Shown piece by piece: positions 1 to 64,000 of a DNA stretch of 64,000 nt. Within the stretch, counting starts at the first letter, position 1; each line of letters opens with the position of its first letter. The notes beneath the pieces were generated by a model. The model was not told where the DNA came from. It saw only the letters and a list, made by a program, of their open reading frames with translations, and did not search any database. The translations under genes and the position numbers were made by a program. The stretch is taken from the sequence record SRR22947727_1968; one strand, 5' to 3'.

Positions 1-1891
1 TCACATCGCCCAAAGTCCCCGTGGTCTTCATCCGGCCCTTGCCCGGCAGGCGCAGCGCTTCGATATGCAGCAGATCGCCGCCCACGCTGGTATAGGCCAG
101 ACCCGTCACGACCCCGACCTGGTGATCGTCTTCAGCCAAACCATAGCGATATTTCTTAACACCGAGGTAGTCATCCAGATTTTCGACCGAAATATTGACG
201 CTCTCAACCTCTTTCTTAACGATCTTAGTGACAGCTTTGCGGGCCAATTTGCCGATCTCACGCTCCAAATTCCGCACCCCCGCCTCGCGGGTATAGGTGC
301 GGATCATTTCTTGCAGCGCCTCAGGCTCCAAAGAAAATTCAGAGGCCTTCAGCCCGTGGTTTTTCACCTGCTTCGGGATCAAATGACGATGCGCAATCTC
401 AGCCTTTTCCTCTTCAGTGTAGCCCGCCAAGGGAATGATTTCCATGCGGTCCAGCAAGGGGCCAGGCATGTTATAGCTGTTGGATGTGGTCAGGAACATC
501 ACATCAGACAGATCATATTCCACCTCCAGATAATGATCCACGAAGGTCGCGTTCTGCTCTGGGTCCAACACCTCCAACATCGCAGAGGCGGGGTCGCCCC
601 GAAAATCCTGACCCATTTTGTCGATCTCATCCAGCAGGATCAGCGGATTGGTGGTTTTGGCCTTTTTCAACGCCTGAATAATTTTACCGGGCATCGAGCC
701 AATGTAAGTCCGGCGGTGACCGCGAATTTCGCTTTCATCACGCACCCCGCCCAAAGAGATACGAATAAATTCGCGCCCCGTGGCTTTGGCAACTGATTTT
801 CCAAGCGAGGTTTTGCCCACGCCGGGAGGGCCCACCAAACACATGATGGGGCCTTTTAATTTGCGCGAACGCTGTTGCACGGCCAAATACTCAACAATGC
901 GCTCTTTGACCTTCTCCAAACCATAATGATCATCATCTAGGGTCTTCTGTGCCTTAGTAAGATCTTTCTTGACCCGGCTGCGCACACCCCAGGGCAGAGA
1001 CAGCATCCAATCAAGATAATTGCGCACGACGGTCGCTTCTGCTGACATCGGGGACATATTCTTGAGCTTTTTCAACTCAGCGGCGGCTTTGTCAGAGGCT
1101 TCCTTGGACAATTTCGTTTGTGCAATTTTGGCCTCCAGCTCGGCCAATTCGCCTTCGCCTTCTTCCCCCTCGCCCAATTCTTTTTGAATGGCTTTCATTT
1201 GCTCATTCAAATAATATTCGCGCTGGGTCTTCTCCATTTGGGTTTTGACCCGCGACTTGATCTTTTTCTCAACTTTCAGCACGGACATTTCGCCCTGCAT
1301 CAAACCGTAGACTTTCTCCAAACGCTCCGCCACGCAGAGCAGCTCCAAAAGCTCCTGCTTTTGCTCAACCTCAACGCCAAGATGCCCAGAGGCGAGATCG
1401 GCCAACTTGCTTGAATTGCGCGTCTCGGCAATGGCCGCCAGCGCCTCCTCGGGTACGTTTTTCTTAACTTTGGCATAGAGCTCAAACTCAGATGAGACCG
1501 AACGCACCAAGGCTGCGACCATGTCCTCATCGCCCTGCGTCTCCTCCAAAAGGCTGGCCTCGGCTTCAAAATAAGACTCATTGCCGATGAAGCGATCAAT
1601 CTGAACGCGAGCGCGGCCTTCGACCAGAACTTTAACCGTGCCATCAGGAAGTTTTAACAGCTGCAAGACATTGGCCAAAACACCGACCCGGAAAATCCCA
1701 TCTTCAGAAGGGTCATCCTCTGCGGGGTCGCGCTGTGAGGACAGCAAAATTTGCTTGTCTTGCGTCATCACCTGCTCAAGCGCGCGCACAGATTTATCGC
1801 GCCCAACAAACAGAGGCACGATCATATGCGGAAACACAACGATGTCGCGCAGCGGCAATACAGGGTAGCTATCGGCTAAATTCAAAGTCAT
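1..1891 (-). CDS. lon: Lon ATP-dependent protease (3' end runs off the window)
   Basis: Absent from the ORF track. Read manually from ATG at 1891 (RBS AAGGA): MTLNLADSYPVLPLRDIVVFPHM..., Walker A GPPGVGKT, ...LPGKGRMKTTGTLGDV at the window edge. Confidence 0.97.
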   Translation of the reverse strand, partial: MTLNLADSYPVLPLRDIVVFPHMIVPLFVGRDKSVRALEQVMTQDKQILLSSQRDPAEDDPSEDGIFRVGVLANVLQLLKLPDGTVKVLVEGRARVQIDRFIGNESYFEAEASLLEETQGDEDMVAALVRSVSSEFELYAKVKKNVPEEALAAIAETRNSSKLADLASGHLGVEVEQKQELLELLCVAERLEKVYGLMQGEMSVLKVEKKIKSRVKTQMEKTQREYYLNEQMKAIQKELGEGEEGEGELAELEAKIAQTKLSKEASDKAAAELKKLKNMSPMSAEATVVRNYLDWMLSLPWGVRSRVKKDLTKAQKTLDDDHYGLEKVKERIVEYLAVQQRSRKLKGPIMCLVGPPGVGKTSLGKSVAKATGREFIRISLGGVRDESEIRGHRRTYIGSMPGKIIQALKKAKTTNPLILLDEIDKMGQDFRGDPASAMLEVLDPEQNATFVDHYLEVEYDLSDVMFLTTSNSYNMPGPLLDRMEIIPLAGYTEEEKAEIAHRHLIPKQVKNHGLKASEFSLEPEALQEMIRTYTREAGVRNLEREIGKLARKAVTKIVKKEVESVNISVENLDDYLGVKKYRYGLAEDDHQVGVVTGLAYTSVGGDLLHIEALRLPGKGRMKTTGTLGDV

Positions 1892-1965
1892 TCTCGTTCC
1901 TTAACTGTGGCAGGCATAGAGCGAATCCCAATCAGGCAATTCGCCCGGCCCCAATCTTGCTATAT

Positions 1966-1994
1966 AACTGGGGCGCAACCGCCTCAATTTCAAG
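1966..1994 (-). promoter_or_regulatory. RpoH (sigma32)-type promoter of lon
   Basis: CTTGAA-N15-CCCCAGTT on the minus strand about 75 nt upstream of the lon ATG; lon is a typical heat-shock gene. Confidence 0.65.
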
Positions 1995-2167
1995 ACCCCA
2001 TGTAAACTGCCTGCACAATCTAAGAAGTGCAAGCGATGAGGTATAAATAAGTTTAAATATTGCGCCTTTAGTCGATACAAAATCTCCCATCCTCCAGCGC
2101 CCCAGGCATTTCATTTGCAGCCACCGGCGCCGCGCGATAGCATGAGCGCATTTCGAGAGGTGTCACA

Positions 2168-2656
2168 ATGCGATTTGCCCCTAGTCTTGTGCTACTCACT
2201 GCCCTGGCCAGCTGTGCCCCCCCGTTGCCCATTGCAGATTACATCGCGGATGCCCGCAGTCCGAATGCCAAGATCACCACCCAGCCGCTGCAGTTTGATG
2301 TCATCACGATCCGCAGCTTCGTGGCGGGCCATCGCCAAGAGCGGCCGGGCGCCCGCTGCCATATCTTCACGCCTGATCAGCGCCTATCGGCCGCCTTTCA
2401 GACTCCGGCGCAGGTGCGTGTCCCGATCTATAAAGGCGCGCCTGCGCCAATCAATGGATATTGCAGCCTGCCGGACACAAATCTTGCAGCCCGCTTTACG
2501 CTCGAAGCGGTCAATCAATCTGCTCCCAAAAACGAAGGGCTGCGGCTCACATTGGGCAGCGGTGGGCCGCGCATTGCAGGCACAATTTCCCTGCGTGACC
2601 GCAGCAAGGACCGCTATGCCTATCCGGCGAAGCTGCGCATCACATTGGCGCCCTAA
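2168..2656 (+). CDS. Hypothetical lipoprotein
   Basis: RBS GAGG; signal peptide ending in lipobox LAS-C (MRFAPSLVLLTALASC). Confidence 0.7.
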   Translation: MRFAPSLVLLTALASCAPPLPIADYIADARSPNAKITTQPLQFDVITIRSFVAGHRQERPGARCHIFTPDQRLSAAFQTPAQVRVPIYKGAPAPINGYCSLPDTNLAARFTLEAVNQSAPKNEGLRLTLGSGGPRIAGTISLRDRSKDRYAYPAKLRITLAP

Positions 2657-2667
2657 AGGCCCCTTAG

Positions 2668-3798
2668 CTACACCGGCTCAATATCGCCCAAAGCCCGCTC
2701 TGCATGGAACTGGCGTTCAAATCCGGCAAAATCATCCACCGCAATCGCCGCGCGCATCTGCTGCATAATCTCTTGGAAATAATGCAGATTATGCCAGGTC
2801 AGAAGCATGGAGCTGATAATCTCCTGACTGCGGAACACATGGTGCAAATAGGCGCGCGAATAATTGCTGCAGGCCGGGCAGCTGCAGGCCTCGTCCAAGG
2901 GCCGCGGGTCATCTTGGTGACGCGCATTTTTAATGTTTACCACACCCCGGCGGGTGAAGACCTGCCCTGTGCGACCGGACCGGCTGGGCAAAACACAATC
3001 CATCATATCAATGCCGCGTTTCACGGCGCCCACGATATCATCAGGCTTGCCAACACCCATCAAATATCGCGGCTTGTCCTCGGGCAATTGATCGGGCGCA
3101 AAATCGAGCACCTCGAACATGGCCTTCTGCCCCTCACCCACCGCCAGACCGCCAACCGCGTAGCCTTCAAAACCAATGGCCTTGAGCGCATCGGCACTTT
3201 CGCCGCGCAATTGCTCATCCAAACCGCCCTGCTGAATGCCAAATAAAGCATGACCCGGACGATCACCGAAGGCCTCGCGAGAGCGCCCGGCCCATCGCAT
3301 CGACATCCGCATGGAGCGGGCAATTTCATCACGTTCGGCCGGTAAAGCCGGGCATTCATCGAAACACATCACGATATCACTGCCCAAGAGCCGTTGGATC
3401 TCCATCGAGCGCTCGGGCGTCAGATGATGCTTTGAGCCATCAATATGCGACTTAAACGTCACCCCGTCTTCGCTCATCTTGCGCAGGCTCGACAGGCTCA
3501 TCACTTGAAACCCGCCGCTATCGGTCAAAATGGGGCGCTCCCAGTTCATAAACTTGTGAAGCCCGCCCAGCCGATCAATCCGCTCCGCGGTCGGGCGCAG
3601 CATCAAATGATAGGTATTGCCCAACAATATATCCGCCCCAGTTTGCCGCACAGAGCCCGGCAACATCGCCTTGACCGTGGCCGCCGTTCCAACGGGCATA
3701 AAGGCTGGCGTGCGGATCTCGCCGCGCGGGGTGTGAATCGTGCCAGCCCGGGCCTTGCCTGAGCGCGAATGCAATTGGAATGAGAATTTTTCTGTCAT
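2668..3798 (-). CDS. tgt: Queuine tRNA-ribosyltransferase
   Basis: [26 protein letters not shown] and CSCPAC zinc site. Confidence 0.97.
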
Positions 3799-3971
3799 GG
3801 GCCTCACATGCTCTAAACCTTATGAAGGATCAAGCGATTGGTCGCAAAATTCACGATTTTCACCCAAAACCAAGGGCGCGCCCGCCGCGCATCACGGTCT
3901 TACTTCAGGTTATTGCTTTACCCCAGCGTCCTGCGCCTTTATACCTTATGAAAATACTCAAGGATCATGAC

Positions 3972-4331
3972 ATGTCGGACGAGTCCCCTGTTGAAGGTAC
4001 ACCATTGATCGCGCCCTCGAGCACAGATCATCCGCTTTATGACAATATTGTCGACAGCATCCGCACGGTGTATGATCCTGAAATTCCAGTTAATATTTTC
4101 GATCTTGGCCTCATTTATACGGTAGATATCAATGAGGACTCCGAGGTGAAAATTGCCATGACCCTCACCGCGCCCGGCTGCCCGGTCGCCGGTGAAATGC
4201 CCGGCTGGGTGGCCGAGGCCGTTGAACCCTTGCCCGGCGTCAAACATGTGGATGTTGAGCTGGTTTGGGAGCCGCCTTGGGGCATGGATATGATGTCCGA
4301 TGAGGCAAGGCTCGAATTGGGCTTTATGTAG
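3972..4331 (+). CDS. sufT: SUF-system Fe-S assembly protein (DUF59/SufT family)
   Basis: DPEIPVNI, MTLTAPGCP and WEPPW motifs; start moved to MSDESP. Confidence 0.88.
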   Translation: MSDESPVEGTPLIAPSSTDHPLYDNIVDSIRTVYDPEIPVNIFDLGLIYTVDINEDSEVKIAMTLTAPGCPVAGEMPGWVAEAVEPLPGVKHVDVELVWEPPWGMDMMSDEARLELGFM

Positions 4332-4450
4332 GGTCCCGCGCCGTCTGAACACCGCAGGCTGGTCGCAAAGAGCGATTGCAACCTGCATGTCCACTCTTGC
4401 AGTTCGCTTGGCCCGCTCTTAGGTTAAGAGCAGATTGAAAAGGATCAGAC

Positions 4451-4816
4451 ATGTTCGGTATTCCGGGTAAACAAGCTGTGACCCTCACCCCTGCCGCGAT
4501 TGGGCAAATCACCAAGCTCATGGCGCGCGAGGGCCATAAGGGCCTGCGTATTGGCGTGAAAAAGGGCGGCTGCGCCGGCATGGAATATACAATGGACTAT
4601 GTCGATGAGATCGAAGCCCATGATGAATTGATTGAAACCGAGGGCGCGCGGGTTATGATTGCCCCAATGGCGCAGATGTTCCTCTTCGGCACTGAGATTG
4701 ACTATGAGACCAGCCTGTTGGAATCTGGCTTCAAATTCAAAAACCCAAATGTGGTTGATGCCTGTGGCTGCGGCGAAAGCATCAAATTTGACGAAACGCT
4801 TTTCGCCAAAAAATGA
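4451..4816 (+). CDS. sufA: HesB/IscA/SufA A-type Fe-S carrier
   Basis: GGCAG and CGCGES motifs. Confidence 0.9.
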   Translation: MFGIPGKQAVTLTPAAIGQITKLMAREGHKGLRIGVKKGGCAGMEYTMDYVDEIEAHDELIETEGARVMIAPMAQMFLFGTEIDYETSLLESGFKFKNPNVVDACGCGESIKFDETLFAKK

Positions 4817-5130
4817 GCATTTCCGACGCTGATATCGCCTTTGTGAAAGATCTTTTTTCAGGCGTTGGCACTCTGACAACCCGCAAAATGTTTGGCGGAT
4901 TGGCGGTCTATGCCGATGGGGTGATTTTTGCACTTGTCATCAGCACGGGCGCTTTGATGATCAAGGCAAAGGGTGCGCTTGCAAGCGACCCCGCCGCCCA
5001 AGGATCGCAGCAATTTATTCATGACGGCAAGGGCGACAAGCGTGTCGCCATGCCCTATTGGACCCTGCCCGACGCTGCAATGGATGAGCCGGAGCTGGCC
5101 TGCGATTGGGCCAGACGCTCTTTGCTGTAA
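4813..5130 (+). CDS. TfoX/Sxy N-terminal domain protein
   Basis: RKMFGG and MPYW motifs; ATGA overlap with sufA. Confidence 0.85.
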   Translation: MSISDADIAFVKDLFSGVGTLTTRKMFGGLAVYADGVIFALVISTGALMIKAKGALASDPAAQGSQQFIHDGKGDKRVAMPYWTLPDAAMDEPELACDWARRSLL

Positions 5131-5169
5131 AACTCCTAAATAACTACCCATTCCTTGGAAGGATCTCCG

Positions 5170-5901
5170 ATGCCCCAAAAAATCGCCGCTGGAAATTGGA
5201 AAATGAACGGAACACAGGCCAGCCTGTCTGAGATCCAAGCCATTGCAGAGGCCGCACAAGAGAGCCCCTGCTCCACCATTCTATGCCCGCCGGCGCATCT
5301 ACTACACAGAGCGGCCAAACTGGCTGGACCATTGGCCATCGGCGGGCAGAATTGCCACCACGCGCCGTCAGGTGCCTTCACCGGCGACATCAGCGCCGCG
5401 CAGCTGGCCGATTGCGGTGCCTCCTATGTCATTCTTGGCCACTCCGAGAGGCGCGAAGGCTATGGCGAGAGCGACAGTTTGGTGCGCGCCAAGGCGCAAG
5501 CGGCTCTCCAATCCGGGCTCACGCCCATCATCTGCCTTGGTGAGAGCCAAGAGCAACGCGCCGCAGGTCAGGCGCTTGAGGTCGTGTTGGCGCAGCTGTC
5601 CGGCTCCCTGCCCGATGATGCCCAGGTCATCATTGCCTATGAGCCAATTTGGGCCATAGGGACGGGTCTTGTTCCCACTGTGGCTGAAATCACCGAAGTC
5701 CACGATGCTTTGCGCGCTCAGCTCCATGCCATCTTTGGCGCGGCCGGTCAGGAGATCTCCATCCTTTATGGCGGCTCAGTCAAGCCGAGCAATGCCCAAG
5801 AAATTTTCGCCATCACCCATGTGAACGGCGCATTGGTGGGCGGTGCCAGTCTCAAAGCCGAGGATTTCCTACCCATTATGCGCAGCTTGGCTGAGAGTTA
5901 A
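5170..5901 (+). CDS. tpiA: Triosephosphate isomerase
   Basis: AGNWKMNG, GHSERR, AYEPIWAIGTG and LVGGASL motifs. Confidence 0.97.
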   Translation: MPQKIAAGNWKMNGTQASLSEIQAIAEAAQESPCSTILCPPAHLLHRAAKLAGPLAIGGQNCHHAPSGAFTGDISAAQLADCGASYVILGHSERREGYGESDSLVRAKAQAALQSGLTPIICLGESQEQRAAGQALEVVLAQLSGSLPDDAQVIIAYEPIWAIGTGLVPTVAEITEVHDALRAQLHAIFGAAGQEISILYGGSVKPSNAQEIFAITHVNGALVGGASLKAEDFLPIMRSLAES

Positions 5902-7781
5902 AACAGCAGGTTCATCACCACCATAGAGACGACCAGAAACAATAGGGTCATCCCCGCGCCGCAACGCACGAAATCAACCACACGATAGCCGCCCGGCCCC
6001 ATAATCAGAGCATTTACTTGATGGGTGGGGATCAAAAAAGAGTTTGAGGTCGAAATAGCCACGGTCAGCGCAAAAATCGCCGGGTTGCCGCCTGCCGCAA
6101 CTGCTATGGAGACAGCCAAGGGCACGAGCAACACGGTGGCCCCCACATTGGACATCACCAAAGTGAAGATCGTCGCCATAATCGCCACGCCCACTTGCAA
6201 GCCCCAAATCGGCCATCCCTCTAAGAGCATGAGAACCTGTTGCGCTATCCAAGCCGCTGTGCCCGTGGCTTGGACAGCCACCCCCAGGGGGATAAGGCTG
6301 GCCAATAAAAACACGGTATTCCAGCTGACGGCCTCATAGGCCTCATCGATAGACAGGACACGCGACACGATCATGCCCGAGGCGCCGGTCAAGAGGCACA
6401 AAGACAGGCGAATATCGGTCAGCAAGATCATGGCAATCGCCAAGACAAAGAAGACCAAAGCCCAGCTCACTTTTTGCGGCCGCACCTCTTCGCGCGGGTA
6501 TTCAGAGGTGACAATGACATAATCACGGTTGCGGCTCAGCCTGGTCAGGGATTCCCATTTGGTATGCACCACCAAAGTATCGCCTGCCAAAAGCGGCACA
6601 TGGGTGAGACGCGTCGCGGCGTGATCAGGGGTTTCCACATGGCTCAAGGTGTCTTCCCCGCGATGAATGCCCAGCAACGACAGGCCATGGGTGGCGCGAA
6701 AGCGGATCTGCCCCGGGGTTTTGCCAATCACGGATGAGCCGGGCGGCACAACAATCTCCGCCACACCTGCGTGGGTCGCGGCAAAATTGTCGGAAAAATT
6801 GTCAAGCTGCGGTAAAATTTCCAAGCCGTAGATTTCGGCAAATTCCTCCACCACGCGCCGGCGGCCCAAAATGGCCAAACGGCAGGGGGCCTCGATCTGT
6901 GTTGGGGCCATCGGGGCCACCACTTGGCGGCCGCGATAATCTGTGCCGATGATATAGATGTGATGCGCATCCATGATATCGGCCAAACGATGGCCAATCA
7001 GAATATTGCCCTCGGGCACTTTCACCTCAAAGATAACCGCCTTTAGCCCGTAAACCGCTTTGACATAGTCAAGCATCGATTGCGCCGAGGTGCCCTCACC
7101 CGCGCCATCTCTTCGCGGTAAAATCCAGCGTCCCAAGAGCATGAAATATAAGATCCCAGTTATAATCAAACACAGACCTATCGGCGTGACATCGAAAAGC
7201 TCAAAGGGGCGCATCTGTTGGTCGCTCGGCAATCCAGCATTGGCAACGCCCATAAGATCATTGAGCAAGATCAGCGGCGACGAACCCACCATGGTGATCG
7301 TACCGCCCAAAATGGCGCAAAATCCCATAGGCATCAAAAGCCGAGACATGGGCAATTCTGCCCGCACGGAAATGCGGCTGAGCACCGGCAAAAACAGGGC
7401 TGCGGCCCCGACGTTTTGCATGAAAGATGAGATAACCCCGACCGAACCGGAAATGATCGGCACGATTCGCGTTTCCTTCGCCCCTCCGAGTTTCAAAATA
7501 TAACCCGCCACTTTCGACATCAAACCAGTCTTATCGAGCCCCGCCCCGATGATCATAACGGCAATGATCGAAATCACCGCGTTTGAGGCAAAGCCATCAA
7601 ACAATCGCGAGGTATCGGCGAGATTGCCAAGTCCGGGCAGTTGGCTGAGCAACCCCAGGGCCAGCATGGTCAGGATTGCGGTCAAATCGATGCGAAAGGC
7701 TTCGGTGATAAACAATGTAACCGTCACAAAAAGCACCGTAAGCACAACGATCATCTCATGTGTCAGCGTCACCGGGTCCAT
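5898..7781 (-). CDS. SLC13/DASS-family permease with TrkA-C domains
   Basis: Two hydrophobic halves flanking two soluble TrkA-C-like repeats; PTHQVNALIMGPGGY motif. Confidence 0.85.
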   Translation of the reverse strand: MDPVTLTHEMIVVLTVLFVTVTLFITEAFRIDLTAILTMLALGLLSQLPGLGNLADTSRLFDGFASNAVISIIAVMIIGAGLDKTGLMSKVAGYILKLGGAKETRIVPIISGSVGVISSFMQNVGAAALFLPVLSRISVRAELPMSRLLMPMGFCAILGGTITMVGSSPLILLNDLMGVANAGLPSDQQMRPFELFDVTPIGLCLIITGILYFMLLGRWILPRRDGAGEGTSAQSMLDYVKAVYGLKAVIFEVKVPEGNILIGHRLADIMDAHHIYIIGTDYRGRQVVAPMAPTQIEAPCRLAILGRRRVVEEFAEIYGLEILPQLDNFSDNFAATHAGVAEIVVPPGSSVIGKTPGQIRFRATHGLSLLGIHRGEDTLSHVETPDHAATRLTHVPLLAGDTLVVHTKWESLTRLSRNRDYVIVTSEYPREEVRPQKVSWALVFFVLAIAMILLTDIRLSLCLLTGASGMIVSRVLSIDEAYEAVSWNTVFLLASLIPLGVAVQATGTAAWIAQQVLMLLEGWPIWGLQVGVAIMATIFTLVMSNVGATVLLVPLAVSIAVAAGGNPAIFALTVAISTSNSFLIPTHQVNALIMGPGGYRVVDFVRCGAGMTLLFLVVSMVVMNLLF

Positions 7782-7846
7782 TATTATCCTCCGTTTGGCC
7801 GCAAGCCCTTTGCAAAAGGGATATAGGCTTTGGCCTTTCTAATCTA

Positions 7847-9694
7847 TCATTTTACAATCAATTCCGGTCCCATCATCGCATTTGGCAATACCGTCGAAAT
7901 CCAAGGCACATAGGTAATCAGAATTAAGAAAACGAACAGGACCGCCAAAAAGGGCAAGGCCGCGCGCACAACGGACATCATCGGCATATTCGCCACGCCA
8001 GAGGTCACAAAAAGATTGAGCCCCACGGGGGGGGTGATCATGCCGATCTCCATATTCACCACCATGATGATGCCCAGATGGATCGGGTCAATGCCCAGCT
8101 CAATTGCAATCGGGAAGACCAAGGGCGCCACGATGACCAAAAGCCCCGATGGCTCCATAAATTGCCCGCCAATCAACAAGATCACATTGACGATCACCAA
8201 GAACATAATCGGCCCAAACCCTGCGGACAGCATGGCAGAGGCAATATGCTGAGGGATTTGCTCATCCGTCAACACATGTTTGAGGATGAGCGCATTGGCG
8301 ATGATGAACATCAAAGTCACTGTGAGTTTTCCAGACTCAAACAAGGTTTTGCGGGTGTCTTTATGCACAACAGCGGCTGGCAAATAGATAATCGCCTCAA
8401 TCACACCTCGGCCCATGGCCTTGGCGCCGCCCAAAAGGCTTACGCCAAATCCAGTGGCCTCCCCCTCGCGGGCCGCTCCATGCAGCGAAAACGTGAAGAT
8501 AATGGCTGGTGCCACGGTGGCCGCGAAGAGAAACACCGCAGCAACAAGAGCCAAAAGCCCGGTGCTGGCAAAAGCGAGCATCGAACCGGAGGCAAATTCC
8601 GATAGGCCGTGGAAAATTGAGATCATCGTCCAATAGGCAAAGATGACGCCCGGCACAGCGCCCAGCACCACGATCACGGGCCAAGCCACGCGGCTGCGCT
8701 GGGCCGCAAAATGGGTCATCGCCCAGCCGGTGCCGAGGCAGACCAAAACCCAAGCAATCGCAACAGCCAGCCCCCAACCCGCGGGGTAGACACCAGCCTT
8801 GCCGAGCGAGACATGCAGCAAGAAGCCAATAATTGCAAAGGCCACAACGCGCAGCCCCAAACCAAAGGCGCGCTGCTCGCTCTCACGCAACCAGCCCTTG
8901 CCTTGCAAGGGGCCCATATCGCGGTAGATCATCAGAGCTGCGAAAAACGCATATACGCAGGCCACAGCAGCGGCCTCTGTTGGGGTGAAAATACCGCCGT
9001 AAATTCCGCCCAGAATGATCACGATCAAAACCAATCCAAAGGCGGCATCGAGAACGGAAGCTGCAACCTCATCCCATCCTTGCCAATCCCCCTTTGGCAG
9101 GTTTTTCACTCGCGCCATAATGTAGATGGTAATCATCAACATGCTGCCAGCCAAAAGGCCCGGCAAGACCCCGGCCAAGAACATCCGCCCGACCGAAACA
9201 TCCACCGAGGAGGCATAGACCACCATCACAATGGACGGTGGGATCAAAATGCCCAAAGTGCCCGCGTTGGCGATCACACCCGCAGCAAAGTCCTTTGTAT
9301 AGCCCGCTTGGTGCATCCCCGCGATCACGATGGAGCCAATCGCCACAACCGTGGCCGGCGACGAACCCGAGAGCGCCGCAAACATCATACAAGCAAACAC
9401 GCCGGCAATGGCCAGACCGCCCGGAACATGCCCCACAAGGGCCACAGAAAACCGGATAATCCGTCGCGCCACACCGCCGGTGGACATGAAGCCCGAGGCC
9501 AGTATGAAAAAGGGAATGGCCAGCAGGGTATAATGGCCCGCCATGGCCTGAAAGAATGTCTGTGCAATGGAGGCCAGCGAAGTATCGCCAAGGGCCAGCA
9601 AAAACAAGATGGACGCCATCCCCAGGCTGACCGCAATGGGCACGCCGATGAGCATCAGACCAACAACAACAGCAAATAAAATTGCAACTTCCAT
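7847..9694 (-). CDS. dctM: TRAP transporter large permease with ~180-aa internal insertion
   Basis: LLAIPFF, SGSSPAT, LIPPSI, FTPTEAA and ITPPVGLNL motifs. Confidence 0.92.
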   Translation of the reverse strand: MEVAILFAVVVGLMLIGVPIAVSLGMASILFLLALGDTSLASIAQTFFQAMAGHYTLLAIPFFILASGFMSTGGVARRIIRFSVALVGHVPGGLAIAGVFACMMFAALSGSSPATVVAIGSIVIAGMHQAGYTKDFAAGVIANAGTLGILIPPSIVMVVYASSVDVSVGRMFLAGVLPGLLAGSMLMITIYIMARVKNLPKGDWQGWDEVAASVLDAAFGLVLIVIILGGIYGGIFTPTEAAAVACVYAFFAALMIYRDMGPLQGKGWLRESEQRAFGLGLRVVAFAIIGFLLHVSLGKAGVYPAGWGLAVAIAWVLVCLGTGWAMTHFAAQRSRVAWPVIVVLGAVPGVIFAYWTMISIFHGLSEFASGSMLAFASTGLLALVAAVFLFAATVAPAIIFTFSLHGAAREGEATGFGVSLLGGAKAMGRGVIEAIIYLPAAVVHKDTRKTLFESGKLTVTLMFIIANALILKHVLTDEQIPQHIASAMLSAGFGPIMFLVIVNVILLIGGQFMEPSGLLVIVAPLVFPIAIELGIDPIHLGIIMVVNMEIGMITPPVGLNLFVTSGVANMPMMSVVRAALPFLAVLFVFLILITYVPWISTVLPNAMMGPELIVK

Positions 9695-9698
9695 AGGG

Positions 9699-10391
9699 TT
9701 AGTCCTTAGCGTTCAAGTGTTTAACTTCGGCAACAGCCTCTTCAACTTCATGGCTGACAATCAAGCTGGCCTCTTGGCCGCGCAGCAAGCGCACGAAGAC
9801 TTGGACAAAGCGGAACAAGAGCAGCGCCATGCCAAAGGGAAGAATAAAATAAGGAATGAAACGCGGGATTTTTTCATAGTCATCCCCATCGTTCATGAGA
9901 GGTTGGATCCAGCGCAACCATTCGGGAAAGGCGATATCAATGACCTCATACCATCCGCGGTAAGAGGTGCGTTTCATCTCTTCAAATCCGGTTGGAAACC
10001 AACGCCCCGTCGTTTGTGGCAAATTGGCGAAATTGGCCCAGTAATCCCAAGCCCCTTTCATCAGTAGCCCAGCATAGATCACGCAAACCGCCGCCGCGAT
10101 CAGCGTTAGAATTCGGCGCGTTTTCGGTTTAAAAACATTGATGAGCGCATCGACGCCCAAATGCGCCGTCACCTTGACCGCATAGCTCACACCAAACAAA
10201 ACCAGCCACGCAAACAAGAAGGTTGTCGCTTCAAGCCCCCAAATCAATCCCGTGTTGAACCCATAGCGCAGGACCACATTGGTGAAGGTAATCAGAGTCA
10301 TAAGGCCAAGAAGAATGGCGATGGCCGTCTCCTCAATCTCATTGACCCAATGGCCTATTCTGGAGCGAGGGGTCTGGGGGGATGATGACAT
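9699..10391 (-). CDS. dctQ: TRAP transporter small permease
   Basis: Four TM segments, HLGVD motif, located between dctP and dctM. Confidence 0.9.
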   Translation of the reverse strand: MSSSPQTPRSRIGHWVNEIEETAIAILLGLMTLITFTNVVLRYGFNTGLIWGLEATTFLFAWLVLFGVSYAVKVTAHLGVDALINVFKPKTRRILTLIAAAVCVIYAGLLMKGAWDYWANFANLPQTTGRWFPTGFEEMKRTSYRGWYEVIDIAFPEWLRWIQPLMNDGDDYEKIPRFIPYFILPFGMALLLFRFVQVFVRLLRGQEASLIVSHEVEEAVAEVKHLNAKD

Positions 10392-10413
10392 TTTGCAAGT
10401 CCTAAAATGTAAA

Positions 10414-10439
10414 ATTGGCCTGCATTTCTGCAGGCCAAT
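10414..10439 (-). terminator. Intrinsic terminator or stabilising hairpin after dctP
   Basis: 11-bp stem ATTGGCCTGCA/TGCAGGCCAAT followed by TTTACATTTT on the minus strand. Confidence 0.75.
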
Positions 10440-10455
10440 AGGCTTGTGAGCCGCT

Positions 10456-11457
10456 TTAGTGGTTGGCGTTGATCGCCTGTGCAGCGTCGATATTGTCTTG
10501 GCCTACGCCGTCAACAAATTGACCCCAAACCGGCAACATGGCTTCAACCCAAGCGGCGCGCTGGTCGGCGTTCAATGTCCGCACAACACCGCCCGCATCC
10601 AAAATGGCTTGCTTGGCAGCCGCGTTCACCGCAGTGGACTCGCCATTGCGGGCCTCAGTCACCTCGGTCAAGATCGTCGCGAGTTGGTCACGCACATCTG
10701 AGGGCAGACCATCCCAAAAATCTGTTGAGGTCACAACGAGGTAATCGATCACACCGTGATCAGTTTCTGTCACACCGTCCTGAACTTCAAAGAATTTTTG
10801 GCCAAAGATATTGGACCAAGTGTTCTCTTGCCCATCCACAACGCCCGTTTGCAAAGCGCCATAGACCTCAGAGAAAGCCATTGGCTGCGGGCTTGCGCCC
10901 ATTGCTGCCATTTGCGCTTTGAGCACTTCAGAGTTTTGCACGCGGAATTTCAAACCATCGGCATCGGACGGCAGCATCAAAGGAACATTGGCTGACATTT
11001 GCTTCATGCCATTGTGCCAGAACGCCAGGCCAAGCAGGCCGCGCTTGGTCATCGATTCTTTCATCGCTTGACCCGTTGCGGAGCTTTGGAACTCATCCAC
11101 AGCATGGATGTTTTTGAACATAAACGGCAAATCGAAAATGCGGAACTGTTTGGTGAATTGCTCGAATTTTGACAAGGATGGCGCGGCCATTTGAACGTCA
11201 CCGTTCAACAGGGCTTCCAACACTTGGTCATCGTTGTACAGTGTGGAATTTGGGAAAACTTCAACGCAGGCTTTGCCATTCATTTCCGCATTGACACGAT
11301 CCATCAACAAAGTCGCCGCAATCCCTTTGGGATGCTTGTCTGTATTGGTCACATGGCTAAATTTAATGACAGTTTCGCCGGCATCACAGGCCGCAAAAGC
11401 TGCGCTTGCAGAAAACGACAGTGCAACAGCGGCCGCGGCCGCAGTAAAATATTTCAT
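10456..11457 (-). CDS. dctP: TRAP C4-dicarboxylate-type solute-binding protein
   Basis: Signal peptide; IKFSHV, GLKFRVQ and DGQENT motifs; RBS GGAGG before MKYF. Confidence 0.92.
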   Translation of the reverse strand: MKYFTAAAAAVALSFSASAAFAACDAGETVIKFSHVTNTDKHPKGIAATLLMDRVNAEMNGKACVEVFPNSTLYNDDQVLEALLNGDVQMAAPSLSKFEQFTKQFRIFDLPFMFKNIHAVDEFQSSATGQAMKESMTKRGLLGLAFWHNGMKQMSANVPLMLPSDADGLKFRVQNSEVLKAQMAAMGASPQPMAFSEVYGALQTGVVDGQENTWSNIFGQKFFEVQDGVTETDHGVIDYLVVTSTDFWDGLPSDVRDQLATILTEVTEARNGESTAVNAAAKQAILDAGGVVRTLNADQRAAWVEAMLPVWGQFVDGVGQDNIDAAQAINANH

Positions 11458-11610
11458 GGTATCCTCCCAAGTTAACCGGTTTGCCCGGAGTGAGAGAGAC
11501 TCTATATCGCGGTGGCTAAAAAACAAGGAACTTTCGTCGTTTTTACGTCGGATGTTGAAATAAATTCAACACATCTTGTCACAGTGCACAGTTTCGGCTG
11601 TCATGGCGAC

Positions 11611-12768
11611 ATGAAAATATTCAAACAATCGCCCACAGATACCAGTTTTGTGCAAAATCCCTATCCCGCCTATGACCGCGCCCGCGCGATGGGTGATCTG
11701 GTGTGGTGGGATGACTATAAGATGCCAGCTGCCGTCAACTACCGGGCGGTGCGCGGGCTGCTGACAAACCGCAAATTTGGCCGAGAGGCCCTGACCGCGC
11801 CCCAATGTCCCGCCCACCTCGCCGACTGGCAGGCCAACGAGAGCCACTCGATGCTTGAGCTTGAGCCGCCGCGCCACAGCCGGTTGCGCGGCTTGGTTTT
11901 GCGCGCCTTCACCAGCAAAAAAGTTGCCGCCATGGCCCCTCAGATCACAGAGACTTGCCACAGGTTGATCGACGCCTTCCCCGCCCAGCCCTTTGATTTC
12001 CTCAACGCCTTCGCCCGCCCCCTGCCGGTGCATATCATCGCCAAACTCTTGGGCGTGCCCACCGATCGCAGTTTGGATCTTCTAAGCTGGTCCAACGCAA
12101 TGGTGGCCATATATCAATCGAACCGCAGCTATGAGGTGGAAATCGCAGCCAATCAGGCCACGCTGGAGTTCACCGCCTTTCTGGACAGCTACATCGCCCA
12201 CCGCCGCAGCCAGCCGCGTGACGATCTATTGTCCGATCTCATTGCAGCTGAGGAAGCAGGCGAAAAGCTCACCGGTGCCGAGTTGATCTCCACCTGCATA
12301 TTGCTGCTCAACGCCGGGCATGAGGCCACGGTGCATACGCTGGGCAATGCGCTCAAAACGCTTCTGCCGAGCCCCCACCGTGAGGTGACACCGCAATTGG
12401 TTGAAGAAGTCTTGCGCTTCGACCCGCCTTTGCATCTCTTCACCCGATTTGCTTATGAAGACACCACGTGTTTTGGTTTTGATATTCACAAGGGCCAAGA
12501 GGTGGCTTGCCTTTTGGCAGCAGCCAATCGCGATCCCGCCTTTGTCGAAAATCCGCATGTTTTTGACCCACACCGCAAATCCACCGCCCATCAATCCTTC
12601 GGTGCCGGGTTGCATTTTTGCGTTGGCGCGCCGCTTGCCCGGCTGGAAATTTCACTCAGTTTGAAGCTGCTCTTTGACCGCTGCCCGAATTTGCACATTA
12701 GCCAAGCGCCAACCTATGCCAACAGCTACCATTTCCACGGGCTCGATGCTTTGATGGTGCAGACTTAG
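11611..12768 (+). CDS. Cytochrome P450
   Basis: I-helix AGHEAT, EEVLR and heme-binding FGAGLHFCVG. Confidence 0.95.
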   Translation: MKIFKQSPTDTSFVQNPYPAYDRARAMGDLVWWDDYKMPAAVNYRAVRGLLTNRKFGREALTAPQCPAHLADWQANESHSMLELEPPRHSRLRGLVLRAFTSKKVAAMAPQITETCHRLIDAFPAQPFDFLNAFARPLPVHIIAKLLGVPTDRSLDLLSWSNAMVAIYQSNRSYEVEIAANQATLEFTAFLDSYIAHRRSQPRDDLLSDLIAAEEAGEKLTGAELISTCILLLNAGHEATVHTLGNALKTLLPSPHREVTPQLVEEVLRFDPPLHLFTRFAYEDTTCFGFDIHKGQEVACLLAAANRDPAFVENPHVFDPHRKSTAHQSFGAGLHFCVGAPLARLEISLSLKLLFDRCPNLHISQAPTYANSYHFHGLDALMVQT

Positions 12769-12840
12769 GGCGAAGAGGCAGAGGCGCGGGGTTGACCTTT
12801 CGCCTTGTGCTGGTTTTATGCGCGCAAACTGGAGCCCTTC

Positions 12841-14463
12841 ATGACCAAAGAACGCCTATATGTCTATGACACCACCCTCAGGGATGGTCAGCAGACGCAG
12901 GGGGTGCAATTTTCACTTGCGGAAAAACAGCAAATCGCAGCGACCTTAGACGCGCTTGGCGTTGATTATATTGAGGGCGGCTGGCCAGGGGCCAATCCGA
13001 TCGACAGCGCCTGGTTTGACAGCCAACCCAAACTCCGCGCCACCTTCACGGCCTTTGGCATGACCAAACGCGCCGGACATTCGGCCGAAAATGACACAGC
13101 GCTCAATGCTGTGGTCAATGCCAATACAGCGGCGGTCTGTCTGGTCGGTAAAACCCATGATTTTCATGTCGAAACGGCGCTTGGCATCACCTTAGACGAA
13201 AATATCGAGAACATCAGGCGCTCAATCGAGCATCTCGTCAGCCAGGGCCGGGAAGCTCTGTTTGATGCGGAACATTTCTTTGATGGCTATAAGGCCAATC
13301 CCGATTATGCACGAGCCTGCATTCAGGCCGCCTTTGCCGCAGGCGCACGTTGGATCGTGCTATGCGACACCAATGGGGGCGCCTTGCCGGCCGAGGTTGG
13401 CCAGATCGTGCAAGAGGTCATCACAGCCGGGCTGCCGGGTGATCATTTGGGCATTCACACCCATAACGATACAGAAAATGCTGTCGCCAATACCCTGGCT
13501 GCCATCGATGCAGGGGCACGGCAAATTCAAGGCACGCTGAACGGGTTGGGCGAGCGATGCGGCAATGCCAACCTCACCTCACTTCTGCCAATCCTCAAGC
13601 TCAAAGAGCCCTATCGGTCGAACTATGAGATCGGCGTCACTGATGCGGCTTTGCGGGACATAAAACGCGCCTCACGGGTGCTCGACGATATTCTCAACCG
13701 GATACCAGCGCCCCAGGCCCCTTTCGTCGGAGCCAGCGCATTTGTCCATAAAGCCGGCCTACATGCCAGCGCCATCCTCAAGAACCCTGTCACCTATGAG
13801 CATATCGACCCGGCCTTGGTCGGCAATCAACGCGACATCCCCATGTCGAACCAAGCCGGGCAATCGAACCTACGCAAACGCCTCAAAGAGGCAAATTTGA
13901 TCGTCGAAAAAGACGACCCCGCATTGGGGCGTATTTTGGAATTGGTCAAAGAGCGCGAAGCACAAGGATATTCCTACGACACGGCACAAGCCAGTTTTGA
14001 GATATTGGCACGGCGCGAATTGGGGCTCTGTCCAGTTTTTTTTGAAGTCAAACGCTACAAAGTCTCAGTGGAGCGGCGCAAAAACAAATACAATCGCATG
14101 GTGTCTTTGTCCGAGGCATTGGTTGTGGTGCGGATTGATGGCGAAAAGAAAATGTCCGTCAGCGAGTCAATGGATGAGCTGGGCAATGACCGGGGCCCTG
14201 TGAATGCGCTCTCAAAAGCTCTGGCCAAAGACCTTGGCCCTTATCAGGCGATGATCGATGACATGAATTTGACCGATTACAAGGTGCGCATCACCCAAGG
14301 TGGCACAGAGGCCGTCACGCGCGTGGTGATCGATTGCGAAGACAGCAAAGGACGCAGCTGGGCCACCGTCGGCGTTTCCGCCAATATCGTGGACGCCAGC
14401 TTTGAGGCTTTGTTGGATGCGGTCAATTGGAAGTTAATTCGCGACACGGCCCCGCCGGCCTAG
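12841..14463 (+). CDS. cimA: Citramalate synthase
   Basis: DTTLRDGQQ, DAEHFFDG, GERCGN and HKAGLH motifs. Confidence 0.9.
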   Translation: MTKERLYVYDTTLRDGQQTQGVQFSLAEKQQIAATLDALGVDYIEGGWPGANPIDSAWFDSQPKLRATFTAFGMTKRAGHSAENDTALNAVVNANTAAVCLVGKTHDFHVETALGITLDENIENIRRSIEHLVSQGREALFDAEHFFDGYKANPDYARACIQAAFAAGARWIVLCDTNGGALPAEVGQIVQEVITAGLPGDHLGIHTHNDTENAVANTLAAIDAGARQIQGTLNGLGERCGNANLTSLLPILKLKEPYRSNYEIGVTDAALRDIKRASRVLDDILNRIPAPQAPFVGASAFVHKAGLHASAILKNPVTYEHIDPALVGNQRDIPMSNQAGQSNLRKRLKEANLIVEKDDPALGRILELVKEREAQGYSYDTAQASFEILARRELGLCPVFFEVKRYKVSVERRKNKYNRMVSLSEALVVVRIDGEKKMSVSESMDELGNDRGPVNALSKALAKDLGPYQAMIDDMNLTDYKVRITQGGTEAVTRVVIDCEDSKGRSWATVGVSANIVDASFEALLDAVNWKLIRDTAPPA

Positions 14464-14523
14464 GGCGCATGGGCCCCCTGTGCTGCGGGCCATATCAAAC
14501 CTATCTTGTAAAAGGCTGACCTG

Positions 14524-15231
14524 ATGACACGCTCTTTAGAAAGTTCTGCTTTTTGGACAGGGGTTGTGGATGTCTTGCCCTTTATTGTCATGGTCGTGCC
14601 ATTCGCAACCCTCTTTGGAGTTGTTGCCATTGAAGCGGGGCTGAGCCTGGCCCAAACCCTGAGCTTTTCCATTCTTGTCATCGCGGGCGCCTCGCAATTT
14701 GCCGCGCTGCAATTGATGCTCGACAATGCCGCCATTGGATTCATTCTCGCTGCCGCTTTGGCGGTTAACCTACGAATGGCCATGTATTCCGCTGCTTTGG
14801 CACCCCATTTGGGCGGCGCGCCTCTTTTGCAGCGGGCCTTTATTGGGTACTTGAACTTTGATCACAGCTATGTGCTCGCTGTTGCAAAATATGAAGACCA
14901 ACCCGACATGCCCTTGCCCTCACGGGTGGCTTATTTTGCAGGGGTCTCGCTCACGATTGCGCCGCTATGGTGCCTGTTTACTTATATCGGCGCAGAGATT
15001 GGCACTTGGATACCCAGCAGTTTGGAGGTGTCCTTTGTCTTGCCTCTGGCGTTTTTGTCCACTGTGGCGCCCTTGCTGAAATCGCTGGCCCATATCGCCA
15101 CCGCCTTTGTGTCAGTTGTTCTAGCCCTAGCACTGGCCAGCCTGCCGTCGGGCAGCGGGCTCTTGATTGCAGCTTTTTGCGCCATGGTCACAGGGGTCAT
15201 TGTCGAAACACTGCTGGAGCGCAGCGCATGA
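14524..15231 (+). CDS. azlC: AzlC-family branched-chain amino acid export permease
   Basis: AGASQF and VNLRM motifs; hydrophobic. Confidence 0.88.
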   Translation: MTRSLESSAFWTGVVDVLPFIVMVVPFATLFGVVAIEAGLSLAQTLSFSILVIAGASQFAALQLMLDNAAIGFILAAALAVNLRMAMYSAALAPHLGGAPLLQRAFIGYLNFDHSYVLAVAKYEDQPDMPLPSRVAYFAGVSLTIAPLWCLFTYIGAEIGTWIPSSLEVSFVLPLAFLSTVAPLLKSLAHIATAFVSVVLALALASLPSGSGLLIAAFCAMVTGVIVETLLERSA

Positions 15232-15560
15232 ATTACTCGCAATTTGAAATCTGGCTGATTATTGCGCTCATCGCGATCGGTACATTTGCCATTCGCTTTT
15301 CGTTTCTTGGATTGATCGGCTCAAAGCGCATGGCGCCTGTGATTGAGCGTATGCTGCGCTTTACCCCGGTCGCAGTCCTTCCGGGCATGGTGGCACCCCT
15401 CGTGCTCTGGCCAACCGATGCCGCCGATGGGGTCACCCTGTTGCATCTGGCCGCCGCAAGTGCCGCCGTTGGCACGGCCTATCTGACCCGCAAGGTCATT
15501 TGGGGCATGTTAGCGGGCCTCGGCGTTTTCTTCGCCCCGGTGATATTCGCTTTACTCTAG
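15228..15560 (+). CDS. azlD: AzlD-family protein
   Basis: ATGA overlap with azlC; GTFAIRFSF motif; true start MNYSQF. Confidence 0.85.
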   Translation: MNYSQFEIWLIIALIAIGTFAIRFSFLGLIGSKRMAPVIERMLRFTPVAVLPGMVAPLVLWPTDAADGVTLLHLAAASAAVGTAYLTRKVIWGMLAGLGVFFAPVIFALL

Positions 15561-15578
15561 GCCCGTGAGATCCAGCCC

Positions 15579-16385
15579 TCACGCATCCCGTTCCAAGATC
15601 CATTCCACCTCGGGCGCCGCCACAAATCGCCACTTGCGCAGCGGCCCGGCCATGACATTGAGATAATACATTTCAAAGCCATGTGGCGCACCGCAAGGGT
15701 GATGGCCGCGCGGCACACAGACCACATCCCCATCTTTTACCGTCATTGTCTCATCCAATTGCCCATCATCCGTGTAGACCCGCTGAATCCCAAAGCCCGA
15801 GGCAGGGTTGAGCCGATGATAGTAGGTCTCCTCAAGGTAGGTGATCCGCGGATAATCATCTTCATCGTGGCGATGGCTAGGATATGAGGACCAATGCCCG
15901 GGCGGGGTGAACACCTCTGTCACCAGCAAACTGTCACAGCAATCTTCATTTTCCATCGCAATATTGTTGATATAGCGGGTATTGACCCCCTTGCCCCGCT
16001 CCGTCAGCGTGATGCCCTCGGGCCCAATCCGCCGCGCCGCATGCCCCCCTTTGCCCGGCGCTGTGCACAGAGCAATGACACAATCGGTCTCGGCCACGGC
16101 CGCCCAGTCGGTGTCATTGGGCAGATAAAGACAATGGGGCGGCGTCTTTTCAAACACCGACATCCGCGCCCCCAAGACCCCCCAATCCTGCCCTGCGCCC
16201 CAGATCTGCGCTTTACCTTCCACCATCACCAAAATAACTTCGCGATCCCCCGTCAGCTCAGCCGCGCGCTCGCCCGCGCGTAAATGATAGAGGGAAAAGC
16301 CCACATAGCGCCAACCCGCAGATTGCGGCGTGATTTCATGCACTTTTCCATGGGTTCCAAAAGGTTTTTTAAGCAGATCGGACAT
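15579..16385 (-). CDS. iolB: 5-deoxy-glucuronate isomerase (IolB/KduI family)
   Basis: WSSYPSHRHD, LEETYYH and YYLNVMAGP motifs. Confidence 0.92.
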   Translation of the reverse strand: MSDLLKKPFGTHGKVHEITPQSAGWRYVGFSLYHLRAGERAAELTGDREVILVMVEGKAQIWGAGQDWGVLGARMSVFEKTPPHCLYLPNDTDWAAVAETDCVIALCTAPGKGGHAARRIGPEGITLTERGKGVNTRYINNIAMENEDCCDSLLVTEVFTPPGHWSSYPSHRHDEDDYPRITYLEETYYHRLNPASGFGIQRVYTDDGQLDETMTVKDGDVVCVPRGHHPCGAPHGFEMYYLNVMAGPLRKWRFVAAPEVEWILERDA

Positions 16386-16490
16386 TGCGCCCCTCATAAG
16401 TTGAACTGTCCACAGTCATAACCAACTGCAAGCGGGGCATCAATCACCCCGTGCAAGGCACAAACGGGCACCCATGGGGGACGCTGGCCC

Positions 16491-17711
16491 TCATGCGAGC
16501 AACCGCATCAAACGCGCCTTGTGATCGACACCGCGCCGGCCGTTCAAATGATCTGAAAGATCTTGCAAACTGCCAAGATTGTGGCAGGCCACCAGTGAGG
16601 ACACATGCGGCAGCATGGCTTTGATGCCTGCGGCCTGCGGCGAGAATTGGTCCCAGCGCAACAAGGGATTAAGCCATATCAGCTCCCGGGCTTGCAGGGC
16701 CAGTCGGGCGATTTCTCCTTCAAGCGCCGCAAGTCCCGACCGCTCAAGCCCATCACTTATGAGCAAAACCACGGCCGGGGCTGACAAAACCCGCCGGGCC
16801 CAGTCACGATTAAACGTCCCAAGGTTTTCAGAGATGCGGGTGCCGCCCTCCCAATCCTGCACATGTTGACCGATCGCAGCCAGAGCAGAATCGGGGTCTT
16901 TAATGGTCAGCTGAGGCGAAATATTATGCAGCTGAGTGCCGAAGGTGAAGCCATGCACTGCGGCCCAGTCCGACCCACGCGCCTGTGCGCAGGAATGGAC
17001 AAAATGCATCATCATTCGGCTGTATCGGGTCATGGATCCAGAAATATCACATAGCACCACGAGTTTGAGCTGTCGGGGCTTTGCCCGCTGCTTCGGCAAA
17101 GTGAGCAGTTCACCGCCGCTGCGCCGCGCCTGTTGCAGCGCTTTTCGCCGGTCAATCCGTAAGGCCCGAGCCGCCGTCTCAAAACGCCGCCCCGCCAGCT
17201 GTGGTAAATCCAACTGCAGGCTTCGAATGGCCTGTTCGGCTTGGCGAATTTCCGTGGCATTCATTGCCTCAAAATCCTTTTGCATCAGTTTCTCCACATC
17301 TGAATGAGAAAACTGCGCATCCAGTTCCAACAGCTCTTGAGGGGGCAGATCGCTCGGCTTTCCCCCACCGGCCGCCATCGCCTCCGCGGCCCTATTCTGC
17401 GCCGGTTTCATGGGCTTCTCAACCGAAGGGGCCGTGATCACAGGCAGGAGGTTGGTGATCATATTTTCCAAGAAATCAGGATCGCGCCAGAACATTGCAA
17501 AGACTTGATCAAATATAAGCAGATGCTCTGGCCGGGTCACAATCATCGCCCGTAGGGTGGTGTGAAAATCCTGCCGCTTGGTGAAGCCAACCAGCTGCAC
17601 CGCCCGCAGGGCCTCCAGGATTTGCGCCGTTCCAACCGGCACGCCGGCCCGGCGCAAGGCGCGGCCAAAATAGACGATATTGTCCGGCAATCTCCCTGCA
17701 GCATCTGCCAT
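16491..17711 (-). CDS. coxE: CoxE-like VWA domain protein
   Basis: MIDAS motif DISGSM, GGTRI, ISDGL and WLNPL. Confidence 0.88.
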   Translation of the reverse strand: MADAAGRLPDNIVYFGRALRRAGVPVGTAQILEALRAVQLVGFTKRQDFHTTLRAMIVTRPEHLLIFDQVFAMFWRDPDFLENMITNLLPVITAPSVEKPMKPAQNRAAEAMAAGGGKPSDLPPQELLELDAQFSHSDVEKLMQKDFEAMNATEIRQAEQAIRSLQLDLPQLAGRRFETAARALRIDRRKALQQARRSGGELLTLPKQRAKPRQLKLVVLCDISGSMTRYSRMMMHFVHSCAQARGSDWAAVHGFTFGTQLHNISPQLTIKDPDSALAAIGQHVQDWEGGTRISENLGTFNRDWARRVLSAPAVVLLISDGLERSGLAALEGEIARLALQARELIWLNPLLRWDQFSPQAAGIKAMLPHVSSLVACHNLGSLQDLSDHLNGRRGVDHKARLMRLLA

Positions 17712-18595
17712 TACAGCGCCTGCATATCTTGCCGAATTTGCTCCAAAATACGCGTCGCAGGGCCCCCGGTGATCTTGGCAATATCATCTTGATATTTCAG
17801 CACCGCACCAATGGTGTCTGTGATCACATCGGGTGAGAGTGCCACAACATCCAACGCCACAAGGCATTTGGCCCAGTCCAAGGTCTCGGCTAGTCCGGGC
17901 CGCTTGAACAGCTCTTCCTCGCGAAGCTTTTGGATGAAAGCCACCACCTCGCGGCTTAAATCGGCGTTCACCTCTGGCAGGCGGGCCCGCAAAATTTCCA
18001 TCTCACGCTCAAACCCCGGATAATCGACCCAGTGATAGAGGCAGCGGCGCTTCAGCGCGTCATGTACCTCACGCGTGCGGTTAGAGGTCAAAATCACAAT
18101 CGGCGGTTCTGGGGCTTTGATCACGCCCAGCTCTGGCACGGTGACTTGGAAATCAGAGAGCGCCTCCAACAAAAACGCCTCAAAGGGTGCATCTGTGCGG
18201 TCAATCTCATCGATCAGCAAGACCGGTGGACCAGAGGGATGCGGCTCAACCGCCTGCAATAAGGCACGTTTGATCAAGTATTTTTCTGAATATATGTCGC
18301 CCTGCTCCGCCCCATTGCGCATTGCCAGCATTTGGCCGGCGAAATTCCATTCATAGACCGAGCTGCTGGCGTCTAACCCTTCATAGCATTGCAAGCGGAT
18401 CAAATCTCGCCCAAGACCTTTGGCGATCACCTTGGCCAGTTCTGTTTTGCCAACGCCGGCTTCGCCCTCCAAAAAGATTGGTCGATTGAGCGTCAGGGAG
18501 AGGAACGTCAAGGTCGACAGCGCACGATCGGCCACATAGCCTTCAGAGGCGAGCAGAGCGGTGGTTGCGTCGATGGACTGCGGCAAGTTTTGCAA
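17711..18595 (-). CDS. coxD: CoxD-like MoxR AAA+ ATPase
   Basis: GEAGVGKT, LIDEID and DALKRRC motifs; probable TTG start. Confidence 0.9.
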   Translation of the reverse strand: MQNLPQSIDATTALLASEGYVADRALSTLTFLSLTLNRPIFLEGEAGVGKTELAKVIAKGLGRDLIRLQCYEGLDASSSVYEWNFAGQMLAMRNGAEQGDIYSEKYLIKRALLQAVEPHPSGPPVLLIDEIDRTDAPFEAFLLEALSDFQVTVPELGVIKAPEPPIVILTSNRTREVHDALKRRCLYHWVDYPGFEREMEILRARLPEVNADLSREVVAFIQKLREEELFKRPGLAETLDWAKCLVALDVVALSPDVITDTIGAVLKYQDDIAKITGGPATRILEQIRQDMQAL

Positions 18596-18618
18596 GATAT
18601 CTGCCCTATAAATTGGCA

Positions 18619-18646
18619 ACACCAACCCCAAAAATGGGGTTGGTGT
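18619..18646 (-). terminator. Perfect 12-bp hairpin between coxM and coxD
   Basis: ACACCAACCCCA-AAAA-TGGGGTTGGTGT. Confidence 0.6.
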
Positions 18647-18664
18647 GTAAGGTTTGTGAAAGAT

Positions 18665-19456
18665 CTAGCCCAAAGCGCGTTTGGCCATGACCTTGATCAA
18701 ATTAGCGCGATATTCCGCATTTCCATGAAGATCAGACAAAAGCCCGTCCGATGAGATCTCGACTCCATCAACAGCAGAGGCCGACCAATCCGCACTCAAG
18801 GCCGCTTCCAGACCGTCATGGCGATAGACCCCGTCTTCACTCGCGCCGGTCACAGCAACCCGGACGCTGCCGTCGGCTGATTTGGCCACAAACACGCCGG
18901 CCATTGCATAGCGCGACGCCGGATTAGGGAACTTGCCATAACCACCTTTCGCCGGGGCGGTGAAGCTGATGGCGGTGATGATCTCATCCTCTTCTAAGGC
19001 TGTGGTAAACATACCTTCGAAAAAATCATCCGCTGCAATTTCACGAGAGGTTGTGTGGATCCGCGCATTCAAGGCTAGGGCCGCTGCTGGATAATCAGCC
19101 GCCGGATCATTATTGGCCAAAGACCCGCCAATCGTTCCGCGATGACGGACAGCGGGATCGCCGATATTGGCCGCAAGTTTACAAATCGAAGGGCACAGCG
19201 CTGCGAGAGCGGCATGTCCCGCCACTTCTGCATGGAGTGTCATCGCCCCAATGGTGACCTGATCACCGGCAATGGTAATCCCGCGCAGATCCGCCGCGCC
19301 GCTTAGATCAATCACATCTGTCGGATCGGCAAGTCGTTGTTTCATGGTGGGGATTAAGGTTTGCCCCCCGGCCAATATTTTCCCATCTTCAGAGGTGTTC
19401 AACAGGGCGGCAGCCTCTTGTGCGGTGGCCGCTTTATGAAAATTGGTCTCATACAT
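18665..19456 (-). CDS. coxM: CO dehydrogenase-like FAD subunit
   Basis: AGGQTL and RHRGTIGG motifs. Confidence 0.92.
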   Translation of the reverse strand: MYETNFHKAATAQEAAALLNTSEDGKILAGGQTLIPTMKQRLADPTDVIDLSGAADLRGITIAGDQVTIGAMTLHAEVAGHAALAALCPSICKLAANIGDPAVRHRGTIGGSLANNDPAADYPAAALALNARIHTTSREIAADDFFEGMFTTALEEDEIITAISFTAPAKGGYGKFPNPASRYAMAGVFVAKSADGSVRVAVTGASEDGVYRHDGLEAALSADWSASAVDGVEISSDGLLSDLHGNAEYRANLIKVMAKRALG

Positions 19457-19468
19457 CGTCCAAACTCC

Positions 19469-21829
19469 TTATTCAGCTGCTAGTTTTTGGCTCACATCCT
19501 GCAACGCGGCCCAAACCGCAGAGGGGGTGGCCGGCATTGAAAGATTGTTATTGCCAATGGCATCCGTGATGGCGTTGATCACCGCAGGCGGCGAGCCAAT
19601 CGCACCGGCCTCCCCACAGCCCTTCATCCCAAGCGGGTTTCCAGGACAGGTGGTCGAGGCATGATGCACCGAATAATTTGGCAAATCATCGGCGCGCGGC
19701 ATGGCGTAATCCATATAGCTGGCCGAGAGCTGTTGACCGGCCGCATCATAGACAACATTTTCAAGCATCGCTTGGCCAATGCCCTGCGCGATACCGCCAT
19801 GCACTTGGCCTTCCACAATCATCGGGTTGATGATGGTGCCAAAGTCATCAGAGGCTACAAATTGCACCACCTCCGTCACCCCGGTTTCGGGATCCACTTC
19901 GACCTCACAAATGTAACACCCCGCTGGGAATGTGAAATTGGTCGGGTCATAAAAGGCGCTTTCTTTCAGACCCGGCTCCATGCCTTCGGGGATATTATGG
20001 GCCGTATAGGCTGCAAGACCAACCTCATGCCAGAGCATCTGTTTGTCAGTGCCAGCCACTTTCACGGCCCCACCTTCGATCACGATATCATCCTCGCCGG
20101 CCTCAAGCACATGGGCGGCGATTTTCTTGACCTTGGCTTCCACTTTATCCATCGCTTTCACAATGGCAGACATGCCGACAGCACCGGACCGGGAGCCATA
20201 GGTGCCCATACCAAATTGCACCTTATCGGTGTCGCCATGGACAATCTGGATGTTTTCCGTTGGCAAATCAAAACGTTCCGACACGATCTGCGCGAATGTG
20301 GTTTCATGCCCCTGCCCGTGGCTGTGCGAGCCGGTGAGGATCTCAATGGTGCCCACCGGATTGACCCGAACCTCTGCGCTTTCCCACAGGCCAACGCCTG
20401 CTCCAAGGCTTCCCACCGCAGCTGACGGTGCGATGCCGCAGGCTTCGATATAGTTGGAATAGCCCATCCCTCGCAGCTTGCCACGGCTGGCCGCTTCGGC
20501 TTTTCTTGCGGCAAAACCCGCCACATCTGCGGCCTCTTGGGCCTGCTTCAAATTGGCGTCAAAATCACCGCTGTCATAGGCCATAATCACAGGCGTTTGA
20601 TGCGGGAAGCTGCGCACGAAGTTCTTTGATCGCAGCTCGGCAGGGTCCATGCCCATTTCACGCGCCGCCGTTTCCATGATGCGTTCAACCACATAACAGG
20701 CCTCTGGGCGCCCCGCTCCGCGGTAGGCATCCACCGGCACGGTATTGGTGTAAACCGCCTGAACATCGCAATAGATATTTGCAATATCATACTGGCCTGA
20801 CAGCAATGTCGCATAGAGATAGGTCGGCACAGCCGAGCTAAACAGGGACATATACGCGCCCAAATTGGCTTTGGTGTTCACCTTCAAGCCCACAATCTTG
20901 CCATCGCTGTCAAAACCGATTTTCGCGGTTGAAACATGATCGCGCCCATGGGCATCGGTGAGGAAAGCCTCAGTGCGGTCTGAGGTCCATTTCACCGAAC
21001 GGCCCGACTTCATCGAGGCCCAAAGACAGGCAATCTCTTCGGGATAAATATAAATCTTGGATCCAAAACCGCCGCCAACATCTGGCGCAATCACCCGCAA
21101 TTTATGCTCAGGCGCGACGTTATAGAAAGCCGAGAGCACCAAACGGGCCACATGGGGGTTTTGACTGGTGGTATAAAGCGTGTAGTGATCTTCCGCCTCG
21201 TTAAAAGTGGCAATTGCAGATCGTGGCTCCATTGGATTGGGCGCCAAACGGTTGTTGGTGATCTCCATCTCCGTCACATGCGCCGCAGAGGCCAAGGCCG
21301 CGTCGGTGGGCGCCAAATCTCCAATTTCCCAGTCAAAGATCAAGTTGCCAGGGGCATTGTCATGTAGTTGCGGTGCACCGGGGGCCAAGGCCTCGACCGA
21401 GCCGACCACAACGGGCAGCTCTTCATAGGTCACAACCACCGCCTCAGCGGCCAATTTTGCCTGCGATTTGCTATCAGCCACCACAATGGCAACGGCATCA
21501 CCCACATAGCGCACCTTTTCGGTCGCCAAAGCAGACCAAGCGCCCATATTCATGGGGGTGCCATCTTTGGAGGTAATGCCCCAACCGCAGATGATGTTGC
21601 CGATGCCATCGGCGACCAATTCCGGGCCAGTCAAAACGGTTTCAACCCCCTCCATAGCCAAAGCCGCGGAGGTGTCCAGCGAGACTATCCGCGCATGCGC
21701 ATGCGGGCTGCGCACAAAGGCGGCATAGGCCTGGTTGGCCTCGATGATATCGTCTGTGTAACGGCCTTTGCCGGTGATGAATCTCTTGTCTTCCTTGCGC
21801 AAAACGCGCGCGCCAATTCCTTCTGACAT
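19469..21829 (-). CDS. coxL: Molybdopterin subunit, form II CO dehydrogenase-like
   Basis: GGGFGSK and AYRGAGR (form II signature); start MSEGIG after RBS GGGGAC. Confidence 0.9.
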   Translation of the reverse strand: MSEGIGARVLRKEDKRFITGKGRYTDDIIEANQAYAAFVRSPHAHARIVSLDTSAALAMEGVETVLTGPELVADGIGNIICGWGITSKDGTPMNMGAWSALATEKVRYVGDAVAIVVADSKSQAKLAAEAVVVTYEELPVVVGSVEALAPGAPQLHDNAPGNLIFDWEIGDLAPTDAALASAAHVTEMEITNNRLAPNPMEPRSAIATFNEAEDHYTLYTTSQNPHVARLVLSAFYNVAPEHKLRVIAPDVGGGFGSKIYIYPEEIACLWASMKSGRSVKWTSDRTEAFLTDAHGRDHVSTAKIGFDSDGKIVGLKVNTKANLGAYMSLFSSAVPTYLYATLLSGQYDIANIYCDVQAVYTNTVPVDAYRGAGRPEACYVVERIMETAAREMGMDPAELRSKNFVRSFPHQTPVIMAYDSGDFDANLKQAQEAADVAGFAARKAEAASRGKLRGMGYSNYIEACGIAPSAAVGSLGAGVGLWESAEVRVNPVGTIEILTGSHSHGQGHETTFAQIVSERFDLPTENIQIVHGDTDKVQFGMGTYGSRSGAVGMSAIVKAMDKVEAKVKKIAAHVLEAGEDDIVIEGGAVKVAGTDKQMLWHEVGLAAYTAHNIPEGMEPGLKESAFYDPTNFTFPAGCYICEVEVDPETGVTEVVQFVASDDFGTIINPMIVEGQVHGGIAQGIGQAMLENVVYDAAGQQLSASYMDYAMPRADDLPNYSVHHASTTCPGNPLGMKGCGEAGAIGSPPAVINAITDAIGNNNLSMPATPSAVWAALQDVSQKLAAE

Positions 21830-21840
21830 ATCCCGTCCCC

Positions 21841-22323
21841 CTATGCTGACGTCATCTTGGACGCACCGTCCGCGATGGATTTCACAATGTTGTGGTAGCC
21901 GGTGCAGCGACAAATATTACCTTCAAGCTCATGGCGGATATTTTCTTCCGTCAGTGTTTTGCCCTCGGCTTGATAGCGTGCGACCATATCGGTTGCGGTC
22001 ATGATCATGCCCGGGGTGCAAAACCCGCATTGCAGACCATGGTTTTCCTTAAACGCCACCTGCATGGGATGCAGCTCATCTTTCGATTTCGCCAATCCCT
22101 CCACGGTCGTCACCGCCGCACCTTCAGCACTGGCCGCGAGCATGGTGCAGGATTTCATCGCCTTGCCATCCACATGCACAACACAAGCGCCGCATTGGCT
22201 GGTGTCACAGCCCACATGGGTGCCCGTCAGTCGCAAATGATCCCGGATATATTCGACCAACAAAGTATTGCCGGCAACATCACGAGATACCGATTTGCCG
22301 TTCACAGTCATCGCAATTTTCAT
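21841..22323 (-). CDS. coxS: 2Fe-2S subunit
   Basis: [14 protein letters not shown] and CRC motifs. Confidence 0.93.
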
Positions 22324-22480
22324 TCATTTTCTCCCTATTCGTAGTCTTTATTTTTGGCGTTATCATCTTACGCAAAGTCTTTGGCCTATGTCTCACCCAC
22401 CGTCTTGGCAAAATAACCGAAGCGCTAGGCTTCACACAAAAGACAGATCACAAAGATCAAGGCAAACGCCTCCCAATTTA

Positions 22481-22495
22481 TTAACAATGGGTTAA
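22481..22495. promoter_or_regulatory. CtrA-like TTAA-N7-TTAA site
   Basis: TTAACAATGGGTTAA, with a nearby palindrome GTTAAG-GT-CTTAAC at 22506-22519. Confidence 0.4.
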
Positions 22496-22666
22496 GCGCA
22501 GGAACGTTAAGGTCTTAACAATGAGCTTATTGTATTCCTTTCATTATGCAAGACGCGACGTGCCGAAACCATCGCGTCGCCAGCCATCGCCCCCCGGCGA
22601 GCGACCAACACGAGACAACAACTCTCAACAAACGATCTGTTTGGATGGTAAAGGTGGACGCAACGC

Positions 22667-23884
22667 TCATGCACAAATTGTGCGCAAGAACTTCGGAATT
22701 TGTTTTTTGACCTTAAAGAATCCCGCGGTCGCATGGGGCCAGATCATCGCATCCCAATCGCGCCGCCATTCCGTCAAGGAAATGCCGGCCGCCTCGAGCT
22801 CTGGTTGGGCGCGCGCAAGCCAATCGCGCAGGGGGCCAACAGGCACATAGGGCGTCACAATTTGCTGCGCGCCCGATTGCAGCGCCCACCGCGCAAGATC
22901 TGACGGCGCGCCAATCTGCATCGCTGAGACAGCAAGACCCGATCTTTGCGCAACATCGGCCAAAGCACCCGCCTCGAACCGCACCACAAGCTGCGCGACA
23001 TCACGCGGCGAACGCAGGGGGCTCGCCGCCAAAGTGGCCGCAGCGGTGCAGATCAAGTCTCGAAAGGGAAAATCTTCGATCCGGCAATCCTCCTCCGTCA
23101 ACAAAAGCGCGGTTGGAAGGTGCAGTTGCGGCGCATTTGGCACCCTTGGAGGATTGCACTCTGGCAGCCCGTCAGGTTCAAGCGCCTCCAGCCCAGAGGC
23201 GCTCTGCGTCAACTCTTGCGCGCGCGGCACAAAGCGTTCTTCGGTGAAGTGCGCAATATTGCTCGCCTGTGCGACATAGGGTTTGCCGCGCGTGTGCAGC
23301 CCCGCGACCCAGCGCCAACTCAAGGTATTGGAGGCCGGATCCCCGTCTAACAAGTTCCTCAAGAAAAAATCTGCCCCAAGGCGCCATGGCAATTTAAGCG
23401 TGAAGATCCAAATGGAGGCAAACCACATCCGCGCATGGTTGTGCAAATATCCGGTCTCAATCAGCTCAGCGGCCCAACTGTCGAAATAGTCCAGCCCGGT
23501 TTGCGCCGTTTCGGCGGCATGAACCGCTTGGCGCAGCCCCTCGTCACCCTCCAGCGCGGCCAAGTCTTGCCGCAACCCCGCGGTATAGTTGTTCCACACC
23601 TCGGGCCGCTGTTCCAACCACCCCTTAAAATAACTGCGCCAAATCACCTCATCAATGAACTTCGCAGAGGCTTCAGCGCCTTGCGTTTTTATGGCCGTGG
23701 CGATGACCTCGGGCTCAGTTATGAGCCGGCGTCGGATATAGGCTGATAGCATCGACACATCCCGATGCGCAGCCGGTCCCCGATCGAAGTTGCGCCCCTG
23801 GGCATAATCGCGCCCCATTTTCGCGGAAAACTGTTCAAGCCGCGCTTGCCCCGCCGCACGGGTTGCCGTCATCACTTGTGCCAT
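22667..23884 (-). CDS. Inverted-domain photolyase (NewPHL-like; FAD domain N-terminal)
   Basis: 405 aa. Begins directly with the catalytic domain (VSMLSAY, TGYLHNHARMWFAS, LLDGDPASNTLSWRW) and ends in a short alpha/beta C-terminal part. Confidence 0.8.
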   Translation of the reverse strand: MAQVMTATRAAGQARLEQFSAKMGRDYAQGRNFDRGPAAHRDVSMLSAYIRRRLITEPEVIATAIKTQGAEASAKFIDEVIWRSYFKGWLEQRPEVWNNYTAGLRQDLAALEGDEGLRQAVHAAETAQTGLDYFDSWAAELIETGYLHNHARMWFASIWIFTLKLPWRLGADFFLRNLLDGDPASNTLSWRWVAGLHTRGKPYVAQASNIAHFTEERFVPRAQELTQSASGLEALEPDGLPECNPPRVPNAPQLHLPTALLLTEEDCRIEDFPFRDLICTAAATLAASPLRSPRDVAQLVVRFEAGALADVAQRSGLAVSAMQIGAPSDLARWALQSGAQQIVTPYVPVGPLRDWLARAQPELEAAGISLTEWRRDWDAMIWPHATAGFFKVKKQIPKFLRTICA

Positions 23885-23907
23885 CGCCAGCTCCTATGTT
23901 GCCTCTG

Positions 23908-24004
23908 AGCTATAGCGGCACGCCGATATTGCAATGCGCTCTTGGCCTCTCACCCAGCAAAAATTCAAAGCACCGCGTTGCAGCGCGGTCAAATCAATCT
24001 AGTT
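23908..24004. promoter_or_regulatory. Back-to-back RpoH-II-like promoters
   Basis: Minus strand TTG-N18-ATAGCT (23934-23908); plus strand TTG-N18-CTAGTT (23978-24004). Confidence 0.5.
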
Positions 24005-24055
24005 GAAGGTTCCAAGAGTGGGCACCAGCCTGGGCAAAACGGAATTGAGGGAAAA

Positions 24056-25597
24056 GTGGCGGTATTACGCGTAATCTTAGGCGATCAGCTCAGTCCAACA
24101 ATATCGAGTTTGCACGGTGCCGATAAGACCAAAGACACCATCTTGATCTGTGAAGTTCAGCAAGAAGCCACCTATGTCAAACACCATAAGAAAAAACTGG
24201 TCTTCATTTTCTCCGCCATGCGGCATTTCGCACAAGAGCTGCGGGACGCAAAATACCGGGTGATCTACCACAAGCTCGATGATGCCACGCCTGTGTCACG
24301 CTTTTCCGATGCAGTGACCCGCGCGGCTCAAATGGGCGATTTTGACGAAATCGTCGTAACAGAGCCCAGCGAATATCGTGTTTTGGAAGAGATCAAGCTT
24401 TGGCCTGATCTGCTAAATCTGCCGGTCGATATCCGCCCCGACACGCGATTTCTCGCCAGCCACAGCGACTTTCAGAACTGGAGCGCGGGGCGCAAATCCT
24501 TGCGCATGGAATATTTCTATCGTGAAATGCGCAAGCGTTACAGTATCTTGATGGAGGGTGACCAGCCGATTGGAGATCAATGGAATTTTGACAGCGACAA
24601 CCGCAAAGCGCCCAATGCGACACTGACCATTCCCGACACGTTTCGCCTTGCGCCCGATGACGTCACCCAAGAGGTCTGCGCGATGGTCGAACAGCTGTTC
24701 CCCGACCATATGGGCGCCGCCACCCCCTTCCATTTCGCCGTGACCGCTGAGGGCGCACGCGCGGCATTGCAGCAATTTGTTGAGGAACGCTTGGCCTTCT
24801 TTGGCGATTACCAAGATGCCATGCTTCAAGATGAAGCCTGGATGTTCCATGCCCATATTGGGCTCTATCTCAACACCGGCTTGTTGCTTCCGCTTGAGTG
24901 TATTGCCGCAGCCGAGCAGGCCTATCATCGAGGTCAAGCGCCTCTCAATGCGGTTGAAGGCTTTATAAGGCAAATTTTGGGGTGGCGCGAATTTGTGCGC
25001 GGTCTCTATTGGCAAAATATGCCCGGCTATGAAACGCTCAACTTTTTTGATGCCCAGCGCGATCTACCCAACTTCTACTGGACCGCTGACACGCGCATGA
25101 ACTGTTTGCGCCAATCGGTGCAAGAGACGATAGATCATGCCTATGCGCACCACATCCAAAGGTTGATGGTTCTGGGGAATTTTGCGCTCCTGGCCGGTAT
25201 CTTGCCCGCGCAGGTCAATGACTGGTTTTTAAGCGTTTATGCCGATGCCTTCGAATGGGTTGAACTGCCAAATGTCTCGGGCATGGCGCTCTTTGCCGAT
25301 GGCGGTAAATTGGCCAGCAAACCCTATGCCTCTGGCGGTGGCTATATCAACAAAATGTCCAACTATTGCAAAGGCTGCAGCTATAGCGTCACGGCGAAAA
25401 ACGGCCCAAAGGCCTGCCCATTTAATTACCTTTATTGGGATTTTCTCGACCGCAACCGCGCCAAGCTGCGCGCCAATCCACGGGTTGGCATGATGTACCG
25501 GGTTTACGATCGCATGGATGCCGACAAACAACAGGCCATCCGATCCGATGCCGAACAGTTTTTTAAAGATCTCGCAACAAAAGACCGCACCCCATGA
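24056..25597 (+). CDS. FeS-cluster cryptochrome/(6-4) photolyase (PhrB/CryB family)
   Basis: LGDQL, HHKKK and YAHHIQRLMV motifs; four Fe-S Cys (MNCL, YCKGC, ACPF); GTG start after RBS GAGG. Confidence 0.9.
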   Translation: MAVLRVILGDQLSPTISSLHGADKTKDTILICEVQQEATYVKHHKKKLVFIFSAMRHFAQELRDAKYRVIYHKLDDATPVSRFSDAVTRAAQMGDFDEIVVTEPSEYRVLEEIKLWPDLLNLPVDIRPDTRFLASHSDFQNWSAGRKSLRMEYFYREMRKRYSILMEGDQPIGDQWNFDSDNRKAPNATLTIPDTFRLAPDDVTQEVCAMVEQLFPDHMGAATPFHFAVTAEGARAALQQFVEERLAFFGDYQDAMLQDEAWMFHAHIGLYLNTGLLLPLECIAAAEQAYHRGQAPLNAVEGFIRQILGWREFVRGLYWQNMPGYETLNFFDAQRDLPNFYWTADTRMNCLRQSVQETIDHAYAHHIQRLMVLGNFALLAGILPAQVNDWFLSVYADAFEWVELPNVSGMALFADGGKLASKPYASGGGYINKMSNYCKGCSYSVTAKNGPKACPFNYLYWDFLDRNRAKLRANPRVGMMYRVYDRMDADKQQAIRSDAEQFFKDLATKDRTP

Positions 25598-26067
25598 ATT
25601 TTCTTAACAGCCGCGCCATTCGAACCCAAATCCCCACCGCCCCCTTGTGGCTTGGCCTTGCCGGCGTGCTGCCGTTTCTTTGGGGGGCTATAAGCGCTTG
25701 GAACACGGATATTTCCCGACCGATCGCCGATTGGCTCGGCCCCGGTTTTTTGGGGCGCGATCTACAGCTGACCTATGGCGCGGTGATCTTATCGTTTATG
25801 TCCGGGGTGCTTTGGGGGTTCGCGTGTAAAGCAACAAAGCAAAACGCCCCCTTATTTTTCGGCCTATCGGTCCTTCCAGCGCTCTGGGCGACTTTCGTGC
25901 TGGCCAGCAACGCGCCCGAGCAGCTTGCGGCGCTCAGCGCCGGATTCTTGGCGCTCTTCGGCCTTGATATCGTGTTCTTCCGTCACCGATTGACGCCAGA
26001 TTGGTGGCTGAAATTGCGCGCGCTGCTGACGGCTTTGGTTTTGACCTGTTTGAGTGTTCCCGTTTAA
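25594..26067 (+). CDS. DUF3429 membrane protein
   Basis: LGLAGVLPF and YGAVILSFMSGVLWG motifs; ATGA overlap. Confidence 0.8.
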   Translation: MNFLNSRAIRTQIPTAPLWLGLAGVLPFLWGAISAWNTDISRPIADWLGPGFLGRDLQLTYGAVILSFMSGVLWGFACKATKQNAPLFFGLSVLPALWATFVLASNAPEQLAALSAGFLALFGLDIVFFRHRLTPDWWLKLRALLTALVLTCLSVPV

Positions 26068-26140
26068 TGTAGCGCAGCAGGTGTTTACTTTTCAGTTCAT
26101 TCCCATGACTAAGTTCTCATACATTTAAATCTGGAAACTC

Positions 26141-27346
26141 ATGCGGATCTCAACTCCTGAATTTATCGCCCTGATGGCCATGCTGGTCGCGACGGTTGCC
26201 ATCTCGATCGATGCGATGTTGCCGGCGCTGCCCGATATCGCTGCGCAACTGACACCTGAGCGCCCCAATAACGTGCAGTTGATCTTGTCGACCTTCATTA
26301 TTGGCATGTCTGCCGGTACATTAATCGCCGGCCCGCTGTCGGACAGCTTTGGCCGTAAAACCGTGATTTATTGGGGCGCGGGGCTTTATATTTTGGCCTC
26401 CATCATCTGTATTTTCGCCAGCAATCTTGAGACCATGATTATTGCGCGCCTCTGTCAAGGCTTCGGTGCCGCCGCCCCGCGCGTTGTCTCCCAAGCTTTG
26501 ATCCGCGATCTGTATTCTGGGCGCCAAATGGCACGGATTTCCTCATTTGTTATGATTATTTTCTCCATTGTTCCCGCTCTTGCCCCCTTGCTTGGGGCAG
26601 GATTGATCTCAATTTTTGCTTGGCAATCAATCTTTGTGATTTTCATTGTATTTTCAGCCCTGAGCACCACTTGGACCGGATTGCGAATTCAAGAACCCCT
26701 AGCACCAGAGCAGCGCATCCCCTTCCGCAGAAAGGCTTTTCAAACCGCCTTGGTCGAGATATTTTCCCTCGGCATGGTGCGCATGTCGATGCTGACCATG
26801 GTGTTTGCCTATGCGATGCTGTTTTTGAGCATCCTCATGGTGCAACAGATCTTCGATCAATTCTACAACCGCGCCGACAGTTTTCCCCAATGGTTTGCCT
26901 TGGTGGCGGGCCTGTCCGCCTCGGCCAGTTTTCTCAACTCCATGATCGTCATGCGCCTCGGAATGCGTCGCCTGATCAGTGCGGCCCTGCGCATACAGAT
27001 CGTCTGGAGCCTCGGGATGCTGCTTCTATACGCGCAAGGGCTGATGGCCGGTGATCTTGGCTTTGCGCTTTTCATCTTTTGGATTTTCGGACTGTTTTTT
27101 CAAGCCGGAATGACGTTGGGCAACCTCACAGCTTTGGCTATGGAGCCACTCGGGCATATCGCCGGCACAGCCGCCAGCGTCACCAGCGCGGTTGCGACCT
27201 TGGGCTCTATCCTATTGGCCTCGGTCGCCGGGCAATTTTTTGACGGGACACCGCTCATATTGATTGTCGCCATCTTTGTATTGTCTATCTGTGGATCCCT
27301 CAGCGCTCATCGCCTGAAACGATTTGAACGCAGGGCGGCGGTGTAA
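26141..27346 (+). CDS. Bcr/CflA-type MFS efflux transporter
   Basis: SIDAMLPALP and GPLSDSFGRK motifs; about 12 TMs. Confidence 0.9.
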   Translation: MRISTPEFIALMAMLVATVAISIDAMLPALPDIAAQLTPERPNNVQLILSTFIIGMSAGTLIAGPLSDSFGRKTVIYWGAGLYILASIICIFASNLETMIIARLCQGFGAAAPRVVSQALIRDLYSGRQMARISSFVMIIFSIVPALAPLLGAGLISIFAWQSIFVIFIVFSALSTTWTGLRIQEPLAPEQRIPFRRKAFQTALVEIFSLGMVRMSMLTMVFAYAMLFLSILMVQQIFDQFYNRADSFPQWFALVAGLSASASFLNSMIVMRLGMRRLISAALRIQIVWSLGMLLLYAQGLMAGDLGFALFIFWIFGLFFQAGMTLGNLTALAMEPLGHIAGTAASVTSAVATLGSILLASVAGQFFDGTPLILIVAIFVLSICGSLSAHRLKRFERRAAV

Positions 27347-27492
27347 GATGCAATCACCGCAGCAGGCAAACCGCCGGCGCCGCAAGGCCGCGACTTGACA
27401 AGGGCGCCTATTTTCACTCCAAATTCACCGAAGACGGCGCGGAGTTTCAGAACTGAAAGCGAGTCTCGGCAACACCGTAATAAGGACAAGTC

Positions 27493-28389
27493 ATGAATAA
27501 CACAGCAGAGACGATCGGATTTATAGGCGTTGGCCTTATGGGACACGGTATTGCAAAGAACCTCTTGGCGGCAGGTTACCCAGTCTATGTTCTGGCCCAT
27601 CGCAATCGCGCGCCCGTGGAAGATCTTTTGTCCAAAGGCGCAAAGGAGGTCAAAACTCTGGCCGATATGGCGCGTAATACAACGGTCATCCACATTTGCG
27701 CGCCCGGCTCACCAGAGGTGGAAGCGGTCGTGGCCAAGCTCTTGCCCGATCTGCGTCCAGACACAGTGATCATTGACTGCTCAACCTCAGATCCCAATTC
27801 GACCACGCGACTGGCCGCGCGCCTGGCGGAACATGGCTGCCATATGGCCGATGCACCTCTGGGCGGCACACCCGTTCAGGCCGAATCCGGCGAATTGTCG
27901 ACCATGATTGGGGCAACAGAAGACATTTTTGCCCGCATTAAACCCGTGGTCGAAACTTGGGCGCGTTCCATCGTGCACATGGGAGACAATGGCGCCGGGC
28001 ACAAAATGAAACTGCTCAACAATTTTTTGTCGCTCGGATATGCCGCGATGTATTCGGAGGCCCTAGCTCTGGCCGAAAAAGTCGGCATCACCACCGCACA
28101 ATTTGACTCCGTTATTCGTGGCAGCCGAATGGATTGCGGATTTTATCAAACCTTCATGGGCTACGCTGTGGAGGGCAATCGCGAGGCGCATAAATTCACG
28201 CTGAAAAACGCTTTGAAAGATACAAGTTATCTTGCCAACATGGCCGATGGTGTCAATTTGGCAAATCCCATTGGTGGCGCGGTGAAAAATAGTTTTGCCT
28301 TGGCATTCGCAGCAGGTGGTGACGGCCCGGAAGATTATGTGCCGCATCTGGTGGATTATGTTATGGCGCAAAATGGCGTGAAAAAATGA
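27493..28389 (+). CDS. Beta-hydroxyacid (3-hydroxyisobutyrate-type) dehydrogenase
   Basis: FIGVGLMG, DAPLGG and KLLNN (catalytic Lys) motifs. Confidence 0.88.
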   Translation: MNNTAETIGFIGVGLMGHGIAKNLLAAGYPVYVLAHRNRAPVEDLLSKGAKEVKTLADMARNTTVIHICAPGSPEVEAVVAKLLPDLRPDTVIIDCSTSDPNSTTRLAARLAEHGCHMADAPLGGTPVQAESGELSTMIGATEDIFARIKPVVETWARSIVHMGDNGAGHKMKLLNNFLSLGYAAMYSEALALAEKVGITTAQFDSVIRGSRMDCGFYQTFMGYAVEGNREAHKFTLKNALKDTSYLANMADGVNLANPIGGAVKNSFALAFAAGGDGPEDYVPHLVDYVMAQNGVKK

Positions 28390-28438
28390 GCGCCATATTG
28401 CGCCCATGCGGCGCAATTGATCGCAAAAAGGCTATGAG

Positions 28439-29338
28439 ATGACTTATTCAGCCGGCGCAGCTTGGATGGACGGCAAGGTCATACCGGTATCGGAGGCCAA
28501 AATTTCGGTGTTTGATTGGGGTTTGACCCGCTCTGATATCACATATGATGTCGTCCATGTATGGGAAGGCGCCTTCTTTCGGCTGGAAGATTACTTAGAC
28601 CGCTTCATGGTTTCGATGGATAAATTGCGGCTTGATGTGGGCATGACTCGCGCAGAGATAAAGGCGGCTCTGGTCGAATTGGTGGCCACATCGGGGCTAA
28701 AGTCCGCCTATGTCTCCATGGTGGCCTCCCGCGGCACACCGCAGGTTCCCGGCACGCGTGATCCAAGAGCCTGCACCAACCATTTTTACGCCTGGGCCGT
28801 TCCATTCATCTGGGTGATCCCACAGGAGGTGGCACAACGAGGCGCCCATATTTCTGTAGAAGAGAACCTGCGGCGTATCCCGCCTCACTCAGTTGATCCG
28901 ACGGTTAAAAACTATCACTGGGGTGACATGACCGCTGCCCTATTTAACGCATTAGATGCCGGCTATGACACCACCGTATTGCTCGACACCGATGGCTATA
29001 TAACCGAAGGGCCGGGCTTTAATATCTTTGCAGTTATTGACGGTAAAGTGCTGACACCCAGATCGGGAATGCTCGAAGGCATTTCCAGAAAAACCGTCTT
29101 GGAGATTTGCGCCGACCTTGGCATTCCCTGTGCACAGACCGACATTAGTCTTGATGAATTCCTATCCGCCGATGAGGTTTTTACCGCAACCACAGCCGGT
29201 GGCCCGGTGCCTGTGACGCGCGTGAATAAAACCATTTTGGGCAATGATGCCGTCGGCCCCATCACGGCACGACTGCTCAAAACCTATTGGGATTGGCACA
29301 ATCGCGATGATTTGACGGAGAAAATCACCTACGTTTAA
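28439..29338 (+). CDS. PLP fold-IV aminotransferase, probably (R)-selective amine transaminase
   Basis: RSDITYDV, AYVSMVASRG, DPTVKNYHWGD and EGPGFN motifs. Confidence 0.8.
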   Translation: MTYSAGAAWMDGKVIPVSEAKISVFDWGLTRSDITYDVVHVWEGAFFRLEDYLDRFMVSMDKLRLDVGMTRAEIKAALVELVATSGLKSAYVSMVASRGTPQVPGTRDPRACTNHFYAWAVPFIWVIPQEVAQRGAHISVEENLRRIPPHSVDPTVKNYHWGDMTAALFNALDAGYDTTVLLDTDGYITEGPGFNIFAVIDGKVLTPRSGMLEGISRKTVLEICADLGIPCAQTDISLDEFLSADEVFTATTAGGPVPVTRVNKTILGNDAVGPITARLLKTYWDWHNRDDLTEKITYV

Positions 29339-29459
29339 GCGCCTCTTTCACCTCAAGTTTTTGAACGGCAAGCGGCGCCCTTTTGATTGAATATCCTTAA
29401 ACAGATTGCCACCCTGCCCATTCCCCGTCACTGTGAACCCGATAAGGAGTGTGGCGCAG

Positions 29460-29813
29460 ATGCTTCGAACTTTAGGATTGCTTCTTGGCTGTCAACTTGC
29501 GGGGGAATTTATCGCGCGCGGGTTGGGCCTGCCTATTCCCGGCCCTGTCTTGGGCTTGGTGATTTTGCTGGCGGCTCTTGCCCTCAGGCCGCCTTTGGCG
29601 AGCGCCCTGCGCCCGACGACACAAGTTATCCTGGCCCATTTGTCTTTGATGTTTGTCCCCGCCGGTGTCGGGGTTATTGGCAATTTAGACGTTCTGTCAT
29701 CAGATTGGGCCAGGTTGCTTGTGGTTCTCATCCTGTCGACAATTTTGTCAATGCTTGTGACCGTCGCCACATTTATTGCGATGAAACGGCTCATGTACAG
29801 GGTGCAAAAATGA
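29460..29813 (+). CDS. CidA/LrgA family protein
   Basis: PIPGPVLG and LMFVPAGVG motifs; RBS AAGGAG. Confidence 0.88.
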   Translation: MLRTLGLLLGCQLAGEFIARGLGLPIPGPVLGLVILLAALALRPPLASALRPTTQVILAHLSLMFVPAGVGVIGNLDVLSSDWARLLVVLILSTILSMLVTVATFIAMKRLMYRVQK

Positions 29814-30526
29814 ATGATTTTGTCAGCCTTTGGAGCTATTTATCCGCCACGCCCTTGCTCTGGCTTACAGCCACAATTGCCGCCTATCTGATCGCCGAAA
29901 GCCTGGCCGCACGATTGGGAAATCCTCCCTGGGCCAACCCGGTATTGATGTCGGTCCTGCTGCTCTCACCGGTGCTTGTTTTGACCAAGACCGATTACGG
30001 CACCTATTTCGAAGGCGCGCAATTTATACATTTTCTGTTAGGGCCCGCAACGGTCGCTTTGGCCCTGCCCCTTTGGGACAACCGCGCCACGATCCAAAAA
30101 TCCGTGATTCCCATCCTATGCGCCCTGGTCGTGGGCTCTACGGTGGCGGCAGGATCGGCCATTGTATTGGCGCAGTTTTTTGATCTGCCCCTAAGCGTCC
30201 TGCTGTCCCTCGCACCAAAATCCACCACGGCTCCCGTGGCGTTGGGCATTTCAGAAGCCGTGGGCGGCATTCCAACGCTCACAGCCGTTCTGGTTATTTT
30301 AACGGGGATCATTGGGGCAATCACCGTGACCCCGTTGATGAACATCCTGTCTATCACAGATTGGCAAGCACGGGGTTTTGCAGTGGGTGTCGCCGCCCAT
30401 GGCATTGGCACGGCGCGCGCCTTCAAGGTCAACCCAATTGCCGGCGCCTATGCAGGCATTGCCATGGCCCTCAATGCCTTGCTCACAAGTCTCATTGTGC
30501 CGATCCTGATAAGATGGTTGACCTAG
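29810..30526 (+). CDS. LrgB family protein
   Basis: LGPATVALA, PKSTTAPVA and HGIGTA motifs; ATGA overlap, true start MNDFVS. Confidence 0.9.
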   Translation: MNDFVSLWSYLSATPLLWLTATIAAYLIAESLAARLGNPPWANPVLMSVLLLSPVLVLTKTDYGTYFEGAQFIHFLLGPATVALALPLWDNRATIQKSVIPILCALVVGSTVAAGSAIVLAQFFDLPLSVLLSLAPKSTTAPVALGISEAVGGIPTLTAVLVILTGIIGAITVTPLMNILSITDWQARGFAVGVAAHGIGTARAFKVNPIAGAYAGIAMALNALLTSLIVPILIRWLT

Positions 30527-30636
30527 ACTAGCAGAAGATCCGCTTGCCCAGTCAAAGACCCCTGCGGCAATATCAAAGCGACCTTGGCACCCATGCCCCC
30601 CCCATCATCGCCGCTGGAAAGGGTCGGAAACCTGGC

Positions 30637-32082
30637 TCAGTCTTGCAATTTTATGGCAATATTTTTGGTCTGCACATAGTTCCAGAGGGCCTCGCGACCT
30701 TTCTCGCGGCCATAGCCGGATTTACCAAACCCACCGAAAGGTGTCTCGACGCCGCCGGCATACCATTCGTTGACGAACACCTGCCCAGCGCGCAATTGCC
30801 GCGCGGCGCTGGTTGCACGATCGAGGTCGCGCGTGAAGACGCCGCCAACGAGCCCAAAAGGGGTTCCATTGGCAATCTGAATGGCTTCACCATCCGTCGA
30901 GAATTTCAAAACCGAAACGACAGGCCCAAACACTTCCTCTTGAGCAATCGACATCTCAGGCAGAACGTCAGTCAGGACCGTGGGTTCCAGAAAAGCGCCT
31001 GGGATATTGGCCTTATGCCCGCCAGCCGCAATCCCTGCGCCTTCCTCTTGCGCGGCACAGATCATGCCAACGGCGCGATCACGTTGCGCCTCAGAGACCA
31101 TGGCCCCCATGGTTGGTCCAAATGCGGCTTGATCGATGCCCGGTTTAAGAGACAAAGAGTTCGCCACACCGACCATGCGGTCCACCAATTCGTCATGGAT
31201 GCTGTCATGTACGATCACCCGGCTCATGGCCGAACAGACTTGCCCAGCGTTGAAGAAAATACCCCAACGCAGGTCGTTTTCAAACGCCTCAAGATCGGCG
31301 TCATCGTGCACGATGGCGGCCGATTTGCCCCCAAGCTCCAGCACACAAGGCACCACATTTTGAGCCGCCGCAGTGGCAATTGAAACACCTGTCGCAACCG
31401 ATCCGGTAAAGACGATTTGGTTGACCTGCGGATGCGCGCAAAGGGCAGCACCGGCTTCATGACCCCAGCCGCACAGAATGTTCACGGCCCCCGCCGGCAA
31501 GCCGACCGCTTCGGCCGCCTGGGCGAACCAGGCATTTGTCAAAGGCGTCAACTCGGGTGATTTTATGACACAACTGTTGCCCGTTGCGAGCGCGGCAGAG
31601 AGCGAACGCGCCGTCATTTCAACGGGATAATTCCAAGGGATGATCTGCGCCGATACGCCGAACGGCTCATAGGTTGTGAAATCAAAATAGTTTTTTCCAA
31701 GGGGAATTGAGCGCCCCTCAACCGTTTCAGCTTGATTGCCGTAATATTCAAAGTAGCGCGCGGCCCCCTCAACCTCGATACGGGATTCCCAAAGAGGCTT
31801 GCCTTGTTCGAGCGTCAAGACCGGTGCAATGTCCTCAATGTGATCCAAAAGGTAGCGCCCCATCGCCTGAACCATGCGTCCGCGCTCAACCGGCCTGAGG
31901 TCACAAAGCGCGCCGGATAGGTGAACCCGCTGCGCCGCCATGACGGCGCGATCCACATCGCTTGCGTTGGCAAGTGCGTGTTCGGCAAGTTTTTCGCCGG
32001 TACCGGGATTTATGACATCGACACGCCCAGCGCCCCCGTCGACCCAAGATCCGTCAATGTAGTTTTTCCAATAGGTCTTCAT
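30637..32082 (-). CDS. Aldehyde dehydrogenase
   Basis: PWNYP, FTGS, LELGGKS, AGQVCS and EEVFGP motifs. Confidence 0.95.
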   Translation of the reverse strand: MKTYWKNYIDGSWVDGGAGRVDVINPGTGEKLAEHALANASDVDRAVMAAQRVHLSGALCDLRPVERGRMVQAMGRYLLDHIEDIAPVLTLEQGKPLWESRIEVEGAARYFEYYGNQAETVEGRSIPLGKNYFDFTTYEPFGVSAQIIPWNYPVEMTARSLSAALATGNSCVIKSPELTPLTNAWFAQAAEAVGLPAGAVNILCGWGHEAGAALCAHPQVNQIVFTGSVATGVSIATAAAQNVVPCVLELGGKSAAIVHDDADLEAFENDLRWGIFFNAGQVCSAMSRVIVHDSIHDELVDRMVGVANSLSLKPGIDQAAFGPTMGAMVSEAQRDRAVGMICAAQEEGAGIAAGGHKANIPGAFLEPTVLTDVLPEMSIAQEEVFGPVVSVLKFSTDGEAIQIANGTPFGLVGGVFTRDLDRATSAARQLRAGQVFVNEWYAGGVETPFGGFGKSGYGREKGREALWNYVQTKNIAIKLQD

Positions 32083-32822
32083 GCTGGTTTGATCCGATGC
32101 TGATAAAGATGATCATAATGGGGTTTCATTCGCCTATATACGCGGCGCACACGTTCGGGGGAGTCTTTCACTTCAACATAGCGGCGCGGCTGGGGCGTCA
32201 ATCCCGTGGATTGCGCAAGATTGGCGTGAAACGATCCACCATCCCACCAGCTATGCGCAGAAGGATCGCCGCCTGGCTCCCATGTCATCGCCTCAGGCAG
32301 GAAAGGAATCCCAACCGCTTGGCAAAAGGCCGCAACCATCGCCGTCGGGTCCTCAAGGAGATCGTCGCTGTCAATCACCGGCGGCGGCGCCCCATTTAAG
32401 GCCGTGAGCAAGTCAAATAAGGCGCGTTGTTCGGGAAATCCAACCTCAAGCTCGTCGAATTCCGGCCATTTATTGAACAGGCTGGGAATCGTTTTGGCCG
32501 GGTCGCGGATTAGGAAGGCATGGGTGAAGTGGCCAAGGAAGTCAGCTGTCCACATATGATTGATGTAATGTGGGAAATCCTTTAGAAAAACCGGCCCCTT
32601 TTCTGCTCGGGTCAGAATATCACGCCACACGCTTTCAATCGTTAAACCCTCTGTGGTTTTCTCGCCCTCTTTGTACCGCGGCCAAAGAGGATCCTCGCCT
32701 TGATACCAAGCCTCGCCAAAAGGTTCATGGAGGCAATCGAGATCGCCGCGTTGGCGCATCATCCATTCAAAGGCCGTCGAGGTGGAACGGGGAACGGCCC
32801 AAAGTGCTATGATTTTATGCAT
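32079..32822 (-). CDS. Sulfotransferase-fold P-loop protein
   Basis: WAVPRSTSTAF, HEPF and FLIRDP motifs. Confidence 0.75.
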   Translation of the reverse strand: MHKIIALWAVPRSTSTAFEWMMRQRGDLDCLHEPFGEAWYQGEDPLWPRYKEGEKTTEGLTIESVWRDILTRAEKGPVFLKDFPHYINHMWTADFLGHFTHAFLIRDPAKTIPSLFNKWPEFDELEVGFPEQRALFDLLTALNGAPPPVIDSDDLLEDPTAMVAAFCQAVGIPFLPEAMTWEPGGDPSAHSWWDGGSFHANLAQSTGLTPQPRRYVEVKDSPERVRRVYRRMKPHYDHLYQHRIKPA

Positions 32823-33636
32823 GAAGGCTCTCCAAAAGGGCGCTTTGCGGAGTGGTTGGGGCAATCTCTAGGTCTTTCATGATCCGCCAATAGAGCGCTG
32901 TGTCATGACCGATCACGGGTTTGCCCAACTTGGCCTCCATATCCCGCGCCAGATGAAGAGGGCGTTGCGGCAATCCTCCGCGGCCGCTGCGGAAATTGCA
33001 CATTCCGTTAATCAAATAGGCATCAGCGCTGGGGGCTTGTTCGGCCACATAGGTGAAACTTTTGTCGAACAAATCGCCGTCAAAAATCCAACGCTTTTCA
33101 TTGACGGCCTGCTGGGTGGGAAACCAGCCCTGATCGACAAAGTTGCCAGCCCATTGCACATCAAACCCCGCCTCGCGCAGAAAACCGGCGGTGCCTTGCC
33201 ACCAATCGGGCCAATGATAGGCGCCGTTGAGAGCGACTTTCTCCACATTCATCGCCCGCAGCGCTTCAACCATCGCATAGCCGGCCATGTGGAAACGAGT
33301 TTCAAATTTGTCTGACACATCAGCGCAATACTGGCGAATACCCTCAACGCCCAATCCGCTTGCATGCACCCAATTGGACCCCACTTGCCCGCAAACATCA
33401 ACGCCATTGCGCGCCATGCAATGCACAAAATCATCCATCATGCCGAAATTCTTTTTGCGTTGATCCAGCCCATGGGCGTAGTCGGGCACATGCAGCATCC
33501 AGCCATGCACCCCAACCGTCTCGGGCGCCATGCGCAAAAAATCGGACGGCGCGGCATCATAGTCAAACGGGGGACAGGTGAACCCGACCTGATGGGGAAA
33601 CAGTTTTTGCTCTGGGGTCCATTGCGTTGGCATCAT
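32815..33636 (-). CDS. Asp/Glu racemase superfamily protein (maleate isomerase/arylmalonate decarboxylase-like)
   Basis: ALRAMNVEKVAL, FLREAGFDV and MEAKLGKPVIG...ALYW motifs. Confidence 0.7.
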   Translation of the reverse strand: MMPTQWTPEQKLFPHQVGFTCPPFDYDAAPSDFLRMAPETVGVHGWMLHVPDYAHGLDQRKKNFGMMDDFVHCMARNGVDVCGQVGSNWVHASGLGVEGIRQYCADVSDKFETRFHMAGYAMVEALRAMNVEKVALNGAYHWPDWWQGTAGFLREAGFDVQWAGNFVDQGWFPTQQAVNEKRWIFDGDLFDKSFTYVAEQAPSADAYLINGMCNFRSGRGGLPQRPLHLARDMEAKLGKPVIGHDTALYWRIMKDLEIAPTTPQSALLESLHA

Positions 33637-33666
33637 GGCAAGTTCAGCCTTTCTGTCTGTCCCAAA

Positions 33667-34746
33667 TCAGCCATCAATGGCCTCTTTCATCCAGCGTTGC
33701 AGGTGCATGATCGGGTGTTCCGAATTGACACCCCCTTTTGGATCAACAACCAAAGGTCCAGGCACATAGCCGCGCGAGCCCAAACCGCGCTGCACGCTTT
33801 CCACAAGGTGAATATCTTCCTCAACGGTCGTTTCACGATCCTGCTTTGCAAGACGCCTGACCTTTTCGTCCTCCGCGCCATCAACCGAATACCAACCACG
33901 CCAGACCACAACATGGTCGGCATCAATTGCCTGCCAATGGTAGGTGTTCAAAACATTGCCCGGATAGACCTGAAAGCTGAACATCGGCCATAGGAACCAG
34001 CTGGAATATTCATCGAAGTGCTCAAAGCCGGAATTGATGTCATAGGTCATCTGATCCAGCGCCTGACACTGCGTTGTATGGCGCAGGCATTTGCCCTGAG
34101 GTTGGATATCATAGGTTTCCGGCTTCACAACACCGCGTGCAAAGGTGGGGTGGTTGAGGGAGCAGTGATAGCATTCAGAATAGTTTTCAACCGAGACTTT
34201 CCAATTGCAGCGCTCGGGAATCTCCACCCATTCTAACGGCTTGAGATCAGCCCAATTCGGCACCCATTCCTCGAGCTCAGCGCGGACATTGGGGAACCAC
34301 AACTCTATAGGCGCGGCATCCTTGTCTAAGTTCACAAAGACAAAGCCAAGAAGCTCCTCCGCGCGCACTTCTGACAGGCAAATGCTAGATTTTTCGAACC
34401 CCTGAACAGCGTTGATATTTGGGCCTGCTCGCAGCTCACCGGTCAGCTCATAGGTCCAAGCGTGATAGGGGCAAACAACAACGCGGGTTGTCCCCTTGCC
34501 GCTAAGCAATTGATGCGCCCGATGTTGGCACACATTATAGAACACACGAATTTGACCGTCCCGTCCACGAATGGCAAACAGGCTTTCTCCGGCAATCTCA
34601 AAGGTTGCGTAATCACCTGTCTGCGCCAGTTCAGACGCATGACAGCCAAATTGCCATGTGCGCGCCAAAAGCCCGCCTGTCTCCAACTTAAAAACATGCG
34701 GGTCGGTGTAATAGCGCGCCGCGAGGGATCGGATCGACTGGGTCAT
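33667..34746 (-). CDS. Rieske non-heme iron oxygenase alpha subunit (choline/stachydrine oxygenase-like)
   Basis: CQH...CPYH, NWK..ENYSECYHC..NH and EED motifs. Confidence 0.9.
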   Translation of the reverse strand: MTQSIRSLAARYYTDPHVFKLETGGLLARTWQFGCHASELAQTGDYATFEIAGESLFAIRGRDGQIRVFYNVCQHRAHQLLSGKGTTRVVVCPYHAWTYELTGELRAGPNINAVQGFEKSSICLSEVRAEELLGFVFVNLDKDAAPIELWFPNVRAELEEWVPNWADLKPLEWVEIPERCNWKVSVENYSECYHCSLNHPTFARGVVKPETYDIQPQGKCLRHTTQCQALDQMTYDINSGFEHFDEYSSWFLWPMFSFQVYPGNVLNTYHWQAIDADHVVVWRGWYSVDGAEDEKVRRLAKQDRETTVEEDIHLVESVQRGLGSRGYVPGPLVVDPKGGVNSEHPIMHLQRWMKEAIDG

Positions 34747-35630
34747 TTACCCTCCGGATGGTAGAGACCGAGATCATGTCGCCGTTTGTGAAACGAGGCG
34801 ACCCGTTCTGGAATTTCATCGCTCGCAACCGCAATTACGAAGGAAAGCAGCGTTTCAAGCAAGGCGACAGTGCTGACTGAGGATGGAAAAAATTGCGGCG
34901 TGTCGCAGGAAATTACAAACCCATGGGTGGCGCGCTGAATGATTGGACTGGCCGGGCTATCGGAAATGGACACGATTTTCATCCCCTGCGCTTGCGCGGT
35001 CTTCACCGCCTCCACAACCTCTGCGCGATAGGGTTTGCAAGTGATGGCAATAAGCACGTCAGATTTGCCGGCCCAGGCAAGGTCATCGATTGGATTGGAA
35101 CCGGCCCTGGGAATTGCGTGAAAGCGCTTCATGCCGGTTGAGGCAAGATAGGTGAAGTTGCGAGCGCTGGAATTATTCACGCCGACACCCAAAGTATAGA
35201 CGCTGTCTGAGGTCCAAATGTCCTCAGCCGCCGCTTTCAAATCGTCCGCAGAAACATTTCCAAATGTGTCTTCAATATTGCGCAGGGCCCCCTGCACCAT
35301 ATCCGCATAAAGCCCCCCCAAATCACCCGTCTTGCGGATATCTTGCAGCCAGCGCGCGCGATCAGGGAAATCCGCAGCCCCCTGGCGTATTGCGTCGCGG
35401 AAGGGGGCGCGAAAGTCCTCATAGCCGTCAAAACCAACCTGCCGCGCCATTCGCACGACCGTATTGGGTTTTACCTTCGCAGCCTGTGCGATTTCACGCA
35501 CAGTTGAAACGCCAACATCGCGCGGATTCTCCAACACATATGTTGCAGCCTTGCGCGCTTCAGGCGTGAGATCTGTCAATTCGCCGGCCAGGCGCTCCAG
35601 AATCGTATTTGATACATCTATCCCATTCAT
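34743..35630 (-). CDS. MurR/RpiR-family regulator
   Basis: N-terminal HTH (TVVRMARQVGFDGY) plus SIS domain (ISDSPASP). Confidence 0.9.
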   Translation of the reverse strand: MNGIDVSNTILERLAGELTDLTPEARKAATYVLENPRDVGVSTVREIAQAAKVKPNTVVRMARQVGFDGYEDFRAPFRDAIRQGAADFPDRARWLQDIRKTGDLGGLYADMVQGALRNIEDTFGNVSADDLKAAAEDIWTSDSVYTLGVGVNNSSARNFTYLASTGMKRFHAIPRAGSNPIDDLAWAGKSDVLIAITCKPYRAEVVEAVKTAQAQGMKIVSISDSPASPIIQRATHGFVISCDTPQFFPSSVSTVALLETLLSFVIAVASDEIPERVASFHKRRHDLGLYHPEGK

Positions 35631-35667
35631 GGTTGACCATGGTACTTATGTCCTATTAGCCTGTCTA
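35611..35667. promoter_or_regulatory. Overlapping divergent promoters with two candidate operators
   Basis: Minus strand TAGACA-N17-TACCAT-N8-ATG; plus strand TTGACC-N18-TAGCCT; similar 13-mers GATACATCTATCC (35611) and GGTACTTATGTCC (35641). Confidence 0.5.
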
Positions 35668-35698
35668 GAAAAAAACGACTCAAAGATGGGATTTCACA

Positions 35699-38134
35699 TT
35701 GGATCAGAACTTTCCAACGCAGGCGCGTGTTGTCATAGTGGGCGGTGGCGTCATGGGTGTCGGACTTGCCTACCATCTTGGTCATGAGGGTTGGGGCGCT
35801 GACACTGTATTGCTTGAGAAGGCCGAGCTGACATCGGGCAGCACATGGCATGCAGCGGGCCAAATTACGCATTCGACATCCAGCTTTGGATTGGGAAAAT
35901 GCGTCGATTACAATATTGGCCTCTATTCCGGTGGGCTTGAGGCTGAAACAGGTCAAGCCGTGACATGGCATGGCTGCGGGTCATTTCGACTGGCCTATAC
36001 GGCAGATGAAATGGATTGGCTGCGCCACACCCTGTCTGTCGGGCGGGCGCTGGGGTTCAACATCGACCTGGTTGGCCCAGAAAAAGTTGCGCAGCTTCAC
36101 CCTTTTTACAATCTCGACGGGGTTCTGGGCGCGCTGCATACGCCAGATGACGGCCATGTTGACCCAACCAATGTGACGATGGCCATGGCCACAGGGGCGC
36201 GGCAAAAGGGCGTAAAAATCATCAGAAACTGCCGCGCCACAAACATTACGCAACAGCCATCGGGTGACTGGGAAGTCGAGACAGAAAAAGGCACGATCAT
36301 CTGCGAACATGTGGTGAATGCAGGCGGCACATATGCCCGTCAGATGGGCGAATGGTCCGGGCTGCAATTGCCCATGACCTCTATGACCCATCATTATTTC
36401 GTGACCGAACCTGTACCTGAATTTGAGGGCTTGGACACCGAGCTGCCGGTTATTCGCGACGACAAAAAAGTGTCCGGCTATATCCGAATGGAGCAGAAAC
36501 GCGGGTTGATCGGGATTTACGAAAAGGAAAATCCAAATTCCGTCTGGCATGATCACTGCCCTTGGGATTATGAAAACTGGCTATTTGATGCCGATTACGA
36601 CCGTGTCATGCCCTATCTCGAAGAAAGCATGAACCGAATGCCAATCTTTGCAAACTTGGGGATCCAGCGCGAAGTTCACGGCGCCATTAGCCACCCGCCG
36701 GACGGCAACCCTTTGATTGGGCCCGCGCCCGGCGTGCGCAACTATTGGTGCTGCTGCGGCACACAAATTGGTATCGGCTGGGGCCCGGGTCTGACACGCG
36801 AATTGGCGCGCTGGATGGTGCATGGGGCTGCAAATATTTCCATGCGCGACTATGATCCGCGCCGGTTTGGCAGCTATGCAACCAAAGAGTGGCAGGTCGT
36901 GAAGGCCGAAGAAGACTATTGCCTGCGCCATGAAATCCCTTTCCCGCACCTCAATCGCTTGGCCGGGCGCCCGATTAAACCCTCTGCGTTATATGGGCTT
37001 TTGAAATCCAAAGGCGCCGTGCATGAAGAAGTCTACGGCTTTGAACGTCCGCGCTTTTTTGCAAAGGGCATCGCACAGGAGGATCATTATTCATTTAACC
37101 GAAGCCCTGTCGATGCCATGGTTGCAGCCGAGGTGAAGGCAGTGCGCGAAGGCGTTGGAATTATGGATGTCACCGCCTTTACCAAAGTACTGATAGAGGG
37201 GCCAGATGCCTATGCGCTGCTGGACCGCCTCACCGCAAATCGAATGCCGCAACAGGTAGGGTCGATCACATTAAGCCATATGCTGAACCGCGCCGGTCGC
37301 ATTGAACTTGAGACAACGATCCTGCGCATGGGGGAAGATCAATTTTATCTTGTTTGCGCCGCCTTCTTTGAGCAACGCTTGCTGGATCATCTGGCCCATC
37401 ACCGCGGCAATGAGACTGCAAAGATCACAGCCCTGTCCAATGATTGGAGCGCCCTGTCGCTGAACGGGCCACAGTCGAGAAACCTATTGGCCTCTTGCAC
37501 AGATGCAGACCTGTCGAACGCAGGTTTTCGTTGGTTATCTGCGCAACAGATCACCGTTGCAGGGCATGAAATTTGGGCCCTGCGCATGTCATATGCCGGA
37601 GAATTAGGCTGGGAATTCCACATGCCTGCCACGGCCTGCCTCGATGTTTATAACGCGCTTTGGGCGGCCGGCGAGGCCTATGGTATTGCCGACTACGGCT
37701 CTTTCGCGATGAACGCGATGCGGATGGAAAAGGCCTTCAAAGGCGCTGGAGAATTGACCAATGAGGTCACCCTGGCCGAAGCCAATGTGCTGCGGTTTGC
37801 ACGCATGGATAAGGCCTATCTCGGGCGCGATAAAACCTTGAACACCGATCTGCCCTGGGTCTGCGCCTATCTTGAAATTGAACCTGACGGTCATGCGGAT
37901 GGTCACGGCGGCGAGGCGGTGTTGCACAATGGGCGGGTTGTTGGATCGACCGCTTCGGTTGCCTATGGCCCAACGGTCGGGAAAATCCTTGCTTTCGCCT
38001 ATGTCAAACCGGAAGCTGCAGAGCCGGGCACTGCGCTTGAAGTCATTATTCATGGAAGCCCACGCGCCGCCCGCGTGCTTGCCGAACCCGCCTATGACCC
38101 CAACAGCCTAAAACCAAGAGAGGATGCGCCATGA
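35699..38134 (+). CDS. FAD/GcvT-domain N-demethylating dehydrogenase (dimethylglycine/sarcosine dehydrogenase family)
   Basis: GGGVMG, LTSGSTWHAAG, RMSYAGELGWE and MRMEK motifs; TTG start. Confidence 0.9.
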   Translation: MDQNFPTQARVVIVGGGVMGVGLAYHLGHEGWGADTVLLEKAELTSGSTWHAAGQITHSTSSFGLGKCVDYNIGLYSGGLEAETGQAVTWHGCGSFRLAYTADEMDWLRHTLSVGRALGFNIDLVGPEKVAQLHPFYNLDGVLGALHTPDDGHVDPTNVTMAMATGARQKGVKIIRNCRATNITQQPSGDWEVETEKGTIICEHVVNAGGTYARQMGEWSGLQLPMTSMTHHYFVTEPVPEFEGLDTELPVIRDDKKVSGYIRMEQKRGLIGIYEKENPNSVWHDHCPWDYENWLFDADYDRVMPYLEESMNRMPIFANLGIQREVHGAISHPPDGNPLIGPAPGVRNYWCCCGTQIGIGWGPGLTRELARWMVHGAANISMRDYDPRRFGSYATKEWQVVKAEEDYCLRHEIPFPHLNRLAGRPIKPSALYGLLKSKGAVHEEVYGFERPRFFAKGIAQEDHYSFNRSPVDAMVAAEVKAVREGVGIMDVTAFTKVLIEGPDAYALLDRLTANRMPQQVGSITLSHMLNRAGRIELETTILRMGEDQFYLVCAAFFEQRLLDHLAHHRGNETAKITALSNDWSALSLNGPQSRNLLASCTDADLSNAGFRWLSAQQITVAGHEIWALRMSYAGELGWEFHMPATACLDVYNALWAAGEAYGIADYGSFAMNAMRMEKAFKGAGELTNEVTLAEANVLRFARMDKAYLGRDKTLNTDLPWVCAYLEIEPDGHADGHGGEAVLHNGRVVGSTASVAYGPTVGKILAFAYVKPEAAEPGTALEVIIHGSPRAARVLAEPAYDPNSLKPREDAP

Positions 38135-39213
38135 CCCTACCGAAAACTATGACTGCGATGGTCACAATGGGCCATGGCGACATAGATCAAATGGTTTTGC
38201 ACCGAGATTGGCCCCGCCCAGAGCCCGCCGCCGATGAGGTGCTGATCCGAGTCGGAGCCTGCGGGCTCAACAATACGGATGTGAACACGCGCTCGGGCTG
38301 GTACTCCAAAACTGTGACGGATGCGACCACGGGCGGCGGATTTGACGTGGTTGGCGATGACGACCCCTCTTGGGGCGGCGCTCCCATCACCTTCCCACGC
38401 ATTCAAGGGGCAGATGTCTGTGGAGAGATTGTCGCCGTTGGCGCACATGTTAACGCCGGGCGTATTGGCGAACGGGTCATCACCGACGGGTGGTTGCGGG
38501 ACCCAGATGCGCCAAATGATATGAGCAAAGCGGGATACTTTGGATCCGAACGCGATGGCGGTTTTGCTCAATACACGGCGACGCCCGCGCGCAATGCGCT
38601 GGCCGTTCAGTCTGATCTTACGGATGCAGAATTGGCGACCTTCTCCTGCTCCTATTCCACCGCCGAAGGAATGCTAACCCGCGCCCATGTCACCGCCTCC
38701 GATACCCTGCTGGTGCCGGGTGCATCCGGGGGGGTTGGCGGCGCGCTGGTGCAATTGGCAAAACGGCGCGGCGCGCGCGTGATCGCGATGGCCGCGGAGG
38801 CCAAACACGCCGATGTGGCGGCGCTCGGGGCGGACCGCGTTCTGCCGCGCGCGCCTGAAAACCTACGCGCCGCATTGGGCGCCGATAAAATCACCGTCGT
38901 GGCCGATATTGTTGGCGGCCCTGATTGGCCCAAGTTGATCGACATCCTTGAACGCGGCGGGCGCTACACCTGCTCGGGTGCCATCGCAGGGCCCATGGTC
39001 ACTTTGGACCTGCGCACTTTATATCTTCGGGATCTCACCTTCACGGGGTCCACCGTCATTACGCCTGAAATCATGCCAAATCTGATCGGTTATATTGAAC
39101 GCGGTGAAATCAAACCCATATTGGCCGCCACCTATCGTCTCGAGGAGTTGCGAGACGCCCAGAGGGCCTTCATCGCAAAACAGCATACGGGCAACATTGT
39201 GGTAACGCCATGA
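38131..39213 (+). CDS. MDR-family alcohol dehydrogenase/quinone reductase
   Basis: ACGLNNTD, PRIQGAD and GASGGVG motifs. Confidence 0.85.
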   Translation: MTLPKTMTAMVTMGHGDIDQMVLHRDWPRPEPAADEVLIRVGACGLNNTDVNTRSGWYSKTVTDATTGGGFDVVGDDDPSWGGAPITFPRIQGADVCGEIVAVGAHVNAGRIGERVITDGWLRDPDAPNDMSKAGYFGSERDGGFAQYTATPARNALAVQSDLTDAELATFSCSYSTAEGMLTRAHVTASDTLLVPGASGGVGGALVQLAKRRGARVIAMAAEAKHADVAALGADRVLPRAPENLRAALGADKITVVADIVGGPDWPKLIDILERGGRYTCSGAIAGPMVTLDLRTLYLRDLTFTGSTVITPEIMPNLIGYIERGEIKPILAATYRLEELRDAQRAFIAKQHTGNIVVTP

Positions 39214-40316
39214 AGATCACCCGCATTTCCGTTTTCCAAATCGATCTCCCGCTGGAACACCCCTATTGGCTTTCCGGTGGGCGGTTGAAATTCGAAGTAC
39301 TCGATGCGACGCTTGTGAAGATTGAGACAGATGCGGGCCTCACCGGCTGGGGTGAGGGCACGCCTTGGGGTCACACCTATGTGCCGGCACATGGGCCAGG
39401 CATTCGCGCGGGGATCGAAACAATGGCGCCGTTCATCCTAGGGATTGATCCGCGCCGCCTCTTGGAGGTCGAGCGCGCTATGGACCTTGCCTTACCCGGT
39501 CATCTCTATGCCAAAAGTCCAATCGACATGGCCTGCTGGGATATTGCCGGACAGGCCGCAGGTCTTCCGATCGCAGATTTAATGGGCGGTGGATCACGCA
39601 AGCCGCGGCCCATTGCGTCATCGGTTGGAGCAAAGACCGTGGAAGACACCAGAGCGGTCATCAATCGTTATCGCCAGCGTGGGTATATTGCGCATTCTGT
39701 CAAAATCGGAGGAAATGTTGCCCGCGATATTGCCCGCATCCGCGATGTCGAGGCGATCCGGCACGCCGATGAAATTGTGCTCTATGATGTCAATCGCGGC
39801 TGGACACGGCAACAGGCGCTTAGGGTTCTGTCTGCGACGGAAGATCTAAACGTCATGTTTGAGCAGCCCTGCGAAACCTTGGACGACATCGCCGCTATTT
39901 CAGGCAAACATGCCGCCCCCGTTTCCGTTGACGAGGCGCTTGTGACGCTGCAAGACGCAGCCCGCATTGCGCGTGATGGCCTCGCCGAGATCTTTGGCAT
40001 TAAGCTCAATCGCGTGGGTGGTTTGACCAAAGCGGCCCGTATGCGCGACATCGCACTCGCGCATGGGATTGATATGTTTGTCATGGCAACGGGCGGTTCG
40101 GTTCTGGCGGATACCGAAGCGCTGCATCTGGCCGCGACCATCCCCGATGCCAAATGCCATGCCGTCTGGGCCTGCCAAGATATGCTGACGGTCGACATTG
40201 CGGGGGGACGCGGTCCGCGCAACAAAGACGGCTATCTGCATTTACCAGAGGAGCCGGGGCTTGGCGTGCATCCTGATGAAGAGGCGCTGGGCGATCCCCG
40301 GGCTGTATACAGATGA
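39210..40316 (+). CDS. Enolase superfamily (MR/MLE subgroup) enzyme 1
   Basis: GWGE, SVK, metal ligands D-E-D (YDVN, EQP, VDE), IKLNRVGG and PGLG. Confidence 0.9.
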   Translation: MKITRISVFQIDLPLEHPYWLSGGRLKFEVLDATLVKIETDAGLTGWGEGTPWGHTYVPAHGPGIRAGIETMAPFILGIDPRRLLEVERAMDLALPGHLYAKSPIDMACWDIAGQAAGLPIADLMGGGSRKPRPIASSVGAKTVEDTRAVINRYRQRGYIAHSVKIGGNVARDIARIRDVEAIRHADEIVLYDVNRGWTRQQALRVLSATEDLNVMFEQPCETLDDIAAISGKHAAPVSVDEALVTLQDAARIARDGLAEIFGIKLNRVGGLTKAARMRDIALAHGIDMFVMATGGSVLADTEALHLAATIPDAKCHAVWACQDMLTVDIAGGRGPRNKDGYLHLPEEPGLGVHPDEEALGDPRAVYR

Positions 40317-41416
40317 AAGTAAATCGTATCTCATTATGGTCCATCGATCTCACCAGCCATGAAACCTACTACATGGCCGAAGGCAAAACCTGTGATACGG
40401 TCAAAACGCATGTCTTATGTCTCGACACGGACACGGGGCTAAAGGGTTGGGGGGAAGTCTGCCCAATCCCGCATTACCTGCCCGCCTTTGCCGATGGCCT
40501 TCCCAGTGCGATCACGGAAATGGCTGGCGAAATCCTGGGGGTTTCCCCTTTTGGTGCGGACGCGCCAATGCGCAAATTGGATGTGCATCTACAGGGTCAT
40601 TTTCACGCAAAATCCATCGTGGATATGGCGCTGTGGGATCTCTTTGGCAAAGCAACCCATCAACCGCTATATGCATTGCTTGGCGGGCGCACCCACGCCG
40701 ATATGCCGCTTTATCATTCGATTACCTGTATTGCAGCCGATGACATGGCACGAATTGCAGCCGAGGCTTTTGCCTCCGGAATCCGCCAATTTCAAGTCAA
40801 ACTCGGTGTTGATGCCGATTGGCAGGCCGATGCCGAGCGTTTGACAAAAGTCCGTGAAGCTGTCGGGGATGGCCCTTTGGTTTACGGCGACTGGAACTGT
40901 GGCGCAACGAAGTTGCAGGCAACCCGCACCGGCCGCGCGGTGTCACATCTCGATATTATGCTGGAGCAGCCATGCAAAACCCTAGAAGATTGCGCCGCTG
41001 TGCGGCAGGCGACCGGATTGCCTATGAAAATTGACGAGGGCGCCTATGATTTGGCCACATTGATGCGGGCAGCAGAGCTCGGCGTGCTCGACGCTGTGGC
41101 CCTAAAACTGTCCAAATTCGGCGGCCTCTCTGCACTGCGCCGCGCGCGGGATTTAACAGTGCATTTGGGCGCGGAAATATGCGCAGAATGCACTTGGGGA
41201 TCCGATATTGTGACCGCAGCGGCCCTGCATTTCGCAGCCTCGACCCCGCAAAGCGCGCTGCTCAATACCTGTGATCTATCTTCCTATGTTGGCCCCAGGA
41301 TTGCGCCAGATTGTCCAACCCGCATTAATGGCCGGATCGCGCCACCGGAGGGTCCGGGCCTTGGTGTGACGCCCGATCTCAACAGGCTTGGCGCGCCCAT
41401 TCTCGAATTGGAGTAA
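40313..41416 (+). CDS. Enolase superfamily (MR/MLE subgroup) enzyme 2
   Basis: GWGEVCP, FQVK, DWN/EQP/DE, LKLSKFGG and ECTWG. Confidence 0.9.
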   Translation: MKVNRISLWSIDLTSHETYYMAEGKTCDTVKTHVLCLDTDTGLKGWGEVCPIPHYLPAFADGLPSAITEMAGEILGVSPFGADAPMRKLDVHLQGHFHAKSIVDMALWDLFGKATHQPLYALLGGRTHADMPLYHSITCIAADDMARIAAEAFASGIRQFQVKLGVDADWQADAERLTKVREAVGDGPLVYGDWNCGATKLQATRTGRAVSHLDIMLEQPCKTLEDCAAVRQATGLPMKIDEGAYDLATLMRAAELGVLDAVALKLSKFGGLSALRRARDLTVHLGAEICAECTWGSDIVTAAALHFAASTPQSALLNTCDLSSYVGPRIAPDCPTRINGRIAPPEGPGLGVTPDLNRLGAPILELE

Positions 41417-41419
41417 CCC

Positions 41420-42697
41420 ATGCAAAACCTATCGACCCAAGATGAATGGATCGCCCGCGCCCGCGCCGTTTTCCCCGCGGGGGGCTTTGGAAACTTCGAT
41501 CCGGGCATCATAATCGCCCGTGGTGAGGGGAGCCATGTCTGGGACGAGAACGGCACGGATTACATCGACTATCTGATCGGCTCTGGACCGATGCTACTTG
41601 GCCATGGGCATCCCGAGGTGATCGAGGCCGTGTTGGAACAACTTCCCAAAGGCATGACCTTCTTTGCCAATAACGCCAAGGGCATCGAGCTGGCAGAGGC
41701 CATTGTCGAGGCGGTTCCTTGCTGTGAGCAGGTGCGTTTTGTCACCTCGGGTGGCGAGGCCGATATGTATGCCATCCGGTTGGCACGCGCCTATACAGGG
41801 CGCAATAAGATCTTGAAATTTGAAGGTGGATATCACGGGATGAGCGCCGAAGCACAGATGAGCCTCGCGCCCACAACCCTTGTGAATTTTCCGCAAGCCG
41901 TGCCCGACAGTGCCGGCATTCCGCCGGGCGTGGCAGATCAAATGTTGATCGCGCCCTTTAATGATTTGGCCGCGGTCGAGATGCTGCTTGCCGAAAACGA
42001 CGATATTGCAGCCATTATTGCAGAACCCTTGCAGCGGATCATTCCCGCGGCCCCCGGGTTCCTTCAGGGCCTGCGCGCGCTTTGCGACAGATATAGCGTC
42101 CTGCTGATTTTTGATGAAATCGTCACGGGGTTTCGGCTGGCCTATGGTGGTGCACAGGAACACTATGGCGTCACGCCCGATATCTGCACTTTGGGTAAAA
42201 TCATTGGAGGTGGCTTTCCTCTGGCTGCGCTTGGGGCCAGCGCCGAGATCATGCGGCATTTCAACAAATCCATCGTCGGCACGGACAAATGGCTGATGCA
42301 ATTGGGGACCCTATCGGGCAATCCGATTGCGGCGGCAGCCGGCCTCAAGACCATGGAAATTTTAAGGCGCGATGGCAGCTATAGCCGCCTGCGCGAGACT
42401 GGCCGCGCTTTGCAGCAGATGCAAAGCCGTGCCCTTGAGGGCGCAGGGATTGCGCATCAAATCTGCGGCGATGAGACCCTGTTCGACGTCTTCTTTACGA
42501 CAGGCCCTTGCCGGGACTATCGCAGCGCCAAACACGATGACCCGGCGCGAAATGCAACCTACAATGCCACACTGCGCCAGCATGGGATATTCAAGTCACC
42601 CGGCAAGCTTTACCCATCTCTTGCGATCACGCCAGTGGATCTTGAGAAGACCGAATATGCAATTGAACGGGCGGTCCAATCCATTGCCTTGACCTGA
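41420..42697 (+). CDS. Class III PLP aminotransferase (GSA-mutase-like)
   Basis: LLGHGHP, FEGGYHG, FDEIVTGFR and LGKIIGGG motifs. Confidence 0.9.
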   Translation: MQNLSTQDEWIARARAVFPAGGFGNFDPGIIIARGEGSHVWDENGTDYIDYLIGSGPMLLGHGHPEVIEAVLEQLPKGMTFFANNAKGIELAEAIVEAVPCCEQVRFVTSGGEADMYAIRLARAYTGRNKILKFEGGYHGMSAEAQMSLAPTTLVNFPQAVPDSAGIPPGVADQMLIAPFNDLAAVEMLLAENDDIAAIIAEPLQRIIPAAPGFLQGLRALCDRYSVLLIFDEIVTGFRLAYGGAQEHYGVTPDICTLGKIIGGGFPLAALGASAEIMRHFNKSIVGTDKWLMQLGTLSGNPIAAAAGLKTMEILRRDGSYSRLRETGRALQQMQSRALEGAGIAHQICGDETLFDVFFTTGPCRDYRSAKHDDPARNATYNATLRQHGIFKSPGKLYPSLAITPVDLEKTEYAIERAVQSIALT

Positions 42698-42734
42698 GCG
42701 CCCTCTGCGCTCCGCAAGCCAAGACCTCCCGCGT

Positions 42735-42752
42735 AAACGGATTTTTCCGTTT
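42735..42752. terminator. Hairpin between the convergent aminotransferase and tRNA-His
   Basis: AAACGGA-TTTT-TCCGTTT. Confidence 0.45.
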
Positions 42753-42811
42753 TCAGCGCGAAGTTGCGGATCAAAGACCCCGTGAGGACGCTGCGAAATG
42801 AGGGATGGGAA

Positions 42812-42888
42812 TGGTACCACCTCCTGGTCTCGAACCAGGGACCTCCTGATCCACAATCAGGCGCTCTAACCAACTGAGCTAAGGCGGC
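42812..42888 (-). tRNA. tRNA-His (GUG)
   Basis: GCCGCCTTAGCTCAGTTGG...CCTGA-TTGTGGA-TCAGG...GGTTCGA...AGGTGGTA-CCA; upstream promoter TTGCAT-N17-TAAATC. Confidence 0.97.
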
Positions 42889-43087
42889 ACTCAGAGCGAT
42901 TTAGCGGGGCTGCTGCGTGAATGCAAGGGCTCGCGTGTGCAATAAACGCCATCGGCCGAGCAAAATGCAAGAAAATGCACCTGCGGACCCGAGCGGAGGC
43001 TTGAACCTGCGTGAAAGCCGCCGGAAAGACCCTTGATCATATCTCAAAAGCCCCTTACCCCAAGGACATAGAGCGAAAGGCACACCC

Positions 43088-43276
43088 ATGGGCATCAACA
43101 CAGAAAAAGACATCGAAGCCAATTTGCAAATTGGCCCCACGGATCAAGGCATGGTTCGGATCTTCGTCACTGCCGGCGATGCTGAAATCCCGATGGACTT
43201 TGAAATTGACGAAGCCAATGATATTGCAGAAGAAATAATGGCCGCGGCCCGGGCAGCCGCAGCGGTGGCAAAATAG
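43088..43276 (+). CDS. Small conserved Rhodobacterales protein (DUF6324-like)
   Basis: MGINTEKDIEANLQIGPTDQGMVRI; upstream RpoH-like CTTGAT-N13-CCCCTTAC at 43032-43058. Confidence 0.7.
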   Translation: MGINTEKDIEANLQIGPTDQGMVRIFVTAGDAEIPMDFEIDEANDIAEEIMAAARAAAAVAK

Positions 43277-43288
43277 CCGCGATATCCG

Positions 43289-43753
43289 TCACGAGGAAGT
43301 GTTAAAGCGCGCCACGCCGGGGTCGCGACTGGCCTGTGCCCGTCTTGCGGCATGGCGAGCGAATTTTTGGATCATGACTTTGCGCCGGGCGGGTGCCAAC
43401 CTATGTTCCGGCCCCATGCGCAGGATCGCCGCATCATAGGCATCGGCCATAATGAGCCCCGTGTCACCGGGCAATATCTCACTGGGAAACTCTTGGTCGA
43501 CCGCCCAAAAATACCTGTCACACCACTGTAAATACTCTTGCCATTTATGGTCGGATTGAAAATCTGCGCGGGAAGATTTGCATTCGATAATCCATATCTC
43601 TCCCTTGGGTCCCAGCGCCATTACATCCACACGGCGACCTGGTGTTGGCACCAATTCTTCGACTGAAACAAAATCATAGCTCAGCAAATGGCGGCAAACG
43701 CCCCGCGCCAGAAGCTGGCCCGGCATCAGATTTGAAAGATTGCTTTCATCCAT
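43289..43753 (-). CDS. mmcB: MmcB-family DNA repair protein
   Basis: RRVDVMAL, IECKSS..DF..D.KW and CDRYFWAV motifs. Confidence 0.85.
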   Translation of the reverse strand: MDESNLSNLMPGQLLARGVCRHLLSYDFVSVEELVPTPGRRVDVMALGPKGEIWIIECKSSRADFQSDHKWQEYLQWCDRYFWAVDQEFPSEILPGDTGLIMADAYDAAILRMGPEHRLAPARRKVMIQKFARHAARRAQASRDPGVARFNTSS

Positions 43754-43836
43754 GCGCCATTTATGGACGAATGGGTAAGCGGCGCAAGGGCAAGCTGCCT
43801 ATTGCGCGCGGCCCAAACGCGGTTATCGTGACGGCC

Positions 43837-45339
43837 ATGAGACGCCGCAAAACCAGACAAGCGGCCGATTCGACGCACAGTTGGTCGGTCCTACGCCATC
43901 CTTTTGAGCCACAAAGTATGTTCTCTCAAGATCGCGTGGAGGCCATCCATCAAGCGGCCTTGGACGTCTTGCAAAACCTTGGAATAAAAGTGCTTTTGCC
44001 CGAAGCGATTGAGCTTTTCGCCAAACATGGCGCGGCCGTCTCTGGGGACATGCTGCGGATCGGCTCGGATATGGTGGAGGCCGCCCTGGCTTCTGCGCCA
44101 CAGTCCTTCACCCTGCATGCGCCCAACCCTGCACGCAATCTGCCGGTCGCGCCGGGACAGTTGATCTTTACCCCCGGCGGCGGTTGCCCCAATGTCAGCG
44201 ACGCCATCCGAGGCCGCAGGCCGGGTGATCTGGCGAGCTATCAAGATGCCGTGCGCTTAATGCAGAGCTTCGACGTCATCCACAAGCTCACCCCTGCGCC
44301 CGAACCGCAAGACATTCCAGTGCATTTGCGCCACTACGCAATGATGCAAACGCAAATGGGATTGGGAGATAAGGCCGTGACCGTCTATGGTCGGGGCCGG
44401 CAGCAGGTACAGGAGTGCTTTGAGATCATCCAAACCGCCCTGGGTCTCAGCGCTGCTGAATTTAGCGATGCGCCCTATTGCTCCACGGTCATTAATACCA
44501 ACTCGCCGCGCATGTTGGACAAGCCCATGGCGCAGGCATTGATCGACTTCGCTCGCGCCGGTCAAATGTGCATTGTCACGCCGTTTTGTTTGGCAGGGGC
44601 TATGGCTCCGATTACAATCGCCGGGGCTTTGACCTTGCAACATGCCGAGGCTTTGGCGGCCATTACGCTCAATCAACTCGCAAAACCGGGCGCTCCGGTG
44701 ATGTATGGCGGCTTTGGCTCGAACGTGGATATGAAATCGGGAGCGCCGAGTTTTGGCACGCCGGAACATATTCAAATGTCGATCGGCTCGGGACAATTGG
44801 CCCGTCACATCGGCCTGCCTTGGCGTTCAGCTGCTGGGGCGGCCGCCAACACCAATGATATGCAAGCCACCCATGAAACCGTCATGTCGCTCTGGGGCTG
44901 TCTTCAAGCCAATGCGACCATGGTCATCCATGCGGCAGGCTGGCTTGAAGGCGGGCTGACCTTTGGTTTTGAGAAATTCATCCAGGACATCGAAGCGCTG
45001 CAAGCCATTGCCCATCTGTGCAAACCTGTGGCCGCAGACGCAGCCGCAATCGGGCTTGACGCCATCGAGCAAGTGGCACCCGGCGGACATTTTTTCGAAA
45101 CAGATCAAACATTAAACAATTATAGCACAGCTTTTCTGGAGCCTATTAATGCGGATCTGTCAAATTTTGGCACTTGGCAAAAGAATGGCGCATTGACCGC
45201 CGAAGCCCGGGCCACGGCGAAATGGCAGGCAATCTTGCACGACTTTACCGCCCCGCCGGGTGCTCAGGAGCGGGTTGGCCGCGTGGAGGCAATGATCGCC
45301 CGGTTTACCCAAGCAGGCGGGGCACCGATTCTCGAGTGA
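43837..45339 (+). CDS. Non-pyrrolysine MttB-superfamily methyltransferase
   Basis: INTNSPR, GAMAPITIAG, DMKSGAPSFGTPE and HAAGWLEGG motifs. Confidence 0.9.
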   Translation: MRRRKTRQAADSTHSWSVLRHPFEPQSMFSQDRVEAIHQAALDVLQNLGIKVLLPEAIELFAKHGAAVSGDMLRIGSDMVEAALASAPQSFTLHAPNPARNLPVAPGQLIFTPGGGCPNVSDAIRGRRPGDLASYQDAVRLMQSFDVIHKLTPAPEPQDIPVHLRHYAMMQTQMGLGDKAVTVYGRGRQQVQECFEIIQTALGLSAAEFSDAPYCSTVINTNSPRMLDKPMAQALIDFARAGQMCIVTPFCLAGAMAPITIAGALTLQHAEALAAITLNQLAKPGAPVMYGGFGSNVDMKSGAPSFGTPEHIQMSIGSGQLARHIGLPWRSAAGAAANTNDMQATHETVMSLWGCLQANATMVIHAAGWLEGGLTFGFEKFIQDIEALQAIAHLCKPVAADAAAIGLDAIEQVAPGGHFFETDQTLNNYSTAFLEPINADLSNFGTWQKNGALTAEARATAKWQAILHDFTAPPGAQERVGRVEAMIARFTQAGGAPILE

Positions 45340-45377
45340 GCCCTTGCACAAGTTCGTGCAAAGGCCTATCTCAAACA

Positions 45378-45541
45378 GCGGCGGGTTCTGCCCTTCTCGA
45401 AAGCGGTCAAATTCCAGTGGCCATACGCAATCCGAGGGAGCTGGCTCTGATTGAACCCTGGTTCTTTTACCTGGCGCCCACCTGTACATACAGGTCCTCG
45501 GGAATTCAGTACCAACACGGTTGTTCTGGTGGGCCCGCCAC
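45378..45541 (+). ncRNA. ssrS: 6S RNA
   Basis: ~160-nt rod closed by GGCGGGTTCTGCC/GGTGGGCCCGCC; alphaproteobacterial-type blocks AGGGAGCTG and TGGCGCCCACCT; promoter TTGCAC-N17-TATCTC at 45344-45372. Confidence 0.78.
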
Positions 45542-45549
45542 GTCTTGCT

Positions 45550-47100
45550 TCAGAATGCACCGTCTTTTTGATCCTCAATCGGCTCCATCGTCAGTTCAAA
45601 ACTCGGCACCGCTTCGGTCAAATCATCAACCGCCAGAGCCCCACTTGGACGCGCCAGCCGGTTGCGCACAACCCATATGAGCCGGTTCTCTGCTCGGGTG
45701 ATCGCCACATAGGCCAACCGTTTCCAAAGCTGCGTGCCCGCCTCTGTTCGGTTCATGCGGGCGGCCACAAAAATATCTGGCGCAAACACCTGGACCGTAT
45801 CCCACTGCGAGCCCTGGGCCTTATGAATGGTCACCGCAGCCCCATGCAAAAAGGTGGCGCCCATGCGGGCGGCAAAGGGGATAAAGGGTTCTTCCTCATC
45901 GGGCATTTCAATCTTGACGATGCTGGCGGCGCTCAACTGCGGTTGCTCGGCACCGATGACATGCAGGCGCGAAAATCCCGGTTTGCGGCCCGGCCCAAGA
46001 TAGACCACCTGCGCCCCTTTGATCAGACCCCGCGCCTCCAAATCCAACCGCTTTTTGCGGTGCTTCAAAGGAAGCTCAATACCATCACAGATCAATGGCT
46101 CGCCCGGCAAGAGCTCCTCCATCGGGGCTTGATAGGCGCCGCGGAAGGCTTGAATGAGCTTGATCCGTGTCACGTTGCGCCACACCAGAACGGGCGAGCG
46201 CGCCATGAGGTCGGACTCAACCCTTTGACCGATCACCACCCGATCATCGCGCATCGACGCATCCCGCACCATCTGTTCAAAATCAGAAAACTGCAAAGAA
46301 GCATCGCCCAAAGCATGGGCCAGATCTAAGATCGGATTGTCTTGCGTCTGACGATGGACGCGGCTGAGCACCAAGCGGCGCTCCTCAGGCAAAGCGTCAA
46401 ACACCATCGCCCCCGATTGGTTCACAGGCGCCAATTGCGCCGGGTCGCCAAACAGAATCAATGTGGGGAAAATCTCTTTGAGATCTTCCAATTGCTGCGC
46501 ATCGAGCATGGAGCTCTCATCGACAAAGCCCACGTCCAAAGGCTCCTCGCGGCGCTTCCATCCGGTAATAAAGTCAGACCCCCGCAGCCCCGCCGCTGCC
46601 AAAGCGCCCGGAATAGACGCATTGGAGGTGAAGAAACTCAAGGCTCGATCCAATGCGAGGTCACTGACCCCCTCCACCTCTGGCCGGTCGCCATTTCCAC
46701 CGAGCCACTCTGCGATTTTTTCATACTCGGGATCATACATCGGCGTATAGAGAATGCGGTGGATGGTCGTCGCGGGTACACCTCTATTGCGCAATACGCT
46801 CGCAGCTTTGTTGGTGGGGGCCAGAATCGCCAAGGTCCGGCGGTCTTTGCGCGCGCGGGGTTCATAGTCTCCCGACACGATGTTCAGCCCCGCATCTTTC
46901 AACGCATGATACAGCTGCGCCAAAAGCAAGGTTTTGCCAGATCCGGCCTTGCCAATGACAGCGGCGATATTGTCTTTGCCCTCGCGCGGCGGGGTCACGA
47001 TCCCATTGGCCAGATCCACGCCCGCAGAGCGCAGAATATCACTGATGGTATCATAGGCCTGGGCCTGATCTTCGGAATAGGAAATTGGCGTCTGTGACAT
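45550..47100 (-). CDS. RecD-like SF1 helicase (AAA_30/UvrD-C)
   Basis: GKAGSGKT, APTNKAA, DESSM, GDPAQL, TIHKAQGS and YVAITRA motifs. Confidence 0.88.
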   Translation of the reverse strand: MSQTPISYSEDQAQAYDTISDILRSAGVDLANGIVTPPREGKDNIAAVIGKAGSGKTLLLAQLYHALKDAGLNIVSGDYEPRARKDRRTLAILAPTNKAASVLRNRGVPATTIHRILYTPMYDPEYEKIAEWLGGNGDRPEVEGVSDLALDRALSFFTSNASIPGALAAAGLRGSDFITGWKRREEPLDVGFVDESSMLDAQQLEDLKEIFPTLILFGDPAQLAPVNQSGAMVFDALPEERRLVLSRVHRQTQDNPILDLAHALGDASLQFSDFEQMVRDASMRDDRVVIGQRVESDLMARSPVLVWRNVTRIKLIQAFRGAYQAPMEELLPGEPLICDGIELPLKHRKKRLDLEARGLIKGAQVVYLGPGRKPGFSRLHVIGAEQPQLSAASIVKIEMPDEEEPFIPFAARMGATFLHGAAVTIHKAQGSQWDTVQVFAPDIFVAARMNRTEAGTQLWKRLAYVAITRAENRLIWVVRNRLARPSGALAVDDLTEAVPSFELTMEPIEDQKDGAF

Positions 47101-47190
47101 GCCTTTGTTTAGCCAATGGCTTGCCATGGGGCCAGAGCTATTGCGCGCACTCGGATGCCGGGAGCAAATTAATTGCCCCCGGCGGGTCTT

Positions 47191-48477
47191 TTACCGTGCA
47201 ACCGCAAGGGTCTCTTCAATCGTGCGCAGCCCGCGGCGGGGCGCTTGCACCAATACAGACATATTGCCCGGCAGATGCTCATTGCGGCGCATTTTCATAT
47301 GCGCTTCCGGCAGATCGTTCCAATCAAAGGTTTCAGACAAGCAAGGGTTAAGCTTGTCTTCACACATCAAGCGATTGGCCGCAGCCGCCTGCTTAAGGTT
47401 GGCAAAATGAGAGCCTTGAAGGCGTTTTTGATGCATCCACATATAGCGCACATCCAGGGTCAAATTGTAACCGGTCGTCCCTGCACAGATCACCACCATA
47501 CCGCCTTTTTTGCACACGAAGGTTGAGACAGGAAAGGTGCTTTCGCCGGGATGCTCAAACACCAGGTCGGGGTTGTTTCCCTTGCCTGTGATCTCCCAAA
47601 TCGCGGCACCGAACTTGCGAGCCTCTTTAAACCAAGTGGCGTATTCAGGGGTGTTGACCGTGGGCATTTGTCCCCAGCAATTGAAATCGCGGCGGTTGAT
47701 CACGCCTTTTGCGCCGAGCCCCATTACAAAATCACGTTTGCTTTCGTCACTGATGACACCAATCGCATTGGCACCAACCACATTGGCCAGCTGCACGGCA
47801 TAAGAGCCCAACCCGCCCGATGCACCCCAGATCAATACGTTTTGCCCCGGTTTCAGCTCATGCGGCGCATGACCAAAGAGCATTCGGTAGGCGGTGGCTA
47901 GGGTCAGCGTGTAGCAGGCGCTTTCTTCCCAGGTTTGATGCTTCGGACGCGGCATCAATTGTTGGCTTTGAACCCGAGTGAACTGGCTGAACGAGCCATC
48001 GGGGGTTTCATAGCCCCAAATGCGCTGTGAGGTCGAATACATCGGATCACCGCCATTGCATTCCTCGTCATCCCCATCATCTTGATTGCAATGGATCACG
48101 ACCTCATCGCCCAGTTTCCAACGGGTCACTTTTGAGCCCACAGCCCAGACGATGCCCGACGCGTCAGACCCCGCGATGTGATAGGGTTGCTTATGGCCAT
48201 CAAAGGGGCTGATTGGCACGCCCAAAGCGGCCCAAACTCCATTATAGTTAATACCAGCCGCCATCACCAAGACCAAAACGTCGTAACTGTCCAATTCAGG
48301 CACGTCCAAAACCTCTTGCAACATGGCCGTATCTGGCTCGCCATGACGCTCTCTGCGAATGGCCCAGCCATACATTTGTTTCGGAACATGACCCAAGGGC
48401 GGCATTTCGCCCATGTCATAGAGATCTTTTTTCTCCGCGGTATAGGCGGTCAAGGGTGAATTTGAATCCAATGGCAT
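47191..48477 (-). CDS. ccrA: Crotonyl-CoA carboxylase/reductase
   Basis: MAAGINYNGVWA, IWGYET and WMHQKRLQGSH motifs. Confidence 0.95.
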   Translation of the reverse strand: MPLDSNSPLTAYTAEKKDLYDMGEMPPLGHVPKQMYGWAIRRERHGEPDTAMLQEVLDVPELDSYDVLVLVMAAGINYNGVWAALGVPISPFDGHKQPYHIAGSDASGIVWAVGSKVTRWKLGDEVVIHCNQDDGDDEECNGGDPMYSTSQRIWGYETPDGSFSQFTRVQSQQLMPRPKHQTWEESACYTLTLATAYRMLFGHAPHELKPGQNVLIWGASGGLGSYAVQLANVVGANAIGVISDESKRDFVMGLGAKGVINRRDFNCWGQMPTVNTPEYATWFKEARKFGAAIWEITGKGNNPDLVFEHPGESTFPVSTFVCKKGGMVVICAGTTGYNLTLDVRYMWMHQKRLQGSHFANLKQAAAANRLMCEDKLNPCLSETFDWNDLPEAHMKMRRNEHLPGNMSVLVQAPRRGLRTIEETLAVAR

Positions 48478-48496
48478 GAGAAGCCCCTTACGATAT

Positions 48497-48510
48497 TGCT
48501 GCGATGCAGA
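48497..48510. promoter_or_regulatory. PhaR-like site upstream of ccr
   Basis: CTGC-GAT-GCAG; a related CCGC-GTT-GCAG lies before ecm at 49996-50009. Confidence 0.45.
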
Positions 48511-48584
48511 ATCAACCTGCACTTCAATGGATAAAATCCATCACGCAATATTGCAACCAATTTATGTATTAATTTGTAATTTAA

Positions 48585-49949
48585 TTACTCACGTAATTTT
48601 TCTGATATATGGGACAGGCTGGCGGCATAATAGGGGAGCACAAATTTGCCCTTCTCAGTAATGACATAACGCCCCCCATCCTGCACAATCAGCTTGCGCT
48701 GCATCAAATTTAAAACGCCCGCTTCCGCCGCCTCGGCCCAGGCCTCTGGAGTGGCTTGCAAATACTCCGGCTCAACTGCCTGCATGACCTCCGCAAATGC
48801 AGCAGTAAGCTCCAGCGCCCGCAGTGGCGCTTTATGAATTAATATCAATGAGATTAGAGGAACAGGCAGGACAGGAATGCCGGCCTCCACCTGGGCCATG
48901 ATCTCGCGCGCCAGAACAGGAGAAGAGATCCCGCCCGTCTGTTTGTGAAACGCCGACAGGCTCACCGGCGCACCAAAATGAACAGCCGCATAACCAAAGC
49001 GCCGATAGCGGCCCGTCAACCACAACCAAAAATGCTTTGCCAAAAAACGCGCGATCACGGAAATATTGGCACCAAACCGCCTTTCTCCGCGCTTGCCAGC
49101 AGCGAGAAGAATGTAATCCTCCAAGACCCTATCGTAATTGATCGAGACTGGCACGAATATGACATCTCGGGCCTTTGGTTCCCACCCAGCGATGACATAA
49201 TTCAGAAACCCCATCCGCGGCGGTGCCAAACGCCCATCCAAGGACAGGCCACCCTCTGGAAACACCGCTTGGGTCACGCCGCCCTGCGTCGCCATCTGGA
49301 CATAGCGGGCCAGAACCCGCCGATAAAGCAACCCACGCGATTTGCGGCGAATAAAAAACGCACCCATCGCGCGAATGAGTAGGCTAATCGGCCAGATCCG
49401 TGCCCATTCGCCCACCGCATAAGACAATGCAGAGCGTTTGGAGGCCAGATAAGTCACCAGAACATAATCCATATTTGAGCGATGGTTCATGACAAACACC
49501 ACAGTTGCCGTGGGATCCAAGCCGCTCAAAACATCCTCAAAACGGCCAATGCGCACCCTATAGAGCGTCTCGCTGAGAAAGCGGGCAATGGTGCTGGCGA
49601 CGGTGAAATAGACCGTCGCACTGAAGGACGGCACGATCTCCCGCGCGTATTTCTGCGCCTCTTGAAAAGCGACATTTTCAGGGATGCCCTCCTTGCGGGC
49701 GTGATCATTGACCGCCTGCATCACATCGGGATGATAGAGCAATCTTTGAATCATATCATGGCGCCGGGCCAATTTGAACGGTTCAATCGGACGGTCCAGC
49801 CGCGCGTTTAATTGGCTGACCACCCGCTCCATTCTGCGCCGGAAAAACCACCGTACAGAGGGGATCAAAGCACGCTCCAAAGCGGCAATCGCAGCGAAAA
49901 TCGCCGCGATCACTACAAACCACATCGGAAGCTCAATTGTCTCAAACAT
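48585..49949 (-). CDS. Glycerol-3-phosphate acyltransferase family protein (PlsB/PlsC-like)
   Basis: NHRSNMD (HX4D) and FPEGG motifs. Confidence 0.85.
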   Translation of the reverse strand: MFETIELPMWFVVIAAIFAAIAALERALIPSVRWFFRRRMERVVSQLNARLDRPIEPFKLARRHDMIQRLLYHPDVMQAVNDHARKEGIPENVAFQEAQKYAREIVPSFSATVYFTVASTIARFLSETLYRVRIGRFEDVLSGLDPTATVVFVMNHRSNMDYVLVTYLASKRSALSYAVGEWARIWPISLLIRAMGAFFIRRKSRGLLYRRVLARYVQMATQGGVTQAVFPEGGLSLDGRLAPPRMGFLNYVIAGWEPKARDVIFVPVSINYDRVLEDYILLAAGKRGERRFGANISVIARFLAKHFWLWLTGRYRRFGYAAVHFGAPVSLSAFHKQTGGISSPVLAREIMAQVEAGIPVLPVPLISLILIHKAPLRALELTAAFAEVMQAVEPEYLQATPEAWAEAAEAGVLNLMQRKLIVQDGGRYVITEKGKFVLPYYAASLSHISEKLRE

Positions 49950-50088
49950 CCGGCCAATCTGCCTGAAATGGCAGATATGCGCCAGATGGCAAAATTGCCG
50001 CGTTGCAGCGAATTGACAGGGTGGGATTATTCCGCCATTAAGTGCTAATGCGCAATTATATTTCGCACACAAGAAAGAGAGGCCCGTT

Positions 50089-52062
50089 ATGACCCAAGTG
50101 CAAAAAGATCGTCCCTGGTTGTTTCGAACATATGCAGGCCATTCTACGGCCGAGGCTTCTAATGCGCTCTATCGCTCCAATCTCGCCAAAGGGCAAACGG
50201 GCCTGTCCGTGGCCTTTGATCTGCCGACACAAACGGGCTATGACAGCGATCATATTTTGGCGCGCGGGGAAGTGGGCAAAGTGGGCGTCCCCGTCAGCCA
50301 TTTGGGGGATATGCGCACGCTCTTTGCCGACATCCCCCTCGATCAGATGAACACCTCAATGACCATCAATGCCACAGCGCCTTGGCTGCTGGCGCTCTAT
50401 ATCGCCGCAGCCGAGGAGCAAGGCGCCGATATCAGCGCGCTGCAAGGTACGGTGCAAAACGACATAATTAAGGAATATTTGAGCCGAGGCACCTATATTT
50501 GCCCGCCCAAGCCCTCCTTGCGGATGATCACCGACATCGCCGCCTACACGCGCGCACATCTGCCCAAATGGAACCCGATGAACGTCTGCTCATACCATCT
50601 GCAAGAGGCCGGCGCGACACCCGAGCAAGAACTGGCCTTTGCCCTCGCCACTGCGACTGCGGTTTTGGATGACCTCAAAGGCAAGGTACCCGAAGAACAT
50701 TTTGGCCAAATGGTTGGGCGGATCAGCTTTTTCGTGAACGCCGGCATTCGTTTTGTCACTGAAATGTGCAAAATGCGGGCTTTTGTTGATCTTTGGGACG
50801 AGATCTGCCGCGACCGCTACGGGGTGAGTGATCCTAAGATGCGGCGTTTCCGCTATGGCGTGCAGGTCAATTCTTTGGGTCTGACCGAACAACAACCCGA
50901 AAACAACGTCTATCGCATCTTGATTGAAATGCTGGCGGTCACCCTGTCCAAAAAAGCCCGCGCCCGGGCTGTGCAATTGCCCGCTTGGAATGAGGCCTTA
51001 GGTCTGCCGCGCCCTTGGGATCAGCAATGGTCTCTACGGATGCAACAAATTATGGCCTTTGAAACCGATCTTTTGGAATATGAGGATCTGTTTGACGAAA
51101 ACCCCGCCGTTGAGCGCAAAGTTGCCTCCCTCAAGGACGGCGCACGGGCCGAGCTGGCGTTGATCGATTCCATGGGCGGCGCCGTCGAGGCGATCGAATA
51201 TATGAAGTCGCGTTTGGTCGAGTCCAATGCGGCCCGCATTGGTCAGATTGAGAGCGGGGATATGACTGTGGTCGGGGTCAACGCTTATCAAAGCGGCGAA
51301 GCCAGCCCGCTCACCGCAGGCGACGATGCGATCATGACAGTGGACCCCAAGAACGAAGCCGAGCAAATCGCGCGGCTCACCCGCTGGCGCGCGGCACGAG
51401 ATGCGCAGGCGGTGAACGAGGCCCTTCGGGATCTGCGCGCCGCCGCCCTCGATGGCAGCAATATTATGCCGCCCTCTATTGCCGCCGCAAAAGCCGGGGT
51501 AACCACGGGCGAATGGGGCGATGTGCTGCGCCAAGCCTTCGGTCAATATAGAGGCCCCACAGGCGTCAGCGCCACCCCGTCCAATCGTACCGAAGGTTTA
51601 GATGAGATTCGCGATCAAGTCGCAGCAGTCAGTGATCGGCTGGGACGCAAGCTGACTTTTTTGATGGGAAAACCGGGTCTGGATGGGCATTCCAACGGAG
51701 CCGAACAAATCGCCACCCGTGCGCGTGATTGCGGGATGGAGATTTCTTATGAAGGCATCCGCCTCACGCCGGACGAAATCATCACAGCCGCGCGCGATGG
51801 CGCGGTGCATGTGATCGGCCTGTCTATTCTCTCAGGCTCACATATGCCCCTGATGCAAGAGTTGATGTCCAAGCTGCGCGCGGCCGAGCTGACCCATATT
51901 CCGGTGATCGTCGGCGGGATTATTCCCGATGAGGATGCACAGAAGTTGCGGGCCATGGGAATAGCGCGCATCTATACGCCAAAGGACTTTGAGCTCAACC
52001 GGATAATGTTCGATATCGTCGCCCTTGCCGATCCCGGTCCAGGCAATATTGCGGCGCAATAG
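50089..52062 (+). CDS. ecm: Ethylmalonyl-CoA mutase (MeaA/Ecm)
   Basis: RTYAGHS, B12-binding DGHSNG and proximity to ccr. Confidence 0.93.
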   Translation: MTQVQKDRPWLFRTYAGHSTAEASNALYRSNLAKGQTGLSVAFDLPTQTGYDSDHILARGEVGKVGVPVSHLGDMRTLFADIPLDQMNTSMTINATAPWLLALYIAAAEEQGADISALQGTVQNDIIKEYLSRGTYICPPKPSLRMITDIAAYTRAHLPKWNPMNVCSYHLQEAGATPEQELAFALATATAVLDDLKGKVPEEHFGQMVGRISFFVNAGIRFVTEMCKMRAFVDLWDEICRDRYGVSDPKMRRFRYGVQVNSLGLTEQQPENNVYRILIEMLAVTLSKKARARAVQLPAWNEALGLPRPWDQQWSLRMQQIMAFETDLLEYEDLFDENPAVERKVASLKDGARAELALIDSMGGAVEAIEYMKSRLVESNAARIGQIESGDMTVVGVNAYQSGEASPLTAGDDAIMTVDPKNEAEQIARLTRWRAARDAQAVNEALRDLRAAALDGSNIMPPSIAAAKAGVTTGEWGDVLRQAFGQYRGPTGVSATPSNRTEGLDEIRDQVAAVSDRLGRKLTFLMGKPGLDGHSNGAEQIATRARDCGMEISYEGIRLTPDEIITAARDGAVHVIGLSILSGSHMPLMQELMSKLRAAELTHIPVIVGGIIPDEDAQKLRAMGIARIYTPKDFELNRIMFDIVALADPGPGNIAAQ

Positions 52063-52069
52063 CAAGGCG

Positions 52070-54259
52070 TTAGTAAAAACTCTGCGGATCAATATCAATC
52101 GACAAGCGGAGGGCATTTGGCAGCTTGAATAGGGCTATCCAAGCGGTCAAAGCCGCTTGAATAGGGGCGTTTTTTTCTGCCTTAATTAAGAGCCGTACCC
52201 TATGGCGCCCACGGATGCGGGCAATTGGCGCTGGGGCCGGTCCGAAAATCTGTGCACCGATCTGTGTCAAAGGCTGACAATTGCGCGCCATGGCCTGACC
52301 AACCTCAAAGGCCTCCTGCGCATCGGGTGAGGATAATACAACCCCAACCAAGCGGCCATAGGGTGGCACGCCGGCTTGTGCGCGGGCTTGCGCTTCGGCG
52401 CTCCAAAAGGCCTCTTCATCCCCATCCAGAATTGCGCGGATGACCGGGTGCTCTGGCTGATGGGTTTGCAGGGCCGCCACCCCCGGCTTGTCGGACCGTC
52501 CAGCGCGACCGGCCACTTGACGCATCAGCTGGAAGGTTCGTTCTGCGGCGCGCAGGTCCGAACCTTGAAGCCCTAAATCTGCGTCAATCACCCCAACCAA
52601 GGTTAACTTTGGGAAGTTATGCCCTTTGGCGACCAGCTGCGTGCCAATGATCACATCCACCTCCCCGGCGGCAAGTTTGGCGATTTGCTCTTTCAATGCG
52701 CGCGCTGAGCCAAATAAATCAGAGGAGAGAACCGCGACTTTCGCCTCGGGGAAAAGCGCTGTGGCCTCCTCGGCCAATCGCTCCACACCGGGCCCCACCA
52801 CAGCCAAACGGTCTTCTGCCGCACAACTGGGACAAATTTTTGGTACTGGTTTGCTTTCGCCACATTGGTGACACATTAGGCGCTTGAGAAAGCGATGCTC
52901 GACCATCCGCGCATCGCAATGATCGCAACCCACTTGATTGCCACAAGCCCGGCAGAGCGTGATGGGCGCATAACCGCGGCGATTGATAAAGAGCAAGGAT
53001 TGCTCCCCTGCCTGAATGCGTGCCTCAACCATCTTTTGCAGGCGGGGGGATATCCAACGATCTGCAGGCAGCGTTTCTTGCCGCATATCAATCGCCATCA
53101 TCTCGGGCAAAACTGACGCTCCAAAGCGGCTTTTCAGTTCAATTTTCGTATATTTTCCGGCCTCGACATTGGCCCAACTTTCGAGACTGGGCGTGGCGCT
53201 GGCCAGCACCACCTGCCCGCCAACCAAAGACGCGCGCAGCACGGCCATGTCCCGCGCATTATACAGCACGCCGTCCTCTTGCTTGTAGCTGCTGTCGTGT
53301 TCCTCATCGACAACGATCAGCCCCAAATCTTGAAAGGGTAGAAACAAAGCCGACCGGGCCCCCACGACCATTTGCGCATGACCTTGCCCCACCATTTTCC
53401 AAGTGCGGCGCCGCTCTGTCATGGTCACACCCGAATGCCATTCCGCCGGGCGTGCGCCAAAGCGGGCCTCAACCCGGGTCAAAAATTCTGCTGTCAAAGC
53501 GATTTCAGGCAACAAGACCAAGGCCTGTCGCCCCTCGTTGAGGCAGCTTGCCACCGCCTCCAAATAGACCTCCGTTTTGCCCGATCCAGTGACACCTTTC
53601 AAAAGCGTCGTGCGATAGCCCGCGGAATTTGCCTGCAATTGCGCAACCGCTGCGGCCTGATCTTCTGACAGGCTCTTGCCGGGCAGGCTTGGGTTTAAAT
53701 GCGCAAAGGGCATATCTTGCGGCGTGGCCAGCTCCTCCACCGCCCCCAGTTTCACCAGGCCTTTAACCACCGATGAGGTGACGCCTGCCGCATCGGACAA
53801 TTCCTTGAGTGTGAAACTCAGCTCAGCAAATTCTTCCAAAACCGCGAGCACTTTTTGCCGCGCATCGGTCATACGGGCCTCGGTCTGTGCACCCAAACAG
53901 TAAACCTGCCGCATCGAGGGCGGATCTCCCAAGCCCGGCGCGCGCGTGGCCAGGCGCAGCATTTTCGACATAGGTGTGAGCGTATACTCCGAGACCCGAC
54001 GCAAGAATTCTGCCATACTCTGTTGCATGGGCGCCACATCAAGCACGCGGATCACCGAGCGGATCTTGGCGTGTTCATAATCCCCCGCGCCGGCCCGCCA
54101 GACGACACCCAAGACCTTGCGCGGTCCCAAGGGCACCTCAACAAAGGCCCCCTGCCAGCATCCCCCTTCAGGCGCCTTATAATCCAGCACCCGATCCAGC
54201 GGTTGGCTGGTTAAGACGGCAACCAAATCACCTTGATGAAAGAATTGAGGCTCTGACAC
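52070..54259 (-). CDS. priA: Primosomal protein N'
   Basis: [12 protein letters not shown] and four CxxC motifs. Confidence 0.96.
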
Positions 54260-54348
54260 AGCATTTCCTTAACAGCAGGGCTTTCAGTACCCTAAAAACT
54301 CCGATAAAGCTTGCCCCAACGAAGGCCAACCTATCAAGGACATACGCC

Positions 54349-55002
54349 ATGAAATTTTTTGTTGATACTGCTGAAATAGACGCAATTGCCGAATTGAACG
54401 ATTTGGGCATGGTCGACGGGGTGACGACCAACCCCTCTTTGATCTTGAAATCTGGCCGTGATATCATTGAAGTTACACGCGAAATTTGCGAATTGGTCTC
54501 CGGTCCGGTTAGCGCAGAAGTGGTTGCGACCAAAGCGGAAGATATGATCGCCGAAGGGCGTAAGCTGGCGGAAATTGCGCCGAACATCACCGTCAAACTG
54601 CCGCTGACTTGGGACGGGCTCAAAGCCTGTAAGACCTTGTCGGGTGAAGGCAAAATGGTGAATGTCACCCTCTGCTTCAGCGCCAACCAAGCACTTTTGG
54701 CCGCCAAGGCTGGAGCCACCTTCATCAGCCCCTTCATTGGCCGCCTGGATGATGTGAACATCGACGGCATGGATTTAATCGCAGATATCCGCCAAATTTA
54801 TGACAACTTTGGTTTCGATACACAAATTTTGGCCGCTTCTATCCGCACAGTGAACCATGTCACGCAATCGGCCTTGATTGGGGCAGATGTGATCACAGCG
54901 CCGCCAAATGTGATCAAATCCCTGGCCAATCACCCTTTGACCGACAAGGGTTTGGAGCAATTTATGTCAGATTGGGCAAAAACAGGGCAGAAAATTCTCT
55001 AA
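54349..55002 (+). CDS. fsa: Fructose-6-phosphate aldolase/transaldolase
   Basis: DGVTTNPSL and SPFIGRLDD motifs. Confidence 0.92.
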
Positions 55003-55063
55003 CCTATGGTAAGCCTGTCTCCATGCAATGGGGACCGCCATCGCATAAGTGAATGGGACAGCC

Positions 55064-55768
55064 ATGACACCGCAAACCGCAGCGCAGGCCGAAGAAATCT
55101 TGCGCGATATCATCACCCAGAATCCACGGATCGTTCTAGACGCCCCGGAGGTGATGCGCGCATTACTGACGGCCCATGATGAGACTTTGGGTCAAAATAT
55201 TGTGGACTTGCGCAGCGTGGCCATGCACCGGCTTGAAGCGCAATTGGGCCGGCTGGAAGAAACCAACCGCTCCGTTATTGCGGCCGCTTACGACAACCTC
55301 GCCGGCACGCAGCAAATCCATCGCGCCTTGCTGAAAATCATGGAGCCGACCGATTTTGGCGGGTTCTTGACCATGATTGGCGCAGAGATGGTCGATATTT
55401 TGCGGATCGACTATGCCTGTTTGATTCTGGAAACGCAGACTCAAAGTCCCGATCCCAACCTCGCGCCGCTTGGCCCTGTTGTGAAACCGGCCCCGATCGG
55501 CTTTGTCTCCCATTACCTGTCCCAAAACTTAGAGGCCAAGGTGACCCTGCGCACGGTCACAAAGCCGGATGTTTTTGTCTACCCTGAAGCCACTGGGCCT
55601 GTGGGGTCTGAGGCTTGTTTGCAGCTGGATTTTGGCGCCGGCACCCTGCCCGGACTTTTGGTCCTTGGCGCCAAGGATGCCGAGCAATTTTCCCCCGCCC
55701 AGGGAACAGATTTGTTGACATTCTTTGCAACAATCTTTGAACGCGCCCTGCGCCGGTGGCTGACATAG
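55064..55768 (+). CDS. DUF484 family protein
   Basis: NIVDLR and QGTDLL.FF motifs; typical position before xerC. Confidence 0.8.
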   Translation: MTPQTAAQAEEILRDIITQNPRIVLDAPEVMRALLTAHDETLGQNIVDLRSVAMHRLEAQLGRLEETNRSVIAAAYDNLAGTQQIHRALLKIMEPTDFGGFLTMIGAEMVDILRIDYACLILETQTQSPDPNLAPLGPVVKPAPIGFVSHYLSQNLEAKVTLRTVTKPDVFVYPEATGPVGSEACLQLDFGAGTLPGLLVLGAKDAEQFSPAQGTDLLTFFATIFERALRRWLT

Positions 55769-55774
55769 GGGGCG

Positions 55775-56716
55775 ATGATGTCACAGAGGCCTGACCTCAC
55801 CTTGATATCACCGGCTATTCGCGATGCCATGGAGCATTGGCTGTCTCACGAGCGCGCTTTAAAATCTGCGGCTGACAATACCCTTAGCGCCTACGCAACC
55901 GACGTGGCTGGATTTACCGCCTTCATGGCCCAACATCGCGGCGGACGGCAGGGGTTGTCGTCTCTGGCCGCCATCGCCACACGCGATATGCGCGCGTGGA
56001 TGGCACATGAGCGCGGCCGCGGAGTGAGCAGCCGCAGTTTAGCGCGATCTCTCTCTGCGGTGAAAACCTTCTTTCGTTGGCTCGCCGAGCGCCATGCGCT
56101 TGCGCCAACCGCCGTTTTATCGGCACGCGCGCCAAAATTCGAACGCAAACTGCCCCGTCCTTTGACCGAAGATGCCGCTCATGAAATGATTGGAACCGTC
56201 GAGATGCAGGCCCAAGAGGATTGGATCGCCGCTCGCGATGCGGCAGTATTAACCCTGCTCTATGGTTGCGGCCTGCGGATATCGGAGGCCCTCGGATTAA
56301 CCGGGGCAGATCACCCATTGCCCGATGTCCTGCGCATCACCGGAAAAGGCGGCAAGCAAAGATTGGTGCCGGTCCTGCCGGTGGCCCGCACCGCTGTCAC
56401 GCGGTATGTGGAGCTCTGCCCCTTTCACATCAGAGCAAAGGATCCGATCTTTCGAGGAAAGCGCGGCGGGGCATTGGGGCCAGGAATGGTTCAAAAATCC
56501 ATGCGCATGGCTCGGATGCAATTGGGTCTGCCGGCAAGTGCCACCCCCCACGCCATGCGCCACTCCTTTGCCACACATCTGCTCAGCGCCGGCGGTGACC
56601 TGCGCACCATCCAAGAGCTGCTGGGCCATGCTTCGCTCTCGACCACGCAAACCTATACCGCGGTTGACAGCGGGCGATTGATGGACATTTACAACGCCGC
56701 CCACCCCAAAGCTTGA
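55775..56716 (+). CDS. xerC: Tyrosine recombinase XerC
   Basis: LYGCGLRISE, HAMRHSFATH and LLGH...TQTY motifs; DUF484 context. Confidence 0.92.
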   Translation: MMSQRPDLTLISPAIRDAMEHWLSHERALKSAADNTLSAYATDVAGFTAFMAQHRGGRQGLSSLAAIATRDMRAWMAHERGRGVSSRSLARSLSAVKTFFRWLAERHALAPTAVLSARAPKFERKLPRPLTEDAAHEMIGTVEMQAQEDWIAARDAAVLTLLYGCGLRISEALGLTGADHPLPDVLRITGKGGKQRLVPVLPVARTAVTRYVELCPFHIRAKDPIFRGKRGGALGPGMVQKSMRMARMQLGLPASATPHAMRHSFATHLLSAGGDLRTIQELLGHASLSTTQTYTAVDSGRLMDIYNAAHPKA

Positions 56717-56751
56717 TTGCCACCGGCTGAGAATTGCGCCTATATGGGAGC

Positions 56752-57441
56752 ATGGATATTCGATTAAAAGCCTTGGCAGTTCACTTTCTGACTGCAACCG
56801 GAGCTGTTTTTGCCATGTTGGCAATGCTGGAAGCGGTCAATGAAAAATGGGACATGATGTTTGTCTGGCTTGTGGTGGCGTTTTTCGTCGATGGAATCGA
56901 TGGTCCCTTAGCCCGTCGCTATGATGTCAAAACCAATGCCCCACTCTTCGATGGGGTGCTGCTCGATTTAATCATCGATTACCTCACCTATGTGTTCATT
57001 CCTGCCTATGCCCTCTTTGCCAGCGGCTTGCTGGCTGGGTGGTCGGGATGGGTGGCGATCATTGTCATCACTTTCGCCAGCGCGATGTATTTCGCAGATC
57101 AGCGTATGAAGACAAAAGACAATTCCTTTCAGGGCTTTCCAGGCGCTTGGAATATGGCGGTGATTGTCATCTTTGCCACCGAACCCAACCATTGGGTCAT
57201 TCTTGCGGCGGTGGCGCTCCTGGCCATTTCAATGTTCCTGCCACTCAAATTTGTCCACCCCGTGCGCACGGAGCGCTGGCGCCCTCTGACCCTGCCCATT
57301 GCTTTGACCTGGGTGGGCTTCGCCGCTTGGGCCGCTTGGGGCAATTTCACCGAGGTTTATTTGGCCAATCTCGGCTTGGTGGCCTGTTCGGCCTATCTTC
57401 TCTTTGCCGGCATTGCTCAGCAAATGAGTGCGAAATCCTAG
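56752..57441 (+). CDS. pcs: Phosphatidylcholine synthase (CDP-alcohol phosphotransferase)
   Basis: VH.LTATG and DGIDGPLAR...DG..LD...D motifs. Confidence 0.88.
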   Translation: MDIRLKALAVHFLTATGAVFAMLAMLEAVNEKWDMMFVWLVVAFFVDGIDGPLARRYDVKTNAPLFDGVLLDLIIDYLTYVFIPAYALFASGLLAGWSGWVAIIVITFASAMYFADQRMKTKDNSFQGFPGAWNMAVIVIFATEPNHWVILAAVALLAISMFLPLKFVHPVRTERWRPLTLPIALTWVGFAAWAAWGNFTEVYLANLGLVACSAYLLFAGIAQQMSAKS

Positions 57442-58274
57442 AATCGGGTAAGAATTACCCCCGCAACGATCACCAGACCGGCCAAAATTTTGGTCGGCCC
57501 CATTGTGTCGCGAAAGAACAACCAACCCAACAGCATCGCGAATAGGATGGAGCTTTCACGCAAAGCGGTGACCAGGGCAATTGGCGCTTTCGTCATCGCC
57601 CAAACCACAAGCGCGTAAGCGATAAAAGAAGCAAACCCGGCCAAAAGCCCAAGGGCAATCTGCCCACCGCCGCGCGGAAGAACCGAACGACCGCGTAATG
57701 CCAATATTACAGGGGTGTAAAACACCGCAGAGAGAACCAGCAACCACGAGACATAGGCCAGCGCATCCCCCATCACCCGCGCGCCCATCCCATCCACCAG
57801 CGAATAGCCCGCCGTCGCGGCCGCAGACCCAAGCGCCAGCGGAATGAGCCTGCGATCCTCACCCGAGCTGAACACCCCATGCGCCATCAGGACAATCCCC
57901 AGTCCCAAAACCAATATCCCCAGCAGATCCAACCCGCGCAGCGAGTCAATGCCGAATGACAGGCTCACGATCAGAACGATCATCGGCGCAGCCCCCCGGG
58001 CAATGGGGTAGACCCGGCTTAAATCGCCACGCTCGTAGGCAAGGCCTAAAAACAGTTGGTAAAACATATGAATAAGGCCCGAGGCGATGAGCCAGAGCCA
58101 AGCCGTGCCCTGCGGCAGCGAAACAAAGGGGAGAATGCAAAGCCCAAAGAAGGCATGAGCCAAAGTCAAAAGCAGCATGCCCGATTGCTTGTTTTGTCCA
58201 GTTTTGACCAAAGCATTCCAGCCGGCATGCAGCAGCGCGGCAAACACCACCGAGCTGAACACCAGCCCAGTCAC
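57438..58274 (-). CDS. EamA/DMT transporter
   Basis: LHAGWN, VYPIARG and ALRESS motifs. Confidence 0.88.
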   Translation of the reverse strand: MTGLVFSSVVFAALLHAGWNALVKTGQNKQSGMLLLTLAHAFFGLCILPFVSLPQGTAWLWLIASGLIHMFYQLFLGLAYERGDLSRVYPIARGAAPMIVLIVSLSFGIDSLRGLDLLGILVLGLGIVLMAHGVFSSGEDRRLIPLALGSAAATAGYSLVDGMGARVMGDALAYVSWLLVLSAVFYTPVILALRGRSVLPRGGGQIALGLLAGFASFIAYALVVWAMTKAPIALVTALRESSILFAMLLGWLFFRDTMGPTKILAGLVIVAGVILTRF

Positions 58275-58298
58275 AGCCCCCTCACAAAATAAAGGGAA

Positions 58299-58321
58299 GC
58301 GGGGCGCAGAGGGCGCCCCGC
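58299..58321 (-). terminator. Terminator after ileS
   Basis: 9-bp GC stem GCGGGGCGC/GCGCCCCGC followed by TTCCCTTTATTTT on the minus strand. Confidence 0.65.
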
Positions 58322-58340
58322 CGCAAAATCACAGCTCGCC

Positions 58341-61247
58341 CTAGCGCAACGCCGCATCGCAGCGCCCACAGACACCGGCGTGACTGTGTTGACCCACATC
58401 GGGCAAAATTTTCCAACACCGCTGGCATTTTTCACCGCTGGCTTTCGCAAAGGACACCGCCACCCCATCTGTGTCTTCTAAGACAAAGGCAGCCTCTGGC
58501 GCGGCTTGGGTCGAAATTTCAATGCCAGATGTGATACACAAATCGGCAAAACTCACAGATTTCAACACCTCGGCCACCTCTGCGGATACATAGACCACGG
58601 GTGCGGCCTCAAGGCTGGAGCCGATGTTCTTTTCACGCCGCTGCACTTCCAGGGCGCCGGTCACCACACGGCGCACCTTGCGGATGCTGGACCATTTCTC
58701 AGCCAAATCCGGATTGGACCAGCGCGATGGGGTCTGCGGCATGTCTTGCAAATGCACCGAACTGCCCTCCTCCGGGTGGCGCTCCAGCCAAACCTCTTCC
58801 ATCGTGAAGGTCAGAACCGGCGCCAGCCAAGTCGTCAAACGGTGATAGAGAATATCCAAAACCGTCCGAGCCGCCCGGCGTTCTGCGGTATCGCCATCGC
58901 AGTAAAGCACGTCTTTGCGAATATCGAAGTAGAATGATGACAGATCCACGGTCGCAAATTGGAACAAGGCTTGGAAAACCCCTTGGAAGTCATAGGCTGA
59001 GTAGCCTTCCCGGACGGTGGCATCCAATTGCGCCAAACGATGCAATACCCATTGCTCCAGCTCAGGCATTGCCTCAGGCGCCACCTGATCTGACGGGGTG
59101 AAATCCGCCAGAGAGCCCAGCATAAACCGCATTGTATTGCGCAACCGTCGATAGCTATCGGCCACACCTTTGAGGATCTCCGGCCCAATCCTAAGATCAC
59201 TGGTATAATCGGATTGCGCCACCCAAAGACGCAAAATATCCGCGCCATATTGCCGGGTCACATCCTCAGGCGAAACGGTATTGCCGATGGATTTGGACAT
59301 CTTCATGCCCTTTTCATCCAGCGTGAACCCATGGGTCAACACGCCCCGATAAGGCGCGCGGCCCTGGGTGCCGCAAGATTGCAGCATTGAGGAATGAAAC
59401 CATCCTCGATGTTGGTCTGTACCTTCAAGATAGAGATCGGCCAAGCCATCATCAGACCCATCTGCCCGGTCGCGCAACACAAAAGCATGCGTGGATCCGC
59501 TGTCAAACCAAACGTCCAAGATGTCGAACACCTGCGTGAAGTCCTCGGGTGCCACAATCCCGCTCAAGAAGCGCTCTTTCGCGCCCTCTTTATACCAAGC
59601 ATCGGCTCCTTCGGCCTCAAAAGCCTCTAACACGCGGGCATTAACCTCTTCATTGCGCAGCAGATAATCGTCATCCGTGGGCAGGCTGCCGTTTTTGGTA
59701 AAACACGTCAAAGGCACGCCCCAGGCGCGCTGGCGCGACAACACCCAATCGGGCCGGGCTTCGATCATGGAATACAACCGATTGCGCCCGGTCGGCGGAG
59801 TCCAAGTGACAAGCTCATCAATGGAGGTCAGCGCCCGCTCGCGGATGGTCTTGCCATAGGTGTCTTGCCCATCGTTGACCGGCTTGTCGACGGCAGCAAA
59901 CCATTGCGGCGTATTGCGATAGATCACAGGCGCCTTAGAGCGCCAGCTGTGCGGGTAGCTGTGCTTGATTTTGCCACGCGCCAACAAACCACCCACTTCG
60001 GCCAGTTTCTCAATAATCGCGCCATTGGCGTTGCCCTCTTTGCCATTGGGCTTGAGGATCGCCTTGCCGCCAAAGAATGGAAGATCCGCGCGAAAACGCC
60101 CATCTTCCATCACGTTATAGGTGATCACCTGCTCCAACATGCCCAAGTCGCGGTAGAGCTCAAACTCTTCCATGCCGTGCGAGGGTGCACAATGCACAAA
60201 TCCCGTGCCTTCACTGTCGGTGACAAAATCAGCCGCGCGGAAGTCGCGAATATCATCCCATTCGCCCGCGCCGCCTTCAACACCGTGCAACGGGTGAAGC
60301 AGCTGAATCTTCGCCAAATCCTCGGAGGTGATATCACAAAGGCGGCGATACATCGACGGATCAAGACGCGCACGGCCCAAGACATCTTCGGCCAGTGCAT
60401 CTGACAAAATAAACCGCTCGCCGATCCGGGCCCAGCATTCCTCAGGCCGGCCGATCACCTCATACAGCCCGTAGGAAATTCCCGCGCCATAGACCACCGC
60501 CTTATTCGACGGCATGGTCCAGGGCGTGGTGGTCCATATCACAACTTTCGCACTGTCTAATGTCGCATCACCCGTGCCAACCACTTGAAATTTCACCCAA
60601 ACGGTGAAGCTTTCCTTGTCGTGATATTCCACCTCAGCTTCCGCCAGGGCCGTTTTCTCCACAGGCGACCACATCACAGGTTTTGACCCTTGATACAGGG
60701 TGCCATTCATCAAGAATTTCTGAAATTCCGCCGCGATCACCCGTTCCGCATGAAAATCCATCGTCAAATACGGATTTTCCCATTTGCCGGTGATGCCCAG
60801 TCGCTTGAATTCATCGCGCTGGATATCGACCCAACCGGCGGCAAATTCGCGGCATTCCTGACGAAATTCGACCAAAGGAACCGCGTCTTTATCGCGGCCT
60901 TTTTTGCGGTATTTCTCTTCTATTTTCCACTCAATCGGCAGCCCGTGACAATCCCAACCGGGGATATAGCGCGCATCTCTGCCCATCATTTGCTGCGAGC
61001 GCACCACCATATCTTTGAGGATCTTATTGAGCGCATGACCAATGTGCAGGTTGCCATTGGCATAGGGCGGCCCGTCATGCAGGGTAAAGCTCTCACGCCC
61101 TGTTTTCTCGCGCAATCGGTCATAGATGCCGATCTCTTCCCAACGGGCCAGCCATTCAGGTTCGCGTTTTGGCAGGCCGGCACGCATGGGGAAATCTGTC
61201 TTAGGCAGATTGAGAGTGTCTTTGTAGTCAGGTGTTTGCTCGGACAT
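58341..61247 (-). CDS. ileS: Isoleucine--tRNA ligase
   Basis: HIGH and KMSKS motifs; C-terminal CQRC..CGRC zinc finger. Confidence 0.97.
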
Positions 61248-61323
61248 ATCTCGTCTCATCTTTAATAAACTGGGGAAAGGCGGCGCGGTGGGCTCCAACG
61301 CCTTTGGCCCGGCAGCTGCATTG

Positions 61324-61371
61324 TCACAGTGCCGGGGATATAATTCGTAGAATGATCAATATCCGTTCCAT
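61324..61371 (-). CDS. Putative ileS leader peptide [15 protein letters not shown]
   Basis: ATG GAA CGG ATA TTG ATC ATT CTA CGA ATT ATA TCC CCG GCA CTG TGA: 5 Ile within 8 codons, directly upstream of ileS. Confidence 0.7.
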
Positions 61372-61380
61372 CTCGCGCCG

Positions 61381-61409
61381 GTTATAGGCCCCTCTGTGCC
61401 GCTGCACAA
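61381..61409 (-). promoter_or_regulatory. Sigma70-type promoter of leader-ileS
   Basis: TTGTGC-N17-TATAAC, 9 nt before the leader ATG. Confidence 0.6.
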
Positions 61410-61452
61410 CTGGCTTGACGCAGAGAGTTTGCCGCAGGGCAGAAAATTCCCT

Positions 61453-62469
61453 TCAGCGCGTCCGATCCGACAGGAAAACGCCCAAGAGTGCCCGCTTCAT
61501 GAGGCCCGTCACACTGGGGAATGCCCCCGGCTGAAAGGCAAGGGGGCGGCACAGCTGCATGGCTGCAACCCCCACCCGCGCGGTCAAAGCCCCATTGATG
61601 ACACCTTCGCCGAATTTTCTGGAAAACTTGGCCAAAACAGACCCTCCCGCAACCGACCCAATGAGATCATCACCAATGGCCACAGCCCCCGTTGCAATCA
61701 CATGGGCCAAGACCAGACGCGTCAAACGCCAACTGCCAAAAAATCCTGAACGGCCGCCATATATCTCAGCAATCTTGCGGATCATGCGCAGATTGGTGAC
61801 CAGAGTTGCGACCACATCCACCAAGGCGAGCGGCATCAAAGCGGTGAGGGTCGTGACCTGCCGGGCCGCGGCCTCGATCGTTTGCTCGGCCAAACGGTCC
61901 AAAGGCGATAGCAGCGCGCGTTCTGCCGCCTCCATCATCCCATCGGCATCAAATATGTCTGGTTTTTGCTCCGAAAAACGGGCCATCTGCCAACGCAGCT
62001 CCTCCCGGCCACGGTAGAGTGCCTCAAGCTCGGCACAGACAAACTGCGCCTCGGCCAGTACCCCAGACCCGCGCGCAGCGCTGGCCCTTTGCTGAATTTG
62101 ATCAATCCGCGTCAAACGGCGCAGGGCCGAGATTTCCTTGCCGACCAAGACCAAGGTCGCAACGCTGGCACCCACCAATAAGGCAACGGCCAACCACCCT
62201 AGGGCGGGAAAGCGCACGATCAGCCCGGTCAGAAATTCCCAGATGGCCAGGCACATACTCATCACCACAAAGGCGCTGAAAAACCCAAAAGCCCAGCGCA
62301 GCGCCCGGCCAGGACGGCGACCGAGCAGCAGCGTTGTCGCCTGAAAACTGGTCGAGCGCTGCCCCGCATCCAGCCCCGCCTCAGGGATGGGAGGGGCGGT
62401 TTCCGGCGTCACATCTTGATCTGATGCCGGCAGCTCTACAACCAAAGGCGCATTGCGTTTCTCATCCAT
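61453..62469 (-). CDS. ycjF: YcjF family membrane protein
   Basis: GEGVINGALTARVG...CRP motif. Confidence 0.88.
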   Translation of the reverse strand: MDEKRNAPLVVELPASDQDVTPETAPPIPEAGLDAGQRSTSFQATTLLLGRRPGRALRWAFGFFSAFVVMSMCLAIWEFLTGLIVRFPALGWLAVALLVGASVATLVLVGKEISALRRLTRIDQIQQRASAARGSGVLAEAQFVCAELEALYRGREELRWQMARFSEQKPDIFDADGMMEAAERALLSPLDRLAEQTIEAAARQVTTLTALMPLALVDVVATLVTNLRMIRKIAEIYGGRSGFFGSWRLTRLVLAHVIATGAVAIGDDLIGSVAGGSVLAKFSRKFGEGVINGALTARVGVAAMQLCRPLAFQPGAFPSVTGLMKRALLGVFLSDRTR

Positions 62470-62908
62470 GGGTCTGCCTCCAACACAGCATCATATCAGG
62501 CAGGTTGTAATCATTATCCTGCCCATCACTGGTCTCCACCACCTGAAAGCCCAAGCTGCGATAAAACCCCTGCGCCCTCCGGTCACTTTGAAACACCCAA
62601 AGCCGAAGCTGGTCACATTGGGATTGCGCATAGCTCATGGCCGCGCGCCCAAACCCGCGCCTTTGAAACTGCGAGCGAATATAAAGCGATTGCACGATAT
62701 CCCTTTCCAGAGCCAAAAATCCAACGCACTGCCCCCGCCAGTGCAACATCGTCACCTCAGAGTGATCCAGCAAGACACGGCCATAATCGGCCCGCTCCAC
62801 CGGATCATGCACCGGAGGAATCCAGCTGTTCGCCAGATACCATTCCTCCAAAATTGCGCTGATCTCTGTGGCATCAGACAGGTCAGCCCGAGTGAAATGC
62901 AGGCTCAC
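62462..62908 (-). CDS. GNAT acetyltransferase
   Basis: LYI...QRRGFG and FYRSLGF motifs; GTGA overlap with the ycjX stop. Confidence 0.8.
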   Translation of the reverse strand: MSLHFTRADLSDATEISAILEEWYLANSWIPPVHDPVERADYGRVLLDHSEVTMLHWRGQCVGFLALERDIVQSLYIRSQFQRRGFGRAAMSYAQSQCDQLRLWVFQSDRRAQGFYRSLGFQVVETSDGQDNDYNLPDMMLCWRQTHG

Positions 62909-64000
62909 AAGACATCTCCAATCAAAAATTGCAGAGCTCGATCCAGGCGGATATGGGGCGGTCCGTAGCCCGGCGGCAAAGACAATGGCGCCGGAGCAAA
63001 GGCTTGATCGTGAAACGCACCCTCCTCCCACTGCGAAACGCCGGCCCGGGCTTGCGCCATTACCCGCGCGGGCGAGGCTGGAAACTCCCCGGGATAAAAT
63101 CCCACGGTCTTACCAGACCCCAGCGCCAAGCCCTTTACGGCAGGCAAGCTTTGCCCGTGCTTATCTAAATCAATCTCAACCGTATTGCGCAGGGCCGCCA
63201 TCGCGATTGAGCTGGTCAAGGCTCCCTTGAACCGCGCCGTGTCCCGCGCCGATTGCGTGAGCGCGGCCACCAAATCTTGCAATGCGCCATGCTGTAGGTG
63301 ATGCAAGTGATCGGCCTTTGAGGCGGCAAATAAAATCCGGTCGATGCGCCGCCCGCGCAGCAATTCGCGCAAAAATCCCCGCTTTCCTGGACGAAACGCC
63401 CTCAAAATGCCTGTCATCGCCTGCTCAAGATCTGCGACGGCGGCCGGGCCGTCCGACAAGCTCTTCAGCAGATCCACCAAAACAATTTGCCGATCCAATT
63501 TTGCAAAATGATCGCGAAAGAACGGCTTCACGATCTTCTCCTGATAGGCCTCAAATCGCCGCTGCATTTCCGCACGCAAAGACCGCTTATCGCCCGCGCC
63601 CTTGGGCAAAGGCGCAAAGGTCAACACGGGGGACCCGGCCAAATCACCGGGCAAAAGCATGCGCCCCGGGGTTAAATTTGAAAACCCTGCTTGCCGCGCC
63701 GCTGTGAGATAGGCCGCATAGGCTTTGGCCAATTGGGAGGCACTGACATCATCAAAGGGTTTTGCGCCGTCAACCGTGTTCAGTTTGGCGCAATATTCAC
63801 TGGCCTGCGCGCGTCCTTCAGCCGATTGCAACGCTTGCTCTGACCACTGATCATAGGTCAAATCCCATAACCCCAAATCAAGCAGCCATTCGCCGGGATA
63901 ATCCACAATGTCCAGATGCACCGTTTTTGACGGCGCCATGGCCGCGAACATCCCCTGCGGCGCCAGTCTGAACGACAGGCGCAACTGGCTGATGGTTTGG
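62905..64000 (-). CDS. ycjX: YcjX family P-loop NTPase (5' end outside the window)
   Basis: DIVDYPGEWLLD, ASKADH and PHIRLD motifs. Confidence 0.9.
   Translation of the reverse strand, partial: QTISQLRLSFRLAPQGMFAAMAPSKTVHLDIVDYPGEWLLDLGLWDLTYDQWSEQALQSAEGRAQASEYCAKLNTVDGAKPFDDVSASQLAKAYAAYLTAARQAGFSNLTPGRMLLPGDLAGSPVLTFAPLPKGAGDKRSLRAEMQRRFEAYQEKIVKPFFRDHFAKLDRQIVLVDLLKSLSDGPAAVADLEQAMTGILRAFRPGKRGFLRELLRGRRIDRILFAASKADHLHHLQHGALQDLVAALTQSARDTARFKGALTSSIAMAALRNTVEIDLDKHGQSLPAVKGLALGSGKTVGFYPGEFPASPARVMAQARAGVSQWEEGAFHDQAFAPAPLSLPPGYGPPHIRLDRALQFLIGDVL

Follow-up and report, generated by a model that had tools for sequence, protein, structure and literature searches.

Features of the ileS leader

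The window, a stretch of 64,000 nucleotides, carries on its minus strand a gene for isoleucine-tRNA ligase, ileS, preceded by a short leader with a predicted promoter of its own (Table 1). The ileS start is the ATG at 61247; a longer call, from a TTG at 61298, begins within the second stem of the leader. The most prominent feature of this leader is a near-leaderless upstream open reading frame (uORF) whose codons 4–11 include five isoleucine codons (ATA, ATC, ATT, ATT and ATA) and whose stop codon sits in the loop of helix 1. Only one of the 349 ATG-initiated ORFs of 12–20 codons on both strands of the whole window has five Ile codons, and it is this one. The initial annotation had described the promoter, its spacing to the ATG, the uORF and both stems at the positions at which we find them, although a consensus promoter scan did not flag 61381..61409. 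Both stems are present together in the minimum free energy (MFE) structure of 61345–61270 (−29 kcal/mol, z −2.3; 5 of 200 shuffled sequences fold equally well). The second stem exists as annotated, but the register that is conserved is slightly different and pairs 61302–61298 with 61286–61282. The real core of the element, which the annotation missed, is the sequence CGA-ATT-A with a hairpin at fixed spacing from it.

Table 1. Features of the ileS leader and its surroundings in the window
Feature	Position	Strand	Remarks
−35 hexamer TTGTGC of the predicted leader promoter	61404..61409	−	read from sequence
−10 hexamer TATAAC	61381..61386	−	17 nt after −35; 9 nt before ATG 61371
Leader uORF, 15 codons + TGA, five Ile codons	61324..61371	−	ATG at 61371
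Core CGA-ATT-A (rare Arg codon, invariant Ile codon, A-starting codon)	61341..61347	−	proposed stall site
Helix 1, 5′ arm (Pro-Ala-Leu codons)	61326..61336	−	starts 5–6 nt past ATT
Helix 1, 3′ arm	61308..61319	−	MFE fold and aligned pair count
Helix 2, 5′ arm, family-specific, outside the class-wide core	61298..61305	−	
Helix 2, 3′ arm	61276..61286	−	MFE fold, RNAalifold, pair count
G-poor, pyrimidine-rich spacer lacking a U-tract; may belong to a Rho loading site	61258..61275	−	
ileS, isoleucine-tRNA ligase (regulated gene)	58341..61247	−	NCBIfam TIGR00392, 781 bits, cut-off 621
Upstream co-directional gene, TIGR01620 family	61453..62469	−	context only

A terminator scan finds no terminator-like site between the TIGR01620-family gene and the leader, and RNA of the leader and ileS may also arise by read-through from that gene. 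Assembled contigs from four public RNA-library sets cover the stretch, though they reveal neither ends nor abundance of a transcript. The nearest genome (G001) has the same ileS leader.

Conservation in Rhodobacteraceae and Paracoccaceae

We compared 145 ileS loci, 143 of them distinct, comprising the 30 best and 35 mostly lower-scoring of 145 same-family genomes together with 80 named loci; the named relatives are Rhodobacterales. The anchor ATT-N6-CCG(G/A) lies upstream of ileS in all 145; it was found by a pattern that itself contains ATT and CCG, and the informative part is that no locus lacked it. Alignment across these loci shows the uORF, its Ile codons and the covarying stems all to be conserved, and the proposal of a conserved near-leaderless Ile-codon uORF with covarying stems is thereby borne out at 145 of 145 ileS loci. 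The leader is real and conserved.

The −10 box is TATAAG in 90 and TATAAC in 26 of the 143 leaders, and −35 hexamers other than that of the window (TTTACC, TGGACG, TGGACC, TTGNCN) recur in relatives at the same 17 nt spacing. Downstream of the −10 box, the first ATG shares its frame with the anchor ATT in 139/139 leaders, where chance would give one in three each; this ATG follows the box by 4–10 nt in all of these and by 6–7 nt in 112. As 6–7 nt is the distance of a leaderless start, the 9 nt of the window make a 2–3 nt leader likely. Conservation argues for a leaderless start of the uORF, the one experimental demonstration being in the probable Caulobacter counterpart (see below). The uORFs span 14–19 codons and end 6–8 codons past the ATT with TGA, TAA or TAG.

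Codon choice around the anchor is strongly constrained. The anchor is ATT in 143/143 leaders, a codon that makes up 15% of Ile codons in ileS, and it is preceded by CGA in 131/143, which makes up 2.9% of Arg codons in ileS. The next base is A in 140/143, CCG follows three codons on in 143/143, and the spacing from ATT to helix 1 is free of indels in every leader. Further Ile codons occupy positions −4, −3 and −2 of the anchor in 80, 102 and 108 of the 143 leaders, respectively.

Covariation and position of the hairpins

RNAalifold recovers both helices from 50 aligned leaders. In a pair count on the same alignment 96% of cells are paired, compared with 37–46% in slid controls, and eight pairs, four of them in helix 1, show compensatory change. 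None of 500 shuffles reaches any of five measures for the two helices, counts that are not probabilities, as the aligned leaders are kin and not independent. Pair 135/151 of helix 2 is C-G in 24 and U-A in 22 of the 50 leaders, and basal pair 5 of helix 1 is G-C in 40, A-U in 7 and G-U in 3 of 50 class-level loci. Helix 2 is not conserved in alphaproteobacteria outside Rhodobacteraceae and Paracoccaceae.

The initial annotation took the two hairpins to compete. They do not overlap and are hence compatible, neither alternative helix that we tested covaries, and accessibility of the ribosome binding site (RBS) shows no consistent change with ribosome position. A competing 2:3 helix has four conserved possible pairs without covariation (107–278 of 500 shuffles do as well on most measures), and the 5′ arm of helix 2 is complementary to the RBS spacer, again without covariation. 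Occlusion of the RBS by the freed 3′ arm of helix 1 gives no consistent change in any class. Equilibrium folding reveals no on/off switch in Rhodobacteraceae and Paracoccaceae ileS leaders. At the ileS start itself (e.g., L002–L110), conservation across the family is unusually high in the Shine-Dalgarno (SD) spacer, GGACGCC, and in the first codons of IleRS, which encode Met-Cys-Ala; this region is complementary to the helix 2 5′ arm without covarying with it.

Helix 1 was also folded with a mask over the 5′ RNA that mimics a ribosome. With a mask ending 9 nt from the start of AUU the helix is kept (mean P 0.81); at 12 nt it is mostly lost (P 0.14). With the mask at the stop codon it falls to 0, and the 3′ arm of the helix then tends to find partners downstream (0.56–0.58). 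Helix 1 would thus stand at the leading edge of the ribosome exactly when AUU is decoded. We infer that helix 1 acts as a brake which, together with the rare CGA codon, would sharpen a one-codon sensor.

Two further candidates were rejected. Fusion of the uORF to ileS by frameshifting is at odds with uORF–ileS distances in all three frames (57/43/43 of 143) and with an ileS frame open back to the ATT in only 20 of 143 loci. For a mimic of the tRNA-Ile anticodon in IleRS autoregulation, the loop beyond the stop codon is not conserved.

Distribution of the element and its downstream genes

The motif is found in 20 of 90 ileS upstream regions from across the class (one genome is represented twice), with a variant in a few more, and is present in named records of Paracoccus denitrificans, Sinorhizobium meliloti, Shinella, Methylobacterium and Acetobacter. 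It was not found before ileS in Sphingopyxis or in five genomes of the order's second family. In its strict form it occurs in 77 of 261 alphaproteobacterial genomes, with 100 matches as against 5 for the reversed pattern. We fetched 60 match sites, picked mainly as not at ileS positions already seen; of these, ileS follows at 18 (at 2 of them with an ACT gene in between), a small orphan ACT-domain gene at 32 and something else at 10. A metagenome scan gave 118 matches, 47 before ileS, 24 before ACT genes and 47 other or truncated; the last are mostly weak hairpins or lie inside genes, and we treated them as chance or truncated matches.

The orphan ACT protein (∼100 aa; among others at L365, L374, L375, L407, L372, L380, L394, L395 and L414) is weakly IlvM-like, and its Atlas clusters are labeled PF26954 ACT_12. 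It is possibly an Ile-induced alternative small subunit or a regulator. Behind it lie citramalate-synthase-like genes at three loci (best match TIGR00977, from fragments under the cut-off), a biosynthetic threonine dehydratase gene at one, DUF4743-NUDIX genes at nine, and others. At one locus the motif directly precedes threonine ammonia-lyase.

Other placements are rarer. At L413 (G199:C78) the leader lies directly before ribF and not between ribF and ileS, and there it may control the whole ribF operon. Three genomes (L366, L377, L423) have the leader immediately ahead of an AAA_33 kinase-like gene, and two (L381, L382) ahead of an NTF2-like gene, neither with a known isoleucine link. One poorly formed match among the 60 fetched loci has an RsmB/F-type methyltransferase gene downstream, and L421 and L422 (G325:C61, G195:C11) carry tandem leader copies ∼200 nt apart before an ACT gene.

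The signal probably sensed by the leader

The genes for IleRS and for both enzymes at the entry to isoleucine synthesis have the element in common, and this is the chief argument for an isoleucine signal, also for leaders with a single Ile codon. The proposal that the leader responds to Ile-tRNA gains from the same motif standing elsewhere before citramalate synthase and threonine dehydratase genes, and we regard sensing of Ile-tRNA by a translating ribosome as highly probable.

Several observations would suit a leader that is not Ile-specific, be it a general gauge of translation rate, a nascent-peptide pause at RIxxP or a constitutive damping element. A single Ile codon is all that is present in 14 of 63 ileS and 18 of 54 ACT leaders at class level, Arg and Pro are conserved as residues, the nine ACT loci with DUF4743-NUDIX genes have no known Ile link, and Caulobacter ileS does not respond to minimal medium (see below). 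A peptide motif, however, would not fix codons, and the identifiable downstream genes (ileS, cimA-like, ilvA) are Ile-specific. In Rhodobacteraceae and Paracoccaceae, Ile codons are moreover piled at −4 to +1 of the anchor, with a median of 4 per leader compared with 4.5% Ile in ileS. We consider an Ile-independent role very unlikely.

The initial annotation had also raised sensing of AUA decoding and of TilS. AUA is indeed enriched: it accounts for 91/392 (23%) of the non-anchor Ile codons, against 2.3% in ileS, and occurs at least once in 76/143 leaders. Codons of the form ANN are read by t6A-bearing tRNAs, and as the codon after AUU starts with A in nearly all leaders, both would be read by such tRNAs. 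A leader that gauges tRNA modification (lysidine made by TilS at AUA, or t6A at ANN codons) and not charging could account for these features. The invariant codon is nevertheless AUU, and AUA is absent from 67/143 family leaders, 36/63 other ileS leaders and 49/54 ACT-type leaders. Third-position A is raised 2.5-fold across the leader generally, and no tilS or tsa gene lies downstream among the 60 fetched motif loci. A modification sensor is, to our minds, the least probable of the alternatives weighed here. Sensing of AUA or TilS is not needed, as many leaders do without the codon.

Predicted release of the Shine-Dalgarno sequence in ACT-type copies

In ACT-type copies the 5′ codons of the uORF pair with the spacer and SD sequence of the ACT gene. 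Cognate uORF:RBS pairs beat swapped partners in 54/56 copies and their own shuffles at the 5% level in 38/53, with uORF identity of only ∼30%. The signal maps to −27..+6 of the uORF and −30..−2 of the ACT start. Stalling lowers the cost of opening the ACT RBS by 4.1 kcal/mol, compared with 0.9 kcal/mol for swapped or shuffled uORFs, and the effect exceeds 1 kcal in 44/53 copies. This pairing would fix the direction of control: a stalled ribosome means on. In 26 of 53 copies the uORF has lost its stop in the loop and runs 8–44 nt into the ACT gene, almost without exception in a single frame, so passing ribosomes would cross the RBS too. At L252, L291 and L293, for example, the predicted fold of the full leader is a long rod that has the uORF codons paired with the SD of the ACT gene. 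Like translational attenuators of the ermC/cat type, for which the signal is an antibiotic, ACT-type copies appear to hide an SD until a stalled ribosome frees it.

Output of the ileS leader

For the ileS copy in the window we propose the following sequence of events. The mRNA would begin with the uORF ATG or 2–3 nt ahead of it, where a 70S ribosome would initiate without an SD. This ribosome would slow at CGA-AUU: the Arg codon is rare, the Ile codon is read by wobble, and helix 1 would then be at the mRNA entry channel; in Rhodobacteraceae and Paracoccaceae the extra Ile codons just upstream would add sensitivity. With little Ile-tRNA the ribosome would stay on the uORF codons and helix 1 would remain folded, whereas with enough Ile-tRNA it would melt helix 1, stop in the loop and leave. 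The repressing element would be the uORF strand that the ribosome covers, as is supported in the paralogous copies. Once the ribosome has left, Rho-type termination would act on the bare RNA (uORF, opened helix 1 arm and C-rich spacer), and a stalled ribosome would block it.

Four points favor this output: the lack of a U-tract, the C-rich and G-poor spacer, the absence of an RBS switch and the analogy with the duf1127 leader discussed below. The window contains no intrinsic terminator with a U-tract at the leader, and the lack of a clean U-run that had been described for it is general, as at least six U in the 8 nt after helix 2 occur in only 5/109 loci. The C/G ratio at −45..−16 of the ileS start is 2.37 (C exceeds G in 139/143), against 1.23 for 43 genes of the window, in an interval that partly overlaps the C-rich arm of helix 2 and with a C-over-G spacer of only 30–45 nt. 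Two properties count against the proposal. The uORF of the ileS leader is not C-rich (C/G 1.1–1.5), and helix 1, with a median of about −19 kcal/mol over the scan loci, is so stable that it would be expected to refold quickly after release of the ribosome. Given that a ribosome senses Ile-tRNA, a Rho-type output for the ileS copy of the window has slightly better than an even chance and is our best guess; for the full proposal, in which a ribosome gauges charged tRNA-Ile and ileS expression goes up through such an output when IleRS activity or isoleucine runs low, we put the chances at even.

The same sensor could instead act on translation, with ribosome position altering access to the ileS RBS. 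This is the output strongly supported in the paralogous ACT class, pairing of uORF and RBS is seen in a minority (11/57) of ileS leaders outside Rhodobacteraceae and Paracoccaceae, and in the window the MFE structure pairs uORF codons with the ileS start such that stalling drops the opening cost from 5.3 to 2.9 kcal/mol. Swapped and shuffled uORFs, however, close the RBS of the window as well (6.8 kcal/mol; z 0.02). Across the family ileS leaders the cognate uORF beats swapped ones in just 57/122 cases (mean rank 0.50) and shuffles in 11/122, and the pairing of the helix 2 5′ arm with the RBS spacer does not covary. Sequence-specific uORF:RBS pairing, the hallmark of a translational attenuator, is thus found in ACT-type copies and not in family ileS leaders or the window, and a translational output of ileS appears unlikely.

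A third possible output is mRNA stability. The conserved GAAUU, which lies 5′ of a hairpin, would here be an endonuclease site of the RNase E type that a stalled ribosome protects and that passing ribosomes leave open to cleavage. GAATTA is invariant at the nucleotide level beyond what the peptide needs (143 leaders), GAAUU fits the RNase E-type consensus RN/WUU, and a search for an RNA partner of CGAAUU in ileS leaders gave nothing above shuffles. The C of CGA is, however, equally conserved, and five leaders keep the arginine as CGC, so an explanation by codons is favored; in ACT-type copies CGAAUU does have a pairing partner, RTTCG, in 26/56 as against 12.3 expected. Control through decay thus seems quite unlikely, and Rho-type termination remains the output we prefer for ileS.

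Considered together, these data would allow a broader model, which we put forward tentatively, its odds being somewhat short of even. A portable, class-wide, single-codon Ile sensor, made of a leaderless uORF with CGA-AUU held against a hairpin brake at fixed distance, would be reused before ileS, cimA, ilvA and the orphan IlvM-like ACT gene as an undescribed Ile regulon, with SD release in ACT copies and Rho-type termination or decay in ileS copies.

Relation to known regulatory systems

In the E. coli attenuators pheM-pheST, ilvL, thrL and trpL, a uORF with cognate codons precedes synthetase or biosynthesis genes, and stalling on it is read by the RNA. The ileS leader differs from these in being leaderless and without an SD, in having neither a covarying antiterminator nor an intrinsic terminator, and often in having a single sensing codon. 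It shares with the classical type a conserved short uORF with cognate codons, translation of which has been seen only for CCNA_03934 of Caulobacter. In place of mutually exclusive antiterminator and terminator helices it has two compatible ones, and the U-tract of an intrinsic terminator is missing from the window and most relatives. The leader very probably senses isoleucyl-tRNA and probably works like a leader-peptide attenuator without two defining features of the classical type.

The closest relative in build is uORFC-8-2, the cysS leader of Rhodobacterales and so of the same order (Brewer et al., 2021; PMC8632094), likewise a cognate-codon uORF before an aminoacyl-tRNA synthetase gene with two stems, for which ribosome-mediated attenuation was predicted. 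Its tandem Cys codons lie inside the first stem and a U-run terminator is present in all cases (PMC8632094), whereas in the ileS leader a single fixed codon precedes the stem and there is no U-tract; its range is class-wide and its reach extends to biosynthetic genes. That study screened Ruegeria TM1040, and its supplementary listings could hold the ileS leader under another number. For output, the analogs are Rho-dependent uORF systems such as tnaC and the S. meliloti duf1127 attenuator (Kothe et al., 2025; PMC12218461). The duf1127 leader, as described there, senses general translation through C-rich codons in an SD-led uORF and has neither an amino-acid-specific codon nor a fixed hairpin, both of which the ileS leader has. 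The translational ileS T-boxes of Actinobacteria (PMC1262725) serve the same gene and the same signal, but bind the tRNA directly. No T-box or other relevant Rfam match was found at E<5 in positions 58000–64000 of the window, nor any Rfam match at E<0.5 in 12 homologous loci.

In Caulobacter crescentus, a ribosome-profiled new ORF, CCNA_03934, was named "ileS leader CDS" (Schrader et al., 2014; PMC4117421). It is 45 nt long (14 codons), leaderless with a 5′-PPP and located 78 nt before ileS, and is also listed as leaderless by Bharmal et al. (2021; PMC8459731). In the passages of PMC4117421 that concern it, its sole role is that of an overexpression negative control, and no mechanism, conservation or Ile link is given. 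At metagenome locus L318 the motif occurs in a leader of 14 codons that lies 78 nt ahead of ileS and behind a PDZ-domain gene resembling the DegQ gene found upstream in Caulobacter, and through this look-alike we infer that CCNA_03934 is a member of the leader class. According to the supplement of PMC4117421, RNA amounts to 829/1185 RPKM for the leader compared with 138/148 for ileS; this 6- to 8-fold fall would fit attenuation, but inflation by 5′-end reads over a 45-nt CDS may contribute. In minimal medium ileS stays flat (138 to 148 RPKM; leader:ileS ratio from 6 to 8) beside a tenfold rise of ilvI, the acetolactate synthase large subunit gene (28 to 275 RPKM; PMC4117421), which argues against a strong response to supply, at least as these values from the supplement represent it.

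In the open full-text literature on ileS leader peptides, attenuation and uORFs in Alphaproteobacteria, the scope of our search, this regulation is undescribed. The main texts of PMC13285730, PMC10117765, PMC12218461, PMC5737381, PMC6429828 and PMC8632094 do not mention ileS, and the part of the S. meliloti small-proteome supplement that we examined has no match to the leader peptide.

The principle of a ribosome-read leader peptide is well established, and for this order the sister cysS leader had already been predicted. The searchable literature gives no account of how IleRS is adjusted in Proteobacteria that lack T-boxes, and the leader, if it works as proposed, would provide the answer for much of the Alphaproteobacteria. 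These include the model organisms S. meliloti, Paracoccus and probably Caulobacter, for which mupirocin is a ready inducer. It would also mean that a single codon, given a rare neighbor and a hairpin, is enough where textbook attenuators rely on runs of codons, and would give the orphan ACT family an isoleucine-related role, with a hint of one for the DUF4743-NUDIX genes behind it.

Genome G001 has related leaders at two further loci. Its leuA is preceded by a leaderless, Leu-rich 16-codon uORF (L427:1359–1409), 7 nt after a −10 box, with a hairpin over the stop and no U-tract, a build like that of the ileS leader but for leucine. Its ilvI (L428) has an SD-led Ile/Val/Leu leader ∼150 nt upstream with a classical U-tract terminator, of the textbook type.
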